NCBI GenBank assembly: GCA_963663275.1
Contig: OY760183.1
Coordinates: 1-64,000 of the forward strand
Direction of reading: 5' to 3'
Source: Chloroflexota bacterium
GTDB lineage: Bacteria > Chloroflexota > UBA11872 > VXOZ01
DNA length: 64,000 nt
In this document: one piece after another, positions 1 to 64,000 of the stretch
How positions within the stretch are numbered: position 1 is the stretch's first letter
Layout: every line of letters starts with the position of its first letter
The notes under the pieces: generated by a model
The model's database searches: none
What the model was told of the DNA's origin: nothing
The model's input: the letters and a program-made list of their open reading frames with translations, nothing else
Translations under genes and position numbers: made by a program

Positions 1-190
1 TCGCTACCGGAGCGGAACCGCCTAAATCGGCAATTCTTCTTGCAATAGTGATTTTCAATGAGGCGTATGCCTATGCCTGCCTCTCAGCGCATCGCTACGC
101 CAGCGCCATTCCCACACAAGCGGCAACAGTCAAAGGATCAGACTCACGAGCCACACGGCCCATCTGCAATTTGATAAGGAAGGCACACCC

Positions 191-1246
191 ATGCGCCCGC
201 TCGCGTTCGAATACGACCTCTCCCAACACATAGACGAAGCCCAACCCGCGATGCTCTTCAATGGGAACACACCCGAAGAGTTGCGCGATTGGCAAGAGCG
301 TTTCCGCGCCACGGTGCTGAGGCTGCTCGGCATCCTGCCGGAACGCGCCCCGCTCGTCGTCGAATATGAATCAGAGACCGACTGCGGCGCCTACACACGC
401 CACAAGATTCGCTACCAGACCGAGCGCGACGTCTGGGTACCAGCCTATCTGCTGACGCCCAAGGGTGTTTCCGCTGAGCGAAAGTCGGCGGCGATACTCT
501 GCCTGCACGGGCACGGGCGGTTCGGCAAAGACAGCGTGGTCGGCATCGCGGATACGCCGGAGCGCGCGGCGGAAGTCAACCGCCTGCAATACGACTTTGG
601 ACATCGCTTTGCCGAAAAGGGCTACGTGGTGCTCGCGCCGGATCTGCGCGGCTTTGGCGAGCGCCAGCCGCACTACCCCGACCCCAAGCCCGACTACTGC
701 TGCCGCAACTACATGGCCGCCACGCTGCTGGGCCGCACCGTGGTGGGCTACCAACTCTGCGACCTGCACGCGGCGCTGGACGTCTTGCAGTCCCTGCCCT
801 ACGTGGACTCCGGCAAGCTGGCGGCGGCCGGCCTTTCCTACGGCGGGCGCATGACGATGCTGATCAGCGCCATGGACTCCCGCATCACGGCCTGCGTGCC
901 TTCCGGCTGCCTGAACGTGTACCAGGAACGCTACCAGAATCTGCACCAGTGCGGCTCGCAGCTTATTCCCAGCCTGCTGCTCTACGGCGACACGCCGGAG
1001 ATATTCTCCCTCATCGCGCCGCGCCCGATGGTGGTCGAGTGGGGCCTGCGGGATAAGCTCATCCCCCACGACTGGGCCGAGCGCGCCTTGTCCCGCCTCC
1101 GCCGGGCCTACGCCGCCGCCGGCGCGCCGGACCGCCTCACCGTGCACCAATTCGACAAAGGCCACGTCTTCGAAGGCACGGTTGGCGCGGAGATGCTGGC
1201 GCAATGGCGGCAGGATGCTATTGTTGACTTTCCCACTACACAATAA
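191..1246 (+). CDS. alpha/beta hydrolase (dienelactone hydrolase/acetylxylan esterase-like)
   Basis: LCLHGHG, nucleophile elbow GLSYGG, C-terminal His (KGHVF); RBS AAGGAAGG upstream. Confidence 0.85.
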   Translation: MRPLAFEYDLSQHIDEAQPAMLFNGNTPEELRDWQERFRATVLRLLGILPERAPLVVEYESETDCGAYTRHKIRYQTERDVWVPAYLLTPKGVSAERKSAAILCLHGHGRFGKDSVVGIADTPERAAEVNRLQYDFGHRFAEKGYVVLAPDLRGFGERQPHYPDPKPDYCCRNYMAATLLGRTVVGYQLCDLHAALDVLQSLPYVDSGKLAAAGLSYGGRMTMLISAMDSRITACVPSGCLNVYQERYQNLHQCGSQLIPSLLLYGDTPEIFSLIAPRPMVVEWGLRDKLIPHDWAERALSRLRRAYAAAGAPDRLTVHQFDKGHVFEGTVGAEMLAQWRQDAIVDFPTTQ

Positions 1247-1453
1247 CCAAAAAACTGGGGAGACGGCGCACTCCACGCCCGTTTGACCTTGCGTGCGCCC
1301 ACAAGCTGTGCTAACATGCTCTTATTGTTGATATTCTGACTGCACAATCAGTAGAATATCGCAAGCCAAGCTGCTGTCTACCCTCAACATCCCTAGCTCC
1401 CATTCCAACCCTGTGCTACACTAGCGACATTGTTGATATTTCCGCTCCACAAT
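1220..1453 (+). repeat. three copies of a 25-bp dyad motif ATTGT-N15-ACAAT at ~105-bp spacing
   Basis: Copies at 1220-1244, 1324-1348, 1429-1453, all starting ATTGTTGA; copies 2 and 3 are preceded by CTGTGCTA(A/C). Confidence 0.7.
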
Positions 1454-1478
1454 AGCAAGAAAGAAAGGAGACGCCAGG

Positions 1479-3026
1479 ATGAACAGACTGCTTGCCGCCA
1501 TCGGGCTAAGCGTCTTCCTGGCGCTCTCTACGTTCGCGACCGCTCAAGCCGCCACCGCCACCGCCAACGATAGCTCCCAGGCCGATTGCCAATTCGTCTT
1601 CGGCTTCCAGTCCCTGCGCGACCTCATCGGCCACGACGTCGTGGGCGAGTGCCTGGAGAACGAAGGCCCCACCGCCAGCGGCGACGGCGTGCAGCAGCAG
1701 ACCACCGGCGGCCTGCTGGTCTGGCGCCAGGCCGACAACTGGACCGCTTTCACCGACGGCTACTACACCTGGGTGCTCGGCCCGAACGGCGTTCAAAAGC
1801 GCCTGAACTCCGAGCGCTTCGAATGGGAAGCCGACTACGCGCCGGGCGGCGGCATCGCAACGCCCACGCCCGCGCCGACCGCCGTGCCCGCGCCCACGGC
1901 GGCGCCTTTGCCGACCGCGGCGCCCATGTCGGCCGCAAGGCCCAGCCGCATGCGTACCGCGATGGCCATGCCGCTGTCCGCCCGCCGGCCCATGCCGCGC
2001 CTGATGGCGCCGCCCGCCGCGCTCAAGGTGGACTCGTTCTACCGGAAGCACCTGGACGCCGGCGGGCTGCCGATCGTCGCCTCGGACAAGGTGATGGACA
2101 GCGCCCTCTATCGCGCCCGGGACATCATCGACGAGATGCTGGCACACCGTCCCGAACTGCGCGCCACCATCGCCGCCTTGGGCATGAAGATCTCCGTGGT
2201 AGCCGGCGCGGAAGTCATCACGGACATACCGGAATTCAGCGACCTCTACAAGACGGCGCCCGGCGTGGACTGGAACACGCGCGTGCAGGGCGGCGGCCTG
2301 GCCGGCAACCTGAACTACCCCTCAACCGCGGTCTGGGCCGAAAACCTGCTCTGCTCGCCGGGCGACGCCTTCCCCTACGAGGACATCTTCGTGCACGAGT
2401 TCGCGCACACCGTGCTCAAGATGGGCATCGAGAACCAGCCGGGCGGCAAGAGCTTCCGCAATCGCCTGGAAAACGCCTTCCGCACCGCCCTGCGCAACGG
2501 CCTGTGGATCGACACCTACGCGGCTGAGAACGCTGACGAATACTGGGCCGAGGGCGTGCAGTCCTGGTTCGGGCTGAACGATCCCCCCGGCATCTACCAC
2601 AACGAGATAAACACCCGCGCCGAACTGAAGGCCTACGACCCAACCCTGGCCAACCTGATCCGCGAGGTCTTCGGCGACAACACTATCACGAGTTCCTGTC
2701 ACACCACGGTGGACGTGCAGAAGGACTACCGCATTCAGGGTAAAGTGGTGGACGCCAACGGCCGGCCGCTGCAGGGTATCGTCCTCTGGGCATGGCAGGG
2801 CGATATGCTTACCAGCGGGTGCGAATTCACGGCGGCGAACGGCACGTTCAACATCAAGGTGCCCGCCGGCACGTTCACCCTGGACATCTACCTGGAGCGC
2901 GGCGCGGGACGTGAATTCGCCGGCTGGTTCGATGGAAACACTATCACGAACAACCGGTGGCAGGCCGCGACTATCAAGGTAACGGACCGGAACGTCGGCG
3001 GCATCGTCATCCGCCTGCCGAGCTAA
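1479..3026 (+). CDS. secreted zinc metallopeptidase-domain protein with Pro/Thr linker and C-terminal beta-sandwich domain
   Basis: Signal peptide; PTPAPT linker; HEFAH zincin motif followed by EYWAEG; C-terminal IQGKVVDANGRPLQG (carboxypeptidase-regulatory-like); RBS AAAGGAG. Confidence 0.75.
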   Translation: MNRLLAAIGLSVFLALSTFATAQAATATANDSSQADCQFVFGFQSLRDLIGHDVVGECLENEGPTASGDGVQQQTTGGLLVWRQADNWTAFTDGYYTWVLGPNGVQKRLNSERFEWEADYAPGGGIATPTPAPTAVPAPTAAPLPTAAPMSAARPSRMRTAMAMPLSARRPMPRLMAPPAALKVDSFYRKHLDAGGLPIVASDKVMDSALYRARDIIDEMLAHRPELRATIAALGMKISVVAGAEVITDIPEFSDLYKTAPGVDWNTRVQGGGLAGNLNYPSTAVWAENLLCSPGDAFPYEDIFVHEFAHTVLKMGIENQPGGKSFRNRLENAFRTALRNGLWIDTYAAENADEYWAEGVQSWFGLNDPPGIYHNEINTRAELKAYDPTLANLIREVFGDNTITSSCHTTVDVQKDYRIQGKVVDANGRPLQGIVLWAWQGDMLTSGCEFTAANGTFNIKVPAGTFTLDIYLERGAGREFAGWFDGNTITNNRWQAATIKVTDRNVGGIVIRLPS

Positions 3027-3167
3027 ACTACCAAGCGACATCCAGAGACATTACACGCTAGGCGAGAAGCCAGCAGTCTGCGGGGTTCGCCCATGGACGC
3101 GCCGCCGCCGCGTAACAGCGGCGGAGCAAGGCGAAACAGGAAGTGTTGCGCGGCGCGCAACGAGGGA

Positions 3168-3190
3168 GGGGGCACGACGTGTCGTGCCCC
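3168..3190. repeat. REP-like palindrome family A, GTAGGGGCACGAC(A/G)TGTCGTGCCCCTAC (partial copy)
   Basis: Full copies at 10706-10733, 19223-19250, 42807-42834, 52143-52170. Confidence 0.85.
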
Positions 3191-3278
3191 CTCCCTCGTT
3201 TCATTTCCCTGGCCGAGCGAGCGGCGCGCGGGCAAGGACGCGGCACATCCCTTCGTCCGGATGTTCGCGGCCAAACCT

Positions 3279-3445
3279 CGCGCAGGTTGCAAACCTACGC
3301 TACCGGATGGGAGTTCGTCCAACTGCCTGGTACCGCGCCCCGCGCAAGTTGCAAATCTACGCTACCGGACTGGACTCTCGCCCGGTAGCCTGCCGCCGCC
3401 GCCCGCGCAGGTTGCAAACCTACGCTACCGGATGGGAGTTCGCCC
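3279..3445. repeat. three tandem REP-like units GCGCAGGTTGCAAACCTACGCTACCGGA, ~63-bp period
   Basis: Copies near 3280, 3342, 3405; same family dispersed near 17690, 29646, 30250, 55538, 63148. Confidence 0.85.
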
Positions 3446-3472
3446 GGCCGCTTGCGGCGCCGCGCTTATCCG

Positions 3473-4141
3473 TTAGCCGTAGCGCTCTTCGGTCCAGGGA
3501 TCGCCGCGCATGTGGTAGCCGCGTTGTTCCCAGAAGCCGGGCGCGTCGGCGTTCACGAACTCCAGGCCGCGCAGCCACTTGGCGCTCTTCCAGAAGTAGA
3601 GGTGGGGCACCATCAGGCGCAGCGGCCAGCCGTGGTCGTGGGTGAGGTTCTCGCCGTTGTGCTTGTAGGCCAGCAGCACGTCCTCGCGCAGGAAGTCGGC
3701 CAGGGGCAGGTTGGCGGTGTAGCCCTGTTCGGCGTGGGCGATGACGTGGGTGGCGTCCGCTGAAATCGCGGCCTGCTCCGCCACGTAGAGCGCCGGCACG
3801 CCCTCGAACACGTTGTCCAGCAGGCTCCAGGTGGTGACGCAATGGACGTCGCAGAGCACCTTCTTGGTGGGCAGGCCCATGAACTCATCGTAATTCCACG
3901 TAAGCGGGTTTTCCACCAGGCCGACGATGCGCAAGTCCCACCTGGCGGGATCGAAGCGAGGCGTGTAGCCGTAGGTAAGCACCGGCCAGCCGCGCGTCAC
4001 CCACTGCCCCGGCGGCACCCGCGAGCGGTCGGTTGGGCGGGCGTCCAGCGCGCCGGCGGCCTCTTCTTGTAGGCGCTCCGGCAGCGCCGCGTCGTCGTCA
4101 TCCCGCCTGCCAAGTCCTGAGAGAAAACGTCCGAGTTCCAT
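3473..4141 (-). CDS. sulfite oxidase-like molybdopterin-binding oxidoreductase
   Basis: RVPPGQ, DVHCVTTWS, HGWPLRL, YFWKSAKW, GFWEQRGYH motifs. Confidence 0.9.
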   Translation of the reverse strand: MELGRFLSGLGRRDDDDAALPERLQEEAAGALDARPTDRSRVPPGQWVTRGWPVLTYGYTPRFDPARWDLRIVGLVENPLTWNYDEFMGLPTKKVLCDVHCVTTWSLLDNVFEGVPALYVAEQAAISADATHVIAHAEQGYTANLPLADFLREDVLLAYKHNGENLTHDHGWPLRLMVPHLYFWKSAKWLRGLEFVNADAPGFWEQRGYHMRGDPWTEERYG

Positions 4142-4276
4142 GGTGCTACTCCCTCTCTATCCACTGTCGCCGCTGCGCCAAGTGAAGATCGTCCTGCTCG
4201 AGCCGGTCAGCGTCCGCGCGGACTGCTGAATCCCACAATTCCAGATTACCATAGCCGCTCCCGCGCGCATGGGCGG

Positions 4277-5317
4277 CTAACCGCACACCTGCCTGAAGAC
4301 CCGCAGGTGGTTGAGGCCCAGCAGTTTGCGCAGGTCGTCCTCGCGCCAGCCGCGTCGCAGCAGGCCCTCGGTGATGCGCGGCGTCACGGTGGCGTCTTGC
4401 AGCACGTCGCCGCCGCCGTCGAAGTCGGAGCCCAGGCCGATGCAGTCCGTCCCGGCGACTTGCGCAATGTGGTCGAAGTGGTCGAGCAGCCGTTCCAGCG
4501 TGCGCTTGCTCTCGTCGGCGTCCATGAACGCGGGCACGTAGGTCACGCCGATGACGCCGCCGTTATCCGCCACGGCGCGAATCTGATCATCGGTGAGATT
4601 GCGCGGATGGTCGCACAGGGCGCGGCAGGCGTTATGTGAACCGATAATCGGCGCGGACGTGACCTCCATCACGTCCCAGAAACCCCGGTCGCTGATGTGG
4701 GAGATGTCCACGATCATGCCCAGGTCGTTCATGTGGCGCACCAAATCGCGCCCAAAGTGCGTCAGGCCGCCGCCGGTGACGTTCTCGAACGCGCCGTCGG
4801 CGGCGTGGGCGCGGTAACTCCACGTGAGCGTCATGGAGCGCACGCCGATACGCTGAAGCATCGGCAGCACCCAGAGGCTGCGCTCCAGCACATCGGAGTT
4901 CTCGATGGTGAGCACGGCGGCGATCCGGCCGCCGGCCACGATGGATTCGATTTCGTCCGCCGTGGTCGCCAGCGCGATTTGGTCGCTATGAGCGTCCACC
5001 TCGGCCAGAAACCAGCCAAAGGCGTCCATAGCGTACAGCAGGTGATTGCCCCAGACGCGGGTGACGTCCACGGCGCAGTAGACCACGTCGATGCCGCCGG
5101 CCCGCAACTTGGGCAGGTTGACCTGCATCTCGCGCCCGCCGGGCATCAGCGAACCCCGCAAGAATGTCACCACGCTCTCCGGCTCCGCCCGCGCCGGCGC
5201 GTCCGGCCCGGCAATGCTCTCCCCCCTGCGCAGCAGATAGGCGACAATCGCGTCGTTGTGGGAATCGATGACGAGGGAGGAATTGTGCAATTCAGAGGCG
5301 CTGGATTCTGTTGACAT
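4277..5317 (-). CDS. membrane dipeptidase (peptidase M19)
   Basis: DSHND, IVDISH, SHNACRALCDHPRNLTD, GLGSDFDG; RBS AAAGGAG before MSTES. Confidence 0.9.
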   Translation of the reverse strand: MSTESSASELHNSSLVIDSHNDAIVAYLLRRGESIAGPDAPARAEPESVVTFLRGSLMPGGREMQVNLPKLRAGGIDVVYCAVDVTRVWGNHLLYAMDAFGWFLAEVDAHSDQIALATTADEIESIVAGGRIAAVLTIENSDVLERSLWVLPMLQRIGVRSMTLTWSYRAHAADGAFENVTGGGLTHFGRDLVRHMNDLGMIVDISHISDRGFWDVMEVTSAPIIGSHNACRALCDHPRNLTDDQIRAVADNGGVIGVTYVPAFMDADESKRTLERLLDHFDHIAQVAGTDCIGLGSDFDGGGDVLQDATVTPRITEGLLRRGWREDDLRKLLGLNHLRVFRQVCG

Positions 5318-5353
5318 GGTTGCTCCTTTGCTATGCAAAGAGTGAAACAGTGA

Positions 5354-5381
5354 TTGCAAGCACGGGCCGATGTGCTAAAAT
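5354..5381 (+). promoter_or_regulatory. sigma70-type promoter
   Basis: TTGCAA-16 nt-TAAAAT with extended -10 TGTG. Confidence 0.55.
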
Positions 5382-5387
5382 GGAATC

Positions 5388-5488
5388 ATTATGACCCGTC
5401 GGCGATAAAGTAACCCTTTCGGGCAGTTGCTGACAGTCTCATCCCCAAGGGGGCGCATTATAGGTAATGCGCCCCCTTGAGTCTTTTG
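5388..5488 (+). ncRNA. candidate ~100-nt structured small RNA ending in a terminator-like hairpin
   Basis: GTCGGCGA/TTGCTGAC stem enclosing CCC-TTTC-GGG; perfect 15-bp stem 5446-5479 followed by AGTCTTTT. Confidence 0.4.
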
Positions 5489-5571
5489 CTTATGCGAATG
5501 TGCCGTCGGCTGGTGGAATTCCGGCCATGGAGCGTTCACGAGATCACCGAGGCAGTGTAACGACGTGCTTG

Positions 5572-6207
5572 CTAGCTCCTCCATTTCGCAGGCTTCCTGA
5601 TGGCGCCGTGCGCATCCGTCAAAGTATCTGGAAACTGGCACTCTCGCAAGTGACGGGGCCGCAGTCTCCTGACGTAGGTTGCTGCGATTTCCAGTGACCG
5701 ATGCGTCCTGGTCTTGTTATCTGGATTGACTACAGCAACGTGAAGACCTAAGTCATCCCGCACGTACTGAATTGCGCTGCTAAAGTCAGAGTCGTTGGAC
5801 ACAACGACAGCCTTCTCATACGCCTGGTTAAATCCATCAACCAGAAGCCTCGTCACAAGGTTTACGTCCGTTCCCTTCTCTTCCGTATGCTTGACCTGAA
5901 CATAGTCCGGCATTCCCTCAATGGGAAATGCCAACGGACGCGACTTAGTCCGTGTTCGGAACGTACCGAAGTGGGCTTCAAATCCCGGCAGCGTTGCCAG
6001 CGCCCTCAGGTAGATCAGTTGCCGCCGAACTTGCCCTGGATCGTGAGACCGTTGGTTAATTTTGCTGGTAAAGTAGCAGATCCGACTAATGGTATCTTCC
6101 GGGAAGAGCGCTTCAGCCAGCTTTCGCAAGTCGAGCCACTTGAAGGGAGTACCCTTGATTGCACGGAAATAGAGATTCAGTCCGTCAACATATACATTCG
6201 TCTTCAT
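5572..6207 (-). CDS. NYN domain (PIN-like, LabA/DUF88) ribonuclease
   Basis: VYVDGLNLY, EEKGTDVNL, VVSNDSDF acidic motifs; visibly lower GC than flanks. Confidence 0.92.
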   Translation of the reverse strand: MKTNVYVDGLNLYFRAIKGTPFKWLDLRKLAEALFPEDTISRICYFTSKINQRSHDPGQVRRQLIYLRALATLPGFEAHFGTFRTRTKSRPLAFPIEGMPDYVQVKHTEEKGTDVNLVTRLLVDGFNQAYEKAVVVSNDSDFSSAIQYVRDDLGLHVAVVNPDNKTRTHRSLEIAATYVRRLRPRHLRECQFPDTLTDAHGAIRKPAKWRS

Positions 6208-6228
6208 CAGTTGCCCTGCCGGTTTGCC

Positions 6229-6292
6229 AAAAGAACAGAGGCCACCCAATGGGTGGCCTCAACCCTGCCAGCGAAGTGAACAGGGGCTGTAC
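6229..6292 (-). ncRNA. candidate short leader RNA with intrinsic terminator upstream of the NYN gene
   Basis: CCCTG/CAGGG stem, then perfect 10-bp stem GAGGCCACCC-ATT-GGGTGGCCTC (6238-6260) plus TGTTCTTTT; hairpin ends 30 nt before the ATG. Confidence 0.55.
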
Positions 6293-6296
6293 CGGC

Positions 6297-6326
6297 ATAC
6301 TACCACCCGTAGAACCTGCCAGTCAA
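6297..6326 (-). promoter_or_regulatory. sigma70-type promoter for the NYN unit
   Basis: TTGACT-18 nt-TAGTAT with TG extension. Confidence 0.6.
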
Positions 6327-6379
6327 GCGTTGCGCTGCTCCGCCGTTGTCATTCCAGGTCTCTGCTCGCCCGGCTCCCG

Positions 6380-7342
6380 CTAGTTCCCCTCTTTCGTCAC
6401 CACGTCGATCAGCGCCTGGATGTAGCCGTTCGCAAACGCCCGGCCCTGGTGGCCCCAGGCGGAATCGCCGTCGGTTTGCGGCACGTGGTCGTCGATGAAG
6501 AAGCCGTCGAACCCCACCTCGTGGTAGATCTGCATCGCCTTGTGCATGTCCACGTAGCCGGTGTTGATGAACTCCTCCTGGAACTTGGGCACGGGGCTCG
6601 AGACGTTGCGGAAGTGCACGTAGAGGATCTTCTTGCGCTCGCCGAAGTAGCGGATCATCTCATAGATGTCCTCGCCCCGCATCTCGGCAAACGTGCCCTG
6701 GCAGAACTCCACGGCGTTGCACTCGGACGGGTAGATCTCGATCAGGCGCTTATACGAGTCGAAGTTGCGGAAGAGCAGGGGAATGCCGCCGAGCCGCTCC
6801 ATCGGCGGGTCACAGGGATGGATGCCGAGGCGGATGCCCTCTTCCTCGGCGATGGGCGTGATGAGCTTGATCCAGTATTCCAGGTTCGCCCACACCTCTT
6901 CTTCGGTGTACTCGCGGCCATGCGAGAGCGGCCTCTGCTCGGCCTCCGCGTAATCGAACGCCGTAGCCACCGCGCCGCAGCGAATCTCCGCCGGCGTGGT
7001 GCGCCAGACGTGCGACGGCATCCAGTGATACCCAAAGATGGGAATGCCCGCCCGCGCCATGTTGCGGATTGTGGCGACCATGTTCTCGATTTGCTCGTCG
7101 CGGCGCGGCCCGCCCAGCATCACGTGGTCGTAGAATTCTACCGGCACGTTCTCCAGGGCCGTGAGTTTCAGCCCGTACTCTTCAACGGTCTTGCGCAACT
7201 TCACCAGGTCGTCAAGCTCCCACCGCCCGTTATCCCCCGGCAAATTCGCCGTATTCAACAGCACGTCCGTCGCGCCGTACTGCGCGGCGAATTGCAAGTA
7301 CTCCGGCAACGGGTCGCGAAATTGGCCGAATCCTACGCGCAT
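6380..7342 (-). CDS. mannonate dehydratase (UxuA-like)
   Basis: LGIHPCDPP, EFCQGT, YVHFRNV, IDDHVP, AFANGYI. Confidence 0.85.
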   Translation of the reverse strand: MRVGFGQFRDPLPEYLQFAAQYGATDVLLNTANLPGDNGRWELDDLVKLRKTVEEYGLKLTALENVPVEFYDHVMLGGPRRDEQIENMVATIRNMARAGIPIFGYHWMPSHVWRTTPAEIRCGAVATAFDYAEAEQRPLSHGREYTEEEVWANLEYWIKLITPIAEEEGIRLGIHPCDPPMERLGGIPLLFRNFDSYKRLIEIYPSECNAVEFCQGTFAEMRGEDIYEMIRYFGERKKILYVHFRNVSSPVPKFQEEFINTGYVDMHKAMQIYHEVGFDGFFIDDHVPQTDGDSAWGHQGRAFANGYIQALIDVVTKEGN

Positions 7343-7370
7343 CTCAATCCCTCCTAGCGTGGTCTGTGTG

Positions 7371-8162
7371 CTACGCCATGCAACTCTTCAAGTAGGCAGC
7401 CGTGGCGGGCAAAGATTCCTCTGGATCGCCGGTGATGCCGCACTCCAGGGCCATGAAGCCCTCGAAGCCGATTTCTTGCAGGGCGGCGAAGCCGGAATTG
7501 AACTCCGTGTGGCCGGTGCCGGGTTGGGTGCGGTTGCTGTCGGCCAGGTGGACGTGTTTGACGTATTGCGCCGCATCGCGAATGCTGGCCGCGATGTCCG
7601 CCTCCTCGATGCTCATGTGGAAGAAGTCCGCCATGATCTGCACGTGGGGATGGTTCGCCGCGGCGCAGACGGCGGCGCCGTCCGCCAGTGTATTGACCAG
7701 ATGCGTCTCGTAGCGGTTGAGCGGTTCGACCAGGACGTACGTGCACTCGCGCGCGGCGCTCTCGCCGGCCTCGCGCAGCAGTTCGACGTAGAGATGGCGC
7801 TCCAATTCCGCGCCGCTCTGGTAGGGCGAGAGGTCGGGGAAGATTGGCTCGCGCCCCCGCACCGGCACGGCGATGACGCCCACCAGTCCCAGTTCGCCGG
7901 CCAGCGCCAGCAAGCCTCTGAAGCGCTCCATGCGCGCGGCGCGGTCTTCTTTGGTGACGCCGAGCAAATCGTGCTCCACGCCGGTGCAGATGGTGCTGGC
8001 TTGCACGCTGCTGTTGCCCAGCGCCGCTTTGACCTCCGGCAGCCGTTCCGCCAAGCCGCCGTGCATCAACTCCACGCCTTCGAAACCGAAGCGCTCCAGG
8101 TTGTCTATCTTCTGCTGGAAGGTGTCTCCGGGCACTTTGTTCTCTTGGCAGGCGATTTTCAT
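7371..8162 (-). CDS. sugar phosphate isomerase/epimerase (TIM barrel)
   Basis: EPLNRYE, DFFHMSIEE, HVHLADSNR, PGTGH. Confidence 0.9.
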   Translation of the reverse strand: MKIACQENKVPGDTFQQKIDNLERFGFEGVELMHGGLAERLPEVKAALGNSSVQASTICTGVEHDLLGVTKEDRAARMERFRGLLALAGELGLVGVIAVPVRGREPIFPDLSPYQSGAELERHLYVELLREAGESAARECTYVLVEPLNRYETHLVNTLADGAAVCAAANHPHVQIMADFFHMSIEEADIAASIRDAAQYVKHVHLADSNRTQPGTGHTEFNSGFAALQEIGFEGFMALECGITGDPEESLPATAAYLKSCMA

Positions 8163-8345
8163 GCGCTTTCCTCTCCTCATTGTGTGTTGCCTGGCGGCGT
8201 TACGCCGCGTGCCGCCGTGACCATCGTGATTCGGGACTTCTCAGAGGCGGGGGACAAGCCCCCGCGCTACGTCTTCCCCCCGGTCTGCCGACGGGGGACA
8301 AGCCCCCGTGCTACGTCTTCGCTCTCCCAGCGGCGGTTTAATCCC

Positions 8346-9422
8346 TCACGGAACCAGCATTACCTTCATGCCCTCGGCGTTGTTGTGCGCCGCCTCGATG
8401 GCGTCCGGGAACGCGCTGATCGGGAACATATGGCTGATGAGCGGATCCACGGTGACTTTCCCTTGCAGCAGCAGGTCCATCGCCAGCGGGTAGGTATAGG
8501 GACTAAGGTGCGCGCCGTGGATGTTCAACTCTTTGCGGTCGCCGATGATCGTCCAGTCGGCCTTCACGTCCTCTCCAAACACGCTGAACTCGACGAACGT
8601 GCCCAATTTGCGCACCATGTCCAGCCCTTGCGTCACGCCGGACGGGTGGCCGGTGGCCTCGATGTACACGTCGCAGCCGTAGCCGCCGGTCAGGTCGAGC
8701 ACGGCCTCCTGCGCGCCCGGGTCGGTGGGGTCCAGCACCACGTCGGCGCCGAATTCGGTCGCCAGCGCCCGGCGTCGGGGGTGCAGGTCGATGCCGATGA
8801 GTTGACCGGGTGAATAGAGCCGCGCCGCCTGCAACATGCAGAGGCCGATGTTGCCGAGCCCGGCCACCACCACCGTATCGCCGACCTCAATTCCGCCCCG
8901 TTCCACCGCGTGGAGCGCGCAGCCGAGCGGCTCCACGTAGGCGGCCTGTTCGGCGGTGAGACCGTCCGGCACTTTGTGGACGAGGGCGTTGCGGGGCACG
9001 CGCACGTGGGTGGCCATGCCGCCGTCGCAGATGCCGCCCTTGAAGCCGAAGATGTAGTTGACCTGGCACATCCAGTAATGGCCCCGCGTGCAAAACCGGC
9101 ACCGCCAGCAGGGCACGATCTGCTCCACCACCACCAGATCGCCCTCCTGGAAGCCCTGCCGTTCCGCCGCCGCCGCGTCGATCGCCTCCACGTAGCCGCT
9201 GAACTCATGCCCGGGCACCACCGGCGTAATCACGTAGGGCTTGCGGGTCTCGCTCCCCCAGAAGTGCCCCGCGCCGTCGTAGCACTTGATGTCGCTGGCG
9301 CAGATGCCGCAGGCGGCGGTGCGCAGCACCATGGAGGCGTCCGCCATGACCGGCATGGGCGCCTGTTCCACGCGGTAATCCCCGGGCCCGTAACAGACCA
9401 CCGCATCCATCGTGTCGGCCAT
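8346..9422 (-). CDS. zinc-dependent polyol dehydrogenase (erythritol/threitol dehydrogenase-like)
   Basis: CGICASD, GHEF, CWRCRFC...C structural Zn site, GLGNIG Rossmann motif. Confidence 0.88.
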   Translation of the reverse strand: MADTMDAVVCYGPGDYRVEQAPMPVMADASMVLRTAACGICASDIKCYDGAGHFWGSETRKPYVITPVVPGHEFSGYVEAIDAAAAERQGFQEGDLVVVEQIVPCWRCRFCTRGHYWMCQVNYIFGFKGGICDGGMATHVRVPRNALVHKVPDGLTAEQAAYVEPLGCALHAVERGGIEVGDTVVVAGLGNIGLCMLQAARLYSPGQLIGIDLHPRRRALATEFGADVVLDPTDPGAQEAVLDLTGGYGCDVYIEATGHPSGVTQGLDMVRKLGTFVEFSVFGEDVKADWTIIGDRKELNIHGAHLSPYTYPLAMDLLLQGKVTVDPLISHMFPISAFPDAIEAAHNNAEGMKVMLVP

Positions 9423-9597
9423 TATTCCGTTTCCCCTACAGCCGGTACGTCGAGAACTAGACGGCCACACGCACACGTCTTCTCTTCTCAACAGCGAAGA
9501 CGCCTTATAGTGACGCTCTCAGTATGGTAAGGGTCTCGCCGCAGTGTCAAGGCGGCGGCCCAGGCGGCTGAAAGACCACGCGCAATGCCCCATCCGG

Positions 9598-10530
9598 TCA
9601 GTCGCCGCGGCGGTATTCTCGTTCCCTATCCGGCAAGGTGGTTGGCTTCCCCAGCGCCTCGGCCATGGCGCGCACGTGATAGGGCAACATGCCGCAGCAG
9701 CCGCCAATGAAGTCGATGCCGATGCCCCGGGCTTCCTGGGCGTACTCCGCCGCCGCAAAGCGCGACAGCACGCGCGGCTCCACGGTCGTCCAGAGGCCCG
9801 GCGCCACGATCTCCCGGTTGTAGACCGCGCCGGGCTCCAGTTCGTAGGCCGTGGGTTGCGCGCAGACGGGCGCGTTCACGGCTTGGCGCACTGCCCTGGC
9901 CAGCGGCAAGAGCGTCTGGGGCGGACGGTGGCAATTCACGCCCACCACGTCGGCGCCGTTGTCCGCGAGGCGTTTGGCCCCCTCAGCCGGCGAGAGGCCG
10001 TCCCGCGTAACGTCGTCTTCCTGGTAGGTCAGCGTGACCACGGCGGGAATACCGGCCTGCTTGACGAAAGGAAGGGCAATACTCGCTTCCGCCACCGTGT
10101 GAAAGGTCTCGACGATGAAGAGATCGACGCCGGCCGCCACCTGTTGGCCGACGCGCCGGTCGAAGCAGGCCGCTGCCTCACGGCGGTCGACGGCGCTCAG
10201 ACACGGCCGGGTCTTGCCAAAATAGGGGCTGAGCGTGCCGGCCACGTAGCGGTCCGGACCGGCGGCTTCACGCGCCAGCGCCACCGCCGCATGGTGCAAC
10301 TCCGCCTCGCGCTCTATCTTGCCCACGCCCCAGGTCATCGCCTGCAAGACCTCGGCGCCGGCCCGGGCGAATTCGCGATGCAGTTCCAGAACGCCGTCGG
10401 GATGGTCGAGCACGGCCAGCGGCACGCCGCCCTTATAGCTGCCCAGACAGCGGCGCTCCAGTTCCAGGAAGTAGCCGCCGTCGCCCAGCACGGGCCCCCG
10501 CCGCAGGCGTTCCAGGAAGTCTTGTGCCAA
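9598..10530 (-). CDS. homocysteine S-methyltransferase family protein
   Basis: LGDGG, VGVNC, IGGCCG Zn-binding motifs. Confidence 0.9.
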   Translation of the reverse strand: MAQDFLERLRRGPVLGDGGYFLELERRCLGSYKGGVPLAVLDHPDGVLELHREFARAGAEVLQAMTWGVGKIEREAELHHAAVALAREAAGPDRYVAGTLSPYFGKTRPCLSAVDRREAAACFDRRVGQQVAAGVDLFIVETFHTVAEASIALPFVKQAGIPAVVTLTYQEDDVTRDGLSPAEGAKRLADNGADVVGVNCHRPPQTLLPLARAVRQAVNAPVCAQPTAYELEPGAVYNREIVAPGLWTTVEPRVLSRFAAAEYAQEARGIGIDFIGGCCGMLPYHVRAMAEALGKPTTLPDREREYRRGD

Positions 10531-10793
10531 CGCAACCCTCCCGGTTTTGCCGTCTCATCGTTTCCCTTAGCCTACTCGTGTGGGAAGAAGAATGCTACCG
10601 CGCGGCATTGGCCGGGTACGGCGCCGCTTTCCCCTTCACCCCAATGCGGCGGCATCGGAGCGGAGAGTCAATAGCAGGATGCCTTTTCACGGTTCGTCAC
10701 GCGGTGTAGGGGCACGACATGTCGTGCCCCTACACCTTTGTAACGTGAGGTCAACTGCACTTCCCCCTCACCCCGGCCCTCTCCCCCAGGAGA

Positions 10794-10941
10794 GCAGACA
10801 GTGGTAGGAATTCTACATCCGACTTTTCGTGTCATTCCGAACGGAGCGCAGCGGAGAGAGGAATCCAGGGCTTTCGCTGCAAAAACGTCGGTTCTAGATT
10901 CCTCGCTCCGCTCGGAATGACACTTGCCTACCCCTGTCAGC
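10794..10941. mobile_element. MITE family B copy with a degenerate left end, inside a CCCTCTCCC...GGAGAGGG hairpin
   Basis: Nearly identical to 21495-21642; right end TGCCTACCCCTGTCAGC. Confidence 0.75.
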
Positions 10942-11046
10942 CAAGGAGAGGGGGGTCAATCTTGCTCCCTGCTTTTGCGTGGTAGGGTAAGGGTAGCGTG
11001 GCGCGGGGACGGGAATTGCGCCGCGCGCATTGAAGGGTTTTCTACC

Positions 11047-12330
11047 GTGACCGAACCGCTGTTGGCTGCCTTTGCCGAGGTAGACATCACCCCCGCCGTG
11101 GAGACGACGGCAAATGGCGCGCGCCGGCGGCGCAGTTTCAGGGTGCACGATCCGTTGCTGGCGCGGCTCTGCGTGCTGCGGCAAGGCACGCGGACCGCCG
11201 TGCTGGGCGGCATCGACGCGTTCGAGTTGGGCATGGACTTCGAGGAGCGGGTGAGCGCCCACCTGGCGGATACCGGCATCGGCGGCGCATCGCTGCTCTT
11301 CTCGCCGTCGCACGTGGGCATGTCGCCCATCTCGCACTACGGCGCGTACATCATCGTCTTTGCCCAGGATCTCATCATCAGCGATTTCGAGGCTGCGTGC
11401 GCGGCGCGCATAGCCGCCGGTATCCGCGCGGCGTTGCGCAATCTCGCCCCAGTGCGCCTCTCCGCCGGGGTCGGGCGCGCGCCGGCCCTCGCCCGCAACC
11501 GCCGCTGGCTCAAGCCCGACGGCACGGCGGCAATGGTGGGCGTCACGTCGCCGCTTCCCTCCAATACCGGCTGGGTCGAGCAGGGCATCGACGACACGGT
11601 GCGCGTCGTCCGCTTCGATACCGCGGACGGCGCTCAGCGAGGCGCGCTGGTCAACTTCGGCTGCCACGCGCTCTGCTCGAACGACCGCTACGGCGACATT
11701 ACCGCCGACTACCCCCAACACGCGACCACGGTCTTCCGCCGGGCGGCCGGCATTCCGGCCGTCTTCAGCCAGGGCAGCATCGGCGAGCAGATACCGGTGG
11801 AGGCGGAGGGCGCTCAATCCGCCCGGCGCATCGGCCGCGCCCTCGGCGCTCGCGCGCTCTACGTCTTCGAGCAGATCGCGCCCCGCGCGGCGCCGGCGCT
11901 GGGCGTTCACGCCGGGCAGGCGAGCGTGCCGGCGCGGCGGGTGGCGCCGGAACCGGCGGCGGCGCAGTTCGACCTGCGCAACTCCCGCGCCCGCTACCGC
12001 CGCTACCTCTACGAACGCTACCACAGCAGTCCGACTATCTCGTATCCGCTGCGGGCGGTCACGCTCGGCGACGACATCGCGCTGCTCGCGCTGCCGGGCG
12101 AACTCTTCCATGAGACGGTGACGGCCATTCAGGCGGATTCGCCCTTCGCGCATACGATTGTGCTCAGCCGCGCCTGCCGCGAGGTGGGCTACGCGCCCAC
12201 GCCCAGCGCCTTTACCCAGGGCGGCATGGAACCCTCGCTCACGTCGCTCACGCCCGCATCCGAGCCGGTGATCCGGCAAAGCGCGCTGGCGCTCCTGCGG
12301 CGCTGCCGGGAGACGAAACAAGCCTCGTGA
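11047..12330 (+). CDS. neutral ceramidase-like superfamily hydrolase
   Basis: AEVDITP, VHDPLLAR, SHVG, NRR, VNFGCHA, ITADYP, LPGELF, GYAPT; GTG start uncertain. Confidence 0.7.
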   Translation: MTEPLLAAFAEVDITPAVETTANGARRRRSFRVHDPLLARLCVLRQGTRTAVLGGIDAFELGMDFEERVSAHLADTGIGGASLLFSPSHVGMSPISHYGAYIIVFAQDLIISDFEAACAARIAAGIRAALRNLAPVRLSAGVGRAPALARNRRWLKPDGTAAMVGVTSPLPSNTGWVEQGIDDTVRVVRFDTADGAQRGALVNFGCHALCSNDRYGDITADYPQHATTVFRRAAGIPAVFSQGSIGEQIPVEAEGAQSARRIGRALGARALYVFEQIAPRAAPALGVHAGQASVPARRVAPEPAAAQFDLRNSRARYRRYLYERYHSSPTISYPLRAVTLGDDIALLALPGELFHETVTAIQADSPFAHTIVLSRACREVGYAPTPSAFTQGGMEPSLTSLTPASEPVIRQSALALLRRCRETKQAS

Positions 12331-12546
12331 CGGGCTCGCGGGCGGAACAAGCGTCCGTATGACAGCCGGCCGGATGACAACGCCGCAATGAGCCTGCCGC
12401 ACAAAGAAAGAGGCTGCGGATCGAGAGATCCGCAGCCTCGCCGCCCTCACACCCAAAGGTCAAGGGCGCTTATGCTTGTCTATCGCGCTACACCGCCTGG
12501 CGCAACGAGCCATGCCGGCTCACGCGCCTACAGCGATTGACGCGGT

Positions 12547-12831
12547 CTACCAGGAGCGCGTGCGATTGAACTCGCGCGGGCGCCGCTCGCCGCGCGGGCG
12601 CGCCTGGTTCACGTTCAGCGCCCGGCCGCCGAGATCCTTCTGGTTCAAGGCGCTAATAGCGGCTTCGGCTTCCGCCTGGGAAGGCATCTCCACAAAGCCG
12701 AAACCACGCGAGCGGCCGGTATCGCGGTCGAGAATGACCGAAGCCGAAGAGACTTCGCCATACTCCGCAAACAACTCTCGCAGTTCCTCATCGGTCGTCG
12801 AATAGGGAAGGTTCCCTACGTAGATATTCAC
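12547..12831 (-). CDS. single-RRM RNA-binding protein
   Basis: RNP2 IYVGNL, RNP1 RGFGFVEM; RBS AAAAGGA. Confidence 0.95.
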   Translation of the reverse strand: MNIYVGNLPYSTTDEELRELFAEYGEVSSASVILDRDTGRSRGFGFVEMPSQAEAEAAISALNQKDLGGRALNVNQARPRGERRPREFNRTRSW

Positions 12832-13205
12832 AGTCGGTTCCTTTTCTCAGACTGCCGCCTGACGCCGCCGGTCAGCAGACCAAATCTCATTCCTTATACA
12901 AAAAACTCGCGGTGCACTCAGTGCACCCCGTACCCTGCACGGCGTTGCTGGTGCGCTGCACTCTGGAGAGCACGACCCCCAAGACGTTCTCAAGAAAGCC
13001 GTGAGACGCTCCCAGCGATGCGCTATCAATCGGTCTGCGCGGTAGACACTCCTTTCCCACAAGAAGCCTGGGAAGGTAAACGGACACTTTATCCTCTACG
13101 GAAGATCCCAACCGTAGCAACGAACTGAGGCGAAACTGCAAACGCATACTCTTCGCGTTCAATCCAGCACCCACGCCACACCAGGCATATACTCTTACAC
13201 TCTCT

Positions 13206-13233
13206 ACTCTACCATCTTCTGCGGGTTTTGCAA
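13206..13233 (-). promoter_or_regulatory. sigma70-type promoter ~370 nt upstream of the RRM gene
   Basis: TTGCAA-16 nt-TAGAGT with TG extension. Confidence 0.5.
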
Positions 13234-13337
13234 GTATAACCCGCAACGGAGTTGGCAAATCTGAACGTAACGGCCTGGCAAGGCCGCGTTTTACGTCATT
13301 TGTGCGTCATACGTGATTATCACTGGCACGTCGCAGG

Positions 13338-14279
13338 CTAGTTGCCAATAGGATCCGTGACCTCGCCAAAGAGGTCGTGCACGCGGGCGTAGTCCTCCGG
13401 CGGCAGCGTGGGGTCTGCCAGCGCGCGCAGGTTGCGCTCGAAGTGTTCCAGATTGGCGGTGCCGCTCAGCACCGTGCTCACCGCGGGGTGCATGGCGGTG
13501 AACTTGTACGCGGCGCCGGTCAGGGAGTCCGCGTTGCCGTGCACCAGCCAATCCAGGGGCCGCCGCTCCGGCACGGCGTCCGCCGCCACCAGGCCGCGCC
13601 GCTTGAGGCCGCCCACGGTCTCTTCCAGGCGCTCGGGCACGGCCAGCACCCGCCGCACCGCGAACATGACGAACACGCCCACGTTGCGTTCCAGGCAGCG
13701 GGGATAGACCAAGCGGTCGGCGCTGTGGTTCAGGATGTTATAGCCCACCATCGCGGTGGCAAAGTGGTCGTCCTCCAGCGCCATTTGCAGCATCTCGTGC
13801 GCGCCATCCTCGCCGTATTGCTCGGTGATGCCCAGCCAGCGGCACTTGCCCTGCGCGCGCAACTTCTCCGCCGTGGGCAGCAGGCGCTCCATCACCGTCC
13901 GGTAGAGCCCAGGCCGCACGCCGTGAAACTGGAGAACTTCCACGTAATCCGTCCGCAGGCGGGTGAGGCTGCGTTCCACGGAAGCCGTCACGTCCTGCGG
14001 GGACGCCACTTCCCCATCCTCTTCCGGCGTAAATTTGGTGGCCAGGTAGTAACTATCCCGGGGCACGCCCCGGAGCGCCCGGCCCAGGATTGCCTCGCTG
14101 TCGCGGTAGCCCGCGGCGGTATCGAAGATGTTCACGCCGGCGTCCAGCGCCCGCCGCGCCAGGCGATGCACGTCCGCCTCCGGCACGCCGGTCCGCTGTC
14201 CGAAATTGCTCGGCCCGCCGGTGCCGACGCCCAGTAACGAGACCCGCAGACCGGTACGGCCCAACGTACGATAGAGCAC
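13338..14279 (-). CDS. aldo/keto reductase
   Basis: YRTLGRTGLRVS, FDTAAGY, SEAILGRAL, SLTRLRTDY; GTG start after GGAGGAGG. Confidence 0.9.
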   Translation of the reverse strand: MLYRTLGRTGLRVSLLGVGTGGPSNFGQRTGVPEADVHRLARRALDAGVNIFDTAAGYRDSEAILGRALRGVPRDSYYLATKFTPEEDGEVASPQDVTASVERSLTRLRTDYVEVLQFHGVRPGLYRTVMERLLPTAEKLRAQGKCRWLGITEQYGEDGAHEMLQMALEDDHFATAMVGYNILNHSADRLVYPRCLERNVGVFVMFAVRRVLAVPERLEETVGGLKRRGLVAADAVPERRPLDWLVHGNADSLTGAAYKFTAMHPAVSTVLSGTANLEHFERNLRALADPTLPPEDYARVHDLFGEVTDPIGN

Positions 14280-14497
14280 GAAGCCTCCTCCTCTCGACAG
14301 AATGGGTTCCCAGCGGCTATTATACGAGAGAACGGCCTGGCGCCGTGCTCCTTTCCGCGGGGTATTGCCCCTGGTCGCCATCCTCACCGGCGGCCGCACA
14401 GAGGGCGCGGCGGCGCCGGCGGCTACGCGCGCACGCGCCCGCTGCCCGCCCGGGCCGCTCACAACCGCCGAGCCGCAAGCGTAAGGAGCCCTGCCGC

Positions 14498-16060
14498 GTG
14501 CAACGCCGCATTCTGCTGACAAGCGCGCTCGCGGCCGCGTTGGCGCCGTTGCTCGCGGCCTGTGGCGACGATAAGTCCGGCGGCACGCTGCGCATCGAGG
14601 CGCCCCTGCCGGACGCATTGGACCCAGCGGCGCTGCAATCCGACCTGGACGCGCAACTGGCCGCGCACGTCTACAGCGGACTGGTCACCCTGAACGACAA
14701 GGGCGAGCCGATCCCCGATCTGGCGCAACGCTGGTCGCTATCCCCGGATGGACGCGACTACCGTTTTCCCTTGCGCCCCGGCCTGCGCTTTCACAACGGC
14801 GAGGAACTCACGGCGGGCCACGTCAAGCGGACGTGGGAGCGTATACTCCATCCCGCAGAAGAAGCGCCGCGCGCCCTGGCCTTTCTGGGCAAGGTCAACG
14901 GCGTAGCCGCCTACCGCAGCGGCCTTTCCGGCCAGATCAGCGGCGTGCGCGCCCTGGACGAGCGCACCCTCGACGTTCAACTCACCGAGCCGGATCTCAC
15001 CCTGCCGGCCAAGCTGTCCCATCCCACTACGCACGTCCAGCCGACCGCGGCCAACCAAGGCGCGGACGCTCCGGTGGGCAGCGGACCCTTTGCCGTGACG
15101 GATTGGGCCCCCGGCGCGTTGCTGTCCCTGGAGCGCAACGCGCACTACCACGGCTTTGCGCCGCTGCTGGATCGCGTGCGGATCACCGGCGGCCCGGACG
15201 CGGATTCGCTCAGCCGCTACGCCCGGGACGAGTTGGACGTGCTCTACGTGGGCGCGAACGACATTCCGGCGGTGCTCGATCGCAACAATCCCCTGCACAA
15301 GGACCTGCGCGTCCACGACGGCCTGGACATCGCCTTTCTGGCCATGAACAACCGCATGCCGCCTTTCGACGACCGGGGCGTGCGCCTGGCCTTTGCCCTG
15401 GCCATCGACCGCGCCGCCATCGTCGAGCAGGTCTTTGCGCTTACCGTCGCCAAGGCGACCGCGCTCCTGCCGCCCTCGCTGGCGCAGGGCGGCGACACCG
15501 CCGCGTCCGACTTCGACATCTCCAAAGCGCGGCAGGCGCTGGCCGACTCCCGCTACCGCGACGTGAGCAACCTGCCGGAGATCACGTTCACCGTGCCGGG
15601 CACGCGGGGGCCCCCGCCGTCCACCGTGGTGGCGCTGGTCAACATGTTCCAGCAGCACCTCGGCGTGCGCATCGCCATCCGGCGCGAGCCGTGGGACCGC
15701 TTCGTCGATCAGCTTCACAAGCGGGAGAATCCGTACCAGGTCTTCCTCTTTACCTGGCACGCCGACTATCCCGACCCGCGCGCCGTGCTCGACCCGCTCT
15801 TCTATTCCCTTAGCACGCGCAACTACAGCGGCTACGCCGATCCGGACGTGGACGAACTCCTGTTCCAGGCGCGGGGGGAGCGCGACGCCGGCCGGCGGCG
15901 CGAAACGCTGGCCGCGGTGGCGCAGCGCGTGGCCGCCGACGCCCCCGTGACCCCGCTGTGGCACGGCAAGTCGTACCTGCTGCTGAAACCATGGGTGCGG
16001 GACGCCCAACTCGCCGCCACCGCGCGCCCCTGGCTGAACCGGGTCTACCGCGACGACTAG
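14498..16060 (+). CDS. peptide/nickel ABC transporter substrate-binding lipoprotein (family 5)
   Basis: Lipobox LAAC, PDLAQRW...SPDG, FHNGEELTA, GSGPF, WHADYPDP; RBS AAGGAG. Confidence 0.9.
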   Translation: MQRRILLTSALAAALAPLLAACGDDKSGGTLRIEAPLPDALDPAALQSDLDAQLAAHVYSGLVTLNDKGEPIPDLAQRWSLSPDGRDYRFPLRPGLRFHNGEELTAGHVKRTWERILHPAEEAPRALAFLGKVNGVAAYRSGLSGQISGVRALDERTLDVQLTEPDLTLPAKLSHPTTHVQPTAANQGADAPVGSGPFAVTDWAPGALLSLERNAHYHGFAPLLDRVRITGGPDADSLSRYARDELDVLYVGANDIPAVLDRNNPLHKDLRVHDGLDIAFLAMNNRMPPFDDRGVRLAFALAIDRAAIVEQVFALTVAKATALLPPSLAQGGDTAASDFDISKARQALADSRYRDVSNLPEITFTVPGTRGPPPSTVVALVNMFQQHLGVRIAIRREPWDRFVDQLHKRENPYQVFLFTWHADYPDPRAVLDPLFYSLSTRNYSGYADPDVDELLFQARGERDAGRRRETLAAVAQRVAADAPVTPLWHGKSYLLLKPWVRDAQLAATARPWLNRVYRDD

Positions 16061-16167
16061 CGGGTCACCCGCGCTCTAACGCCGCGCGCAGATCGTGCCA
16101 CCGGGACGACTCGATAGCGCGGCACTGGAATTACCGGCAAAATGGCGCCGAATGTGTCCGTAGACCC

Positions 16168-16196
16168 TTGCACCGTATAATGCGCTGTGGTATGCT
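16168..16196 (+). promoter_or_regulatory. sigma70 promoter driving the riboswitch
   Basis: TTGCAC-17 nt-TATGCT with TGTG extension. Confidence 0.65.
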
Positions 16197-16212
16197 CTCT
16201 GTGTAGATGCCA

Positions 16213-16325
16213 GTGCGCCAAATCCGCGAGTGCGGAGCGGGGGACCCACTAACTGGGGTGAACCGCGGTTGTGCGGAGGGTGACTCTTTCCACCCTAACC
16301 CGACAGCTAACCTCGTAGGCGATAG
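16213..16325 (+). ncRNA. cyclic di-AMP (ydaO/yuaA) riboswitch
   Basis: Conserved blocks AATCC...GGAGCGGGGGACCCA...TGGGGTGAA...AGGG...CCC...CCCGACAGCTAACCTCGTAGGC in the expected order. Confidence 0.88.
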
Positions 16326-16364
16326 GAAGAGCTTGTTGGCCCGTAGCGGCGGAGAAGCTCTTTT

Positions 16365-16570
16365 GTGGCTAATAGACGCACACCAGCGCCAAATCTCCCT
16401 TCTCGGTTCGCCAATCCCTTTACCGGCTTCGATTCAACCTGTCGTTCGCGAGCGCTGCCACGCGCGCGGCGCCGGCTTGCCCGGCGCTGCGCGTCGCTCC
16501 TCTTCTAGGGTGCTCTCCTCCTGAATGCTCCTCCTGTTCGCACCACCCCACACCGGCCCTCTCCCCCAGG
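16365..16570 (+). pseudogene. possible decayed 5' end of a secreted protein downstream of the riboswitch
   Basis: GGAG then GTG at 16365; frame reads ...RRRLARRCASLLF*GALLLNAPP (signal-peptide-like, TAG at 16506-16508) and runs into a hairpin-repeat remnant. Confidence 0.35.
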
Positions 16571-16718
16571 GCCGGTGTCGGTTTTAACGAATTGCGCGGC
16601 TATGCGCCCGCCAACGGCGACCATCACCGTAGCGCGGGGGCTCCGGCCACATGCAACGTCATCCAGCGCCTTCCCGCACTTGCCAATCGGGGGAAGCGTA
16701 GCTTAATATGAGTCCATA

Positions 16719-17453
16719 ATGGGTATGACCGCACGCTCCACTCCATCGCCGACGATCTCGCTGGTATTGCCCGCGCTGAACGAGGCGGACAACATCGCCG
16801 CCACCCTGGACGACTGCGTGGATACGCTGCAACGGGTGGCCGGCGATTACGAAGTCATCGTGGTGGACAACGACAGCACGGACGATACGGCGGCAATCGT
16901 GCGTCAGCTTCAGTCCGAGAATGAGCGCATCCAGTTGATCCACCAGCCGGTGCGCGGCTACGGCTCGGCGATCTGGACGGGTCTGAAGGCCGCCCGCATG
17001 GAAATCGTCGGCTGGCGCGATTCCGACACCCAGTACCGCACCACGGACATCGTGCCCATGCTCCAGGCGCTGGACGCCCACGACGTGGTGGTGGGCCATC
17101 GGGTGCAACGCCAGGACCCCTCCCACCGCCTGCTCTTCGCGCTGCTGTGGAATCTGCTGAACCGCACGCTCTTCGGGTTCGTGGCCCACGACATGGACTG
17201 CGGCTGCAAGATCTTCCGGCGCGAGGTGGTGGACACGCTGGACGTGAAGGCAACCGGCGCGGTCTTCAACATCGAGTTCCTGGTGCAAGCTAAACGCGCC
17301 GGCTTCCGCGTGGGCGAGGTCTCCATCAGCCACCTGCCCCGCCACGCCGGCGAAAATACCGGCGGCAGCCTGCGCGTGATCCTGCGCGCCCTGCGCGAGG
17401 TGCTGCGCCTGAGATGGCGCCTGCTGCGCGAGCCGCGCCCGACACGGAACTAA
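16719..17453 (+). CDS. family 2 glycosyltransferase (polyprenol-phosphate glycosyltransferase-like)
   Basis: SLVLPALNE, VVDNDSTDDT, GYGSA, DSDTQY, DMDCGCKIFRR. Confidence 0.9.
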   Translation: MGMTARSTPSPTISLVLPALNEADNIAATLDDCVDTLQRVAGDYEVIVVDNDSTDDTAAIVRQLQSENERIQLIHQPVRGYGSAIWTGLKAARMEIVGWRDSDTQYRTTDIVPMLQALDAHDVVVGHRVQRQDPSHRLLFALLWNLLNRTLFGFVAHDMDCGCKIFRREVVDTLDVKATGAVFNIEFLVQAKRAGFRVGEVSISHLPRHAGENTGGSLRVILRALREVLRLRWRLLREPRPTRN

Positions 17454-17459
17454 ACCGGT

Positions 17460-18017
17460 GTGCTGACGGTCCTGTGGGAAAACGCGCCTGTGCGCCCGGC
17501 CCACCACGCGCTGCTGGAACGTCTGTGCGCCGCGGCCCGCGCCGCCACCCATACCCCGGCGTCCGCGGAATTGACGGTGCTGCTCACCAACGATACGCGC
17601 CTGCGGGAACTGAACCGCGCCTACCGCGGTAAGGACGCGCCGACGGACGTGCTCTCGTTCCCCCAACGGAATAGACCTTCGCCCGAAGACGCAGGTTGCA
17701 AACCTGCGCTACCGGAGATTGAAGAAGGGCGTAATCCTGGGCTGCCGGCGGGAGATGCGGGGTTGGCGGCCGCGCCGCCGGACGGCGGCGAATACCTGGG
17801 AGACATCGCCATTTCGGTGCCGCGCGTCCACGCCCAGGCGGCGGCCTACGGCCATAGCGCGGAGCGCGAACTCGCCTACCTCTTCGTCCACGGCTTCCTG
17901 CACCTGCTGGGCCACACCCACGCCGACGACACCGCGTACACCCTCATGCGCGCGCAAGAAGAGGCTATTCTCAAAGCCGCCGGCCTGCCGCGTTTCCCCT
18001 GCGCAACGCAAACGTGA
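17460..18017 (+). CDS. ybeY: rRNA maturation RNase YbeY with an in-frame loop insertion
   Basis: LNRAYRGKDAPTDVLSFP, LGDIAIS, HGFLHLLGHTH. Confidence 0.92.
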   Translation: MLTVLWENAPVRPAHHALLERLCAAARAATHTPASAELTVLLTNDTRLRELNRAYRGKDAPTDVLSFPQRNRPSPEDAGCKPALPEIEEGRNPGLPAGDAGLAAAPPDGGEYLGDIAISVPRVHAQAAAYGHSAERELAYLFVHGFLHLLGHTHADDTAYTLMRAQEEAILKAAGLPRFPCATQT

Positions 18018-18053
18018 AACTCCAACCCACGCGCCTGTGGTAGGCGAAAGCAT

Positions 18054-18326
18054 CTACTTGACCGCTTGCGCTTGGTGGCGCCGGTAGTTGGTCTCAATGC
18101 CAAGCCATACGGTCGCGTCGAGGCCGAGCACTCTCTGGAACTGAAGCGCAGTCTCTGAGCTTACAGGCGCCGTGCCGGCGATAATCTCGCTGATGAGCTT
18201 GGACGGAAGGTCGCACCTGCGCGCAATTTCTGCCTGGGAAATGCCCCGGACCTCGAGATACTCGTGCAATATCCAGCCCGGCGGGACCGCATAGTCCGGC
18301 TCATATTGGTTGGCTGGCGTAGTCAT
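18054..18326 (-). CDS. HigA-family addiction-module antitoxin (XRE HTH)
   Basis: YEPDYAVPPGWIL...ISQAEIARR...ISEIIAG...WLGIETNY. Confidence 0.85.
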   Translation of the reverse strand: MTTPANQYEPDYAVPPGWILHEYLEVRGISQAEIARRCDLPSKLISEIIAGTAPVSSETALQFQRVLGLDATVWLGIETNYRRHQAQAVK

Positions 18327-18388
18327 TTGCTTCACCTTCGCGCGGTGATCGTCAACTGCAAGCATATCCCTAGACCGCATCGTCTACA

Positions 18389-19183
18389 CTATTCAGGATA
18401 CCACGCCGGGTTGAACCGCTTAGCATAGAACCGCGTCGCACTGGTCAAATCCAGGTCGGCAACCAGGAGATCTTCCTGGCCGTAGGGGACGTGGGCCAGC
18501 AGGTTGCCCTGGGGATCGATGAGGCTGGTGGCCGAGTTTTGGTAGCGCATGGCCTGGTTCACGCTGGCGAAGTAAATGCCGTTCTCCGCGGCGCGGCATT
18601 GCATGGCCTTCTCGTAGAACGACTCGCCCCACGCGGTGAGCGTCTTGCCGGCCGTATCGCTGCCGGTCACCTGGGGTTGGAAGACGATGCGCGCGCCGCG
18701 CGCGGCCGGCCAGCGCACGGTTTCCGGGTAGCGCCACCCCTCGTGGCAGATCGTGATGCCGAACACCGCGCCCGCGGTCCGAAAGAGCCGCCGCTTGCCG
18801 TCGGGGACGTAGTTGCGCGCTTCGCCGCCGGGCGTGATCTGGTTCTTCGTCTGGTAGCCCAGCGCGCGGCCGGCGGCGGAGATGACCACGGCGCGGTTCT
18901 CCAGGCCCAGTGCGCTCACCCACTCCAGCCCCACGATGGCGGCCACGCCGTGTGTGCGGCAGGAGGCGCGCAGCCGCCGCAGCGCCTCCTCCATTACGGG
19001 CTGATCCACCGGCGGCAGGTCGAAACTCGCCCCGCGCAAACCGGGCAGATAGGCCTCGGGAAAGCAGGCGATGGCAACCTGTTCTTCGGCGCACGCTGCC
19101 AGAACGGCGTCGATCTTCTCCACGCCGTGCAGCACGGATTCCGGCTGCCGCAGCGGCGCCAGCCCAATGCGGATATTCTTCAT
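18389..19183 (-). CDS. carbon-nitrogen hydrolase (nitrilase superfamily)
   Basis: CFPEAYLPG, QTK, ICHEGWRYPE catalytic E-K-C triad. Confidence 0.9.
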   Translation of the reverse strand: MKNIRIGLAPLRQPESVLHGVEKIDAVLAACAEEQVAIACFPEAYLPGLRGASFDLPPVDQPVMEEALRRLRASCRTHGVAAIVGLEWVSALGLENRAVVISAAGRALGYQTKNQITPGGEARNYVPDGKRRLFRTAGAVFGITICHEGWRYPETVRWPAARGARIVFQPQVTGSDTAGKTLTAWGESFYEKAMQCRAAENGIYFASVNQAMRYQNSATSLIDPQGNLLAHVPYGQEDLLVADLDLTSATRFYAKRFNPAWYPE

Positions 19184-19306
19184 GGGTAAAGTCCAATGTC
19201 GTCCCGTCCGGTCAATATAGGTGTAGGGGCACGACGTGTCGTGCCCCTACACCTATATTGACCTACCCCACACCCCAACCCTCTCCCCAGTGAGAGGGAG
19301 TCTCTC

Positions 19307-19483
19307 CAATGCTGTCGCGTTAACGTTGCGCGGGGGCTTGTCCCCCGCCGGAACAAGAAAAATGAGAACGGAATGGATTGACCCTACGGAAGGCACAGGT
19401 TACGCGCACCTCCCGTGCGAACCTGCGCTACCGGAGAAACGAGCGTAGTTTTCATTCTCATCGCGCCTGATGCAACGATATTA
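19307..19483. mobile_element. MITE family C (IS4-like CAATG/TAAT ends) carrying REP hairpins
   Basis: Inverted homolog of 58111-58285; 11-bp flanks GGGAGTCTCTC / GGGGGGCTCTT (8/11 match). Confidence 0.65.
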
Positions 19484-19549
19484 GGGGGGCTCTTCACCCC
19501 TTGCCCGGGTAGTCATGGGTCTACGTTGGTGAGCAAGCGCACAGTCCCG

Positions 19550-20923
19550 TTAGAACGGCGCGCCGTTCGTCTTCCGCTGCTCCTGCATGTCCTCGAACGC
19601 AAAATACTGATCCAGGAAGCGCAGCGTTATCGTGCCCGTAGGCCCGTTGCGGTGTTTAGCCACGATGACGTCAGCCTCGCCCTTGCGCGGGGAGTCTTCA
19701 TCATAGAGTTCGTCACGGTAGATGAACATCACCAGGTCTGAATCCTGTTCCAGCGCGCCCGACTCGCGCAGGTCGGAGAGCATGGGCCGGTGGTTCTCCC
19801 GTTGTTCCACGGCGCGCGAAAGCTGCGAAAGCGCGATTACGGGAATGTTGAGTTCGCGGGCGAGGGCTTTGAGCCCGCGGGAAATCTCGGAGATTTCCTG
19901 CACGCGGTTGTCACCGCCCCGGCGGCCCTGGATGAGTTGCAGGTAGTCCACGACGAGCAAGCCGATGTTCGCCCGGGCCTGCAGCCGCCGCGCTTTGGTG
20001 CGCAGGTCCATGGCGTTGAGAAAGCCGCTGTCGTCAACGTAGATGGGCGCTTCCGTCAGCGCGCCGACCATGCTGCCGAGTTCTTCCCACTCGCGCTCGC
20101 TCAGTTCGCCCAAACGAAGGCGGTGGGAGTCTACCCGCGCCATCATGCAGAGGAAGCGTTGGGCGAGTTGCTCGGCGGACATCTCCAGGCTGAAGATACC
20201 GACCGGCACGCGCGGCTCCATGATGGAAAGACTGCTGGCGATGTTAAGCGCCAGGGTCGTCTTGCCGGTGGAGGGCCGCCCGGCGATGATGATCAGGTCC
20301 GAGCGTTGCAACCCGGCCGTCAGGCGGTCGAGTCCCTTGAAGCCCGAACGGATGCCGGGCACGGTCTGCTCGCCCTCGCGGGCGCCCGTCAGCTTCTCCC
20401 AGTACTCGTCCACGATGGGACGAATGTGCACGAAGTCCTGGTCCGCGGCGTGGCGGACAAGGCTGAAAAGCACCTGTTCCGCCTTGTCCAAGGCGTCTTC
20501 CACGTCGAGTTGCGTATCGTACCCTATCGCCGCGATTTCACCGGCGGCGCTGATGATGCGCCGCATCGCCGCGCAGCGTTCCACGATGTGGCCGTAGTGC
20601 TCCGCGTGCACGGACGTGGGCGTGACGTTCACCAGAGAGGCGATGTACGCCTCGCCGCCCACCGCTTCCAGCCGCGCCGCGCGCCCCAACTCATCGCAGA
20701 TGGTCACGAAGTCCGTCGGCTCCCGGCGCTCGTACAGCGTGAGGCCCGCCCCGAAGATCTGCCCGTGCGCCTCGCGGTAGAAGTCCTCGGGCCGGAGAAA
20801 CTGCGCTACCCGCTCGATCGTCTCGGGATCGATGAGCATGCTGCCCAGCACCGCCTGCTCCGCCTCGATGTTCTGCGGCGGCAGGCGCTCGGTATTGGTG
20901 TCCGCGGCGTAGTCGGTCGCCAC
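19550..20923 (-). CDS. dnaB: replicative DNA helicase
   Basis: PPQNIEAEQAVLG, AGRPSTGKT, FSLEMS, VDYLQL, LSQLSR, SDLRESGALEQD; no intein. Confidence 0.98.
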   Translation of the reverse strand: MATDYAADTNTERLPPQNIEAEQAVLGSMLIDPETIERVAQFLRPEDFYREAHGQIFGAGLTLYERREPTDFVTICDELGRAARLEAVGGEAYIASLVNVTPTSVHAEHYGHIVERCAAMRRIISAAGEIAAIGYDTQLDVEDALDKAEQVLFSLVRHAADQDFVHIRPIVDEYWEKLTGAREGEQTVPGIRSGFKGLDRLTAGLQRSDLIIIAGRPSTGKTTLALNIASSLSIMEPRVPVGIFSLEMSAEQLAQRFLCMMARVDSHRLRLGELSEREWEELGSMVGALTEAPIYVDDSGFLNAMDLRTKARRLQARANIGLLVVDYLQLIQGRRGGDNRVQEISEISRGLKALARELNIPVIALSQLSRAVEQRENHRPMLSDLRESGALEQDSDLVMFIYRDELYDEDSPRKGEADVIVAKHRNGPTGTITLRFLDQYFAFEDMQEQRKTNGAPF

Positions 20924-21376
20924 TTACTCTTCCTCTTTTTGCACGTCCACGGTGATGGCCGCCTCTACGGCGTGGCCGAGCTTGATCGAGACCGTAGCGG
21001 CGCCCAGTTCGCGGAGCGGCTGCTCCAACTCCAGCGCGTGGCGGTCGATCTCGATGTCGGTCTGCGCCTGGATCGCCTCGGCAATGTGCTGGCCGGTCAC
21101 CGAGCCGTAGAGCCGGTCCTGTTCGCCGACGCGGGCCGTAACCACGATGGTCGCGCCGCTCAGCTTGGCCGCGGTTTCCATGGCCTCCTGCCGCTCCGTG
21201 GCCGCGCGCCGCGCCAGGGCCGCTTTTTGTTCCTCCCAGAGGCGTTCCGCGCCCTTGGTCGCCTTTTGCGCGAAGCCGCGCGGGATGAGGAAGTTGCGCG
21301 CGTGGCCGTCGGCAACGTCCTTCACCTCACCGGCCTGGCCGACATCCGGCACATTCTTGAGCAAGACGACACGCAT
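20924..21376 (-). CDS. rplI: 50S ribosomal protein L9
   Basis: VKDVADGHARNFLIP, RLYGSVT; adjacent to dnaB. Confidence 0.97.
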   Translation of the reverse strand: MRVVLLKNVPDVGQAGEVKDVADGHARNFLIPRGFAQKATKGAERLWEEQKAALARRAATERQEAMETAAKLSGATIVVTARVGEQDRLYGSVTGQHIAEAIQAQTDIEIDRHALELEQPLRELGAATVSIKLGHAVEAAITVDVQKEEE

Positions 21377-21494
21377 AGATTATTCTCCTTCGGTTTTCAT
21401 TGGTTGTAGGAATATACTACTGGCTTGCGCCCCGCGTCTCAAGTGGAACGCGCTCCCACCAGACCCCCTCACCCTAACCCTCTCCCCCAGGAGA

Positions 21495-21642
21495 GCTGAC
21501 AGGGGTAGGCATTCTACATCCGACTTCACGTGTCATTCCGAGCGGAGCGCAGCGGAGAGAGGAATCTAAGGCTTTCGCTGCAAAAACGTCGGTTCTAGAT
21601 TCCTCGCTCCGCTCGGAATGACACTTGCCTACCCCTGTCAGC
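21495..21642. mobile_element. MITE family B
   Basis: Perfect 17-bp TIR GCTGACAGGGGTAGGCA; flanked by direct repeat CCCCAGGAGA; internal TGTCATTCCGAGCGGAGC hairpin. Confidence 0.82.
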
Positions 21643-21769
21643 CCCCAGGAGAGGGAACCCAAGCCCGCTGCGCGGCCTTCCGGTATCGCTTTACGCCCCC
21701 TCTCCCCAGGAGAGGAACCTTGGCCGTTTCGCGACCGTCCGGCTCCGCTTTCCGCCCCCTCTCCCTGGG

Positions 21770-21909
21770 GAGACCTTTGCGTAACCCCTTCCCCACTGGG
21801 GGGAAGGTTGGGATGGGGGGTGAAATGGCTTGACTTCATGCAAGCTTTAGTTGTAAAAGCGCTCTGGATTCCGGTTTTCACCGGAATGACGGAGTTATGC
21901 AAAGGTCTC
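21770..21909. mobile_element. MITE family A (IS5-like ends)
   Basis: TIR GAGACCTTTGC(G/A)TAAC 15/16; CTGGG on both flanks; homologous to 40128-41304. Confidence 0.8.
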
Positions 21910-22079
21910 CTGGGGGAGAGGGCCGGGGTGAGGGGGGAGTCGCTGCGGCGGTGCTGCAATCTATTTCCCAGAGGTCGGCAAGGCCGGACGGAAGCCGCGC
22001 CAAGTTGACACAGCCTACCGCGACGCGCAAGCTATGCAGTGAACGCAATCCCTATTCTTACCCTATTTCGCGCATACCC

Positions 22080-23738
22080 ATGACCGCAACCTCACCGCAA
22101 TCAGACCGCACCGTAGCGGCGCACGTCGCCAGATTCCTGCGCCAACAGGGCATCCAACGCTTCTGGGGCATGACCGGCGGCGAGAACGTCGATCTCATCA
22201 ACGCCTGCTACGCCGAGGGGGTCGAGTTTCAACTCGTCCATCACGAAAACACCGCCGCGTTTCTGGCGCAGAACACAGCCTACCTTACCGGCGCACCGGA
22301 GGTATTCCTGACCACCCTGGGCCCCGGCGCCACGAACATCATCAACGCCGTCGCCGACGCCTATCTGGCGCGGCTGCCGCTGGTCGTCATCACCGCCGAT
22401 TTCGAAGACCCCACCGTGGAGTTCGCCACGCACCAGAACGCGCCGCTGCTGGAACTCCTGCGTCCCATCACCAAGTGGAACGTCCGTCTGACGCCCGCCA
22501 ACGCCGCCGACGCGCTGGCCTACGCCTGGGCGGTGGCGGCCCAGGGACGCCCCGGCCCGGTGCATCTGGCGCTGCCGGCGGTGGTGGCGCGCCAGCCGCT
22601 GGCCGCGCCGCCGCTGCAAACCGCGGCCCGTCCGGCCGGCATGTTGGACGCCGCGCCCCTGCCGCGCACCGCCCTGGCGCGCCTTACCACCTGCGATGCG
22701 CCGGTAATCGTGCTGGGCCTGGAAACCAATCACCAACTGGAACAGGAGTCCATCGTCGCGCTGGCGGAACAGTGGGGCGCGCCGGTGGTGAACATGCCCA
22801 TGAGCAAGGGCGTCTTTCCGGAAGACCACCCGCTCTTTGCCGGTATCCACAGCGTGTACGGCTACGCGCTGGTGGATGAGTTTCTCCAGCAGGCCGATTG
22901 CATCCTGGCGGTGGGCCTCGACGGCTCGGACTTCATCCATCCCTGGCAGACCGAGGCCACCACCATTGCCGTCCATCCGCACACCGAGGTCGATTCCGCC
23001 TTTGGCGCGGACTACGTGCTGGTCGGCGACCTGGACGCTACCGTGCGCATGCTCACGCCGGAACTCTCCCACCAAGGCGAGTGGGGAGCGCGGGCGGCCG
23101 CGGCCTGCCGCTCGAAAATCCGGCAGCGGCTCGCGCCAAGACGCGCGCCGAGCGGCGCCACGCCTGCCACAACGTCTGCCGTCGCGCCGCAGGCCGTGCT
23201 CTCCACGCTCCGGGCACTGACGCCGCCGGAGACGGTCTTCGCCTGCGACGTGGGCTCGCACAAACTGCTGGCCTGCCAGTGGTGGCAGAGCACGCAGCCG
23301 CAGACGTTCCTGGTCTCCAACGGCCTCTCCACCATGGGCTTTGGCGTGCCGGCGGCGCTGGCGGCCAAGCTCAGCGCGCCCGCACGCCCGGTGGTCTGCG
23401 TGACCGGCGACGGCGGCCTGCTGATGTATGCCGGCGAATTGGAGACCGTCAAGCGTCTCGCGCCGGAGAGCGAGACGCCGTTCCTGATCGTCGTCTTCGT
23501 CGATTCCACGCTGGCCCTCATCCGCACGAAATCGGAAGAGCGCGGCTACGACGGACGGGAGAACGACTTTGGCCACACCGACTACGTGAAACTGGCGGCG
23601 GCGTTCGACCTGCCCGCCTACCATATTGAACGGGAAGAAGATTGCGCCGCCGCGCTGCGGGATGCGCTGGCCCTGAACCAACCCGCGCTGGTGGCAGTTG
23701 AGATCGACGTAGACGAGTACCGCCAAATGGGCGGCTAG
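22080..23738 (+). CDS. thiamine pyrophosphate-dependent enzyme (acetolactate synthase large subunit-like)
   Basis: HHENTAAF, TLGPGATN, PGPVHL, SNGLSTMGFGVP, GDGG. Confidence 0.9.
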   Translation: MTATSPQSDRTVAAHVARFLRQQGIQRFWGMTGGENVDLINACYAEGVEFQLVHHENTAAFLAQNTAYLTGAPEVFLTTLGPGATNIINAVADAYLARLPLVVITADFEDPTVEFATHQNAPLLELLRPITKWNVRLTPANAADALAYAWAVAAQGRPGPVHLALPAVVARQPLAAPPLQTAARPAGMLDAAPLPRTALARLTTCDAPVIVLGLETNHQLEQESIVALAEQWGAPVVNMPMSKGVFPEDHPLFAGIHSVYGYALVDEFLQQADCILAVGLDGSDFIHPWQTEATTIAVHPHTEVDSAFGADYVLVGDLDATVRMLTPELSHQGEWGARAAAACRSKIRQRLAPRRAPSGATPATTSAVAPQAVLSTLRALTPPETVFACDVGSHKLLACQWWQSTQPQTFLVSNGLSTMGFGVPAALAAKLSAPARPVVCVTGDGGLLMYAGELETVKRLAPESETPFLIVVFVDSTLALIRTKSEERGYDGRENDFGHTDYVKLAAAFDLPAYHIEREEDCAAALRDALALNQPALVAVEIDVDEYRQMGG

Positions 23739-23822
23739 CGTCCGGTCACCCTCACCCTAACCCTCTCCCACAGGGAGAGGGGACAATCTCAGATCCACAT
23801 TTCATAGAGAAAGGCGCAGCGT

Positions 23823-24791
23823 ATGGCTACCGTACACCGGCACGAACCGAGCATCTACTACTATACCTTCGGCCCGCACGAACCGGCCTTGCATATCAAC
23901 GACGGCGACCGCGTCATCGTGAAGACGGTGGACGCCGGTCACTGGGACAGCGACGGCAAGCAGTTGGCGGATGAATTTCGCTACGGCCGTCCCGATACCG
24001 AGTTTCGCCAGTCCAACCCGCAGGTTGGCCCTTACTACGTGGAAGAGGCCGAGGTGGGCGACGTGCTGCGCGTCCGCATTCTGCGCGTAGACCTGAACCG
24101 GGACTGGGCGTTCTCGCGCTACAATCCCGGCTTTGGCGCGATGGGCGTGGAGGACTACCCCGGCGGGCCGACGGGCCTCAACGAACCCCTGCCGCAGAAG
24201 TACTACCACTGGGAACTCGACCACGCGAGCCAAACGGCCACGCTGGACTTGCCGGAGAGCAAACTGGGCAGCATCACCATTCCCTGCCATCCCTTTCTTG
24301 GCTGCATCGGCGTCGCGCCGCGCTTTGGCGAGCACGTCAGCACGCTCTCGTCCGCCAATCACGGCGGCAACATGGACTGCGTGGAAACCCAGCCGGGCAC
24401 GACGGTCTACCTGCCGGTCTTCGTCAAGGGCGCGTACCTGCAATTCGCCGACGTGCACGCGGCCCAGGGCGACGGCGAACTCTGCGGCGTGGCGCTGGAA
24501 ACCACCGCTGAAGTAGAGGTGGAAGTCGCGGTCTGCAAGGGAGGCGAACCCATCACGTGGCCGCGCTTTGAAGACGACGAGTGGCTCATGGCCGCGGCCA
24601 ACACGCGCCCCCTGATGGACGCCTACCGCATCGCCCACGTGGAACTCATCCGCTGGCTCGCCAGCGACTACGGCTTCGACCTCTGGGACGCCTTCCAGGT
24701 CGTCTCCCAGGTGGGCCGCACCCGCGTCGGCAACGTGGTGGATCCGAACTACACCGTGGTGGCAAAGTTTCCCAAGCGGTATTTGCCGTAA
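23823..24791 (+). CDS. acetamidase/formamidase family protein
   Basis: GPYYVE, PFLGCIGVAP, HGGNMD, DVHAAQGDGE. Confidence 0.92.
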   Translation: MATVHRHEPSIYYYTFGPHEPALHINDGDRVIVKTVDAGHWDSDGKQLADEFRYGRPDTEFRQSNPQVGPYYVEEAEVGDVLRVRILRVDLNRDWAFSRYNPGFGAMGVEDYPGGPTGLNEPLPQKYYHWELDHASQTATLDLPESKLGSITIPCHPFLGCIGVAPRFGEHVSTLSSANHGGNMDCVETQPGTTVYLPVFVKGAYLQFADVHAAQGDGELCGVALETTAEVEVEVAVCKGGEPITWPRFEDDEWLMAAANTRPLMDAYRIAHVELIRWLASDYGFDLWDAFQVVSQVGRTRVGNVVDPNYTVVAKFPKRYLP

Positions 24792-24888
24792 AGTCGCTCC
24801 CAGTTGGCAAACTGGGATGGAACCTAGTGGTATGCTGGTAAGAGAGGTTGAAATGAAATCTTGACAGTGGCAAGGCAGATTCCAGTTC

Positions 24889-25236
24889 ATGACCGATGAG
24901 GATCGGACGCGTTTGCTCCACATGGTCGATGCATCACAAAAGGCCGCAGCCTTGGTTTCCGGCACTTCTTTGGTGCAGTACGCCGACGCGGACAATCATG
25001 CGCTGCGCGCCGCCGCGGAGCGGTACATTGCAATAGTTGGTGAGGCTGCGCACCACGTTTCCGACGAACTCAAAGCACAGCATCCGGATGTGCCTTGGCG
25101 AAAAATGTCGGGCATGCGCAATCACTTGATCCACGGGTATATGACTACCGAAGACGAAATTGTCTGGAGAACAGCAGTAGAATACGCTCCTCGTCTTCTG
25201 GAGCAGCTAGAGGAAATACTAGGTAACGCGCTATGA
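24889..25236 (+). CDS. HEPN (DUF86/HepT-like) ribonuclease toxin
   Basis: IVGEAA, VPWRKMSGMRNHLIHGY (RxxxxH-x-Y). Confidence 0.9.
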   Translation: MTDEDRTRLLHMVDASQKAAALVSGTSLVQYADADNHALRAAAERYIAIVGEAAHHVSDELKAQHPDVPWRKMSGMRNHLIHGYMTTEDEIVWRTAVEYAPRLLEQLEEILGNAL

Positions 25237-25580
25237 TTCCCACGAGAGAATACGTGCTGGTGGAGCTATACAAGGTCCGCGCATCACTGCGGTCGTTCGG
25301 CGTGCGACGCATAGCGGTTTTCGGTTCGGTTGCCCGCAACGCCGCCCGTGCCGACAGCGATATTGACATCGTTGTGGACATTCCGCGTGGGCAAATTACG
25401 CTTGACAGATTCTTCGGACTGCAAGACTTTCTGAATGAGCATTTTCAGCGGAAAGTAGACATGATCACGGAGAGTAGCCTCAAGCCTTTCGCGCGTGACT
25501 TGGTTATGCGAGACGCGGTCTTTCTCGAGGGTTTGCACGAGGCAGCGCCGGAGGCGGAGAAATCGCTCTCACGCGCGTAG
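25233..25580 (+). CDS. minimal nucleotidyltransferase (MntA-like antitoxin)
   Basis: FGSVARNAARADSDID (GS-x10-DxD), RKVDM; ATGA overlap with the HEPN gene. Confidence 0.9.
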   Translation: MIPTREYVLVELYKVRASLRSFGVRRIAVFGSVARNAARADSDIDIVVDIPRGQITLDRFFGLQDFLNEHFQRKVDMITESSLKPFARDLVMRDAVFLEGLHEAAPEAEKSLSRA

Positions 25581-25659
25581 TTCGCCCGTTTCACGCAAGG
25601 GGCTGCGCGCATCGGGCCGAGCAGCATTAGTCCATGTTTACAACCGTAGTGCGCTAACC

Positions 25660-27231
25660 ATGAACTTCGACCTCCTCATCCGCAACGGCCGCGTTATCGA
25701 CGGCATGGGAAACCCGTGGTTTGCCGCCGACGTGGGCATTGCGCGGGGCCGCATTGCCGCCGTGGGGCGGTTGGCGTCAAGTCAGGCCGAAACCGAAATA
25801 GATGCTCAGGGAAAAATAATCTGTCCTGGGTTTATCGACGTTCACAACCACTCCGACCTGAGCCTGCTGCGGGAGCCGGACCACACCCCCAAAGTCGCCC
25901 AGGGCATTACCACCGAGATTCTCGGCTCCGACGGCATCGGCTACGCGCCCATGTCGCCCCAGCATCTGCGGGAAACCGCGCAACTCTACCACGCCATCAA
26001 CGGCGGCCTGCCGGATGACGTGGAACCCTGGCAGACCATTCCCGAATACCTGGACCGTTTCGACGGGAAGGCCGCCGTGAACGTGGCGTTCCAGGTACCG
26101 CACAACGCGCTGCGGCTGGCGGTGACTGGCTGGGAGAACCGCGCCGCCACCGCGGACGACCTCAAGCGCATGGCGCGGCTGGCGGCGGAGGCGATGGAGC
26201 AAGGCTGCGTGGGTTTCGCCACCGGCCTCTCGTACCACCCGCACGTCTTCAGCACGTTGGCAGAGCTTGTCGCCATTAGTAAGGCCGTGGCGGCCTACGG
26301 CGGCGTCTACAACACCCACATGCGCTACCACCTGGGCGATGAGTTCCTGGACCCGGTGCACGAGACGCTGGACGTGGCCCGGCAGGCCGATATTCCGGTT
26401 CATATCGCTCACTACCTGATTTCCGGCGTCCACACCTGGGGTCTCAGCAGCCAGCGGCTGGCGTTGGTGGACGCGGCCCGCGCCGAGGGGCTGGACGTCA
26501 CGTTCGACGCCTACTGCTATCCCGCCGGTTCCACCACCGGCATGTTCGTGCTGCCGCTCTGGATGGGCGCGGACGGCCCCGACGCCATGCTGAAGCGGGT
26601 GCGCTCGCCCAACGTCATGGCGCAGATCCTGGACGAAATCCAGGGCCGCGAGCGCGACTTCTACGCCCGCATGCAGATTTCCCACGTCGGCCTGGAGCGC
26701 TACACGCCGTGGGAAGGCCGCCGCCTGGCGGACGTGGCAGATGAGGTTGACGAAGCGCCGGACGCGCTCCTGCTCCGGCTGCTGGACGAGACCGCGCTGG
26801 ACCTCGGCTTCACCTTCCACTTTGGCAACGAGGCCGACGTGCAGGCGGTCATTCGCCATCCCGCCCAGATGGGCTCCACCGACGCCATTCTGATGGGCAG
26901 CGCGCCCCATCCCCGCGCCTACGGCACCTATCCGCGCTTCCTCGGCCACTACACCCGCGAACTCGGCCTCTTCACGCTGGAAGACGCCGTCCGCCGCTTC
27001 ACCGGCTTCCCGGCGCAGCGCTTTGGCCTGCGTGACCGGGGCGTCATCCGCGCCGGCATGGCCGCCGACGTGGTGGTCTTCGATCCCACCACCGTCTGCG
27101 ACCGGTCTACGTTCGCGAATCCCCGCCAATTCCCCATTGGCATCGACCACGTGCTCGTGAACGGCGTGCCGGTGATCGCCGGCGGCGCTCCCACCGGCGC
27201 GCGCCCCGGCCGCGCCCTGCGCCGTGGATAG
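25660..27231 (+). CDS. N-acyl-D-amino-acid deacylase (D-aminoacylase)
   Basis: PGFIDVHNHSD, QGITTE, THMR, HIAH, PHPRAYGTYPR. Confidence 0.92.
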   Translation: MNFDLLIRNGRVIDGMGNPWFAADVGIARGRIAAVGRLASSQAETEIDAQGKIICPGFIDVHNHSDLSLLREPDHTPKVAQGITTEILGSDGIGYAPMSPQHLRETAQLYHAINGGLPDDVEPWQTIPEYLDRFDGKAAVNVAFQVPHNALRLAVTGWENRAATADDLKRMARLAAEAMEQGCVGFATGLSYHPHVFSTLAELVAISKAVAAYGGVYNTHMRYHLGDEFLDPVHETLDVARQADIPVHIAHYLISGVHTWGLSSQRLALVDAARAEGLDVTFDAYCYPAGSTTGMFVLPLWMGADGPDAMLKRVRSPNVMAQILDEIQGRERDFYARMQISHVGLERYTPWEGRRLADVADEVDEAPDALLLRLLDETALDLGFTFHFGNEADVQAVIRHPAQMGSTDAILMGSAPHPRAYGTYPRFLGHYTRELGLFTLEDAVRRFTGFPAQRFGLRDRGVIRAGMAADVVVFDPTTVCDRSTFANPRQFPIGIDHVLVNGVPVIAGGAPTGARPGRALRRG

Positions 27232-27420
27232 ACTCCACCCGGCGTGACACGCGCACGAGGCTAGCGGAGCGCCGCGTCTGCGCGCTCCTATCCCGCAGTT
27301 CCGCCGGCGAACCGGCCGGCCCGTACGATGGCGTCGCTGCTCCCTCCTAAACACGAAGTTCACCGATATTCAGCCCCAATTTGCCGATTTCGCCATATTT
27401 TCTCAAGTTTCATCTCATTA

Positions 27421-27463
27421 TTGTAATATATCACTTGCATTACGAATTGTGATGCTCTATACT
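27421..27463 (+). promoter_or_regulatory. AT-rich promoter with overlapping short dyads for the ABC exporter
   Basis: TTGCAT-17 nt-TATACT (27435-27463); GTAAT/ATTAC and ATCAC/GTGAT inverted pairs. Confidence 0.5.
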
Positions 27464-27586
27464 AAGCGCAAGGTTCAGTATTATCAACACTCAGTTAGGA
27501 GCGCACCATGACGGCTCGATCCGGCGCGGGACCGTTCCTTGCGGCGCGCGCAAGGACGGTTCAAGACACATGCGGGGAGGGAAAGC

Positions 27587-28501
27587 ATGGCGGACGCTAG
27601 CCCAATCATCCAGACCGACGGGCTTACCAAGCGGTTTGGCAGCATCGTCGCGGTGGACAATCTCTCGTTGACCGTGCCGCGCGGCCACGTCTTCGGCCTG
27701 CTGGGCCCCAACGGGTCCGGCAAGACCACCACCATGGGCATGCTGCTGGGCCTCACCCGGCCCACGTCCGGCAGTTTCAGCCTGTTCGGCGGCGCGCGCC
27801 ATCAGGACGCCCTGCGCCGCGTGGGCGCCATCGTGGAGACGCCGGCGTTCTACCCGTACCTGTCCGGGCGCGACAACCTGGCCTACTTCCAGGGTATCCT
27901 GGGCCGCGGTACCCGGCAGGAACTCGACGACCTGCTGGAGCGGGTCGGCCTGGCCGGCCGCGGCGGCGACCGCTTCCACACCTACTCCCTGGGCATGAAG
28001 CAGCGTCTGGGCCTGGCCTACGCCCTGCTCGGCGACCCGGAGTTGCTCTTCCTGGACGAACCCACCAACGGCATGGACCCGGCCGGCATGGCCGAAATCC
28101 GCGACCTGATCCGCAGCCTGGGCACGGAGGACCGCACGGTCTTCCTCTCCAGCCACCTGCTCAACGAGGTGGAGCAGGTCTGCGATAGCGTGGTAATCCT
28201 CTCCAAAGGCAAGCTGATGGCCCAGGGCAGCGTGGCCGACCTGCTGCACGGGCGCGGCCAGACCCACCTGCGCACCACCGACAACGCCCAGGCGCTGACG
28301 ATCCTGGCGGCATTGGACTGGGTCGAGGAGGCAAAACTGGAAGGCGAAACGCTGGTGGTAACGGCGTCGCCGGAGCGTGCGCCGGAACTCAGCGCCGCCC
28401 TCGGCCAAGCCGACGTCTACGTCACCGAAATGACCAGCGGCGCGGAATCCCTGGAAAGCTACTTCCTGGAAATCACCGCGGAGGAGGGAGAAGCGCAATG
28501 A
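27587..28501 (+). CDS. ABC transporter ATP-binding protein (BcrA-like exporter)
   Basis: GPNGSGKTT, YSLGMKQR, LDEPTNG. Confidence 0.95.
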   Translation: MADASPIIQTDGLTKRFGSIVAVDNLSLTVPRGHVFGLLGPNGSGKTTTMGMLLGLTRPTSGSFSLFGGARHQDALRRVGAIVETPAFYPYLSGRDNLAYFQGILGRGTRQELDDLLERVGLAGRGGDRFHTYSLGMKQRLGLAYALLGDPELLFLDEPTNGMDPAGMAEIRDLIRSLGTEDRTVFLSSHLLNEVEQVCDSVVILSKGKLMAQGSVADLLHGRGQTHLRTTDNAQALTILAALDWVEEAKLEGETLVVTASPERAPELSAALGQADVYVTEMTSGAESLESYFLEITAEEGEAQ

Positions 28502-29544
28502 TCGGCCACCTTATTCGTCTCACCGTTTGGGAGTGGCACAAACTCCGCCGCCGGACGCTGCCGTGGGTCTTGCTGGCAATCGTCGTCATTCTGATGCAGG
28601 CGGCCGTGTGGGGCGCGTACGTCGTGCACCGCACCGAACCCTTCTCCCCCAATTTCAGCTTCGCCACGTCCGATGAAGTCGAAGGCGAAGAGGTGACGCA
28701 GTTCGCGGCGGACTGGACGTGCAAGGACGTGCGCGGCGACCGCATCCCGCCGGAAGTCGAGGAGCTTGAGGAAGAACTGCGCGAACGGGCGCTCGCGAGC
28801 GTCGAAGAGTTTCGCGAAAATTGCCTGGGCTATGAGGAAGTGTATCAACTCACCGGCAACGTGGTCCTGCTGCCGAACAGCATTCTGTTGGGCTTCACAC
28901 TGCTGCAAGGCACCATGTTCATCCTCGTCAGCATCCTGGCCGCGGCGTCGTTGGGCGGCGAATACGGCTGGGGCACGCTGCGGACGGTGCTGACCCGGGG
29001 CGCGGGCCGCTGGCAGTTTCTGACCGCCAAACTCGCGGCGCTCATGCTCATGGCGCTCACCGGGCTGGTGATTGCCGCCGCCGCGGTGGCGCTGAGCAGC
29101 CTCGCCATCGGCCTCTTCGGCCTGGAAGGCGAGTTGGTGCAACGCTCGGCGGAATGGCTCGACGTGCCGCTGAAGACGGGCATGTTGCTCTATAGCTTCC
29201 TGCCCTACGTCATGCTGGCGCTGCTGGCCACCGCCTTGACCTCGTCTACGGCCGCGGGCATCACCGCCTTCGTGGTCTATTACTTCGTCGAGACGACGCT
29301 CAAGCCCGTGCTCGAGAACTTCGACTGGTTCGAGCGCGTTTCCCAGTATCTGATCAGCACGAACGTCACGACCGTGCTGCAAACGAGCGCCGGTGAGGTG
29401 TCCATTTCTGTCAACGCCGGCGAGCCGGCAGAAACCGGTATGCTCCACGCCGTGCTGGTCCTGGCGGCCTACACGCTCGTCTTCGGCGTAGCCGCGTTCT
29501 GGCTCTTCCAACGCCGGGACATCACCGGCGCGAGAGGCGGCTAA
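28498..29544 (+). CDS. ABC-2 type permease
   Basis: EYGWGTLRTVLTRG, multiple TM segments, C-terminal FQRRDI. Confidence 0.9.
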   Translation: MIGHLIRLTVWEWHKLRRRTLPWVLLAIVVILMQAAVWGAYVVHRTEPFSPNFSFATSDEVEGEEVTQFAADWTCKDVRGDRIPPEVEELEEELRERALASVEEFRENCLGYEEVYQLTGNVVLLPNSILLGFTLLQGTMFILVSILAAASLGGEYGWGTLRTVLTRGAGRWQFLTAKLAALMLMALTGLVIAAAAVALSSLAIGLFGLEGELVQRSAEWLDVPLKTGMLLYSFLPYVMLALLATALTSSTAAGITAFVVYYFVETTLKPVLENFDWFERVSQYLISTNVTTVLQTSAGEVSISVNAGEPAETGMLHAVLVLAAYTLVFGVAAFWLFQRRDITGARGG

Positions 29545-29694
29545 GCGGCAACGGCTCACCTTTGCGCCGGATTAGGGCAAGTCTGGAAAAGTCAGCGGGG
29601 CAGGCCGGAATCCTCCGGTAGGCAGAGGCAGGCCTGCCCCCTCCGGTAGCGCAGGTTTGCAACCTGCGCTCCGCTGTCTATACACGCGCATGAA

Positions 29695-29787
29695 CGGAAC
29701 ACCGTTCCGCGCCAATGCGAGATTGCTTCTGGCGCGGTTCAGCCATTCCCTGGGGTCATCCGGCGGAAAGCGTTCGCGCGGCGTCAT
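29695..29787 (-). pseudogene. truncated HEPN-domain gene
   Basis: MTPRERFPPDDPREWLNRARSNLALA is a typical HEPN N-terminus, overlaps the MNT 3' end and breaks off just before a REP. Confidence 0.65.
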
Positions 29788-30091
29788 ACACCACCCTTCC
29801 TTCCGCCAGCGCCGGCTTGATTACCAGCGCGTGACTGTCCTTATACCGTTCCACCTCCGCCGGAGAGACCATAACGGCGTCTACCGCCGCGCCGACGCCG
29901 TGCAGCGTGCGGTAGATCCGTCCAACCAGTTCGCGCGAGTGGCCTCCCTCGCGCACGATCAGCAAATCCACGTCGCTGTGAGGCCCCATGTCACCGCGCG
30001 CCGCCGAGCCGAACAGGATGATCTTCTCCGGGTGCGCCGTCTCGACGATTCTATCGATGATGTCTTCCAGGATTTCCGGCTCAAGCGTCAT
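29756..30091 (-). CDS. minimal nucleotidyltransferase domain protein
   Basis: PEKIILFGSAARGDMGPHSDVDLLIV, EGRVVY. Confidence 0.9.
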   Translation of the reverse strand: MTLEPEILEDIIDRIVETAHPEKIILFGSAARGDMGPHSDVDLLIVREGGHSRELVGRIYRTLHGVGAAVDAVMVSPAEVERYKDSHALVIKPALAEGRVVYDAARTLSAG

Positions 30092-30578
30092 GCGGCGCTC
30101 CCGCTCCAAGCAGTCGGGCGTTGGTCAACACGATCAGGATGCCAGCAACATACCACGCCGGGGGGCTTGAGCCAAATGGCTCGGATTGGGGTGGCGCCAG
30201 GCCCTTTGGGCGCAGCCGGTTCAACGCAAACGCTCGCACTAATGCATGAGCAGGTTTGCAACCTGCGCTCCGCTGTCTTGCGCGCCGGCGGGCCAAGCCG
30301 GAATTCCCTGCTGAGGATCGCCTATCTCTCCAATTGCCGTAAGTTCAATAGACCGTCCGGCTCGGTGTTTCCCATCAGGACGTGCGCTAAACCGTCGTTC
30401 TCCGTGACGCCGTTGCTCCGCGCGGTTGGGCAAACCGGCAACCGTAGGCCATATAATGGAAGCACGTCTCTGGACTTGGGAGGGACGGGTATTAGCGTGC
30501 AGGCCCTCTGGCGCGATGGCCGCAGCCGGCCCGTTTTCGCAGAACCGGGCGGGGCCTTTGGGAAGAAGACGATCGCCA

Positions 30579-31916
30579 ATGGCAGACGTTCTCCAAACTA
30601 TCAACAGGCTCAAGTCGGAACTGGACGGCCTGCGCCCATTGCCGCCCGACGTTCTTGCCCAGGTAGAGCAGAAGTTGCGGCTCGAGTCGAACTACAACTC
30701 CAACGCCATCGAGGGCAACACGCTGACCCTCAGCGAGACCCGCAGCCTCATCCTGCACGGGCTCACCGCTCACGGGAAGCCGCTGCGCGACCACTTGGAC
30801 ATTGAGGGACACGACAGCGCGGTCAAGGGAATCGAGGCTGCGGTCAAAGAAGATCAAGCGCTCAACGAGGTCTTCATCCGCAATCTTCACCGGGTATTGC
30901 TCAAGGAACCCTACGCAACCAAGGCGGAGACGCCGGATGGGCGGTTGGTCGAGCGCACGATTTCACTCGGCGACTACAAGACTACGCCCAACAACGTGAG
31001 AACTTCGACCGGAGAGACGTACTACTTCACGCCGCCGGAGCAAGTGAAGCAGTCGATGACCGACCTTATCGACTGGTATCGCGCACGAGAGCGTGGCGGC
31101 GAACATCCCATCGTCATTGCCGCCACCTTCCACTATCGCTTCGTGCGCATTCATCCGTTCGATGACGGCAACGGCCGCATGGCGCGCCTGTTGATGAACA
31201 TGATCCTCATCAAGCACGGGTACACGGTGGCGATGATTCGACGAGAGCACCGCGACGAGTATCTCGGCAGACTCGAGCAGGTCGATAGAACCGAGGACCT
31301 CACCGCATTCATCAGCTTCATCGCGCGTTGCTGCGAGTATGCGCTCGACCTCTACCTGAAAGCCGCCCGCGGCGAGCCGATCGACGACATCGATGACATC
31401 GACAAAGAGATTGCCCTCTTCAAGCAGTCCCTCGCTTCAGCGCCGGATCAGACGTTTTCCGGCAGGGCGTACGTGGAGTCTGTCTTAAGTCCGTTCTTCG
31501 CATACTGCGCCGGCAGGGTTTGGCGCATTGCGGATGCATTCTCGAGTGTTCGTGCAGAAGTTTCGTTCAATGGCACCGACAGGGAAGGGAAGACGATAAG
31601 GGGCGGCCTGAACCAGGTTTGGATTGATTCGCCTACACCCGGGCCTCTCCAATATCCAAAAGACCTGCCCGAAGATTTGAGCTTACTGTCTACTAGCATT
31701 AGGTTTGACTTGTCCGGTTTCCAGGGAAGGCGGAGAGATGTCGCTCAATTGCGCATTAAAAACTATTCCGACGTGAGCCAAAGCAGGTGGCGCTTATCCG
31801 ATGACCCGCCCAGAGTTGGCTGGGAGCACGAGGGACAGGACTTGGAAGACCTCAAGCGCCACTTCAACCGGTTGTTGCGGGCACTGATGCAAGACCTTGA
31901 ACAGAAGAGATCCTAG
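30579..31916 (+). CDS. Fic family protein (class II type) with C-terminal extension
   Basis: Inhibitory SNAIEGN and catalytic HPFDDGNGRMAR motifs. Confidence 0.92.
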   Translation: MADVLQTINRLKSELDGLRPLPPDVLAQVEQKLRLESNYNSNAIEGNTLTLSETRSLILHGLTAHGKPLRDHLDIEGHDSAVKGIEAAVKEDQALNEVFIRNLHRVLLKEPYATKAETPDGRLVERTISLGDYKTTPNNVRTSTGETYYFTPPEQVKQSMTDLIDWYRARERGGEHPIVIAATFHYRFVRIHPFDDGNGRMARLLMNMILIKHGYTVAMIRREHRDEYLGRLEQVDRTEDLTAFISFIARCCEYALDLYLKAARGEPIDDIDDIDKEIALFKQSLASAPDQTFSGRAYVESVLSPFFAYCAGRVWRIADAFSSVRAEVSFNGTDREGKTIRGGLNQVWIDSPTPGPLQYPKDLPEDLSLLSTSIRFDLSGFQGRRRDVAQLRIKNYSDVSQSRWRLSDDPPRVGWEHEGQDLEDLKRHFNRLLRALMQDLEQKRS

Positions 31917-32104
31917 CCGGAGTCAGAACGTAGCAAAATCAAGTCTTTTGGTTAGGCGCAGGTAACGCGAATCTCTACCGGAGCGAGATTGCTTCCGGCG
32001 TGGTTCAACGCTAACACTCTCCTTGAGAATGAGTGTGCTAGAATCGCACCAAAGTGTCGCCAGCGGTCCCGGTCCGGCGCGCGGCAGCCTGCAAGGGGGA
32101 ACAC

Positions 32105-32488
32105 ATGGCCAAACTGAGCATATTCGTGAGTTTCGAGTTCGACAAAGACAACGACCTCAGGGACAATTTCTACGCCCAGGCCAAAGGCAAGTCACCGCAT
32201 CGGGTGCGCAATTGCTCGCTGAAAGAGGCGTATCCAACCGAGGCATGGAAGAAGAAGGCGAGAGAAGCCATCAAGGCGTGCGACGTGGTCGTCGTCCTGG
32301 TCGGCGAGGACACGCACAACGCGCAAGGCGTCATAGTGGAAACGGACATGGCGCGCAACATGGAGAAGCCGATCATCCAGATCAGGCCGCAGCGCACGAC
32401 ATTCACCGGGCTAAAGCATCTCGAACAGCCAATTGCGTGGCGGTGGAAGACCATCAACGCCAAGCTGGATGAAGTAGCGCCGCGCTAA
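32105..32488 (+). CDS. stand-alone TIR domain protein (ThsB/DUF1863-like)
   Basis: IFVSFEF, AIKACDVVVVLVGEDT, GVIVE (Glu at the catalytic position), KPIIQI; RBS AAGGGGG. Confidence 0.8.
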   Translation: MAKLSIFVSFEFDKDNDLRDNFYAQAKGKSPHRVRNCSLKEAYPTEAWKKKAREAIKACDVVVVLVGEDTHNAQGVIVETDMARNMEKPIIQIRPQRTTFTGLKHLEQPIAWRWKTINAKLDEVAPR

Positions 32489-32537
32489 CGCTGAGCCGCC
32501 CTGCTTCACCGACGCATTGCGGAGAGAGGACTACGTG

Positions 32538-32975
32538 ATGGCGAGCGCAAATCCGGACTTCGAATCCGCCGCCGTACAGACCCATCTCACCATCATGCAG
32601 GACGTGATACAACGCATGGCGGAGAACAGCCGCTCGTGCAAGGTATGGTGCATTACGCTGGTTTCCGCGATCCTTGTCTTGTCAGCGCAGACCGGCGCCG
32701 GGCAGCACGCCTTGATCGCGTTTGCCCCCGCTCTCCTCTTCGCCTCGCTCGACGCCTACTATCTGGCCTTGGAACGCGGCTTCCGCAATGCCTACGACGA
32801 GTTCATAAGCAAACTGCATAGCGGCAAGCTACCTGCCTGCCGCCTCTACGTCGTCGCGCCAAGTGAACCCGCCCGCAAGCTGTTCTGTCACAGCCTGCGA
32901 TCCTTTTCGATCTGGCCCTTTTACCTCATGGTGGCAATCATGGCGATCTTTGCCTGCTGGCTCATTTCTTCTTGA
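32538..32975 (+). CDS. small membrane protein following the TIR gene
   Basis: HLTIMQDVIQRMAENS..CKVW..TL, LDAYYLALERGFR; about three hydrophobic segments; RBS GAGGA. Confidence 0.75.
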   Translation: MASANPDFESAAVQTHLTIMQDVIQRMAENSRSCKVWCITLVSAILVLSAQTGAGQHALIAFAPALLFASLDAYYLALERGFRNAYDEFISKLHSGKLPACRLYVVAPSEPARKLFCHSLRSFSIWPFYLMVAIMAIFACWLISS

Positions 32976-33077
32976 CGCTGCCACGAGCGGAATCTATGCA
33001 GACTTGTCGTAGTGGCCTTATATTGGTGAAATCACAAGGTACTTACCCCTGCGAGAGGCAGCGAAAAGGAGACGCCG

Positions 33078-33518
33078 GTGGCTGAGTCGCTCGATGACAT
33101 CAAGGATCGCTATGAGGCGCTGGACCTGCAATTGGAGGTTGCCGGCGAGGATGCCATAGACCCCTCGTTCTTGCTGGTGTTCCCCTATGAGTACGACGGC
33201 AATCCCGCCGAGATCGTGGTGAAGACCCATGAGTTTACGGCGGTCTGTCCCTGGACCGGCCTGCCGGACACCGGCGAACTGGCGATTTCGTACGTGCCGG
33301 ACGCGCACTGCATCGAGCTCAAATCGCTCAAGTACTACCTGCTCACGTATAGGCAGGTGGGCATCGTGCAGGAACACGCCGCCGGCCGCATTCTGGACGA
33401 CCTCGCGCGGGCGTGCAAACCCCGCACGATGACCGTGCGCCTGGACTATACGCCGCGCGGCGGACTGCACACCGTGGTGACGGCGCGGTATCCGCCAGAA
33501 GACCCTGCCGGAGATTAG
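33078..33518 (+). CDS. queF: 7-cyano-7-deazaguanine reductase (preQ1 synthase)
   Basis: EFTAVCPWTGLPD, IELKSLKYYL, TPRGG. Confidence 0.93.
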   Translation: MAESLDDIKDRYEALDLQLEVAGEDAIDPSFLLVFPYEYDGNPAEIVVKTHEFTAVCPWTGLPDTGELAISYVPDAHCIELKSLKYYLLTYRQVGIVQEHAAGRILDDLARACKPRTMTVRLDYTPRGGLHTVVTARYPPEDPAGD

Positions 33519-33520
33519 CT

Positions 33521-33817
33521 GTAGGGGCGGTCCGCGAACCGCCCCTACGCACCGTTAGGAAGCACGCAGCACGTGACTCCCCACATCTCTGGTGGCGCAA
33601 ATGCGCAACCTGTGACGCTGTAGGGTCAATCCTTTGCTCGCCGTTTGCTGGTCCGGCGGGGGACAAGCCCCCGCGCTACGGGATTGCCTGGCATGGCGTA
33701 GGGACGGTTCGTGAACCAATGCTGTCGCAGTCGTTTGTTCGCCCTCCGGCGGGGGACAAGCCCCCGCGCTACGGGATTGCCTGGCACGGTGTAGGGGCGG
33801 TTCGCGAACCGCCCCTA
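33521..33817. repeat. BIME-like cluster of REP families between convergent genes
   Basis: GTAGGGGCGGT(T/C)CGCGAACCGCCCCTAC at 33521 and 33790; two copies of GCGGGGGACAAGCCCCCGCGCTACGGGATTGCCTGGCA. Confidence 0.85.
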
Positions 33818-33910
33818 CGTGCCGCAAGGCATCGCGCCGCTCCTGATATTCCGCGTCTCCGACGGCGTGGGATTCAATTGCAATCGCTGAAACTTTCGCG
33901 GGTGCGATGC

Positions 33911-34657
33911 TTAGGCCTCTTCCGCGGCGTTCACGCTGGTTGCCGGGTCGCCGCCGAAGATGCCGAACGGATTGAGCGAGCCGGGCGCGTCGTAGACGTC
34001 CATGCGCTCCGTGCGTTTGAGCCAGCCCACCACCAGGTAGGTCAGCGGCGTCGCGACGATTTCGTAGACCGTCTTGGCGATCCACGCCAGTATCATCGCG
34101 CGCAGCACTTCCTGCGCGGGCCAAATTCCGGATAGGCCGAACGCGATGCCGTAGAACATGACCGAATCGACGCCCTGGCCGACGAACGTAGACGAAATAG
34201 TGCGCAGCCATAGGTGGCGGCCGGCCGTGCGGTTCTTGAGCACCACCATCACCATGGCGTTGGCGAACTCGCCGATCAGGTACGCCGTGAAGGAGCCCGC
34301 CAGGATCCAGCCGGTAGTGCCCAGAATGACCACGTAGGCGTCCTGGTTTTCCCAAAAGACGGCGCCGGGGATGATGCCGCCAAGCCAGAAGAAGACGACC
34401 ATGAGCAGGTTGCAGGCGAAACCCAGCCAGATCACGCCGCGCGCCACCCGGAAGCCGTACACCTCGGTCAGCACGTCGCTGATGATGTAGCTCAGCGGGA
34501 AGCAGATGACCGACACGGACACCACGAAACCCGTGCCGCCCAGGAACTCGAACGGCAGGTCGAAGAGCGAGAGCGGCTTGGCGGCAATCACGTTGCTGAC
34601 CAGCAGCACGGTGACCGCTACCGCGGCGATGATGACGAGCTTGCCGGAAAACCGCAT
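33911..34657 (-). CDS. queuosine precursor transporter (YhhQ/VUT family)
   Basis: SNVIAAK, FPLSYIISDVLTEVYG, LWLRTISST, GQGVDS. Confidence 0.92.
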   Translation of the reverse strand: MRFSGKLVIIAAVAVTVLLVSNVIAAKPLSLFDLPFEFLGGTGFVVSVSVICFPLSYIISDVLTEVYGFRVARGVIWLGFACNLLMVVFFWLGGIIPGAVFWENQDAYVVILGTTGWILAGSFTAYLIGEFANAMVMVVLKNRTAGRHLWLRTISSTFVGQGVDSVMFYGIAFGLSGIWPAQEVLRAMILAWIAKTVYEIVATPLTYLVVGWLKRTERMDVYDAPGSLNPFGIFGGDPATSVNAAEEA

Positions 34658-34810
34658 AGTTCTTCTGCCCCTTTCGCGCCGGTGGGTAGGACGTTCCGCA
34701 GTGTCGCAGGCAGTATAGTGCAAGACGCGCCGCCGGTTCAAGGCGCAGCGCGCTAACGCAGGCGCGCGTCCGTTGGCGGGGTCGCGCTTGGCAAAGCGGG
34801 AACGGGCTTA

Positions 34811-35007
34811 GAGCCTGTTTACGATCTGCTTAGGGGAGAGTTTTCAAAGCCGATAAAGACCGTTCGTGCTGAGCACTTCGGCAAGCTCAGTACAGGCCTG
34901 TCGAAGCATGAACGGGCTATTCGCCACCTTTCGGCGGTTCCGTTCACCCTTCGACGCGGTTCAGGGCGAACGGTCCTCGTGCTTACAAGACGATCGTAAA
35001 CAGTCTC
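34811..35007. mobile_element. MITE family D (IS5-family-like, TTA target duplication)
   Basis: TIR GAG(C/A)CTGTTTACGATC 15/16; TTA at 34808-34810 and 35008-35010; internal palindromes. Confidence 0.8.
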
Positions 35008-35157
35008 TTAGGAAAAACGGGGCCGCGCCGGGAAAGCGGCAAAGGCATAGCGGCTTGCCCGCCTCATAGAATCGCGCCGCGCGCGAACGTAGTATGCTGG
35101 AAGGCGCGGGTCGAGCAACGGCGCGCGAATGCCTAGCGAACGCGGGAGGCTGACAAC

Positions 35158-36765
35158 GTGGACATAGATTCCGGCCTGGTCGGACATTGGATGCTGGAAG
35201 AGGATGCCGACGATCGCTCCGGCAGCGGCAATCACGGCCACATCACCGGCGCGGTAACGTTCGCGCCGCCCGTTCCGCTCGGCGGCGGTCCGGGCGCGGC
35301 TCAATTCGACGGGCGCGGCGGTCGCATTACCGTTCCACATAACGAGACACTGGACGTAGGCGCGGGGGATTTCTCAATCGCGGTCTGGGTTAATGCGAAT
35401 CGCGTTACCAAAGATGTGCCCGGCGACATTTTGAGCACGTTCTGCCCGGACACGCGGCGCGGCTTCAACTTCGGCATCCAATCCGCCGCGGGCGTCGGTT
35501 CGTCGCAGTCGAATTGGCGCAACGTCTTCTTTGGCATCGATAACGCTCAGGTGGAGCCGGTGTGGACCAACCACGGCCGGCCCGGCAATGCGGTCTACGC
35601 CATGGCGCTGGCGGTCCATGATGGCGCGCTCTACGCCGGCACGTACGAAGGCGGCGCGGGCGAAACGGGGCACGTCTATCGTTTCGCCGGCGGCGCGGAC
35701 TGGGAAGATTGCGGCGCGCCCGCCGGCTGCAACGCCGTGAGCGCCCTCGCCGAGTACAATGGCGATCTCTACGCGGCGGTGAGTTGCTACCGCGCCCAGG
35801 GCTCGGCGCAACCGAATTCGCCGAACCAACGGCCGGGCGGCAACGTCTACCGCTACGCCGGCGGTACCGAGTGGGTGGACTGCGGCCAACTGGGGAACGC
35901 CACTGACGTTTTCGGCCTGACGGTCTTCAACGGCGAACTCTACGGCTCCGCCATGTACTCGGCGGGCATGTTCCGCTACGCCGGCGGCAAGACCTGGCTG
36001 CCGTGCGGCGACCCAGGCACGCGGGTGGCGGTGCTGGGCGTCTTCCAGGGCGGGCTCTACGCCAGCGGCTACGACGTGGGCGGCGTCTTCCGCTACGAGG
36101 GCGACCAACGCTGGTCTTTTTGCGGCAACGCGGGCGCTTCCACCCAGCTTTACTCGTTTGCCTCCTACCAAGGCCAACTGCATACCGGCGTCTGGCCCAG
36201 CGGCTCCGTCTACCGCACTGAGGACGGCCGCGCGTGGCTCGACTGCGGCCGCCTGGACGAGGAACTGGAAGTGATGGGCATGATGGTCTATAACGGCAAA
36301 CTCTACGCCGGCACGCTGCCCGCCGCTCGCGTCTACCGCTACGACGGTGAGGGGAACTGGGTCTCCACCGGCCAGCTCGACACCACGCCGGACGTGCGCT
36401 ACCGCCGCGCCTGGACGATGGCGGTCTACCAGGGCCGCCTCTTCTGCACGACGCTGCCGTCCGGCAACGTGCTCTCGCTGGAGGCCGGCAGAAACGTCAC
36501 CCACGACCACGCCCTGCCCGCCGGCTGGCATCACCTCGCCGCCGTCCGTGAGGGCGGGCTGCTGCGCCTCTACGTGGACGGCGCGCTGGTAGCAGTGTCC
36601 GCGTCCTTCAACGCCGCCGATTACGACCTCACACTAGAAGAGCCGCTGCAATTCGGCGCCGGCCAAATCGGCCCCTTCAGCGGCAGCCTCTCCGACGTGC
36701 GGCTCTACAACCGGGGGCTGAGCGACACGCAAGTCGCGGCGATCTTTGCAAGACAGCGTATGTGA
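35158..36765 (+). CDS. LamG/concanavalin-like protein with an inserted repeat (beta-propeller-like) region
   Basis: LVGHWML...DRSGSGNHG, FSIAVWV; C-terminal WHHLAAV...LYVDG...DVRLYNRGLS; internal GxLYA...VYRYxG...W.xCG repeats. Confidence 0.75.
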   Translation: MDIDSGLVGHWMLEEDADDRSGSGNHGHITGAVTFAPPVPLGGGPGAAQFDGRGGRITVPHNETLDVGAGDFSIAVWVNANRVTKDVPGDILSTFCPDTRRGFNFGIQSAAGVGSSQSNWRNVFFGIDNAQVEPVWTNHGRPGNAVYAMALAVHDGALYAGTYEGGAGETGHVYRFAGGADWEDCGAPAGCNAVSALAEYNGDLYAAVSCYRAQGSAQPNSPNQRPGGNVYRYAGGTEWVDCGQLGNATDVFGLTVFNGELYGSAMYSAGMFRYAGGKTWLPCGDPGTRVAVLGVFQGGLYASGYDVGGVFRYEGDQRWSFCGNAGASTQLYSFASYQGQLHTGVWPSGSVYRTEDGRAWLDCGRLDEELEVMGMMVYNGKLYAGTLPAARVYRYDGEGNWVSTGQLDTTPDVRYRRAWTMAVYQGRLFCTTLPSGNVLSLEAGRNVTHDHALPAGWHHLAAVREGGLLRLYVDGALVAVSASFNAADYDLTLEEPLQFGAGQIGPFSGSLSDVRLYNRGLSDTQVAAIFARQRM

Positions 36766-36855
36766 AGCGAGGGTCCGAGACTGTGCAGGCCCACCAACTG
36801 CCTGACGGACCAGGCTGCGCCCGCGTGCCAAATAGGGCAGTACGGTCGATCGTCG

Positions 36856-37239
36856 TTACGTCTGCATTATCTGGATCAGGTTGCCGCAGGTGTCGTCAAA
36901 GACCGCAATAGTGGCGGCGCCCAAATCTGTTGGCTCCATCGTAAAAGCTACGCCCAGTGACTTCAGTTTCTCATACTCTGCATGGATGTCCGTAACGCCA
37001 AAGGAATTCGCTGGGATGCCTTGGTCGAATAACCCTTTCTGATATGCTTGTGCTACCGGGTTTTCATTTGGTTCAAGCAGAAGCTCGGTCCCATCCGGGT
37101 TATCGGGCGAGACGACGGTAAGCCACCTGTATTCCCCCGCAGGCACGTCATGCTTCTTCACAAAGCCGAGGGTTTCTGTATAAAACCTCAGGGCTTCGTC
37201 CTGGTCACTTACGAAAACGCCGGTGAGTATAATGCGCAT
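36856..37239 (-). CDS. VOC/glyoxalase family protein
   Basis: VSDQDEALRFYTETLGF, RWLTV, FDDTCGNLIQI. Confidence 0.92.
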   Translation of the reverse strand: MRIILTGVFVSDQDEALRFYTETLGFVKKHDVPAGEYRWLTVVSPDNPDGTELLLEPNENPVAQAYQKGLFDQGIPANSFGVTDIHAEYEKLKSLGVAFTMEPTDLGAATIAVFDDTCGNLIQIMQT

Positions 37240-37266
37240 ATCTGGCCTCCTCTTCTTCTCATAGTG

Positions 37267-37539
37267 TCACTTGAGCCATCGATTCATGACACCCCTGATC
37301 GGTTCATCGTTGAAGACAAGCATCCGATACTTGCCACGCTTCTCTGAGCGTACGAGCCCTGCCTTCTCTAACACATCGATGTGCTTGGCTATGGCCTGCC
37401 GGGAGATGGCGACTTCATGCCGCACGATCAAGCGCGCCGTGAGCTCGTAAAGCGTCTGCTCCTTGCGCTCACAGAGCTCGTCGAGCATCAACCGCCGTGT
37501 TGGATCCGCGAGCGCCCTGTAGACCAAGTCTGTGTGCAT
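37267..37539 (-). CDS. ArsR/SmtB family transcriptional regulator
   Basis: YRALADPTRR, ISRQAIAKHIDVLEKAGLV. Confidence 0.9.
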   Translation of the reverse strand: MHTDLVYRALADPTRRLMLDELCERKEQTLYELTARLIVRHEVAISRQAIAKHIDVLEKAGLVRSEKRGKYRMLVFNDEPIRGVMNRWLK

Positions 37540-37547
37540 GCGCGCAT

Positions 37548-37577
37548 ATAATACACAACCATACGGTTGCATGTCAA
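37548..37577 (-). promoter_or_regulatory. promoter with internal operator palindrome, probably a leaderless transcript
   Basis: TTGACA-18 nt-TATTAT, 8 nt before the ATG; CAACC-GTAT-GGTTG between the boxes. Confidence 0.7.
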
Positions 37578-38014
37578 GGGAAGATTCTCCCGCCTGGCAG
37601 GAACCACATTCCCAGCCACTTGCAGGATTGGGTGAAGACATGGAACCAGCTAAGCTGGAATTGGAAGAGCTCCAAATCTAGTGGGCGGAGGGCTGGTGAA
37701 TGTCTATTCGGGGCTGATAGGCGCCTTCCTCACATAACGAACTCCCAGCAAGAAGTTCGCAATTCAGTCTTGGCAGTCCCACCCGCTCCCACCCGGCGCG
37801 GCGCCGCCGGAAGCCCTCTATTGCTCTTTTGAGGTTGGCGCGGTCCTGCGCCGGGGCGGGGACTAGATGCGCCACCGGCTTCCCGTGCCGGGCTATGGCA
37901 ACAGTCTCCCCACGCTCGACCTCGCGTTAAGCCCAATAGGGCGCGCCCGGGCTGGCTTCACCGGGGAATGGTCGCCACACTGGGCAAACCGTTAATTGCA
38001 TTGTTTGCCCGGTC

Positions 38015-39325
38015 TCACCCTTCGGCTGGCGCCGCGCGCAAGCGCGCCAGCGGCTTGTCATCGATTGGCAGGTGCACCAGGGCGGCGAATATGCCGAAGC
38101 CGACGCCGGCCCACCACATGGCGTCATAGGAGCCGGTTTGGTCGTAGAGCAGCCCGCCCAGCCACACGCCCAGAAAGCTGCCCACCTGATGGCTCAGGAA
38201 GACGATGCCGAACAGGGTGGCCATGAACCGCAGCCCGAATATCTGCGCCACGATTCCGGTGGTGAGCGGCACGGTGGAAAGCCACAGTAGTCCCATCGAG
38301 GCCGCGAAGAGGTAGACGGTCAACTCGTTGGCCGGCGCCAGCAGTAGTCCGAAGATGATACACGCCCGGCCGAAATAGATGGCGGAGAGACCGTACTTCT
38401 TGGAGTAACGTTGCCCAAACGCGCCCGACAGCAGCGAACCGCAGATGTTGAACAGGCCGACCAGCGAGAGCGCATACGCGCCCGCCCGCGCCGAAAGGCC
38501 GAGATCGGTAACGTACGTGGGGAAGTGCGCGGTGATGAACGCGACGTGGAACCCGCACACGAAGAAACCCGCCGTGAGGAGCACGTAACTCCGCTGGCGC
38601 ATTGCCTCGCCCAGGGCGTCTGCCAAGCTCTGGTCCGTGGCCGGTTCCGACCGCGATTGCGTGCCGCGCGGCAGGCTGAACGCCAGCGGCACCACCACCA
38701 AGGCGACGACGGACATTACCAGCAGGGAGTCGAACCAGCCGTAAGTGGCTATCAGGGTCTGATTGATGGGCGAAAAGAGCACCTGGCCCATGGAACCCGC
38801 GGCGGTGCCCAGCCCCAACGCCAACGAGCGCCGCTCCGGCCCGATATTCCGGGCAATGGCCGCCAACACCAGGGAGAACGAGCAGAAGGCCACGCCCAGC
38901 CCCACCAGAATCCCGCCGGTCAGGTAGAGCGCCGGCCCGCTGTCGGAGAGCGCCATACCGACCACACCGGCAGCGTATACCGCCGCCCCCAAGGCGACGA
39001 TCCTGGCCGTGCCGAACCGGTCCGCAATCGCGCCGGCCACTGGCACGCCCATGCCCCACACGAGATTCTGGAGCGCCAACGCCAGGGAAAAGGTTTCCCG
39101 CGACCAGCCGTGCTCGCTCGTCATCGGCTCCAAATAGAGGCCGAAACTCGACCGGATGCCGAACCCGATAAGCAAAATCAAACACGCCGCCGCGATCACC
39201 GCCGTCACGGCAGTGCGTCCGGGAGAATGGTTTGCGGAGGCTTGGCTCAAGAGAACTGGCTCTGCGGCAGCTTTGTAAGGTGGCGTGCGCGATAGACGGG
39301 CGTTCGCGGACGGAGGCTTACCCAA
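38015..39325 (-). CDS. MFS transporter
   Basis: GAIADRFG motif A, about 12 TM segments, GFFVCGFH; start uncertain. Confidence 0.9.
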   Translation of the reverse strand: MGKPPSANARLSRTPPYKAAAEPVLLSQASANHSPGRTAVTAVIAAACLILLIGFGIRSSFGLYLEPMTSEHGWSRETFSLALALQNLVWGMGVPVAGAIADRFGTARIVALGAAVYAAGVVGMALSDSGPALYLTGGILVGLGVAFCSFSLVLAAIARNIGPERRSLALGLGTAAGSMGQVLFSPINQTLIATYGWFDSLLVMSVVALVVVPLAFSLPRGTQSRSEPATDQSLADALGEAMRQRSYVLLTAGFFVCGFHVAFITAHFPTYVTDLGLSARAGAYALSLVGLFNICGSLLSGAFGQRYSKKYGLSAIYFGRACIIFGLLLAPANELTVYLFAASMGLLWLSTVPLTTGIVAQIFGLRFMATLFGIVFLSHQVGSFLGVWLGGLLYDQTGSYDAMWWAGVGFGIFAALVHLPIDDKPLARLRAAPAEG

Positions 39326-39353
39326 GGTCTAAAATCGGCACACCGCGAATCGC

Positions 39354-39746
39354 CTAGTCCAGAGCGGCTATCGCGTCGATTTCCACCAGCCAATCCGTAG
39401 ACGCCAGGGAGCCGATTTGCACCATGGTGGCGGCCGGGAAGGGGGGCTTGAGGATTTCGTTGCGCACCATGGTGATGGTTTCCCGGAAGCGGATGTCGGT
39501 GACGTACATGTTCATGAAGACGACGTTGTCGAACGTCGCGCCGCCGGCTTCCAGGAGCGACTGGATGTTGGCGAACACCTGGCGCACCTGCACCTCGATG
39601 TCGCCCGCGCCGACGATGCTGCCGTCGCCGGCCGTCGGCCCCTGGCCGGCAATGTAGAGCATCTCATTGGCTTGCACGCGCAGGGCCATCGAATACGGCG
39701 CGGCAGGCTGCGACATGCCCGCGCCCAGCAACGGTTCTTTCTTCAT
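39354..39746 (-). CDS. RidA/YjgF family protein
   Basis: PYS, LYIAGQ, FPAATMVQI, LVEIDAIA. Confidence 0.9.
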   Translation of the reverse strand: MKKEPLLGAGMSQPAAPYSMALRVQANEMLYIAGQGPTAGDGSIVGAGDIEVQVRQVFANIQSLLEAGGATFDNVVFMNMYVTDIRFRETITMVRNEILKPPFPAATMVQIGSLASTDWLVEIDAIAALD

Positions 39747-39953
39747 GGTGTCTGCTCCTCTGCTCTCTTGATACTGTCATGGTTGTGCACACAACGGGCA
39801 TTATAGCCGCTGTGCCGGCATTCTCCAAGAGATGCGGCCGCGCGCCGGACAATGCGCGCACATTGGGCAGGTGGAGCGCTTTGAGCTTTGCATGGCTCAC
39901 GCCGGCGGTTAGTGCGACCGCATTGGGGCAATGCTGTCGCATGAGGCTATCGA

Positions 39954-40010
39954 GCACTGTACTACCCGTTCGTGCTGAGCCTGTCGAAGTATGAACGGGT
40001 AGTACAGTGC
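39954..40010. repeat. 57-bp hairpin element
   Basis: GCACTGTACT...AGTACAGTGC; near-identical inverted copy at ~51883-51939. Confidence 0.75.
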
Positions 40011-40147
40011 GGCACGATCGACCCGCCGCTCATCCCTTTCTCAAGATTCGGTGAAACGGCGGCATGCATTGCAAGTCAACGCGGCGCCACCGCAGCGTTG
40101 CCCCCTCACCCCGGCCCTCTCCCCAGGGAGACCTTTGCATAACTCTG

Positions 40148-41158
40148 TCATTCCGGCGAAAGCCGGAAGGTGGATTCACATTTCAAGTGCAACACCTGGT
40201 TGATGAATACTTCGGCTGGCGTTTGGAAGTCAAGACACTTGCGCGGGGTGTGGTTGTAGGCGTGGACCAGTTGCGCAAAGCGTTGTTGGCTCACCTGTGC
40301 CAGGTCGGTCTTGCGCGGCAGCCGGCGCCGCAGGCGGCCGATGGCGTTCTCGATGCCCCCTTTCTGCCAGGGCGAGTGGGTATCGCAGAAGAAGGTTTGG
40401 ATGCCCAAGTCATGGAGGCGGTAATGCTGTGCGAACTCCGTGCCATTGTCGAACGTGACGGTCTGGCTGCACGCTGGGGGCAGCGCGGCGAACAGGTCGT
40501 GCAGGATAGTGGCGATCGGCGCTGCCGCCTTGCCGGGCGGTCGCGCGGCCAGCAACAGGCGCGAGTGGCGCTCGTGCAGGGTCAAGACTGCTTGACCGTA
40601 GGTGCGAAAGAGCATCAGGTCCGCCTCCCAGTGGCCGGGCGTTTGGCGGTCTGCCGCCGCCTGGGGCCGTTCTGCCAGCGGTCGGCGCTGGGCAATGAAC
40701 GAGGCCGGACTGCCGCCCTTTCGCCCGCGCCAGCCCCGTTTGGACTTGGCGCGCGGCAGGTAATGCCGCCAGTTACCGTCCTTCGTGCGCGCCTGCTGCC
40801 CGTAGATGAAGCGATAGATGGTCTCGTGAGAGACGACCGGCGCGCCGTTCTCCCGCGCCAAACGTCCGGATACCTGCTCCGGCGACCAACAATCCCGCAA
40901 GTATCCCAACACCACCTCCCGCAACTCGGCATCCCGCTCCAGCTTGCTGCCGCGCCAGCACCGCGCCCACGCCTGATCATCGGCATACTTTGGCTCATAG
41001 CCTGCCGATTGCGATCCATTTCGTTTCACCTCCCGCGAAATCGTCGATGGCGCGCGACCCAGAGTTGCAGCGATTTGCCGGTGCGAGGTTCTCGCGGTGA
41101 GAAGTCGGGCAATTTCACACCGCTCTTCAATGGTAAGTTGTGTGTATTGTTTTCCCAT
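40148..41158 (-). CDS. IS30-family DDE transposase
   Basis: STISREVKRN, WSPEQ, SHETIYRFIY, GHWEADL, TFDNGTEF, SPWQKGGIEN. Confidence 0.97.
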   Translation of the reverse strand: MGKQYTQLTIEERCEIARLLTARTSHRQIAATLGRAPSTISREVKRNGSQSAGYEPKYADDQAWARCWRGSKLERDAELREVVLGYLRDCWSPEQVSGRLARENGAPVVSHETIYRFIYGQQARTKDGNWRHYLPRAKSKRGWRGRKGGSPASFIAQRRPLAERPQAAADRQTPGHWEADLMLFRTYGQAVLTLHERHSRLLLAARPPGKAAAPIATILHDLFAALPPACSQTVTFDNGTEFAQHYRLHDLGIQTFFCDTHSPWQKGGIENAIGRLRRRLPRKTDLAQVSQQRFAQLVHAYNHTPRKCLDFQTPAEVFINQVLHLKCESTFRLSPE

Positions 41159-41202
41159 GGCAACACCTTAGCAAAGTGTTGCACTTCGTTTGTGAGTCTA
41201 GG
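40169..41202 (-). mobile_element. IS30-family insertion sequence
   Basis: Imperfect ~26-bp TIRs (TGGATTCACATTTCAAGTGCAACAC vs TAGACTCACAAACGAAGTGCAACAC); GAA duplicated at 40166-40168 and 41203-41205. Confidence 0.88.
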
Positions 41203-41458
41203 GAATCCAGACCGCATTTACAACTAAAAATAGCTTGTTTTCAATCCTTTGCACCCCCATCCCAACCTTCCCCCTCAATGGGGAAGGGGTTATGCAAAGG
41301 TCTCCAGGGGAGAGGGAGTCCCGTTGCGCCATTGGACGCGAAATTCAAAGTTCGCAGGAGGAAAGGGACGTGACCGCAAGCGCGCCGAAATTGGTACCAT
41401 GCGGAGTAGCGCGCGTCTACGGCGGCGCGCGCTGGCAATGCACATCAGGAGTATGACA

Positions 41459-42736
41459 ATGGAGCAAGACATCGCCTTTGAAATGGCGGCATCCAGTATC
41501 CGTTTCGGCTGGGGAGTCACCCGCGAGGTGGGCATGGACCTGGCGGACCGGGGCGCGCGGCGCGTGATAGTGGTCACGGATCCCGTGTTGCGGGAGTTGC
41601 CGCCGGTAGCCACCGTGCTCACCGCGCTGGACGAGGCCGCCGTGCCTTACGCGCTCTTCGACCGCGTGCAGATCGAGCCTACGGACGCATCGTTCCAAGA
41701 GGCGATTGCGTTTGCCATCGCGGAAGAAGCGGACGCCTTCGTGGCGGTGGGCGGCGGTTCCACCATCGACACGGCCAAAGCCGCCAATCTCTATGCCACC
41801 TATCCCGCCGACTTTCTCGACTATGTCAATGCGCCCATCGGCAAAGGGCTGCCGGTGCCCGCACCGCTCAAGCCCCTGATCGCGATTCCCACCACCGCCG
41901 GCACCGGCAGCGAGACCACCGGCACGGCCATCTTCGACCTGGTCTCGATGCACGCCAAGACGGGCATCGCCCACCGCAACCTGAAACCCACCCTGGGTAT
42001 CATCGATCCGGAAAACACCGCCACCCTCTCGCCCACGGCGGTGGCGTCCACCGGCTGCGACGTGCTGAGCCACGCCCTGGAGTCCTACACGGCCATCGCC
42101 TACACCGCGCGGCCCTATCCGGAGCGGCCTCTGCTGCGACCGGCGTACCAGGGGTCGAATCCGGTGAGCGACCTGTGGGCGCGGGAGACGCTGGCGATGG
42201 TGGCGGAATTCCTGCCGCGCGCCGTGGCGGACCCGCAGGACCGTGAGGCGCGGGAGAAGATGCTGCTGGCGGCGTCGTTTGCCGGTATCGGCTTTGGCAA
42301 CGCGGGCGTGCACCTACCCCACGGCATGTCCTATCCCGTGGCCGGCATGGTGCGCGGCTACCATCCGGACGGCTACGCCGGCGACCACCCAATCGTGCCC
42401 CACGGCATGGCGGTTATCTTGAACGCGCCCGCGGTATTCCGCTTTACCGGGGCCGCCGGGCCAACGCGCCACATCCAGGCGGCCGGGCTGCTGGGCGCGG
42501 ACGTGAGCCGGGCAAAGCCCCGCGACGCGGGCGCGATTCTGGCCGACCGCCTCATCGAGATCATGCGGGAGTTGCAGATACCAAACGGCCTCAGCGCCGT
42601 AGGGTACACCACGGCGGACATTCCGGCGCTGGTGGAAGGCACGCTGCCGCAGCACCGCGTGACCAAACTCTCGCCGCGCCAGGCTTCGGCGGACGACCTG
42701 GCGCGCATGTTCGAGGACGCCATGCGGTATTGGTGA
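41459..42736 (+). CDS. hydroxyacid-oxoacid transhydrogenase (iron-containing ADH family)
   Basis: VGGGSTIDTAK, YVNAPIGKG, PTTAGTGSETT, RPAYQGSNP, HLPHGMSYPV. Confidence 0.9.
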   Translation: MEQDIAFEMAASSIRFGWGVTREVGMDLADRGARRVIVVTDPVLRELPPVATVLTALDEAAVPYALFDRVQIEPTDASFQEAIAFAIAEEADAFVAVGGGSTIDTAKAANLYATYPADFLDYVNAPIGKGLPVPAPLKPLIAIPTTAGTGSETTGTAIFDLVSMHAKTGIAHRNLKPTLGIIDPENTATLSPTAVASTGCDVLSHALESYTAIAYTARPYPERPLLRPAYQGSNPVSDLWARETLAMVAEFLPRAVADPQDREAREKMLLAASFAGIGFGNAGVHLPHGMSYPVAGMVRGYHPDGYAGDHPIVPHGMAVILNAPAVFRFTGAAGPTRHIQAAGLLGADVSRAKPRDAGAILADRLIEIMRELQIPNGLSAVGYTTADIPALVEGTLPQHRVTKLSPRQASADDLARMFEDAMRYW

Positions 42737-43092
42737 TGCGCCCGCGCCGCACGCGCCTGATAGGGGTACGACACAGGGTAGATACACGCAATCCGCCGCA
42801 CACCCGGTAGGGGCACGACATGTCGTGCCCCTACACGAGGCGAGGGACCTATCTCGACACCGTGTCGCGCCCCGTGCTCCATTCGACGCCGTTCGCTTCA
42901 TTCCGGCTCTTGCCAGGGTCTACGCGAATAGCCGCCCTTTAGGCTAATTCTCCCTTGACATGCCAATATCTTGTGTTTTACCATTCTGTCTACACTAAAT
43001 ATAGTATGCGGTTTCCGCCATGCAGGGATTGCGCGGCTGCGGCATAATGGGACTACGCGCCCACGTATGCGCCCGCGCGTGCGTCTCGGCGC

Positions 43093-43169
43093 CTCCCTGT
43101 AGCTCAGTTGGATAGAGCAGCAGTTTCCTAAACTGCGTGTCGGGCGTTCGAGTCGCCCCAGGGAGGCCA
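43093..43169 (+). tRNA. tRNA-Arg(CCT)
   Basis: Acceptor CTCCCTG/CAGGGAG, anticodon arm GCAGT-TTCCTAA-ACTGC, TTCGAGT T-loop, encoded CCA. Confidence 0.96.
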
Positions 43170-43366
43170 ACCGCGCCGGAATTCGACCGGCGCCGTCGGC
43201 TCAAGGGGCCATGCCGACCGTGCTGTCATGCTGACCGCGCGTCCGTGCCAATCGCGCGGTCATGCCGGCCGTGCTGTCGCGCCAACCGCGCGTTCGCGCC
43301 GGCCGTCCGCTCTTCCCGCACGGTGGCGCCACCGTCTCACCGCAACAACCCGCCCGGAGGTACTCA

Positions 43367-44371
43367 ATGGGTTCGTTCACGCGCGCGCGGCGCGCATTCC
43401 TCGGTACGTTGATTGTCCTAACGGCGCTCGCTGCCGGCTGCGCCGTGCAGCCGGCCGCCGCGCCGGAGACTGCGGCGGCTCCGCCGGAGACCGCAGAGCC
43501 CGCGCCCACCGCGACGGCGGCAGCCAGTGCGTTTCCCCGCACGATTACGGACGGTTTGGGGAACGCCGTAACCATCCCGCAGCAGCCCCAGCGCATCGTC
43601 TCGCTTACTTTGGCCACGGACGAAATCCTGCTCTCGCTGGTGGACCCAGCCCGCGTGCGCGCCGTCACCTACCTGGCCGGAGACTCCATGTGGACGAACG
43701 TCAGCGAGCAAGCCAAGCAGGTCGAACACACCGTGCAGTCCGATCCGGAGCAGATCATCGCCCTGGAACCGGACCTCGTCCTGGCCGCCGTCTATAACAA
43801 TCCCGATCACCTCACGCTGCTCCGGGACGCCGGCGTGCCGGTGGTGGTGGTCTCGCTCTTCGATTCGGTCGATCGGGTGGCGGACAACATCCGTTTCGTC
43901 GCGCAACTCACCGGGGACGAGGCCCGGGCGGAGGAAATCATTGCCGCCATGGATGAGCGGCTCGCGGCCATCGAAGCGCAGGTGGCTGAGGCCGAGACGA
44001 AACCCCGGGTGTTGTTCTACACCGCCTTTGGCAGTTCCGCCGGCAAAGGCTCCACGTTCAGCGACATCGTGCGGCGCGCCGGCGGCGTCAACCTGGGCGA
44101 CGAGGCGCTGGGCGGCCCCTTTGGCGAGATTTCGCTGGAGAAGATCGTGGAACTCGATCCCGACGTGATCATCACCGACGAGTTCGCGCCGGAGGATAAC
44201 CCCCAGTGGCAGGAAGAATTCGCCAATCATCCCGCGCTGGCTAACGTGAGCGCCAAGCGGAACGGCCGCATCTATACCGTGCCCGCGCGCCACCTATCGA
44301 CGCTCTCGCACTATATCGTGGAGGGCGTGTACGACGTGGCGCGGGTGTTGCATCCCGATCTGGTGCAATGA
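43367..44371 (+). CDS. cobalamin/iron-siderophore ABC substrate-binding lipoprotein (BtuF-like)
   Basis: Lipobox AAGC, FPRTITDGLG, PQRIVSL, EQIIALEPDLV; RBS GGAGG. Confidence 0.9.
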   Translation: MGSFTRARRAFLGTLIVLTALAAGCAVQPAAAPETAAAPPETAEPAPTATAAASAFPRTITDGLGNAVTIPQQPQRIVSLTLATDEILLSLVDPARVRAVTYLAGDSMWTNVSEQAKQVEHTVQSDPEQIIALEPDLVLAAVYNNPDHLTLLRDAGVPVVVVSLFDSVDRVADNIRFVAQLTGDEARAEEIIAAMDERLAAIEAQVAEAETKPRVLFYTAFGSSAGKGSTFSDIVRRAGGVNLGDEALGGPFGEISLEKIVELDPDVIITDEFAPEDNPQWQEEFANHPALANVSAKRNGRIYTVPARHLSTLSHYIVEGVYDVARVLHPDLVQ

Positions 44372-44457
44372 GAGTGAAGGGGCGTTTTCCCCTCACCCCG
44401 GCCCTCTCCCCTGGGAGAGGGAGCGGAGGGAGCGGACTCTTTCGCTCCCGAAGGAGG

Positions 44458-44860
44458 CCCTGCGGTCCGTAGGGGCGGTTCGCGAACCGCCCCTACGTCA
44501 AACGCACTACCCCTTTCCCTTTGAGGCTGACAGGGGTATGAATGCTATGATCGACATCACGTGTCAGCCCTTTGAGGGAAAAGGTTGGAATGGGGGAGGC
44601 AGGTCGCGGATCCTTTCGCTCCCGGCAGAAACCCTGCGGTCCGTAGGGGCGGTTCGCGAACCGCCCCTACGTCAAACGCACTACACCTTTCCCTTTGAGG
44701 CTGACAGGGGTATGAATGCTATGATCGACATCACGTGTCAGCCCTTTGAGGGAAAAGGTTGGAATGGGGGAGGCAGGTCGCGGATCCTTTCGCTCCCGGC
44801 AGAAACCCTGCGGTCCGTAGGGGCGGTTCGCGAACCGCCCCTACGTCATACGCATTGCCC
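44458..44860. repeat. tandem duplication of a 174-bp REP/mini-MITE unit (about 2.3 copies)
   Basis: Units start at 44458, 44632, 44806, each with a GTAGGGGCGGTTCGCGAACCGCCCCTAC REP; the first two also carry a GGCTGACA...TGTCAGCC mini-element flanked by CTTTGA. Confidence 0.88.
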
Positions 44861-44907
44861 CTTTCCCTTTCAGCGAAGATGTTGAGACGAGGGAGGTACA
44901 CGCTTAC

Positions 44908-45972
44908 GTGCTGCGACGGGTGTTTGACGTTGAAGCGCCGCTGGCGCTCAGGCTGGCGTTGGCGTTGGGCGCGCTCACGCTGCTGCTCTTCCTCTCGTTG
45001 GTGGTAACGCTGGCATTCGGCGCCGTGGACGTGCCGTTGGGCGTAACCGCCTCGATCATCGTGCAGCGGATGGGCATTCCGCTGGGCGCGGCGGCGAGCG
45101 ACGTGCAGTGGAGCGTCATCAGCCACGTGCGGCTGCCGCGCGTGCTGACGGCGGCGTTGGTGGGCGCGGCGCTGGCGGTGGCGGGCGCGACGATGCAGGG
45201 CATCTTCCGCAATCCGCTCGCCGATCCCGGCATCATCGGGGTCTCGGCCGGCGGCGCGTTGGGCGCGGTGGTCGCCATTCACTTCGGGTTGCGCGGCCTG
45301 CATTATCTGGCGACCCCGGCGCTGGCTTTTGGCGGCGCGCTGGGCGCGGCCATGCTGGTGTACGCCCTGGCAGCGGCGCGGGGCGTAGACCCGCTCATGA
45401 CGATGATACTGGCCGGCGTAGCGGTGCAAGCCTTCATCGGCGCTGTCATCTCGGCGGTTCTCACGCTCACCGCGGACGTCAACGCCATGCGCGAGATCGT
45501 CTTCTGGCTCACCGGCAGCCTGAGCGCGCGCAGTTGGACTCACGTGCAACTCATCTTGCCCTTCATCGCCGCCGGCAGCCTGCTTCTGCTCTGCTTTGCC
45601 CGCGACCTCAACCTGATGGCGTTGGGCGAGGAATCCGCCCGCAGCATGGGCGTGGACGCCCGGCGCGTGCGCCTGATCATGCTCACCCTGGCGGCGCTCA
45701 TCACCGCGGTGGCCGTGGCCGTGAGCGGCATCATCGGTTTCGTCGGGCTGGTAGTGCCCCACATGGTGCGCCTGGTGGTGGGCCCCGACCACCGGCTGGT
45801 GCTGCCCACCAGTCTCCTCGCCGGCGCGGTATTGCTCACGTGGGCGGATTTCGGCTCGCGGCTGCTCTTGCGGCCCCAGGAGTTGCGGGTGGGGTTGATC
45901 ACCGCCTTCTTCGGCGCGCCGTTCTTCCTCTTTCTCCTGTACCGCCACAAGCGGCAGGGAACGGTGCTATGA
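44908..45972 (+). CDS. FecCD/BtuC family ABC permease
   Basis: RLPRVL, FRNPLADPGIIGVSAG, IGFVGLVVPH. Confidence 0.95.
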   Translation: MLRRVFDVEAPLALRLALALGALTLLLFLSLVVTLAFGAVDVPLGVTASIIVQRMGIPLGAAASDVQWSVISHVRLPRVLTAALVGAALAVAGATMQGIFRNPLADPGIIGVSAGGALGAVVAIHFGLRGLHYLATPALAFGGALGAAMLVYALAAARGVDPLMTMILAGVAVQAFIGAVISAVLTLTADVNAMREIVFWLTGSLSARSWTHVQLILPFIAAGSLLLLCFARDLNLMALGEESARSMGVDARRVRLIMLTLAALITAVAVAVSGIIGFVGLVVPHMVRLVVGPDHRLVLPTSLLAGAVLLTWADFGSRLLLRPQELRVGLITAFFGAPFFLFLLYRHKRQGTVL

Positions 45973-46784
45973 GCGCCCCGCCGGACGCTGAGCGCATCGC
46001 CGGCGCCGCGCTCAGCGCAGAGGGCGTTTCCTATGCCGTGGGCATGGCGCAGTTGCTGGAAGCGGTGTCTTTGGAAGCGCGCGCCGGCAGCCTGCTGGGG
46101 TTGATTGGGCCAAACGGGGCCGGCAAGTCCACCCTGCTCAAGTGCATCAGCCGCTTGCTTACGCCCGCCGCCGGACAGGTGCGCGTGGACGGCCAGGACC
46201 TGCTCCGGCAGTCGCCCCGGGAGATCGCCCGCCGGATCGCGCTCCTGCCTCAGAGCGCCGCGCTCGACTTTGCCTTCACCTGCCTGGAGGTGGTCTTGAT
46301 GGGGCGCAATCCCCACCTGGGGCGCTTTCAAGCCGAGGGCGCGCGGGACCGCTCCCTGGCGCGGCAGAACATGAAAGCCACCGGAACCGGGGCGTTCGCC
46401 ACGCGCCTGATCACCGAGGTTTCCGCCGGCGAGCGCCAGCGCGTGCTCCTGGCCCGCGCGCTCACCCAACAGCCGCGCCTGCTCCTGCTGGACGAGCCGA
46501 CCGCCGGACTGGACGTGCAGCACCAGCTCCAGGTGTTCGGGCTGATACGCGGTCTGGCGCGCCGGGGGCTGACGGCCATTGCCGTGGTGCACGACCTGAA
46601 CCTGGCGGCGCGCTACTGTGACCGGCTGCTGATGCTCGACCGGGGTAAGGTGCACGCGCGCGGCAGCGTGGCAGCGGTGCTGACGCCGGAGAATCTGGCG
46701 CGGGTCTTCCGCGTGGAGGCTACGGTGGAGCCGGACCCGGCGCTGGGCGCGCCGCGCGTGACCGTGCTTGCGGCCCTCGAGTGA
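45969..46784 (+). CDS. FepC/BtuD family ABC ATP-binding protein
   Basis: GPNGAGKST, SAGERQR, LLDEPT, HDLNLA. Confidence 0.95.
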   Translation: MSAPPDAERIAGAALSAEGVSYAVGMAQLLEAVSLEARAGSLLGLIGPNGAGKSTLLKCISRLLTPAAGQVRVDGQDLLRQSPREIARRIALLPQSAALDFAFTCLEVVLMGRNPHLGRFQAEGARDRSLARQNMKATGTGAFATRLITEVSAGERQRVLLARALTQQPRLLLLDEPTAGLDVQHQLQVFGLIRGLARRGLTAIAVVHDLNLAARYCDRLLMLDRGKVHARGSVAAVLTPENLARVFRVEATVEPDPALGAPRVTVLAALE

Positions 46785-46844
46785 GCGCGCAATCTGGATC
46801 CCTCTTCCTGGGGAAGCCCTTTTATAGCCCCTTCCCCATTGAGG

Positions 46845-46920
46845 GCTGACAGGGGTAGGCATTCTAAATTCGACTTCACGTGTCATTCCGAGCGGAGCGC
46901 AGCGGAGAGAGGAATGACAT
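46845..46920. mobile_element. truncated MITE family B copy
   Basis: Left end GCTGACAGGGGTAGGCATTCTA...; right TIR missing. Confidence 0.7.
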
Positions 46921-46934
46921 GCTAAGCCGATAGT

Positions 46935-47006
46935 GGGTTGGGTACCCCGGGTTGCGTATCTCTGGGTGCACACCCCCTGGTTGCGTATCTCTGGTTGCGT
47001 ACCCCT
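46935..47006. repeat. about five degenerate 14-bp tandem repeats
   Basis: Consensus near GGTTGCGTATCTCT. Confidence 0.6.
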
Positions 47007-47030
47007 ATCGGCTGGGGAGAGGGCTGGGGA

Positions 47031-47852
47031 TTACGGCTTATTGGCTATAGCTTCGCCGTAGGCAACGCCGCAGAAGGCGCCGGGGTGTTCCCGCCACTTG
47101 TCGTAGGCCTCCTGAACTTGATCGGCCAGTTCTCGCGTCGAAGCGCCGTACTGAATGGCCGCTTCCACGATTTCGGGCGAGAGGAACCACTGAGTCGCCA
47201 CGCCGTAGATGAATTCCACGTCCCCGGCCGAGTGGTAATTATCGAACGAACCGGACGCCTGGATGTTCTGGAACCCGGCCGTAAGCAGGTGTTCCTTCAA
47301 TTCCTTCCCCATCTGGGGGTGGCCGTCGTCGGCCGCCAGCAGGTCTTCGAACATAGCCCACGCATTGCGCATGACGCCGAAATCGGGATGCGAGAAGGAA
47401 GACTCGCAAATCATCTCGCGGCAGGAGATGATGCCGCCGGGTTTCATGACGCGCTTCACTTCCGCCAGCACCGCCTGTGTATCCGGCACGTGCTGGAGCA
47501 GGGCGTGGCAGTGGGCCACTTCGAAGAAGTCGTCCTCGAAAGGCATGTCCGTCACGTCGGCGACGTGGAACGTCACGTTTGGGACGCTAAGCAGTTTGCA
47601 GGAGGTCCGCGCCAGTTCTACCTGCGACGCCTCCATGTCCACGCCGTGCAAGTGGCCGGGGTCTACGCGCGCGGCCAGGCCTGCCGATATGGTGCCCGGG
47701 CCGCAGCCAAAGTCGAGTATGCGCATGCCGGGCCTGAGATACGGCAATAGGTGCTTGGCGTGGCTCACGGCCGTGTAACGCTTCAGGGTCGCGATGAATT
47801 CATCGCTGAACCCCATCGTATAGTCGGGTGTCGCCGATTCGAATTCAGCCAT
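47031..47852 (-). CDS. class I SAM-dependent methyltransferase
   Basis: ILDFGCGPG, PFEDDFFEV, MKPGG. Confidence 0.9.
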   Translation of the reverse strand: MAEFESATPDYTMGFSDEFIATLKRYTAVSHAKHLLPYLRPGMRILDFGCGPGTISAGLAARVDPGHLHGVDMEASQVELARTSCKLLSVPNVTFHVADVTDMPFEDDFFEVAHCHALLQHVPDTQAVLAEVKRVMKPGGIISCREMICESSFSHPDFGVMRNAWAMFEDLLAADDGHPQMGKELKEHLLTAGFQNIQASGSFDNYHSAGDVEFIYGVATQWFLSPEIVEAAIQYGASTRELADQVQEAYDKWREHPGAFCGVAYGEAIANKP

Positions 47853-48026
47853 GCGCTCCCTTCCTTTCTGAGCCAATTAGATTAGCCATTATAGAGGTAT
47901 GCGCGCCTGCATTCAACAGCCCACCGTGCGGCGCTGCGCGTTCACGCGCCATGCTTCCGTCGTTGCCGGGCGCGCGAGCGCTGTTGGGAGCGCCAAGCCG
48001 CATTGCTCAGCGCCTGCGGGCCGGCG

Positions 48027-48851
48027 CTAGGGCTTCCGCCCGATGCCCTCGCCGTACGCGATGCCGGAAACCGCGCCGGGATGGTTCTTCCACTTCTCGT
48101 AGGCGTCGCGTATCCTATCGAAGAGCTTTGTGGTTGCCGCGCCGTACTTTATGGCCATGTCCACGTTGTCGGGCGCCAGGAACCATCTGGTGCCGCGCGT
48201 GTAGGCAACGGCAATGTCCGCGTGGGTGCTGTGGAGTTCGAAAGAAGCGGAGAGTTGCGTATCCTCAAATCCCGCGTCGGAGAGATGGGCCTTCAATTCC
48301 TTCCCCATCTGCGGGTGACCCTCGTCGGTCTCCACCACGTCCTGAAAGACTTCCCACGTCTCTTGCAGCACGCCGTAGTCGGGATACATGAAGCTGGAGC
48401 CGATAATCGCCTCGCGGCAGGCGATCATGCCGCCGGTTTTCAGGACACGCTTCGCCTCGGCCAGCACGGCGCCGGTATCCGGCACGTGCATGAGCAGGTT
48501 ATGGCAGTGGGCGACGTCGAAGGATTCATCCTCGAACGGCAGCGCGGTCACGTCGCCCACGTGGAAGACGGCGTTGCCGCACTCCTGCTCCTTGGCAGTG
48601 GCGCGCGCCCGCTCGATCGGGATTTCATCCATGTCGATGCCGTGCATCTCGCCCCCGGGCGCTACCGCCGCGGCGAGACCCACCGATATGGAGCCGGGGC
48701 CGCATCCAAGGTCGAGAATGCGCAAGCCGGGCTCGAGATGCGGCAGCAGATACGCGGCGCTGGTCTCCGCCTTCAGCCGCGCCTGATGCGCAAGTATCTC
48801 TTCGCCAAAGCCAATCGAATAGTCGGGTGTCGCCGACTCCGTACCTTCCAT
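48027..48851 (-). CDS. class I SAM-dependent methyltransferase (paralog of 47031-47852)
   Basis: ILDLGCGPG; shares ESATPDY, GHPQMGKELK, HPGA..G.AYGE with its neighbour. Confidence 0.9.
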   Translation of the reverse strand: MEGTESATPDYSIGFGEEILAHQARLKAETSAAYLLPHLEPGLRILDLGCGPGSISVGLAAAVAPGGEMHGIDMDEIPIERARATAKEQECGNAVFHVGDVTALPFEDESFDVAHCHNLLMHVPDTGAVLAEAKRVLKTGGMIACREAIIGSSFMYPDYGVLQETWEVFQDVVETDEGHPQMGKELKAHLSDAGFEDTQLSASFELHSTHADIAVAYTRGTRWFLAPDNVDMAIKYGAATTKLFDRIRDAYEKWKNHPGAVSGIAYGEGIGRKP

Positions 48852-49071
48852 ACACGCGCTCCTTTTGTGAGCATCAACCATTATATCACGTTTGCAGTTC
48901 GTTCAAAATAGCCCGCGGCGAAAAAATCCCCAGGCCGCGCCCGGGCGAGAACCGGCAGCGCGCCCTTGGATGAGCCGCCGCACCCCAGCGCCGCGCGTGT
49001 GTGACTATAATAGAGTCTGAGCGCGCCGCAGCGCGGCGAACCAATTTAATCGTACCGCTGGGGAGAAGCCA

Positions 49072-49773
49072 TTGCCACGGGATAAGGTCCTGATCATCGA
49101 GGACGACGACAACCTGCAAGAGGCGTTGCGCTACCGCCTGGAGCAGGACGGCTACAAGGTGCACAGCGCCCGGGATGGGGAAGAGGGGCTGGAACTGGCG
49201 CGGGAGACGCGGCCCGACATCATCATCCTCGACATCATGCTGCCCGTGCTGGACGGCCTGGAGGTCTGCCGCATCCTGCGCCAGGAAACCGCCGTGCCGG
49301 TCATCATGCTCACGGCGAAAGGCGAAGAGGTGGACCGGGTGGTGGGCCTGGAACTTGGCGCGGACGACTACGTGGTCAAGCCTTTCAGCACCCGCGAGTT
49401 GCTGGCGCGGATGCGCGCCGTGCGCCGCCGCGCCCGGCCGGGCGGCGACGCCGCTTCCCAGGCCGATGCGGCCGCCGTGCTGCGGGCCGGCGACCTGCGC
49501 GTGAACCAGACCAGCCACACCGCCACATTGGGCGACCGGACTCTGGCGCTGAAACCCAAGGAGTTCAGCCTGCTGGCGCTGCTCATGTCCAGCCCCGGCC
49601 GGGTCTTTACCCGCGACCGGATTCTGGAGCGCATCTGGGGCTTCGATTGGGTAGGCGACAGCCGCACGGTGGACGTGCACGTGCGGCGGCTGCGGGAGAA
49701 GATCGAAGCCGACCCCAGCGAACCGGCCCGCATCGTGACCGTGCGGGGCGTGGGCTACCGGTTTGAAGGATGA
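49072..49773 (+). CDS. OmpR/PhoB family response regulator (probably phosphate regulon)
   Basis: IIEDD, ILDIMLP, GADDYVVKPF, RTVDVHVRRLREK, TVRGVGY; near phoU. Confidence 0.93.
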   Translation: MPRDKVLIIEDDDNLQEALRYRLEQDGYKVHSARDGEEGLELARETRPDIIILDIMLPVLDGLEVCRILRQETAVPVIMLTAKGEEVDRVVGLELGADDYVVKPFSTRELLARMRAVRRRARPGGDAASQADAAAVLRAGDLRVNQTSHTATLGDRTLALKPKEFSLLALLMSSPGRVFTRDRILERIWGFDWVGDSRTVDVHVRRLREKIEADPSEPARIVTVRGVGYRFEG

Positions 49774-51569
49774 GATTTCCACGATCGCTGCATTGGCGCA
49801 TCACGCTGGCCTGCGCCGCGTTGATCGCCCTCACGCTCGGCGCGACGAGCATCTATCTCGTCACGTCCGTCCGCGGCGCGTACCTGGCGAACCTGGAAAC
49901 CCGCCTGGAACACGAGGCGCGCCTGGTCGCGGAAGCCAGCGCCCCCTACCTGGCCGGCCAGGCGGACGCGCCCACGCTCCAGGCGGCCAGCGAGCGCATG
50001 GGAGCAACCATCGACGCGCGCGTGACCCTCTACGCCCCTGACGGTACCGTGCTGGCCGATAGTTGGCAAGACCCAGCGGCAACGGCGAGCCAGGCCGTCC
50101 CGCCGGAGGCGCAACGCGCGCTGGACGGCGGCGTGGGCGTCAGCGCCCGGCGCGGGGGCGCCGCGAATGAGGACACGCTTCACGTGGCCGTGCCCATTGC
50201 CGCCCAGGACACCGTGCTGGGCGCGGCGCGGGTGGCGGCGCCGGCGGCGCAGGCTTACCCGAGCCTGAACCGCATCATCGCCGGTATCGCCGTGATCGGC
50301 CTGGTGGGCGCGGCGCTGGCGGCGCTGATCGGCTACCGTGCCGCCGGAGGCGCTTCCCGTTCGCTCGGCGCGCTTACCGAAGGCGCCCGCCAACTCGCCG
50401 CCGGCCAACTGGAATACCGCGTGCAGGCCCCGGACAGCCGCGAAATGCAAGAACTCGCCCAGGCCTTCAACCGCATGGCCGCCTCCCTGCGCGACGTGGT
50501 GCGCGACCTTTCGGTGGAACGCGGCAAGCTGTCGGCGGTGCTCGATACCATGGCCGACGGCGTGGTGGTCATCGACGGCAACGGCCGCATCGCGCTGGTG
50601 AACCACGCCGCCGAACAGATCCTCAACCTCACGCGCGGGGACGTCCTGGACCGCCGCTTCAGCGAGGCCATCCGCGACTACAGCCTGCAACAACTGGTGA
50701 CCCGCTGCACGGAGGAGCGCGCGGTGCAGCACGGCGAGGTGGAAATCCCCCAGTGGCGCCGCTATCTCAGCGTGATCACCACACCGCTGGCCGAGCACGG
50801 CGACGCCGGTATCCTGCTCACCATGCACGACCTGACGCGCATCCGCCAGGTGGAGACCACCCGCCGGGAGTTCGTGAGCAACGTTTCCCACGAACTGCGC
50901 GGGCCGCTGGCCGCGGTGAAAGGCCTGGTAGAGTCCCTGCAAAGCGGCGCGCTGAAGGATAAGAAGCGCGCGAAGGACTTCCTGCGCCGCATCAATAGCG
51001 ACGTGGACCGCATGGCCGCCATGGTGGACGAGTTGATGGAACTCTCCCGCCTGGAGAGCGAGCAGGCCGGCCTGGAACTCGCGCCGCTTGACCTGCGCCC
51101 GCTCATGGCCGAGCTTCAGGACGAGCACCGCCAGCGCGCGGAAAAGTCGAAGATCACGCTGGAGGTGACGCTGCCGGAACGCCTGCCGCGCGTGCGCGGC
51201 GATGAGGAGAAACTGCGCCAGGTGCTCGGCAACCTGCTGAACAACGCGTTCAAGTTCACGCCCAAGCACGGGCAAATCCTGCTGGCGGCGCAGGCGGAGA
51301 ACGGCGCGGTCCGCCTGCGGGTGACGGATACCGGCGTGGGCATTCCCCCCAAGCACCTGCCCCATGTCTTCGAGCGCTTCTATAAGGTGGACCGCTCGCG
51401 GCGCAGCGAGGGCTTCGGCCTGGGGCTGGCCATCGTCAAGCACGTGGTGCAGACCCACGGCGGCGAAATCGACGCGGATAGCGTGGAAGGCCAGGGCACG
51501 ACCTTTACGGTAACCCTCCCCGCCGCCCCCGACGACGACGCGCACGACCGTTCGCCCCTCGACACCTAA
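49770..51569 (+). CDS. PhoR-like sensor histidine kinase (HAMP-PAS-HisKA-HATPase)
   Basis: FVSNVSHELR, NLLNNAFKF, DTGVGIP, FERFYKVD, GLGLAIVK. Confidence 0.93.
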   Translation: MRFPRSLHWRITLACAALIALTLGATSIYLVTSVRGAYLANLETRLEHEARLVAEASAPYLAGQADAPTLQAASERMGATIDARVTLYAPDGTVLADSWQDPAATASQAVPPEAQRALDGGVGVSARRGGAANEDTLHVAVPIAAQDTVLGAARVAAPAAQAYPSLNRIIAGIAVIGLVGAALAALIGYRAAGGASRSLGALTEGARQLAAGQLEYRVQAPDSREMQELAQAFNRMAASLRDVVRDLSVERGKLSAVLDTMADGVVVIDGNGRIALVNHAAEQILNLTRGDVLDRRFSEAIRDYSLQQLVTRCTEERAVQHGEVEIPQWRRYLSVITTPLAEHGDAGILLTMHDLTRIRQVETTRREFVSNVSHELRGPLAAVKGLVESLQSGALKDKKRAKDFLRRINSDVDRMAAMVDELMELSRLESEQAGLELAPLDLRPLMAELQDEHRQRAEKSKITLEVTLPERLPRVRGDEEKLRQVLGNLLNNAFKFTPKHGQILLAAQAENGAVRLRVTDTGVGIPPKHLPHVFERFYKVDRSRRSEGFGLGLAIVKHVVQTHGGEIDADSVEGQGTTFTVTLPAAPDDDAHDRSPLDT

Positions 51570-51579
51570 GACAGTTTCA

Positions 51580-52065
51580 GAACCTGTCGAAAGGCGATGC
51601 CCCGCTCAGCCGTTCGCCCTGAGCCTGTCGAAGGGTGCCGCCGCGCTCAGCCGTTCGCCCAGAGCCTGTCGAAGGGTGAACGGCGGGTTGGTTGTGCCGC
51701 GCTGTCCTCCCCGTTCGCCCAGAGCCTGTCATATAGTGATGCCCCGCATAACCCGTTCGCCTTGAGCTTGTCGAAAGGCGATGCCCCCCACAGCCGTTCG
51801 CCCTGAGCCTGTCGAAGGGTGGCGCCCCCCACAGCCGTTCGCCCTGAGCCTGTCGAAGGGTGAACGGCGGGTTGGTTGTGCCGCACTGTACTCCCCGTTC
51901 ATACTTCGACGGGCTCAGCACGAACGGGGAGTACAGTGCTCACTTCCAATTCGACACCATTCGGGCTTGTGCCCCGTCTCACGGGTCTTAACCTCGTAGC
52001 GCGGGGGCTTGTCCCCCGCCTCGCACGTCTACACCTCGTTACACGGAGGCTTGTCCCCCGCCTCC
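51580..52065. repeat. dense cluster of CCGTTCGCCCTGAGCCTGTCGAAGGG repeats plus three 42-bp-spaced GGCTTGT..CCCG units
   Basis: About seven direct copies in 51580-51870, a hairpin element, then three REP-derived units in 51960-52065. Confidence 0.85.
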
Positions 52066-52304
52066 CGATTCCGCACTGGATTCTGAATTGGGCAATCCCG
52101 GCAATTCCACCCGCCAAAATGATTGACCTTTCGTCACCCGGTGTAGGGGCACGACATGTCGTGCCCCTACACCGGGTGACGAACCATCCAGAGGCATCTT
52201 ACTCGTATCGCTCCACGCTGCGCTCGGAATGACACGTGCACACCCCTGCCTTCCCCCCTCACGCGCCTACACCCCGTTGCGCGGGGGCTTGTCCCCCGCC
52301 GCGA

Positions 52305-52343
52305 TTTCACACGGTGTTCATCCTGCGCTAACCCTCCGTACAT
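52305..52343 (+). promoter_or_regulatory. PHO-box-like direct repeats
   Basis: TTTCAC, GTTCAT, GCTAAC, GTACAT at 52305, 52316, 52327, 52338 (11-bp period). Confidence 0.55.
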
Positions 52344-52419
52344 GCCGCCCCTTTACGCTTGATATTAACGAATTATCAAAACGGAACGCGCGCGGGTGGC
52401 GCGCGGAGGAGAAGGGTCT

Positions 52420-52689
52420 ATGGCAAAGGCGGCGTTGGCGGAGAAGCGGCAGGACGACGGCGGCATATTGCGGTCGCTCTTTCCCGCGGACGAGCGGTCG
52501 CGGCCGTGCCCGCGCTGCGGCGAGGAGGCGCCCCAGACGCGGGATCGGGTCGTCGAACGCATCGTGGAGCATCCCCGCGTCATCGTGCGCGGCACCCAAT
52601 TCTGGCGCTGCCCCCGGTGCAACGCCATCAGCGGCCAGGAGTCCCGGGACTACGTGGAGCCAATTGAGTACATCACCGGCCAGTCGTAG
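52420..52689 (+). CDS. small zinc-ribbon protein (YgiT/MqsA N-terminal-like)
   Basis: Two CPRC motifs; RBS GGAGGAG. Confidence 0.65.
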   Translation: MAKAALAEKRQDDGGILRSLFPADERSRPCPRCGEEAPQTRDRVVERIVEHPRVIVRGTQFWRCPRCNAISGQESRDYVEPIEYITGQS

Positions 52690-52874
52690 CGGCGGCGCGC
52701 GGGCAATCAACCGCGTTCCGGCGCGGGCTAGCCAAATGCGCGCAAAGAGTGCATGATAGTATATTGAAAAGGGGTACACCGCAGCATCGATGCTGCCGGG
52801 CGGCTGAACGTCAATGTCCAGTGGCTTGCCGGGCGGACGGCTTCCCCGGAGACGCAGCAGAGGGAGAGAGCAAC

Positions 52875-53537
52875 GTGGCGCGCACGAACGTCGAGATCCA
52901 GCTAGAAGAAATCCAGGATGGCGTCCTTGCGCTGGCGAGCATGGTGGAGAAGGCCATTGCGCACGCCATCGACGCCCTGCGGGAACGCGACCTGGAGGCG
53001 TCGCAAGCCGTGGTAGCCTTCGACGACGTGATCGACGAGAAGCGCTTCGTCATCGAGGAACGCTGCGTAGACCTGCTCGCCACCCAGCAGCCCGCTGCCC
53101 GCGACCTGCGCTGGGTGGTGGCGCTGCTCCACATCGCGGTCGAGTTGGAACGCATGGGCGACTATGCGGAAGGCATCGGCAAGATCAGCCTCATGATGGG
53201 CGACGAGCCGCCGCTCAAGCCGCTGATCGACATCCCGCGCATGGCGGACATGTCCATCAGCATGCTCCATCGCAGCATCGACGCCCTCGTCACCCGCGAC
53301 GTAGAACTGGCCCGGGAGGTGTGCGCCGACGACGATGAGGTGGACGCGCTCCACGAACAAATCTACCACGAGTTGCTGCTCTACATGATCCGAGATCCCC
53401 GCAGCATCCAACGGGCCACTTACTTGCTCTGGGTGACCCACGACCTGGAGCGCACCGCCGACCGCGCCACCAACATCGCCGAGCGCGTGATCTACCTGGT
53501 AACCGGCAAGATGCTGGACCTGAACCTCTCGAAATAG
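52875..53537 (+). CDS. phoU: phosphate signalling protein PhoU
   Basis: QQPAARDLR, ELERMGDYA, DDEVD, LERTADRATNIAE. Confidence 0.96.
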   Translation: MARTNVEIQLEEIQDGVLALASMVEKAIAHAIDALRERDLEASQAVVAFDDVIDEKRFVIEERCVDLLATQQPAARDLRWVVALLHIAVELERMGDYAEGIGKISLMMGDEPPLKPLIDIPRMADMSISMLHRSIDALVTRDVELAREVCADDDEVDALHEQIYHELLLYMIRDPRSIQRATYLLWVTHDLERTADRATNIAERVIYLVTGKMLDLNLSK

Positions 53538-53538
53538 G

Positions 53539-53736
53539 TCAGTTGACTACCATTGGAATCGGAAACAACCTCTCTGCGGTCTGGCTCAATCGCTTGGATA
53601 CATCCAATGGTGCCAACTCACCACGCCAATTCACTGGAAAGGGCATCAACGGCAAGAGTTCAAATTGGAACTGAAGGGCAAGTTCTTCCCATTCTTGCAC
53701 CATGTGACTCTTTCGAGTTGTAACGGTCGCAGTCAC
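53539..53736 (-). CDS. hypothetical protein (low-GC insert)
   Basis: 65-aa ORF overlapping the upstream stop (GTGA); no recognisable motif. Confidence 0.3.
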   Translation of the reverse strand: MTATVTTRKSHMVQEWEELALQFQFELLPLMPFPVNWRGELAPLDVSKRLSQTAERLFPIPMVVN

Positions 53737-54197
53737 GACTCAAAACTTGCAAGAATACTGATTACTTCCTCCCTGAATTCTCGGCGGTAGACGCTCAACC
53801 TATCTAAGCGATCAAGCCTATCGGAGAATTCACTTCTCCATTCGGATTCAATCGTGACAGTTGACTTAATGGGATGCGGCGTGTCATCTTCCCCTTCCTT
53901 GTTCTCTGTTCGGATATTCATGTCAACCGAACTCTGGCCCGAATTACTGCTAGATTGCAGACTCATTACCCATGAATTCTTGAAGATCTTGAGTAAAGCC
54001 TCCCCAAGGTCCCAGTTCGTTCGAATCCACAACAATGCACAGACTCGAACCATCCACCTGTGCTTCAGCAGCCAAATTGATAACGTATAGATTGTGAGTT
54101 TTCCAAAGAACCAAACCCAGCGAGCGAAGACCAGCAGGACGAACGATGTGAACACTGAGAGTTCGCCCACTTTCCAATCCAAGAACGAAAAATCCAC
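53733..54197 (-). CDS. hypothetical membrane-anchored protein (low-GC insert)
   Basis: RBS AGGAGG before GTG; hydrophobic Trp-rich N-terminus. Confidence 0.55.
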   Translation of the reverse strand: MDFSFLDWKVGELSVFTSFVLLVFARWVWFFGKLTIYTLSIWLLKHRWMVRVCALLWIRTNWDLGEALLKIFKNSWVMSLQSSSNSGQSSVDMNIRTENKEGEDDTPHPIKSTVTIESEWRSEFSDRLDRLDRLSVYRREFREEVISILASFES

Positions 54198-54307
54198 TAT
54201 TCTCCTCCTGTTGCAATGGGGCCACTACTTATAGTTTGCATAGACACTTAAGATTATAGGGGCTCAAGTAAAGAGACGGAAAGCCACACATAGCAAGGAG
54301 ACTTCAC

Positions 54308-54703
54308 TTGAAGCGCGTGCTCTTCGTCTGCGTGCACAACGCCGGGCGCAGCCAGATGGCGGAGGCGTTTCTCCGAGACCTGGCCGGCGGCAAGGCCGAG
54401 GCGCGCTCGGCGGGGATGGCGCCCGGCGAGCGCGTGAATCCTATTGCCGCGCAGGTCATGGCCGAGCGCGGCGTCAGCCTGGCCGCGCACACGCCCAAAC
54501 TGCTGACGCAGGACCTGGCGGACTGGGCGGATAGGATCATCACCATGGGCTGCGCCATCGACGAGTACTGCCCGGCGGCCTTGCCGGACGTGGAGGATTG
54601 GGGCCTCCCCGATCCCAGCGGGCAGCCTATCGCCGCGGTGCGCGGCATCCGCGACCAGATCGAGGAGAAAGTCCGCTCGCTGCTCCGCGAAACGGATGCG
54701 TGA
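54308..54703 (+). CDS. arsC: arsenate reductase / low-molecular-weight phosphatase family
   Basis: CVHNAGRSQMAE P-loop, TMGC....CP, DWGLPDP. Confidence 0.88.
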   Translation: MKRVLFVCVHNAGRSQMAEAFLRDLAGGKAEARSAGMAPGERVNPIAAQVMAERGVSLAAHTPKLLTQDLADWADRIITMGCAIDEYCPAALPDVEDWGLPDPSGQPIAAVRGIRDQIEEKVRSLLRETDA

Positions 54704-54725
54704 GGCCCCTGCCGCGCCGCGCCTG

Positions 54726-55451
54726 TCAGCTTGCCGACCGCCGCGTCTGCTCCGCCAGGTAGTCCGAAACCACGCTGCTGATCTGCTTGTGGATCTTCTT
54801 CGGGCTGGGCGTAGCGTCGATCATGTGGAAGCCGTATTCCCTGCCCAGCCGGTGGAAGTGCTTGCGCAGCGAGGCCTGGTACTTCAGGAAACTCTCGAAC
54901 ATGCTGCTGCCCATGGGCAGATCCATGCCGGATTCCCAGTAGTTCAGTTCGCCGTACTTTGTCAGGGTGCGGTGGAAGAGCACCTCCGGCTCGGCGTCCA
55001 GGAAGACGATCAGGTCCGGCTCCAGCGCGATGCCGAAGAGGCGTTTCAGCCACTTCAGGTCGGCCCCGCGCGCCAGGTCCCGCGCCATCAGCGTGTAGAT
55101 GTAGCGGTCCGCCAGCACCACGAAACCGGCCTGCATCGCCGGCACGAGCCGGTTCTCCAACTGGTCGGCAAGGTCGGTGGCGTAGAGCAGGCTCAGCGTG
55201 GTCTTGCCCAGCAGGTTGCCCCGCTTGGCCGCGGAGATCGCCTTGGCCATCAGGGCCGAACGGCGGATGCCCATCTCCAGCACGGCGTGCCCGCCCGCTT
55301 CCAGCGATTCCTTGAGCATCTGCGTCTGGGTGGAACGCCCGGAACAGTCCGAGCCTTCGATGACGATCAACGGCCCGGTGGGCTCCAGGTCGTCCAGGTA
55401 CGGCAGGCCGCAGCCATAGAAGCGCGCCCGCACCGGCAACATGGATGACAC
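54726..55451 (-). CDS. thymidylate-kinase-like protein with altered Walker A (candidate PPK3 second subunit)
   Basis: IEGSDCSGRST (Lys to Arg), LADRYIYT, YWESGMD; start could be 55442 or 55496. Confidence 0.8.
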   Translation of the reverse strand: MSSMLPVRARFYGCGLPYLDDLEPTGPLIVIEGSDCSGRSTQTQMLKESLEAGGHAVLEMGIRRSALMAKAISAAKRGNLLGKTTLSLLYATDLADQLENRLVPAMQAGFVVLADRYIYTLMARDLARGADLKWLKRLFGIALEPDLIVFLDAEPEVLFHRTLTKYGELNYWESGMDLPMGSSMFESFLKYQASLRKHFHRLGREYGFHMIDATPSPKKIHKQISSVVSDYLAEQTRRSAS

Positions 55452-55565
55452 TCGCTCTTCTCCCTTGTCGGAATTGTCAACGTTCTCTATTTCCACATTT
55501 CCACCGGGAATGGCCCGGAGCCCGCCCCGCGCCCCCGGTAGCGCAGGTTTGTAACCTGCGCCGGG

Positions 55566-56291
55566 CTAGGCAACCACTTCCTGGGAGAGCAGGGGCTGTC
55601 TGGACGGCGGCTCGTAGTCCTCCAGCTTGTCCAGTACAACCTTTTGCACTTCCTCCCACGTCTCGTGGATCGTGCGCGTGGCGTCGATAACCACGAACTG
55701 CTCGCTGCGCGCCATCTGATCGTACTGCTCCTTGATCCTCCCTTGAAACAGCTTGAAGCTTTCCACCGGATCCAGGGAGAGGCCGGTATCCATGCCGGCC
55801 TCGTAGTACTTCAACGACGGGCGGCCAAACAAAATGCGCGAGATCGACACCTCCAACGGCGCGTGGAAGTAGAACGCGATGGTGGGTCGCACGGCAAAAC
55901 GATAGGTGTTGCGCACCCACTGGAGGTCGCAGCCCCGCGCCACGTCCCGCGCGTAGGCGGTGTAGACGTAGCGGTCGGCCAGCACGATGCAGCCGGCGTG
56001 AAGCGGCGGCAGAATGACCTTCTCGTAGCGATCGGCAAAATCGCAGGCGTGGATGAGGCTGAACGTGGTCGGCGTGAGCAACTCCTTGCGTTTCGCCCGC
56101 CGCGTCGCCTGCTTGACGATGGCCGACGAGTTCCACTCGGTATAGACCACCGGATACCCCTGCGACTGCAACCAGACGCGCAACAGGTGGAGTTGCGTGC
56201 TCTTGCCGGAACCGTCGCAACCCTCCACCACGATGAGGCGGCCGGGGTACTTCTTATTCATGCCCAGGCCGCGAATCTTCTTCAGAGCCAC
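55566..56291 (-). CDS. thymidylate-kinase-like protein (candidate PPK3 catalytic subunit)
   Basis: VEGCDGSGKST, LADRYVYT, YYEAGMD; paralog of its neighbour; start could be 56261. Confidence 0.8.
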   Translation of the reverse strand: MALKKIRGLGMNKKYPGRLIVVEGCDGSGKSTQLHLLRVWLQSQGYPVVYTEWNSSAIVKQATRRAKRKELLTPTTFSLIHACDFADRYEKVILPPLHAGCIVLADRYVYTAYARDVARGCDLQWVRNTYRFAVRPTIAFYFHAPLEVSISRILFGRPSLKYYEAGMDTGLSLDPVESFKLFQGRIKEQYDQMARSEQFVVIDATRTIHETWEEVQKVVLDKLEDYEPPSRQPLLSQEVVA

Positions 56292-56400
56292 GTGCGGTTT
56301 CCCCCTTTCGTGCCCCCGCTTACCGTTCTCGCGAACGCTTCGAGCCGCGCGCCCGCTTGCGGCGAAGATGCCGGGCGGCCGGATGCGTCCCTCGCTCACT

Positions 56401-58080
56401 CTACCAGAGCGAATCGGCCTGATTCCCTCTCTCGCGTTCGCGCAGGCCGTCGAGATTAAAGTGTACACCAAATGCCGCTGCAATGTCAGTAAGCGTTGCC
56501 TGCGTCTCGCGGAATTCGCACACCGCGTCGGGATCCGCGGCCAGGCGCAGCGTTACCCGGCGGCCTTTGCCCGCAATTTCGCACCGCACCGCCTCTACCA
56601 GCCGCGACTCGCTGCGGTCCAGCGCCTCGCTCAGTTGCAGAATCGCGCCCAACCGGGTCACGGCCTCCGCGTCGCCCTTCGCCAGCAGGGCGCGGTACGC
56701 CGGCCGGCGCTTCAATTGCACGCCGTTGCCGTTGTGCGCGGCCACCAGGCTGGCGACGATGAGCAACTCCCGGTGAGTGAGGCCGTCGATGCCCGCGCGC
56801 GTGAGCAGATAGAAGCCGTGCTCGTCGTGATTGTAGTAATTCACGGCCACGCCCACGTCGTGGAGCAGCGCCGCGATGCGCAGCAGTTTGCGCGCCCCGG
56901 CGTCCAGCCCGTGGAGCGGCGCGAGTTGATCGAAGAGCGAGAGCGCCAATGCCGCCACGTGGCCCGCGTGGGCTTCGTCCACGTTGTAGTAGCGCATGAG
57001 GTTGGTGGCGCCGAAGAGCGCCGGATCCGGCACGCGCGGGTCGGCGCGTTCACCGCCCAGCACGTGATTGAGAAACAGCCCCTCGCGCAATCCCCGGCCG
57101 CTGATGGCCAGCGCACCGGCGCCGGTCGCCCGCGCCAGGCCGCACACCACCGCCGCGCCCGCCACGATGATGTCCGCCCGCTTGGTGGAAAGCCCGGGCA
57201 GTTTGCGCCGCTCCTCCAGGTTGAGCTTGCGCAGCATGGCGTAGATCTCTTCCACCGCGTCGATCGGGAGGATCATGCCGTGGAGGAGTTGGAGCGGATA
57301 ACCGGCCCGCCGCCGGTAGATCTTCGCCAGATTGCGCACCGTGCCGCCAATACCGATCAAGAGCGGCGTGCCGTTCTGTCCGAGCGCGTCCTGGAGTCCC
57401 GGCGCGGTCGCGGGGTTGGCGGCAATCGCGCGGGCCGCGCCTCCGGCGGCGTCGTGCTCCGCGCCGGCATCACCGTTCTCGCTTCCATCGAGCCAGGCAA
57501 GTGTCCGCAGACTGGCCCGGATGTGTTTCTCGAGCGTGCGAATCTGCTTGTTCGTCGCCCGATCGCGGTCCAGGAACGCGCCGGTGAGGGTGATCGCGCC
57601 CAAGGGCAGGCTGGCCAGGTGCGTGGCCACGCGCCGGCGCGTGCGCACGACCTGTATGCTGCCGCCGCCAATGTCCACGGCCACGCCATTGGCCGCCGCG
57701 GAACTATTGACCGCCGCCACGTAGTCGTAGTAGGCTTCCTGCTTGCCGGAGATGATGCGGACGGGCAGGCCGGTCTCGGCCTTGATGCGGGCCACGATTT
57801 CCGGCCCGTTGCGGGCGCGGCGCAGGGCGCTGGTGGCAACCCCGATCACGTGCGTCACCCGGTGCGACTCGCAGAAGCGCGCCAGCACCCGGCAGATTTC
57901 CAGCGTGCGCTGGACAGCTTCCGCCGTCAGGCAGCCCTCCGCGTCCAGTTGCTCGCCCAGCCGCAGCGTCTCGCGCAGTTCGTCCACCAGCTTGAACGCC
58001 CGGTCTTCATACACCTCCAGCAGCGCCAGGCGCGCTGAATTGGAGCCAATGTCGATGACGGCAACCCGTTCTCCGGCCAT
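56401..58080 (-). CDS. ppx: exopolyphosphatase Ppx/GppA with C-terminal HD domain
   Basis: VIDIGSNS, ATSALR, DIGGGS, RADII, GLREG, LLHDVG. Confidence 0.92.
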   Translation of the reverse strand: MAGERVAVIDIGSNSARLALLEVYEDRAFKLVDELRETLRLGEQLDAEGCLTAEAVQRTLEICRVLARFCESHRVTHVIGVATSALRRARNGPEIVARIKAETGLPVRIISGKQEAYYDYVAAVNSSAAANGVAVDIGGGSIQVVRTRRRVATHLASLPLGAITLTGAFLDRDRATNKQIRTLEKHIRASLRTLAWLDGSENGDAGAEHDAAGGAARAIAANPATAPGLQDALGQNGTPLLIGIGGTVRNLAKIYRRRAGYPLQLLHGMILPIDAVEEIYAMLRKLNLEERRKLPGLSTKRADIIVAGAAVVCGLARATGAGALAISGRGLREGLFLNHVLGGERADPRVPDPALFGATNLMRYYNVDEAHAGHVAALALSLFDQLAPLHGLDAGARKLLRIAALLHDVGVAVNYYNHDEHGFYLLTRAGIDGLTHRELLIVASLVAAHNGNGVQLKRRPAYRALLAKGDAEAVTRLGAILQLSEALDRSESRLVEAVRCEIAGKGRRVTLRLAADPDAVCEFRETQATLTDIAAAFGVHFNLDGLRERERGNQADSLW

Positions 58081-58110
58081 GCCTGCTCCTCGTCGTTCGG
58101 TCTCATCCCC

Positions 58111-58285
58111 TAATGTTGTCGCATTTACCTAATGAGAATAAAACTACGCTCGTTTCTCCGGTAGCGCAGGTTCGCACGGGAGGTGCGCGCAACCTGCGTC
58201 TTCCGTAGGGTCAGTCCATTCCACTCCCATTTTCCTTGTTCCGGCGGGGGACAAGCCCCCGCGCTACGTTAACGCGACAGCATTG
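58111..58285. mobile_element. MITE family C copy
   Basis: Ends TAATGTTGTCGCATTTAC / CAATGCTGTCGCGTTAAC; 11-bp flanks GTCTCATCCCC / GTGTCTTCTCC (8/11). Confidence 0.68.
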
Positions 58286-58307
58286 GTGTCTTCTCCTGGC
58301 GCGGGTT

Positions 58308-59495
58308 TCACGGCGCGGCGGCCATGATCTCGCGCAGGCACTCGCGGAACTCGTCTCCGGTGAGACGCTCCCACAGCGCCGGAAACGTCTGGGCGTTCGT
58401 CCGCACCCGGTCGTCGCAGTGCGCCAGGTAGCCGCAGAGCGCCTCCCGCGCCGCAAGCGGGTAACGCGCGTCGTCCCCGGCGCGCTGCCACTTCTGCAGC
58501 AGTTTGCGCAGGGATTCACCGGCCACGTACGCGTCGTTCAGGTCGCCCAGGTGGTCTTGGGCCCGCTTGACGTCCTCGATTGCCGCTGCCGCCGGCGCGC
58601 TCAGGATTTCGCGCAGAAATTCCAGCGCGTAGCGCAGGCGCTTGCAGTCGATGCGCAGGTCGTGCAGCGTCTCGATGGAAGCGCCGTGCAGCGACGGGCC
58701 GTAGGCGAGCAGCCTCTCATAGCGGGCGGCCAGCAGGCGCGGCGCCGCCTCGGTTACCGCCGGCAGCGAGGGCGGAGCGGCTGCCGGCGCGTCCGCGACT
58801 TCCAGGCAGGCGGCTATCTTGCGCTTGGACACGCGGTAGCGTTTGCTTGCCAGATAGCGCAGCATCGCCTTGCGGGCCCGGGCGCGCCGCTTCCGCCAGC
58901 GCCGGGTGAGCGGGTCGAACGCCTCCTGAGTGCGCCCCGGCGCTGCCGCGCGGTACGCCTCCAGGTTCGCCAGCATCACGTCGCAGTCGCGCGCGGGGCC
59001 CAGGGCGCGCCCGATACGGCGCAGGTCCTTGCGCAGCCAGGCGGCCTGCTTCCTGGGCAGTGCGGGACGGAACAACTCCACCGCCGCGCGCATGCGGCGC
59101 ACGGCCACGCGCATGTCGTGCAGTTCCTCGATGTCGCTGCCGTCAATCGTCCCGGCTTCGCGCTTCACCATGCGGCCAAAGTGGAAGCGCAGCGTCTTGC
59201 GCGCCGCCTCCCGCGCCGTATCACCCCGCTCGAGGCCGGGACGATTCGACTTCTTCGACGCAGTCGGCGGCTTCGACCCAGTCGGCGTTCCCGATGCAGT
59301 CGGCGGCTGCGGTGAAATCGGTTGTCGGTTCGGCTTGGATGTCGGTGTAACGGCTCTTCTCTCAATTTCAAGTAAACGCGCGGGTGCGAAAAGAGACGCG
59401 GCGTTCCACGCGCTCCGCCGCTCCGCTAGCACAGGCGGCAAACCGGCGTTCACCAGGCGTCCAAGTGCAACCAAGCAATCCCTCGACCGTCCCAA
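58308..59495 (-). CDS. CHAD domain (polyphosphate-binding) protein
   Basis: LHDMRVAVRRMRA, LGPARDCDV, LHDLRIDCKRLRY, QDHLGDLND; true start uncertain, probably downstream of 59495. Confidence 0.88.
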   Translation of the reverse strand: MGRSRDCLVALGRLVNAGLPPVLAERRSAWNAASLFAPARLLEIERRAVTPTSKPNRQPISPQPPTASGTPTGSKPPTASKKSNRPGLERGDTAREAARKTLRFHFGRMVKREAGTIDGSDIEELHDMRVAVRRMRAAVELFRPALPRKQAAWLRKDLRRIGRALGPARDCDVMLANLEAYRAAAPGRTQEAFDPLTRRWRKRRARARKAMLRYLASKRYRVSKRKIAACLEVADAPAAAPPSLPAVTEAAPRLLAARYERLLAYGPSLHGASIETLHDLRIDCKRLRYALEFLREILSAPAAAAIEDVKRAQDHLGDLNDAYVAGESLRKLLQKWQRAGDDARYPLAAREALCGYLAHCDDRVRTNAQTFPALWERLTGDEFRECLREIMAAAP

Positions 59496-59784
59496 TGGCG
59501 GATCCGGCCCGCGTACAGCCTTAAGCTACCAAGATCAGCGTGAGATTGCCAGAAATCTCGTGCCTCATGCGGCGCGTCTTCTTCCGCTGCGGCATTGCGC
59601 GCACGTCCCGCTGAGACGCACGGCCGGAGTCCGGTGACCGGCCTCGCGCTTTGCTTTGCGGTGGCGCTGGCGCATAGCAGGTGCTACGCTCCAGGGTAGT
59701 GGTGTCCTCTCGCGTGGGCTTTGCCTCGGGTCGGGCCATCGTGTGTGCGATTTCCAAACGCACCGTGACACGGGAGCAGGCGTC

Positions 59785-61743
59785 TTGACCCGAGAGCAGC
59801 GGCTGAGTTTCATAGGCATTAGTCTGGCGCTCTTCCTGGGGGCGCTGGATCAAACGATCGTGACCACGGCGCTGCCGCGCATCACGGAAGAGCTTGGCGG
59901 GCTGAACTACTACGCCTGGGTGGTAACGGCCTACCTGCTGGCATCGGTGCTGGGTCTGCCGCTCTTCGGGCGTCTGGTCGAACTCTTCCCGGCCAAATGG
60001 ATGCTGCTTGGCGCCGTGAGCGTCTTTCTGGCCGGCTCGGTGCTCTCCGGCTTGGCGCCGGGCATCGAGGCGCTGATTGCCTTTCGGGCGCTGCAGGGCT
60101 TTGGCGGGGGCGGCATCTTCGCCCTGTCGTTCACGTTGATCGGCCTGCTCTTTCCACCCCGCCAGCGGGGGCGCATGCAAGGCATGTTGGGCGGCGTGTT
60201 CGGCGTCTCCAGCGTGGCGGGGCCGTGGCTCGGCGGCCTCCTGACCGACCTGCTCTCCTGGCGCTGGATCTTCTACATCAACCTGCCGGTGGGTGTGATC
60301 GCCGTCGTCTTTCTCGTGGGCTTCATGCCCCGGCTGCAATCCGAGCAACGCGGCCGCCTCGACCTGCTCGGTGTGGCCATGCTCGCGCTCTGGGTAGTGC
60401 CGCTGGTGACCGCGCTCTCTTTGGGCGGCTCCGCCTACCCCTGGCTCTCTCCTCAGATTCTGGGCTTGGCCGCCATCGCGCTTGCGGGGCTGCTCGCATT
60501 CATCTGGTGGCAGCGGCGCAGTGTCGAGCCGCTGATCGAACTAAAGCTCTTCCAAATCAAGGTCTTTCGCTGGGCGGTGGTGGGCAGTTTCTTCTTTGGC
60601 GGCGCGTTCTTTGGCTCCCTGGTCTTTCTGCCGCTCTATCTCGTGAACGTGAAGGGCTTTTCGGCGACGAACTCCGGCCTTTCCATCATGCCGCTGGTCA
60701 TGGGCGTGGTGGCGGGCAGTACGCTGGGCGGCCAGTTGGCCAGCCGCATCGGCCGCTACAAGCTGCCGCTGGTTGCTTCCCTGTGCGTCGGCGTCATCGC
60801 CATTGCCGCCTTTGCCGTCAACCTGCGCGTCGCTACGCCGCTGTGGCAGGTGCTCCCGCTGATGGTGGTGATCGGCCTCAGCCTGGGGCCGTCGCTGCCG
60901 CTCTACACCCTCGCCGTCCAGAACGCCGTGCCCCGTTCCCGCCTGGGCGCCGCCACCAGCACGCTGCAATTCGTGCGCCAGGTGGGGTCTACGGCGGTCG
61001 TGGCGTTGCTGGGCACCGTGCTCGTCGCCACCGTCTCCGCCACCGCCGCGGCGCAAGCGCCGGCGGAGATGCGCGCGCACGTGGCGGGGCTGGGAGCGGC
61101 AGACGTGAACAGTGTCGGCAACCTCGCTACCGCGGTTGAGGCGCGGTTTGCCGTGCTCGAACAGCAGGCAGCGGCGGCGCTGCACGGCGATGAAAGCGCG
61201 CGCCGGGCGCTGCTGGCAGACCCGGCGCTGCCGCCGGCGCTCGCGCCACGCCTGGAATCCGGCAGCGTCCGTGAGCAGGTACGGCTGCGTTTGGCGCGGG
61301 CGCTCACGCAAGTCGAGGCGGCGCTGGCAGGTGACGCCGCCGCCCGCGACGAGGCGCTGCGGAATCCGCTTGTCCCGGAAGTGATTAAGCCGGCGCTGCA
61401 AGATCCGCCTGCCAGCGCCGCCGCGCGCGCGGAAGTCCTGCAGACGGCCCACCGGCGCATGCAGGCTCAGGAAGAGACGATCGTCAGCGATGCGCTGGCG
61501 CAGGCAGTCTCCCAGATGCAAGCGGAACTGCGCCGCCGGGCGGCCGCGGTAGCCGGCGCGCTCACCGTCGCGTTCAATACCGGCATTACCGCGGGTGTGA
61601 AGCGCGTCTACACTATCGCTACCGGTTTGATTCTCGTCAGCTTCCTGGCCGCGTTGCTGCTCCCGGACGTCGCTTTGGGAGCGGCGCCGCCCGCGCAAAG
61701 CGAGCATACCCCGGCCCCGCCTGATGGCGCCGCTGGCGAATGA
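59785..61743 (+). CDS. DHA2 (EmrB/QacA) MFS efflux transporter with long Ala-rich loop
   Basis: LGALDQTIV, FRALQGFGGG, WRWIFYINLPVG; TTG start after GGGAG. Confidence 0.92.
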   Translation: MTREQRLSFIGISLALFLGALDQTIVTTALPRITEELGGLNYYAWVVTAYLLASVLGLPLFGRLVELFPAKWMLLGAVSVFLAGSVLSGLAPGIEALIAFRALQGFGGGGIFALSFTLIGLLFPPRQRGRMQGMLGGVFGVSSVAGPWLGGLLTDLLSWRWIFYINLPVGVIAVVFLVGFMPRLQSEQRGRLDLLGVAMLALWVVPLVTALSLGGSAYPWLSPQILGLAAIALAGLLAFIWWQRRSVEPLIELKLFQIKVFRWAVVGSFFFGGAFFGSLVFLPLYLVNVKGFSATNSGLSIMPLVMGVVAGSTLGGQLASRIGRYKLPLVASLCVGVIAIAAFAVNLRVATPLWQVLPLMVVIGLSLGPSLPLYTLAVQNAVPRSRLGAATSTLQFVRQVGSTAVVALLGTVLVATVSATAAAQAPAEMRAHVAGLGAADVNSVGNLATAVEARFAVLEQQAAAALHGDESARRALLADPALPPALAPRLESGSVREQVRLRLARALTQVEAALAGDAAARDEALRNPLVPEVIKPALQDPPASAAARAEVLQTAHRRMQAQEETIVSDALAQAVSQMQAELRRRAAAVAGALTVAFNTGITAGVKRVYTIATGLILVSFLAALLLPDVALGAAPPAQSEHTPAPPDGAAGE

Positions 61744-61883
61744 CGGCGTCGCAGAGGTACGACCGTTTCGCAGATCAGTGACCGCGTCACAGACGTATGG
61801 CTCGCCTGGCGTTGGCGGCATGTGCCTGGAATCATGACGGCGGCGCGCCGTGGATATGCTACAATTGGAAAGGCAACCGTCAA

Positions 61884-61955
61884 GCCGACGTAGCTCAGTG
61901 GTAGAGCAATGGTTTCGTAAACCATAGGCCGCCGGTTCAAATCCGGCCGTCGGCT
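61884..61955 (+). tRNA. tRNA-Thr(CGT)
   Basis: Acceptor GCCGACG/CGTCGGC, anticodon arm ATGGT-TTCGTAA-ACCAT, TTCAAAT T-loop; CCA not encoded. Confidence 0.95.
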
Positions 61956-62025
61956 CCTCCGTGTATGGATACTGCCGAGTGAAGCAGCGCATTCGCCGGG
62001 CTCGTCGCGAGGCGCTGCTTCTCTA

Positions 62026-62107
62026 TTGGGCGCTGGCGCCGCCGCGACTGGGCGCCCGCGCCACGATTGGGTGTCTGCGCCGCGACTGGGCGTCTGCGCC
62101 ACCGCGT
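62026..62107. repeat. about four degenerate ~19-bp tandem repeats
   Basis: Consensus near CTGGGCGTCTGCGCCGCGA. Confidence 0.55.
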
Positions 62108-62223
62108 CAGGACGCCGGCCTTTGGGAAGCATCGTGGGAGAACACGTGAACGTGGTATCGTCCGGTACGTGGGAACGCCGCTCCCGCCGTACCCGCCTTG
62201 CGCGCCGGCGCTAGTCCAGCGCC

Positions 62224-63123
62224 ATGGCATCTTCTTCAGGCGCGAACCGGCAACCGGACGCCGGCATCATCGCGCTGGTGCTCTTCCTGGCCTTGCTCTG
62301 GGGCGGCAACTCCGTTGCCATCAAGATCGGCTTGCAGGACATTCCGCCGCTGGCCCTGGCCGGTTTCCGTTTCATCGTCGGGCTGGCGGCGGTCACCGGC
62401 TGGGCCTGGTGGCAGCGCGTGCCGATCAAGATGGAGCGCGGCGAACTGCTGCCGCTGGTCTACATCTCGCTGATCTTCCTGCTGCAGATCATCGCCCTGA
62501 ACGTCGGCACGCATTACACTACCTCGTCCCGCTCCATCGTGCTGAACAGCACCTATCCCCTCTTCACCACGCTCTTCGCGCACTTTCTGCTGCAGGGCGA
62601 CCGCCTGACCGTGCCGAAGACGCTGGGCATCCTGCTGGCCTTTGGCGGCGTGACCCTGACCTTTGCCGAGGGCCTGAACCTCGCCTCGGGCGCGTACCTG
62701 CTCGGCGACGCGGTGGTGCTGGCCAGCGGCGGCTTGCTGGGGCTGCGGGTGGTTGTCACCAAGCGGCTGGTGCAGAGCATCCATCCCTACCGCCTGCTGA
62801 TCTGGTCCATGCTCTTCAGCCTGCCTTGGTTCTTTCTCCTGAGCCTGTTGTTCGAGCAGGGCTGGGAGTACCGGCTGTCGGTCGCCAGCCTGACCGCCAT
62901 TCTCTATCAGGGCCTTGCCGTGGCCGGCTTCTGCTTTGTGGCCTGGACGTCCATCCTCCAGCACTTCAGCGCCAGCCGCTTGGTGGTGCTCTTCTTTGCC
63001 ACGCCGCTCTTCGGCGTGGTGCTGAGCAATCTGCTCCTGGATGAACCGCTGGGGGCGGAACTGCTCGCCGGCGCCGTGCTGGTAGCGGCGGGGATCTATC
63101 TGGTAAACCGCACGCAAGAGTGA
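62224..63123 (+). CDS. DMT/EamA family transporter
   Basis: LLWGGN, PPLALAGFRF, two hydrophobic repeats, TPLFGV. Confidence 0.92.
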   Translation: MASSSGANRQPDAGIIALVLFLALLWGGNSVAIKIGLQDIPPLALAGFRFIVGLAAVTGWAWWQRVPIKMERGELLPLVYISLIFLLQIIALNVGTHYTTSSRSIVLNSTYPLFTTLFAHFLLQGDRLTVPKTLGILLAFGGVTLTFAEGLNLASGAYLLGDAVVLASGGLLGLRVVVTKRLVQSIHPYRLLIWSMLFSLPWFFLLSLLFEQGWEYRLSVASLTAILYQGLAVAGFCFVAWTSILQHFSASRLVVLFFATPLFGVVLSNLLLDEPLGAELLAGAVLVAAGIYLVNRTQE

Positions 63124-63436
63124 AACCGACAGCGCGGGAGTGAGACCGGTAGCGCAGGTTTGCAACCTGCGTCCCCGTACAGGCTTCTATGCGTACTTGT
63201 GTCTCATGCTCTGGCGGGGGACAAGCCCCCGCGCTACGCTGTCCCGACACAATGGCGCCCTTCCGTCTGGGAGAGAGAAGAATTTCCGCTGCCTGGCGGA
63301 GTCGCGCAAGGATCGCCCCTTGGATAGGAGTCGGTTGGCGCAAGACCTTAAAAAGCACGGGAGGAGGGTGACGGTTTGCCACCCTCCTCCCAAAGGGAGT
63401 GAGAGGGTAAGAGACGGCTAGTGAACGTTCGGCGGT

Positions 63437-63823
63437 TTAGCGGGCGCCGAACCAGGCGCGCTCGCGCCGGGTCTGGCAGGCCACGCACAGCGTGGCTTCC
63501 GGCATGAACTCCAGGCGTTCCGCCGGGATGCCCTCGCCGCAGTCCTCGCAGACGCCGTAGGTGCCGGCCTCGGCCTTCTGCCACGCCTGATCGAAAGCGC
63601 GCAGGTCGCGCCGCAGCACGTCCAGCACCGCTTCGCGGTCTTCCTGAATTGCCACTTCCTGCGCCAGGTCCACGAAGTCGTCGTCGTCTGCCGACGCGTC
63701 GCTGCCGCGCTCACGTTCCCGCAGATCGGTTTCCAGAGAACTCGCGAGGAGCGACGCCAGCGCCTCTCGCGCTTCCTGCAGGCGCTGCACGCGCCCGGCT
63801 TCCTGCTTTAGCTCTGTTGCCAT
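63437..63823 (-). CDS. TraR/DksA C4-type zinc finger protein
   Basis: GTYGVCEDCGEGIPAERL..MPEATLCVACQ; RBS AAGGAGG. Confidence 0.92.
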   Translation of the reverse strand: MATELKQEAGRVQRLQEAREALASLLASSLETDLRERERGSDASADDDDFVDLAQEVAIQEDREAVLDVLRRDLRAFDQAWQKAEAGTYGVCEDCGEGIPAERLEFMPEATLCVACQTRRERAWFGAR

Positions 63824-63965
63824 GGGTCTACCTCCTTCACCGCACGCGGGCCGCCGTCCGCGGCAACCCCAAACGCCGTGCCATGGTGTGGTCCGGGCGG
63901 GTCGCAGCGCAACTCCTTTGTCGCGCTTCCATCGGCCCGCCGTGTCGCTACGAGCTATTTACGCC

Positions 63966-63994
63966 AGCATAGCACCGGATATGGATACTGTAAA
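63966..63994 (-). promoter_or_regulatory. sigma70-type promoter upstream of the dksA-like gene
   Basis: TTTACA-17 nt-TATGCT with TG extension. Confidence 0.55.
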
Positions 63995-64000
63995 TAGATT

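Follow-up and report, generated by a model that had tools for sequence, protein, structure and literature searches.

The two neighbouring genes at positions 32105-32975 of the window (the whole stretch of 64,000 nucleotides that was analysed) probably form a Thoeris-like TIR-signalling anti-phage module, organised as two genes in one operon. Judged by sequence comparison, the locus has what is generally expected of Thoeris, namely a ThsB-type TIR, a catalytic Glu placed by alignment, and an effector candidate in the same operon whose association with the TIR gene is conserved. Profile matches place the pair in the catalogue as a member of PDC-M50 with a different and shorter TIR subtype; the membrane family is already listed as a PADLOC candidate. 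The features of the locus are the following.

29572-29787, minus strand: 70-aa ORF, overlapping the end of the MNT gene
29756-30109, minus strand: MNT-type nucleotidyltransferase, antitoxin-like (PF01909 NTP_transf_2, 1.8e-11; Polbeta, 2.7e-10; PADLOC PDC-S09, 3.3e-10)
30426-31916, plus strand: Fic-domain gene, SoFic-like (Pfam PF02661, 1.8e-21; PADLOC SoFic, 5.5e-33; PDC-S04, 6e-33)
32093-32099, plus strand: purine run resembling a Shine-Dalgarno site, 5 nt before the TIR start codon (read from the sequence)
32105-32488, plus strand: TIR-like gene (thsB-like), 127 aa, ATG start, type label U130
32339-32341, plus strand: codon of Glu79, the putative catalytic glutamate, within GVIVE
32521-32529, plus strand: GGAG-type Shine-Dalgarno-like stretch, 8 nt upstream of the membrane-gene start (read from the sequence)
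32538-32975, plus strand: membrane gene, effector candidate of the PADLOC PDC-M50A family, 145 aa, three TM segments

The two genes lie on the same (plus) strand with 49 nt between the TIR stop codon and the membrane-gene ATG, as read from the sequence, and the coordinates, sizes and spacing recorded in an earlier note on this DNA are exact. On the evidence of their relatives, both ORFs are genuine genes and not chance ORFs from GC-rich DNA, because the TIR protein passes Pfam PF08937 and 1670 of the 1700 candidates scored in the 90% cluster set are related to the membrane protein at E<=1e-3; its family has 3056 clusters at 50% identity and covers many phyla and one archaeal MAG.

Profile and model evidence agree that the first gene encodes a ThsB-type TIR. 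The Pfam family ThsB_TIR (PF08937) matches the 127-aa protein at 1.7e-8, with 35.2 bits against a cut-off of 21.2. PADLOC ThsB1 matches at 4.3e-5 and PDC-M50B weakly at 2.7e-4 (19.2 bits, profile positions 5-99 of 162); weak PADLOC ThsA (STALD) matches at this locus come from the TIR protein and not from its membrane partner. The AF2 model (pLDDT 81.1) has a flavodoxin-like beta-alpha order, and its best Foldseek match is 8fz9, a B. cereus TIR (E 1e-6, TM 0.78), followed by ThsB, SPARTA and SARM1 TIRs; the EcThsB2 structure 8v6t is also matched. The GVIVE motif occupies residues 75-79, and every one of the 50 aligned TIR neighbours, drawn from three TIR families, shares Glu79. In a profile alignment to PDB entries 6lhy/9b7d, Glu79 pairs with the Glu in RRWVRYE of B. 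cereus ThsB, counted as residue 85, and we take E85 to be the catalytic residue of BcThsB. By this alignment, the catalytic-position Glu of the TIR NADase/cyclase site is present in the window TIR. The same model matches nucleoside 2-deoxyribosyltransferases and CMP N-glycosidases at 6e-5, near the value for ThsB (6.5e-5), and likeness at such similar E-values leaves the chemistry of the TIR not settled by fold alone. The closest plasmid relatives of the window TIR lie upstream of caspase-family genes in three of the four regions viewed. Since this layout is that of type IV Thoeris, the clade of the window TIR seems to serve as a signalling TIR elsewhere.

Kyte-Doolittle hydropathy gives three hydrophobic segments in the 145-aa protein (about 36-52, 57-75 and 126-145). 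The AF2 model (pLDDT 95.8) is all-helical, with helices at 11-52, 55-95, 112-120 and 126-144, and the coincidence of the hydropathy peaks with model helices indicates three membrane-spanning helices. Among PADLOC models, PDLC04686 of PDC-M50A matches at 1.8e-28 (97.4 bits, protein residues 14-140, profile positions 6-129 of 134) and three more PDC-M50A models match at 1.7e-17 to 6.8e-13, an assignment judged by E-value and coverage and not by the PADLOC per-model thresholds. Pfam and NCBIfam returned nothing for the protein at E<=1, Macro, SIR2 and SLOG domains (Pfam, E<=1) included. Foldseek of the model against the PDB gave no match at E<=1e-3, the family profile gave none against PDB sequences at E<=1, and no recognisable nucleotide-binding domain was found in the protein. 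The earlier note had thus read both proteins well in several respects: the TIR is of the Thoeris ThsB type with Glu at the catalytic position of GVIVE, the partner has about three hydrophobic segments, and no SLOG, Macro or SIR2 domain, for which it was held to be too short, was detected in it. The PADLOC and Foldseek checks proposed there returned known TIRs and ThsB for the first protein and, for the second, PDC-M50A but no PDB fold.

Among 112 cluster representatives of the membrane family, R26 and K35 never vary, and conservation of at least 90% is seen at Q21, I24, M27, S31, W37, P64, D72, Y75, L76, E79, F82, S122, F128 and Y129. The cytoplasmic segment at residues 76-125 contains 8 K+R, giving a basic face. 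It is from the conserved charged residues alone that a putative ligand site can be placed. A four-copy homo-oligomer prediction from the family alignment, run without controls, scored 0.07 against a mark of 0.42 and speaks neither for nor against oligomerisation. A family-profile search among proteins of 376-2000 aa found no fused forms at E<=1e-3, which is weak evidence, and longer family members (P0164 of 304 aa, P0177 of 271 aa and others; 254-376 aa from the representative search) carry no additional Pfam domain. A tblastn search of the membrane protein against phage genomes gave no match. In the ESM Atlas, unnamed clusters were found at 0.96, a cluster auto-named DUF3278 but without a common Pfam family at 0.92, and the nearest Pfam-carrying clusters at 0.87 (8xMP on 14-20% of members); these are leads only.

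The association of TIR and membrane genes is very strong and phylum-wide. We fetched 79 loci with the membrane-protein alignment, corresponding to the best 80 of 312 confirmed matches. A same-strand TIR gene, detected with three HMMs, adjoins the membrane gene in 70 of these 79 loci, and one more (L063) has an adjacent TIR recognised by the PADLOC ThsB model PDLC00430 at 2e-80, which brings the total to 71/79 among the best 80 of 312. On plasmids, an annotated TIR gene stands beside the membrane gene in six of seven matches. The absence of such linkage had been set in advance by the earlier note as the finding that would speak against its reading, and the linkage was found. The eight remaining loci (L015, L020, L022 at a contig end, L034, L035, L040, L043 and L050) have no detectable TIR neighbour, which suggests that the membrane protein is able to persist alone. 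The 79 loci are not independent samples, since they are the closest relatives among the best 80 of 312 and mostly from Chloroflexota (57/79).

Three TIR families are linked to the membrane gene, with just 13-27% identity to the window TIR, and representatives of all three types belong to PF08937 (8e-27 to 5e-17); longer canonical TIRs pair with the same membrane family on plasmids. In 21 of the 79 loci (best 80 of 312) one membrane gene is flanked by two TIR genes; several ThsB proteins commonly serve one Thoeris effector. The 165-aa upstream TIR type matches PDC-M50B at 1e-62 to 1e-67 (208-223 bits) and is close to EcThsB (8wcf; profile match 8.6e-45), a structure for which a literature search on 8WCF found no publication naming it. 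The spacing between the genes in relatives is often a 4-nt overlap or less than 20 nt. A quick IQ-TREE tree built from the membrane proteins shows 29 changes of TIR arrangement over 7 labels, and the clustering of the M|D190 arrangement is no greater than in shuffles. Changes as frequent as these suggest that TIR sensors are interchangeable around one membrane-protein family, as far as sequence can tell. At other loci, 14 of 25 sampled flanking non-TIR genes match PADLOC models at E<=1e-8, a count made without a control set, and these include AbiEii, methyltransferases, RT_UG29, SIR2 and an AriAB-like ATPase, in line with the defence-island context that had been expected of the homologs. The TIR-I to TIR-IX systems of E. 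coli are described in PMC11350192; megablast of the Klebsiella plasmid pair against E. coli complete genomes gave no match. A 201-aa hypothetical protein downstream of the Sulfitobacter TIR pair was unrelated to the family profile by hhalign (probability 0.4).

In mechanism, the pair is by analogy closest to type V Thoeris, which the accessible text of a preprint (bioRxiv 10.64898/2025.12.03.692087) describes as ThsB with ThsF (PF10028, DUF2270), a protein of three TM helices triggered by 3'cADPR. As far as that text goes, each is an operon in which a ThsB-type TIR gene is joined by one other gene, for a small three-helix effector without a classical nucleotide sensor, and both occur in islands with multiple ThsB, islands with several ThsB proteins being reported there (bioRxiv 10.64898/2025.12.03.692087). 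The plasmid relatives of the window TIR stand in type IV-like layouts, and the accessible part of the same preprint gives one TIR cluster as common to type I, IV and V layouts. By its AF2 model, the window protein has the three membrane helices of ThsF, and DUF2270 is the commonest weak Pfam match of its family, collinear and in 13 of 112 members. ThsF is also characterised by a ring of identical subunits with positively charged pockets between protomers; for the window protein, what is seen is the basic cytoplasmic face together with R26 and K35. However, the window protein itself has no DUF2270 match at E<=1, the best relative reaches 19.3 bits against a cut-off of 25, and a length of 145 aa compares with a profile of 184 positions; by the Pfam HMM score it does not belong to DUF2270/ThsF. 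Among the 120 matches listed for P0200, the best DUF2270 scorer, no precomputed Pfam domain, PF10028 included, was found. A literature search on DUF2270 found solely the Thoeris preprint bioRxiv 10.64898/2025.12.03.692087, and one on ThsF found no other relevant publication. The preprint counts 29 putative types and tested 30 operons.

Validated Thoeris types with small membrane effectors are, in the accessible part of bioRxiv 10.64898/2025.12.03.692087, type II (TM-Macro), type V (ThsF) and type VII (ThsH, SLATT). Type II shares a TIR signal that activates a membrane-spanning effector and killing by a membrane route (ThsA-TM-macro/ThsC, in the accessible text of PMC11204291), and EcThsB2 (8v6t), matched by the window TIR model, is reported in that same text. 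The window protein differs in having no Macro or other soluble ligand-binding domain and three TM helices in 145 aa in total; with no Macro match and an all-helical model, it is not a TM-Macro effector. Nor is it a type I ThsA (SIR2-SLOG), given its lack of any Pfam match at E<=1. In type VII, as in the window, a small helical-hairpin membrane effector stands with ThsB, and the positive charge that the accessible part of bioRxiv 10.64898/2025.12.03.692087 predicts for the cytoplasmic side of ThsH has a probable counterpart in the basic face suggested by the K+R count of the window protein. SLATT_6, however, is matched by one of 112 members (E 0.0077, 16.3 bits against a cut-off of 27.1) and not by the window protein, so Pfam does not place it in SLATT/ThsH. 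The octameric membrane protein family 8xMP (PF24838) is similar in size (136-position profile), and one family member aligns to it over its full length (residues 19-144 to profile positions 8-134, E 0.002), but the matches are confined to three of 112 members, with a best score of 18.4 bits against a cut-off of 30, and the window protein has none; membership in 8xMP is rejected on this score. A literature search on 8xMP/PF24838 found nothing relevant.

All four PDC-M50A models are matched by the membrane protein, the best of them over nearly its full length, and component B of that system is a TIR-like protein. The window TIR, on the other hand, is of another and shorter subfamily (127 aa; the B model has 162 positions). 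The mapping of the pair onto a named system is consequently partial, strong for PDC-M50A and weak for PDC-M50B. PDC-x entries are called 'unpublished candidate systems' in the accessible text of PMC11811056, and a literature search on PDC-M50 found no publication under that name. In some points the earlier note went too far. It had suggested an uncharacterised system, whereas PADLOC lists the family of the membrane protein together with a TIR-like partner, and it had suggested a different kind of effector without a known sensor, whereas type V ThsF and type VII ThsH are described in the accessible part of bioRxiv 10.64898/2025.12.03.692087.

In the mechanism that we propose, the 127-aa ThsB-type TIR would be both sensor and enzyme. 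Upon infection it would convert NAD+, through Glu79, to a second messenger derived from ADP-ribose, for instance an isomer of cADPR, as its family suggests. The 145-aa protein would be the effector, with a predicted cytoplasmic N-terminus, a TM1-TM2 helical hairpin whose cytoplasmic extensions may hold the polar cluster R26, K35, D72, Y75 and E79, and a C-terminal third TM. This juxtamembrane cluster may be where the messenger binds, probably at a site shared by neighbouring protomers in an oligomer, and the bound effector would pass into a membrane-breaching or ion-conducting state that halts the infected cell (abortive infection). The free exchange of three TIR families beside a single effector family fits a diffusible signal better than direct contact. 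A bolder version of this proposal is possible, although we hold it with more doubt than conviction: the PDC-M50A family may represent a separate class of Thoeris effectors, distinct from both DUF2270/ThsF and SLATT, with about 145 residues, three helices and no curated or solved relative. Such a protein would read a TIR-made nucleotide directly through the juxtamembrane Arg/Lys/Asp/Glu cluster, without a domain devoted to sensing. Three or more unrelated ThsB families could drive this class interchangeably, and it would constitute a further Thoeris type, the main one in Chloroflexota, possibly with an undescribed messenger.

The roles might also be reversed, with the TIR killing by NAD+ depletion and the membrane protein acting as sensor, anchor or regulator that responds to membrane perturbation or phage entry. 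The TIR has its Glu at the catalytic position and, within its 127 aa, no extra domain obviously able to sense phage; TIRs are NADase effectors in other systems, according to the accessible part of bioRxiv 10.64898/2025.12.03.692087, and TIR effectors of CBASS, Pycsar and TIR-pAgo offer an analogy. We consider this reversal unlikely, for the TIRs here fall in ThsB families (PF08937; PADLOC ThsB1), which make the signal in those Thoeris types that have been studied, two TIRs for one membrane gene, as seen in 21/79 loci (best 80 of 312), better fit many sensors and one effector, and small multi-TM proteins are the effector in all studied signalling systems cited, as the accessible texts have it. 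Decay of the module is quite unlikely too, in the sense that a downstream TIR of an ancestral three-gene form was lost and the remaining pair is nonfunctional or reliant on a TIR elsewhere. Both ORFs are intact with ribosome-binding sites, the window protein retains the invariant and near-invariant residues, and the same two-gene form occurs at four other loci (L001, L019, L021 and L066). Still, in 9 of 13 loci with the short TIR a 190-aa TIR lies downstream and the window has none, so that its pair could be a reduced form; the terminal branch of the window membrane protein is long (0.52, compared with 0.13 for L001), and a truncated HEPN-like ORF and repeat scars lie nearby.

Tight coupling of the genes (49 nt here, often a 4-nt overlap or less than 20 nt in relatives) and the toxin-antitoxin-like MNT and Fic genes of the same islet would suit a contact-gated pair of the toxin-antitoxin type, whose partners bind each other, one being kept inactive until infection splits the complex, with no messenger. 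The earlier note had allowed for gating by direct contact, in favour of which as such nothing was found, and we regard it as very unlikely: one conserved effector family goes with three TIR families of 13-27% identity to the window TIR, and with longer plasmid TIRs, and partners are often exchanged on the tree. With partners so divergent and so often swapped, a specific interface between the proteins could hardly be maintained, and the invariant catalytic-position Glu argues that enzymatic activity matters. A role outside defence, with the TIR-like protein as a nucleoside or nucleotide enzyme (NDT or N-glycosidase type) that serves metabolite salvage together with a small membrane protein, seems to us highly improbable. 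The Foldseek matches to MilB and NDT point that way, as do QueF (PF14489, 3e-26) and Vut_1 (3.5e-47, of the queuosine-precursor transporter type) immediately downstream of the pair. However, the Pfam nucleoside 2-deoxyribosyltransferase matches of the TIR are below their cut-offs whereas ThsB_TIR is above its own, neighbours at other loci are largely defence genes, and adjacency to QueF/Vut_1 is found in one of 79 related loci (best 80 of 312). This is L001, the only syntenic genome among these best 80 of 312, which has the same pair in the same ABC-2-to-QueF gap but other accessory genes. The reading as queuosine salvage was rejected, as this adjacency is confined to one syntenic genome.

If the signalling module is as we propose, an enzyme of 127 aa and a membrane protein of 145 aa would be among the smallest signal-gated killing devices known, and they would raise the question of how nucleotide recognition leads to membrane damage by a protein almost without a soluble part. 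With a single member validated, thousands of 'hypothetical proteins' could be annotated, since the 3056 clusters have no Pfam family or solved structure. TIR-signalling immunity would extend into Chloroflexota/Dehalococcoidia; sequenced genomes over-represent Pseudomonadota and Bacillota, as stated in the accessible part of bioRxiv 10.64898/2025.12.03.692087. Three interchangeable TIR families on one effector would also be a natural experiment on the messengers of ThsB clades.

As to the surroundings of the pair, an Rfam search over 29400-35200 gave as its sole match an sRNA far below threshold, and there are no tRNA genes within 10 kb. A promoter and terminator scan of 31700-33200 was uninformative, with one promoter-like site (0.6 expected) and no terminators (0.9 expected). 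The Fic and MNT genes of the accessory patch described earlier are present, while its HEPN gene is just a 70-aa ORF with no Pfam match at E<=0.01 and no PADLOC match at E<=1e-3. It enters a hairpin-containing repeat about 29 codons in and is probably a truncated HEPN remnant, an identity that we infer. The GC content is 0.54-0.60 at about 30.6-33.2 kb against 0.64-0.69 on both sides. The SoFic-like gene, SoFic being a single-gene defence system, lies directly upstream of the pair, and its true start is probably the ATG near 30582.

The pair consists of two short genes on the same strand (32105-32975, 127 and 145 aa, 49-nt gap), exactly at the coordinates that the earlier note had given for them. 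In front of both starts the sequence shows a purine-rich ribosome-binding stretch.

32093-32099, +, purine-rich ribosome-binding stretch before the TIR gene
32105-32488, +, TIR ORF, 127 aa (ORF reading)
32521-32529, +, purine-rich ribosome-binding stretch before the membrane gene
32538-32975, +, membrane-protein ORF, 145 aa (ORF reading)

The GC content is 0.54-0.60 at about 30.6 to 33.2 kb and 0.64-0.69 in the flanks on both sides, and the pair lies in this small lower-GC islet with an ABC-2 transporter on one side and QueF/Vut_1 on the other.

Judged from its sequence, the first protein is a TIR of the ThsB type. It scores above the Pfam PF08937 (ThsB_TIR) cut-off (35.2 bits vs 21.2), with sub-threshold Pfam matches to the TIR_2, nucleoside 2-deoxyribosyltransferase and SLOG families, which have a common fold. 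We aligned it with 49 TIR neighbours from related loci; F7, S9 and E79 were the sole invariant residues. The profile of this alignment matched EcThsB (8wcf, 8.6e-45) and B. cereus ThsB (6lhy/9b7d, about 7e-22), and placed E79 on the Glu of the BcThsB stretch RRWVRYE, residue 85 by count. From the Thoeris literature we take E85 to be the catalytic residue of BcThsB. The PF08937 score and the invariant, aligned E79 thus agree with the earlier claim of a TIR with Glu at the catalytic position. An AlphaFold2 model (pLDDT 81.1) had its best fold match in 8fz9, a 136-aa B. cereus TIR (E 1e-6, TM 0.78), followed by ThsB, SPARTA and SARM1 TIRs; matches to MilB and NDT enzymes had comparable E-values. 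PADLOC returned weak ThsB1 (4.3e-5) and weak PDC-M50B (2.7e-4) matches.

The membrane protein has three hydrophobic segments by hydropathy (36-52, 57-75 and 126-145), and its predicted cytoplasm-side stretch 76-125 carries 8 Lys+Arg. A very confident model (pLDDT 95.8), built on 112 cluster representatives, has helices at 11-52 and 55-95 (a long hairpin), 112-120 (short) and 126-144, so that hydropathy and model agree on the small partner with about three hydrophobic segments. No Pfam or NCBIfam family matched it at E<=1, in keeping with the expectation that it lacks SLOG, Macro and SIR2 domains. In the PDB, the model found no fold match at E<=1e-3 and the family profile no sequence at E<=1. 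Among 90% clusters, 1670 of the 1700 candidates scored are relatives at E<=1e-3; an exhaustive search gave 3056 clusters at 50% identity, 718 of them at 1e-10, and almost all are 140-160 aa long. R26 and K35 are invariant in the 112 representatives, and Q21, I24, M27, S31, W37, P64, D72, Y75, L76, E79, F82, S122, F128 and Y129 are at least 90% conserved; judged from sequence position, these residues fall mostly on helix segments beside the predicted membrane-spanning stretches. The family is very large, without a Pfam or NCBIfam name, confidently folded, structurally unassigned and experimentally untouched.

In order to assess linkage, the membrane-protein alignment was used as query against one genome per species, and the best 80 of 312 confirmed matches, as 79 loci, were sampled. 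By lineages from the tree, 57 of these are Chloroflexota; the others include Pseudomonadota (Vibrio, Pseudoalteromonas, Oceanospirillum, Crenobacter), Bacteroidota, Nitrospirota, Planctomycetota, Omnitrophota, Cyanobacteriota and one Nitrososphaera MAG. The immediate same-strand neighbours of the membrane gene (M) form one BLAST-linked superfamily of three types, whose representatives are all PF08937. U130, the type seen in the window, lies upstream of M and has about 130 aa (13 loci); U165, likewise upstream, has about 165 aa and is PADLOC PDC-M50B (1e-62 to 1e-67); D190 lies downstream and has about 190 aa.

TIR arrangements around M in the 79 sampled loci, by HMMs of the three types.
U165-M: 23 loci
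M-D190: 22 loci
U165-M-D190: 10 loci
U130-M-D190: 9 loci
U130-M (the window's form): 4 loci
Other two-TIR arrangements: 2 loci
Without TIR: 9 loci (8 once L063 is counted)

The HMMs thus place an adjacent TIR gene in 70 of the 79 loci, and the neighbour in locus L063 is a fourth TIR kind (PADLOC ThsB PDLC00430, 2e-80), which brings the total to 71. Members at a greater distance (31-50% identity) are found on seven plasmids; an annotated TIR gene, in some cases a longer canonical one, adjoins M on six of them, and the seventh copy is a fragment beside an IS30 element. The linkage that the earlier note had wished to see checked among homologues is thus widespread, and the Thoeris-like reading of the pair is well supported. 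M was not found in a phage genome collection.

No TIR was detectable beside M in L015, L020, L022 (at a contig end), L034, L035, L040, L043 and L050. In four of these loci, all Dehalococcoidia MAGs (L015, L040, L043 and L050), M directly follows an MFS transporter gene, near 5900-6480, and no TIR gene was detected within 12 kb around it; these are orphan effectors or are served by a TIR encoded elsewhere. An Aminicenantes MAG (L071, 1215-3200) has a SIR2-domain gene 92 nt after the TIR-membrane pair (PADLOC SIR2 9e-106), a possible operon in which one TIR serves two different effectors. Vibrio chagasii plasmid p1 (L080, 4968-9179) carries the membrane-gene/TIR-gene pair twice, at a distance of about 3 kb, with different long TIRs (387 and 243 aa) and PDC-M50A small proteins (3e-32 and 5e-48). 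On Clostridium botulinum plasmid p6CSt (L082, 2140-3384), a TIR gene and a PDC-M50A-type gene lie between two recombinase genes; this plasmid also has phage terminase genes, so phage-plasmid-like elements carry the module as well.

The analysis shows which domains the proteins have, which residues are conserved, a confident fold, the operon arrangement, the linkage, the loci with several TIRs and the defence context; every biochemical step of the following scheme, the most likely one, is inferred. The TIR would sense infection and make an ADPR-derived messenger with Glu79; the messenger would bind the three-TM protein, probably as an oligomer, at its basic juxtamembrane face, and the membrane would thereby be opened or disrupted and the infection aborted. 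The roles may be reversed, with the TIR as NADase effector and the membrane protein as sensor, a reading that we regard as unlikely. A TIR gene lies on both sides of M in 21 of the 79 loci, and the window copy might be reduced or inactive, its second TIR lost; this we consider improbable.

The coupling between the two proteins can be viewed against a quick maximum-likelihood tree of 80 membrane proteins. The window protein groups with those of L001, L003 and L004 (SH-aLRT 96). In a multi-phylum clade of 22 tree rows the arrangement is U165-M in 18, and in the mainly Chloroflexota part it switches frequently (7 labels, 29 changes), with M-D190 clustering no greater than in shuffles; the pattern is descriptive only, because kin share labels. 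A conserved effector with freely exchanged TIRs would fit small-molecule coupling better than a specific interface, and a contact-gated, toxin-antitoxin-like pair seems to us quite improbable. A metabolic role tied to the adjoining queuosine genes is highly improbable, since just one of the 79 loci shows linkage to QueF and Vut_1. The signalling scheme with a small membrane effector has itself ceased to be surprising since the 2025 expansion of Thoeris.

The accessible part of a December 2025 preprint (bioRxiv 10.64898/2025.12.03.692087) describes a scan of defence islands for TIR operons, proposing 29 putative Thoeris types and validating types V-XI. Type V there is ThsB with ThsF, a DUF2270 (PF10028) protein for which three membrane helices are predicted; its model is a heptameric channel whose inter-protomer pockets are basic, and in one system 3'cADPR triggers it; the type VII effector is a SLATT protein triggered by cADPR, and that of type II a TM-Macro protein. 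The window pair has the same design as these three types, ThsB plus a membrane effector. The window protein had no DUF2270, SLATT or 8xMP match at E<=1. Across the 112 representatives, weak, collinear DUF2270 matches were found in 13 (best 19.3 bits vs cut-off 25), 8xMP matches in 3 (best 18.4 bits vs cut-off 30) and a SLATT_6 match in 1; being below the curated thresholds, these place the family outside all three. The best DUF2270-scoring member had no Pfam annotation on its 120 relatives listed. Distant kinship with DUF2270 is plausible. The same preprint text has one TIR cluster common to type I, IV and V (DUF2270) layouts. Among plasmid proteins, those closest to the window TIR (29-43% identity) have a caspase-family gene directly downstream in 3 of 4 regions viewed, the type IV layout of that text. 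These three come from Rhizobium binae (L088), Bacillus subtilis pBS72 (L089) and Proteus penneri (L090), and on the Proteus plasmid the TIR-caspase pair adjoins a Tn7-like tnsE gene.

The earlier suggestion of a new kind of system is not supported. The membrane protein already matches all four PADLOC PDC-M50A models (best 1.8e-28, nearly full length), and the design is that of Thoeris types; it is known to PADLOC only as a candidate, PDC-x entries being 'unpublished candidate systems' in the accessible text of PMC11811056, and a literature search by name found PDC-M50 in no paper. What is new here, as far as model scores tell, is the PDC-M50A family paired with a minimal TIR subtype barely recognised by the PDC-M50B model.

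The islet also holds the following genes.

Fic gene, PADLOC SoFic (defence gene), 5.5e-33
MNT nucleotidyltransferase gene
29572-29787, -, 70-aa remnant ORF

Of the accessory patch with Fic and MNT/HEPN genes, Fic and MNT were recovered; the presumed HEPN is the 70-aa remnant, which has no Pfam or PADLOC match. Among related loci the sole syntenic genome is L001 (CAXXVD010000002.1, 400-12435), with the pair in the same gap from ABC-2 permease to QueF; in place of Fic it has an HD-domain gene, a DarG-like ORF and a gene for a 710-aa protein with a peroxidase domain (PF00141). With the same pair and different accessory genes, this gap is a variable insertion spot. In other loci, 14 of 25 sampled flanking non-TIR genes had PADLOC matches at E<=1e-8 and 11 had none, a count that comes without a control set and from a library that contains generic models; among the matches are AbiEii, type I and II methyltransferases, RT_UG29, SIR2, AriAB-like and PtuA-like ATPases, PDC-S18 and PDC-M24B.

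Several repeats were seen around these genes. A perfect 29-nt direct repeat with a short hairpin inside lies on both sides of the MNT gene (29651-29679 and 30250-30278). The presumed HEPN ORF has about 29 plausible codons before it runs into the left copy, and so appears truncated. Just upstream of the TIR gene, a 37-nt stretch (31983-32019) is a join of 29717-29741 and 30218-30235 (92% and 89% identity), which lie to either side of the MNT gene some 2 kb off, and each junction has the same 6-nt motif. The stretch resembles a scar left by a second MNT/HEPN-type module with MNT deleted, or a recombination site common to islet cassettes. In the QueF-Vut_1 gap (33520-33870), where the sole Rfam match was far below threshold, there are two kinds of repeat.

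33521-33548 and 33791-33818, 28-nt GC-rich palindromes
33652-33717 and 33745-33810, 66-nt direct repeats, 94% identical
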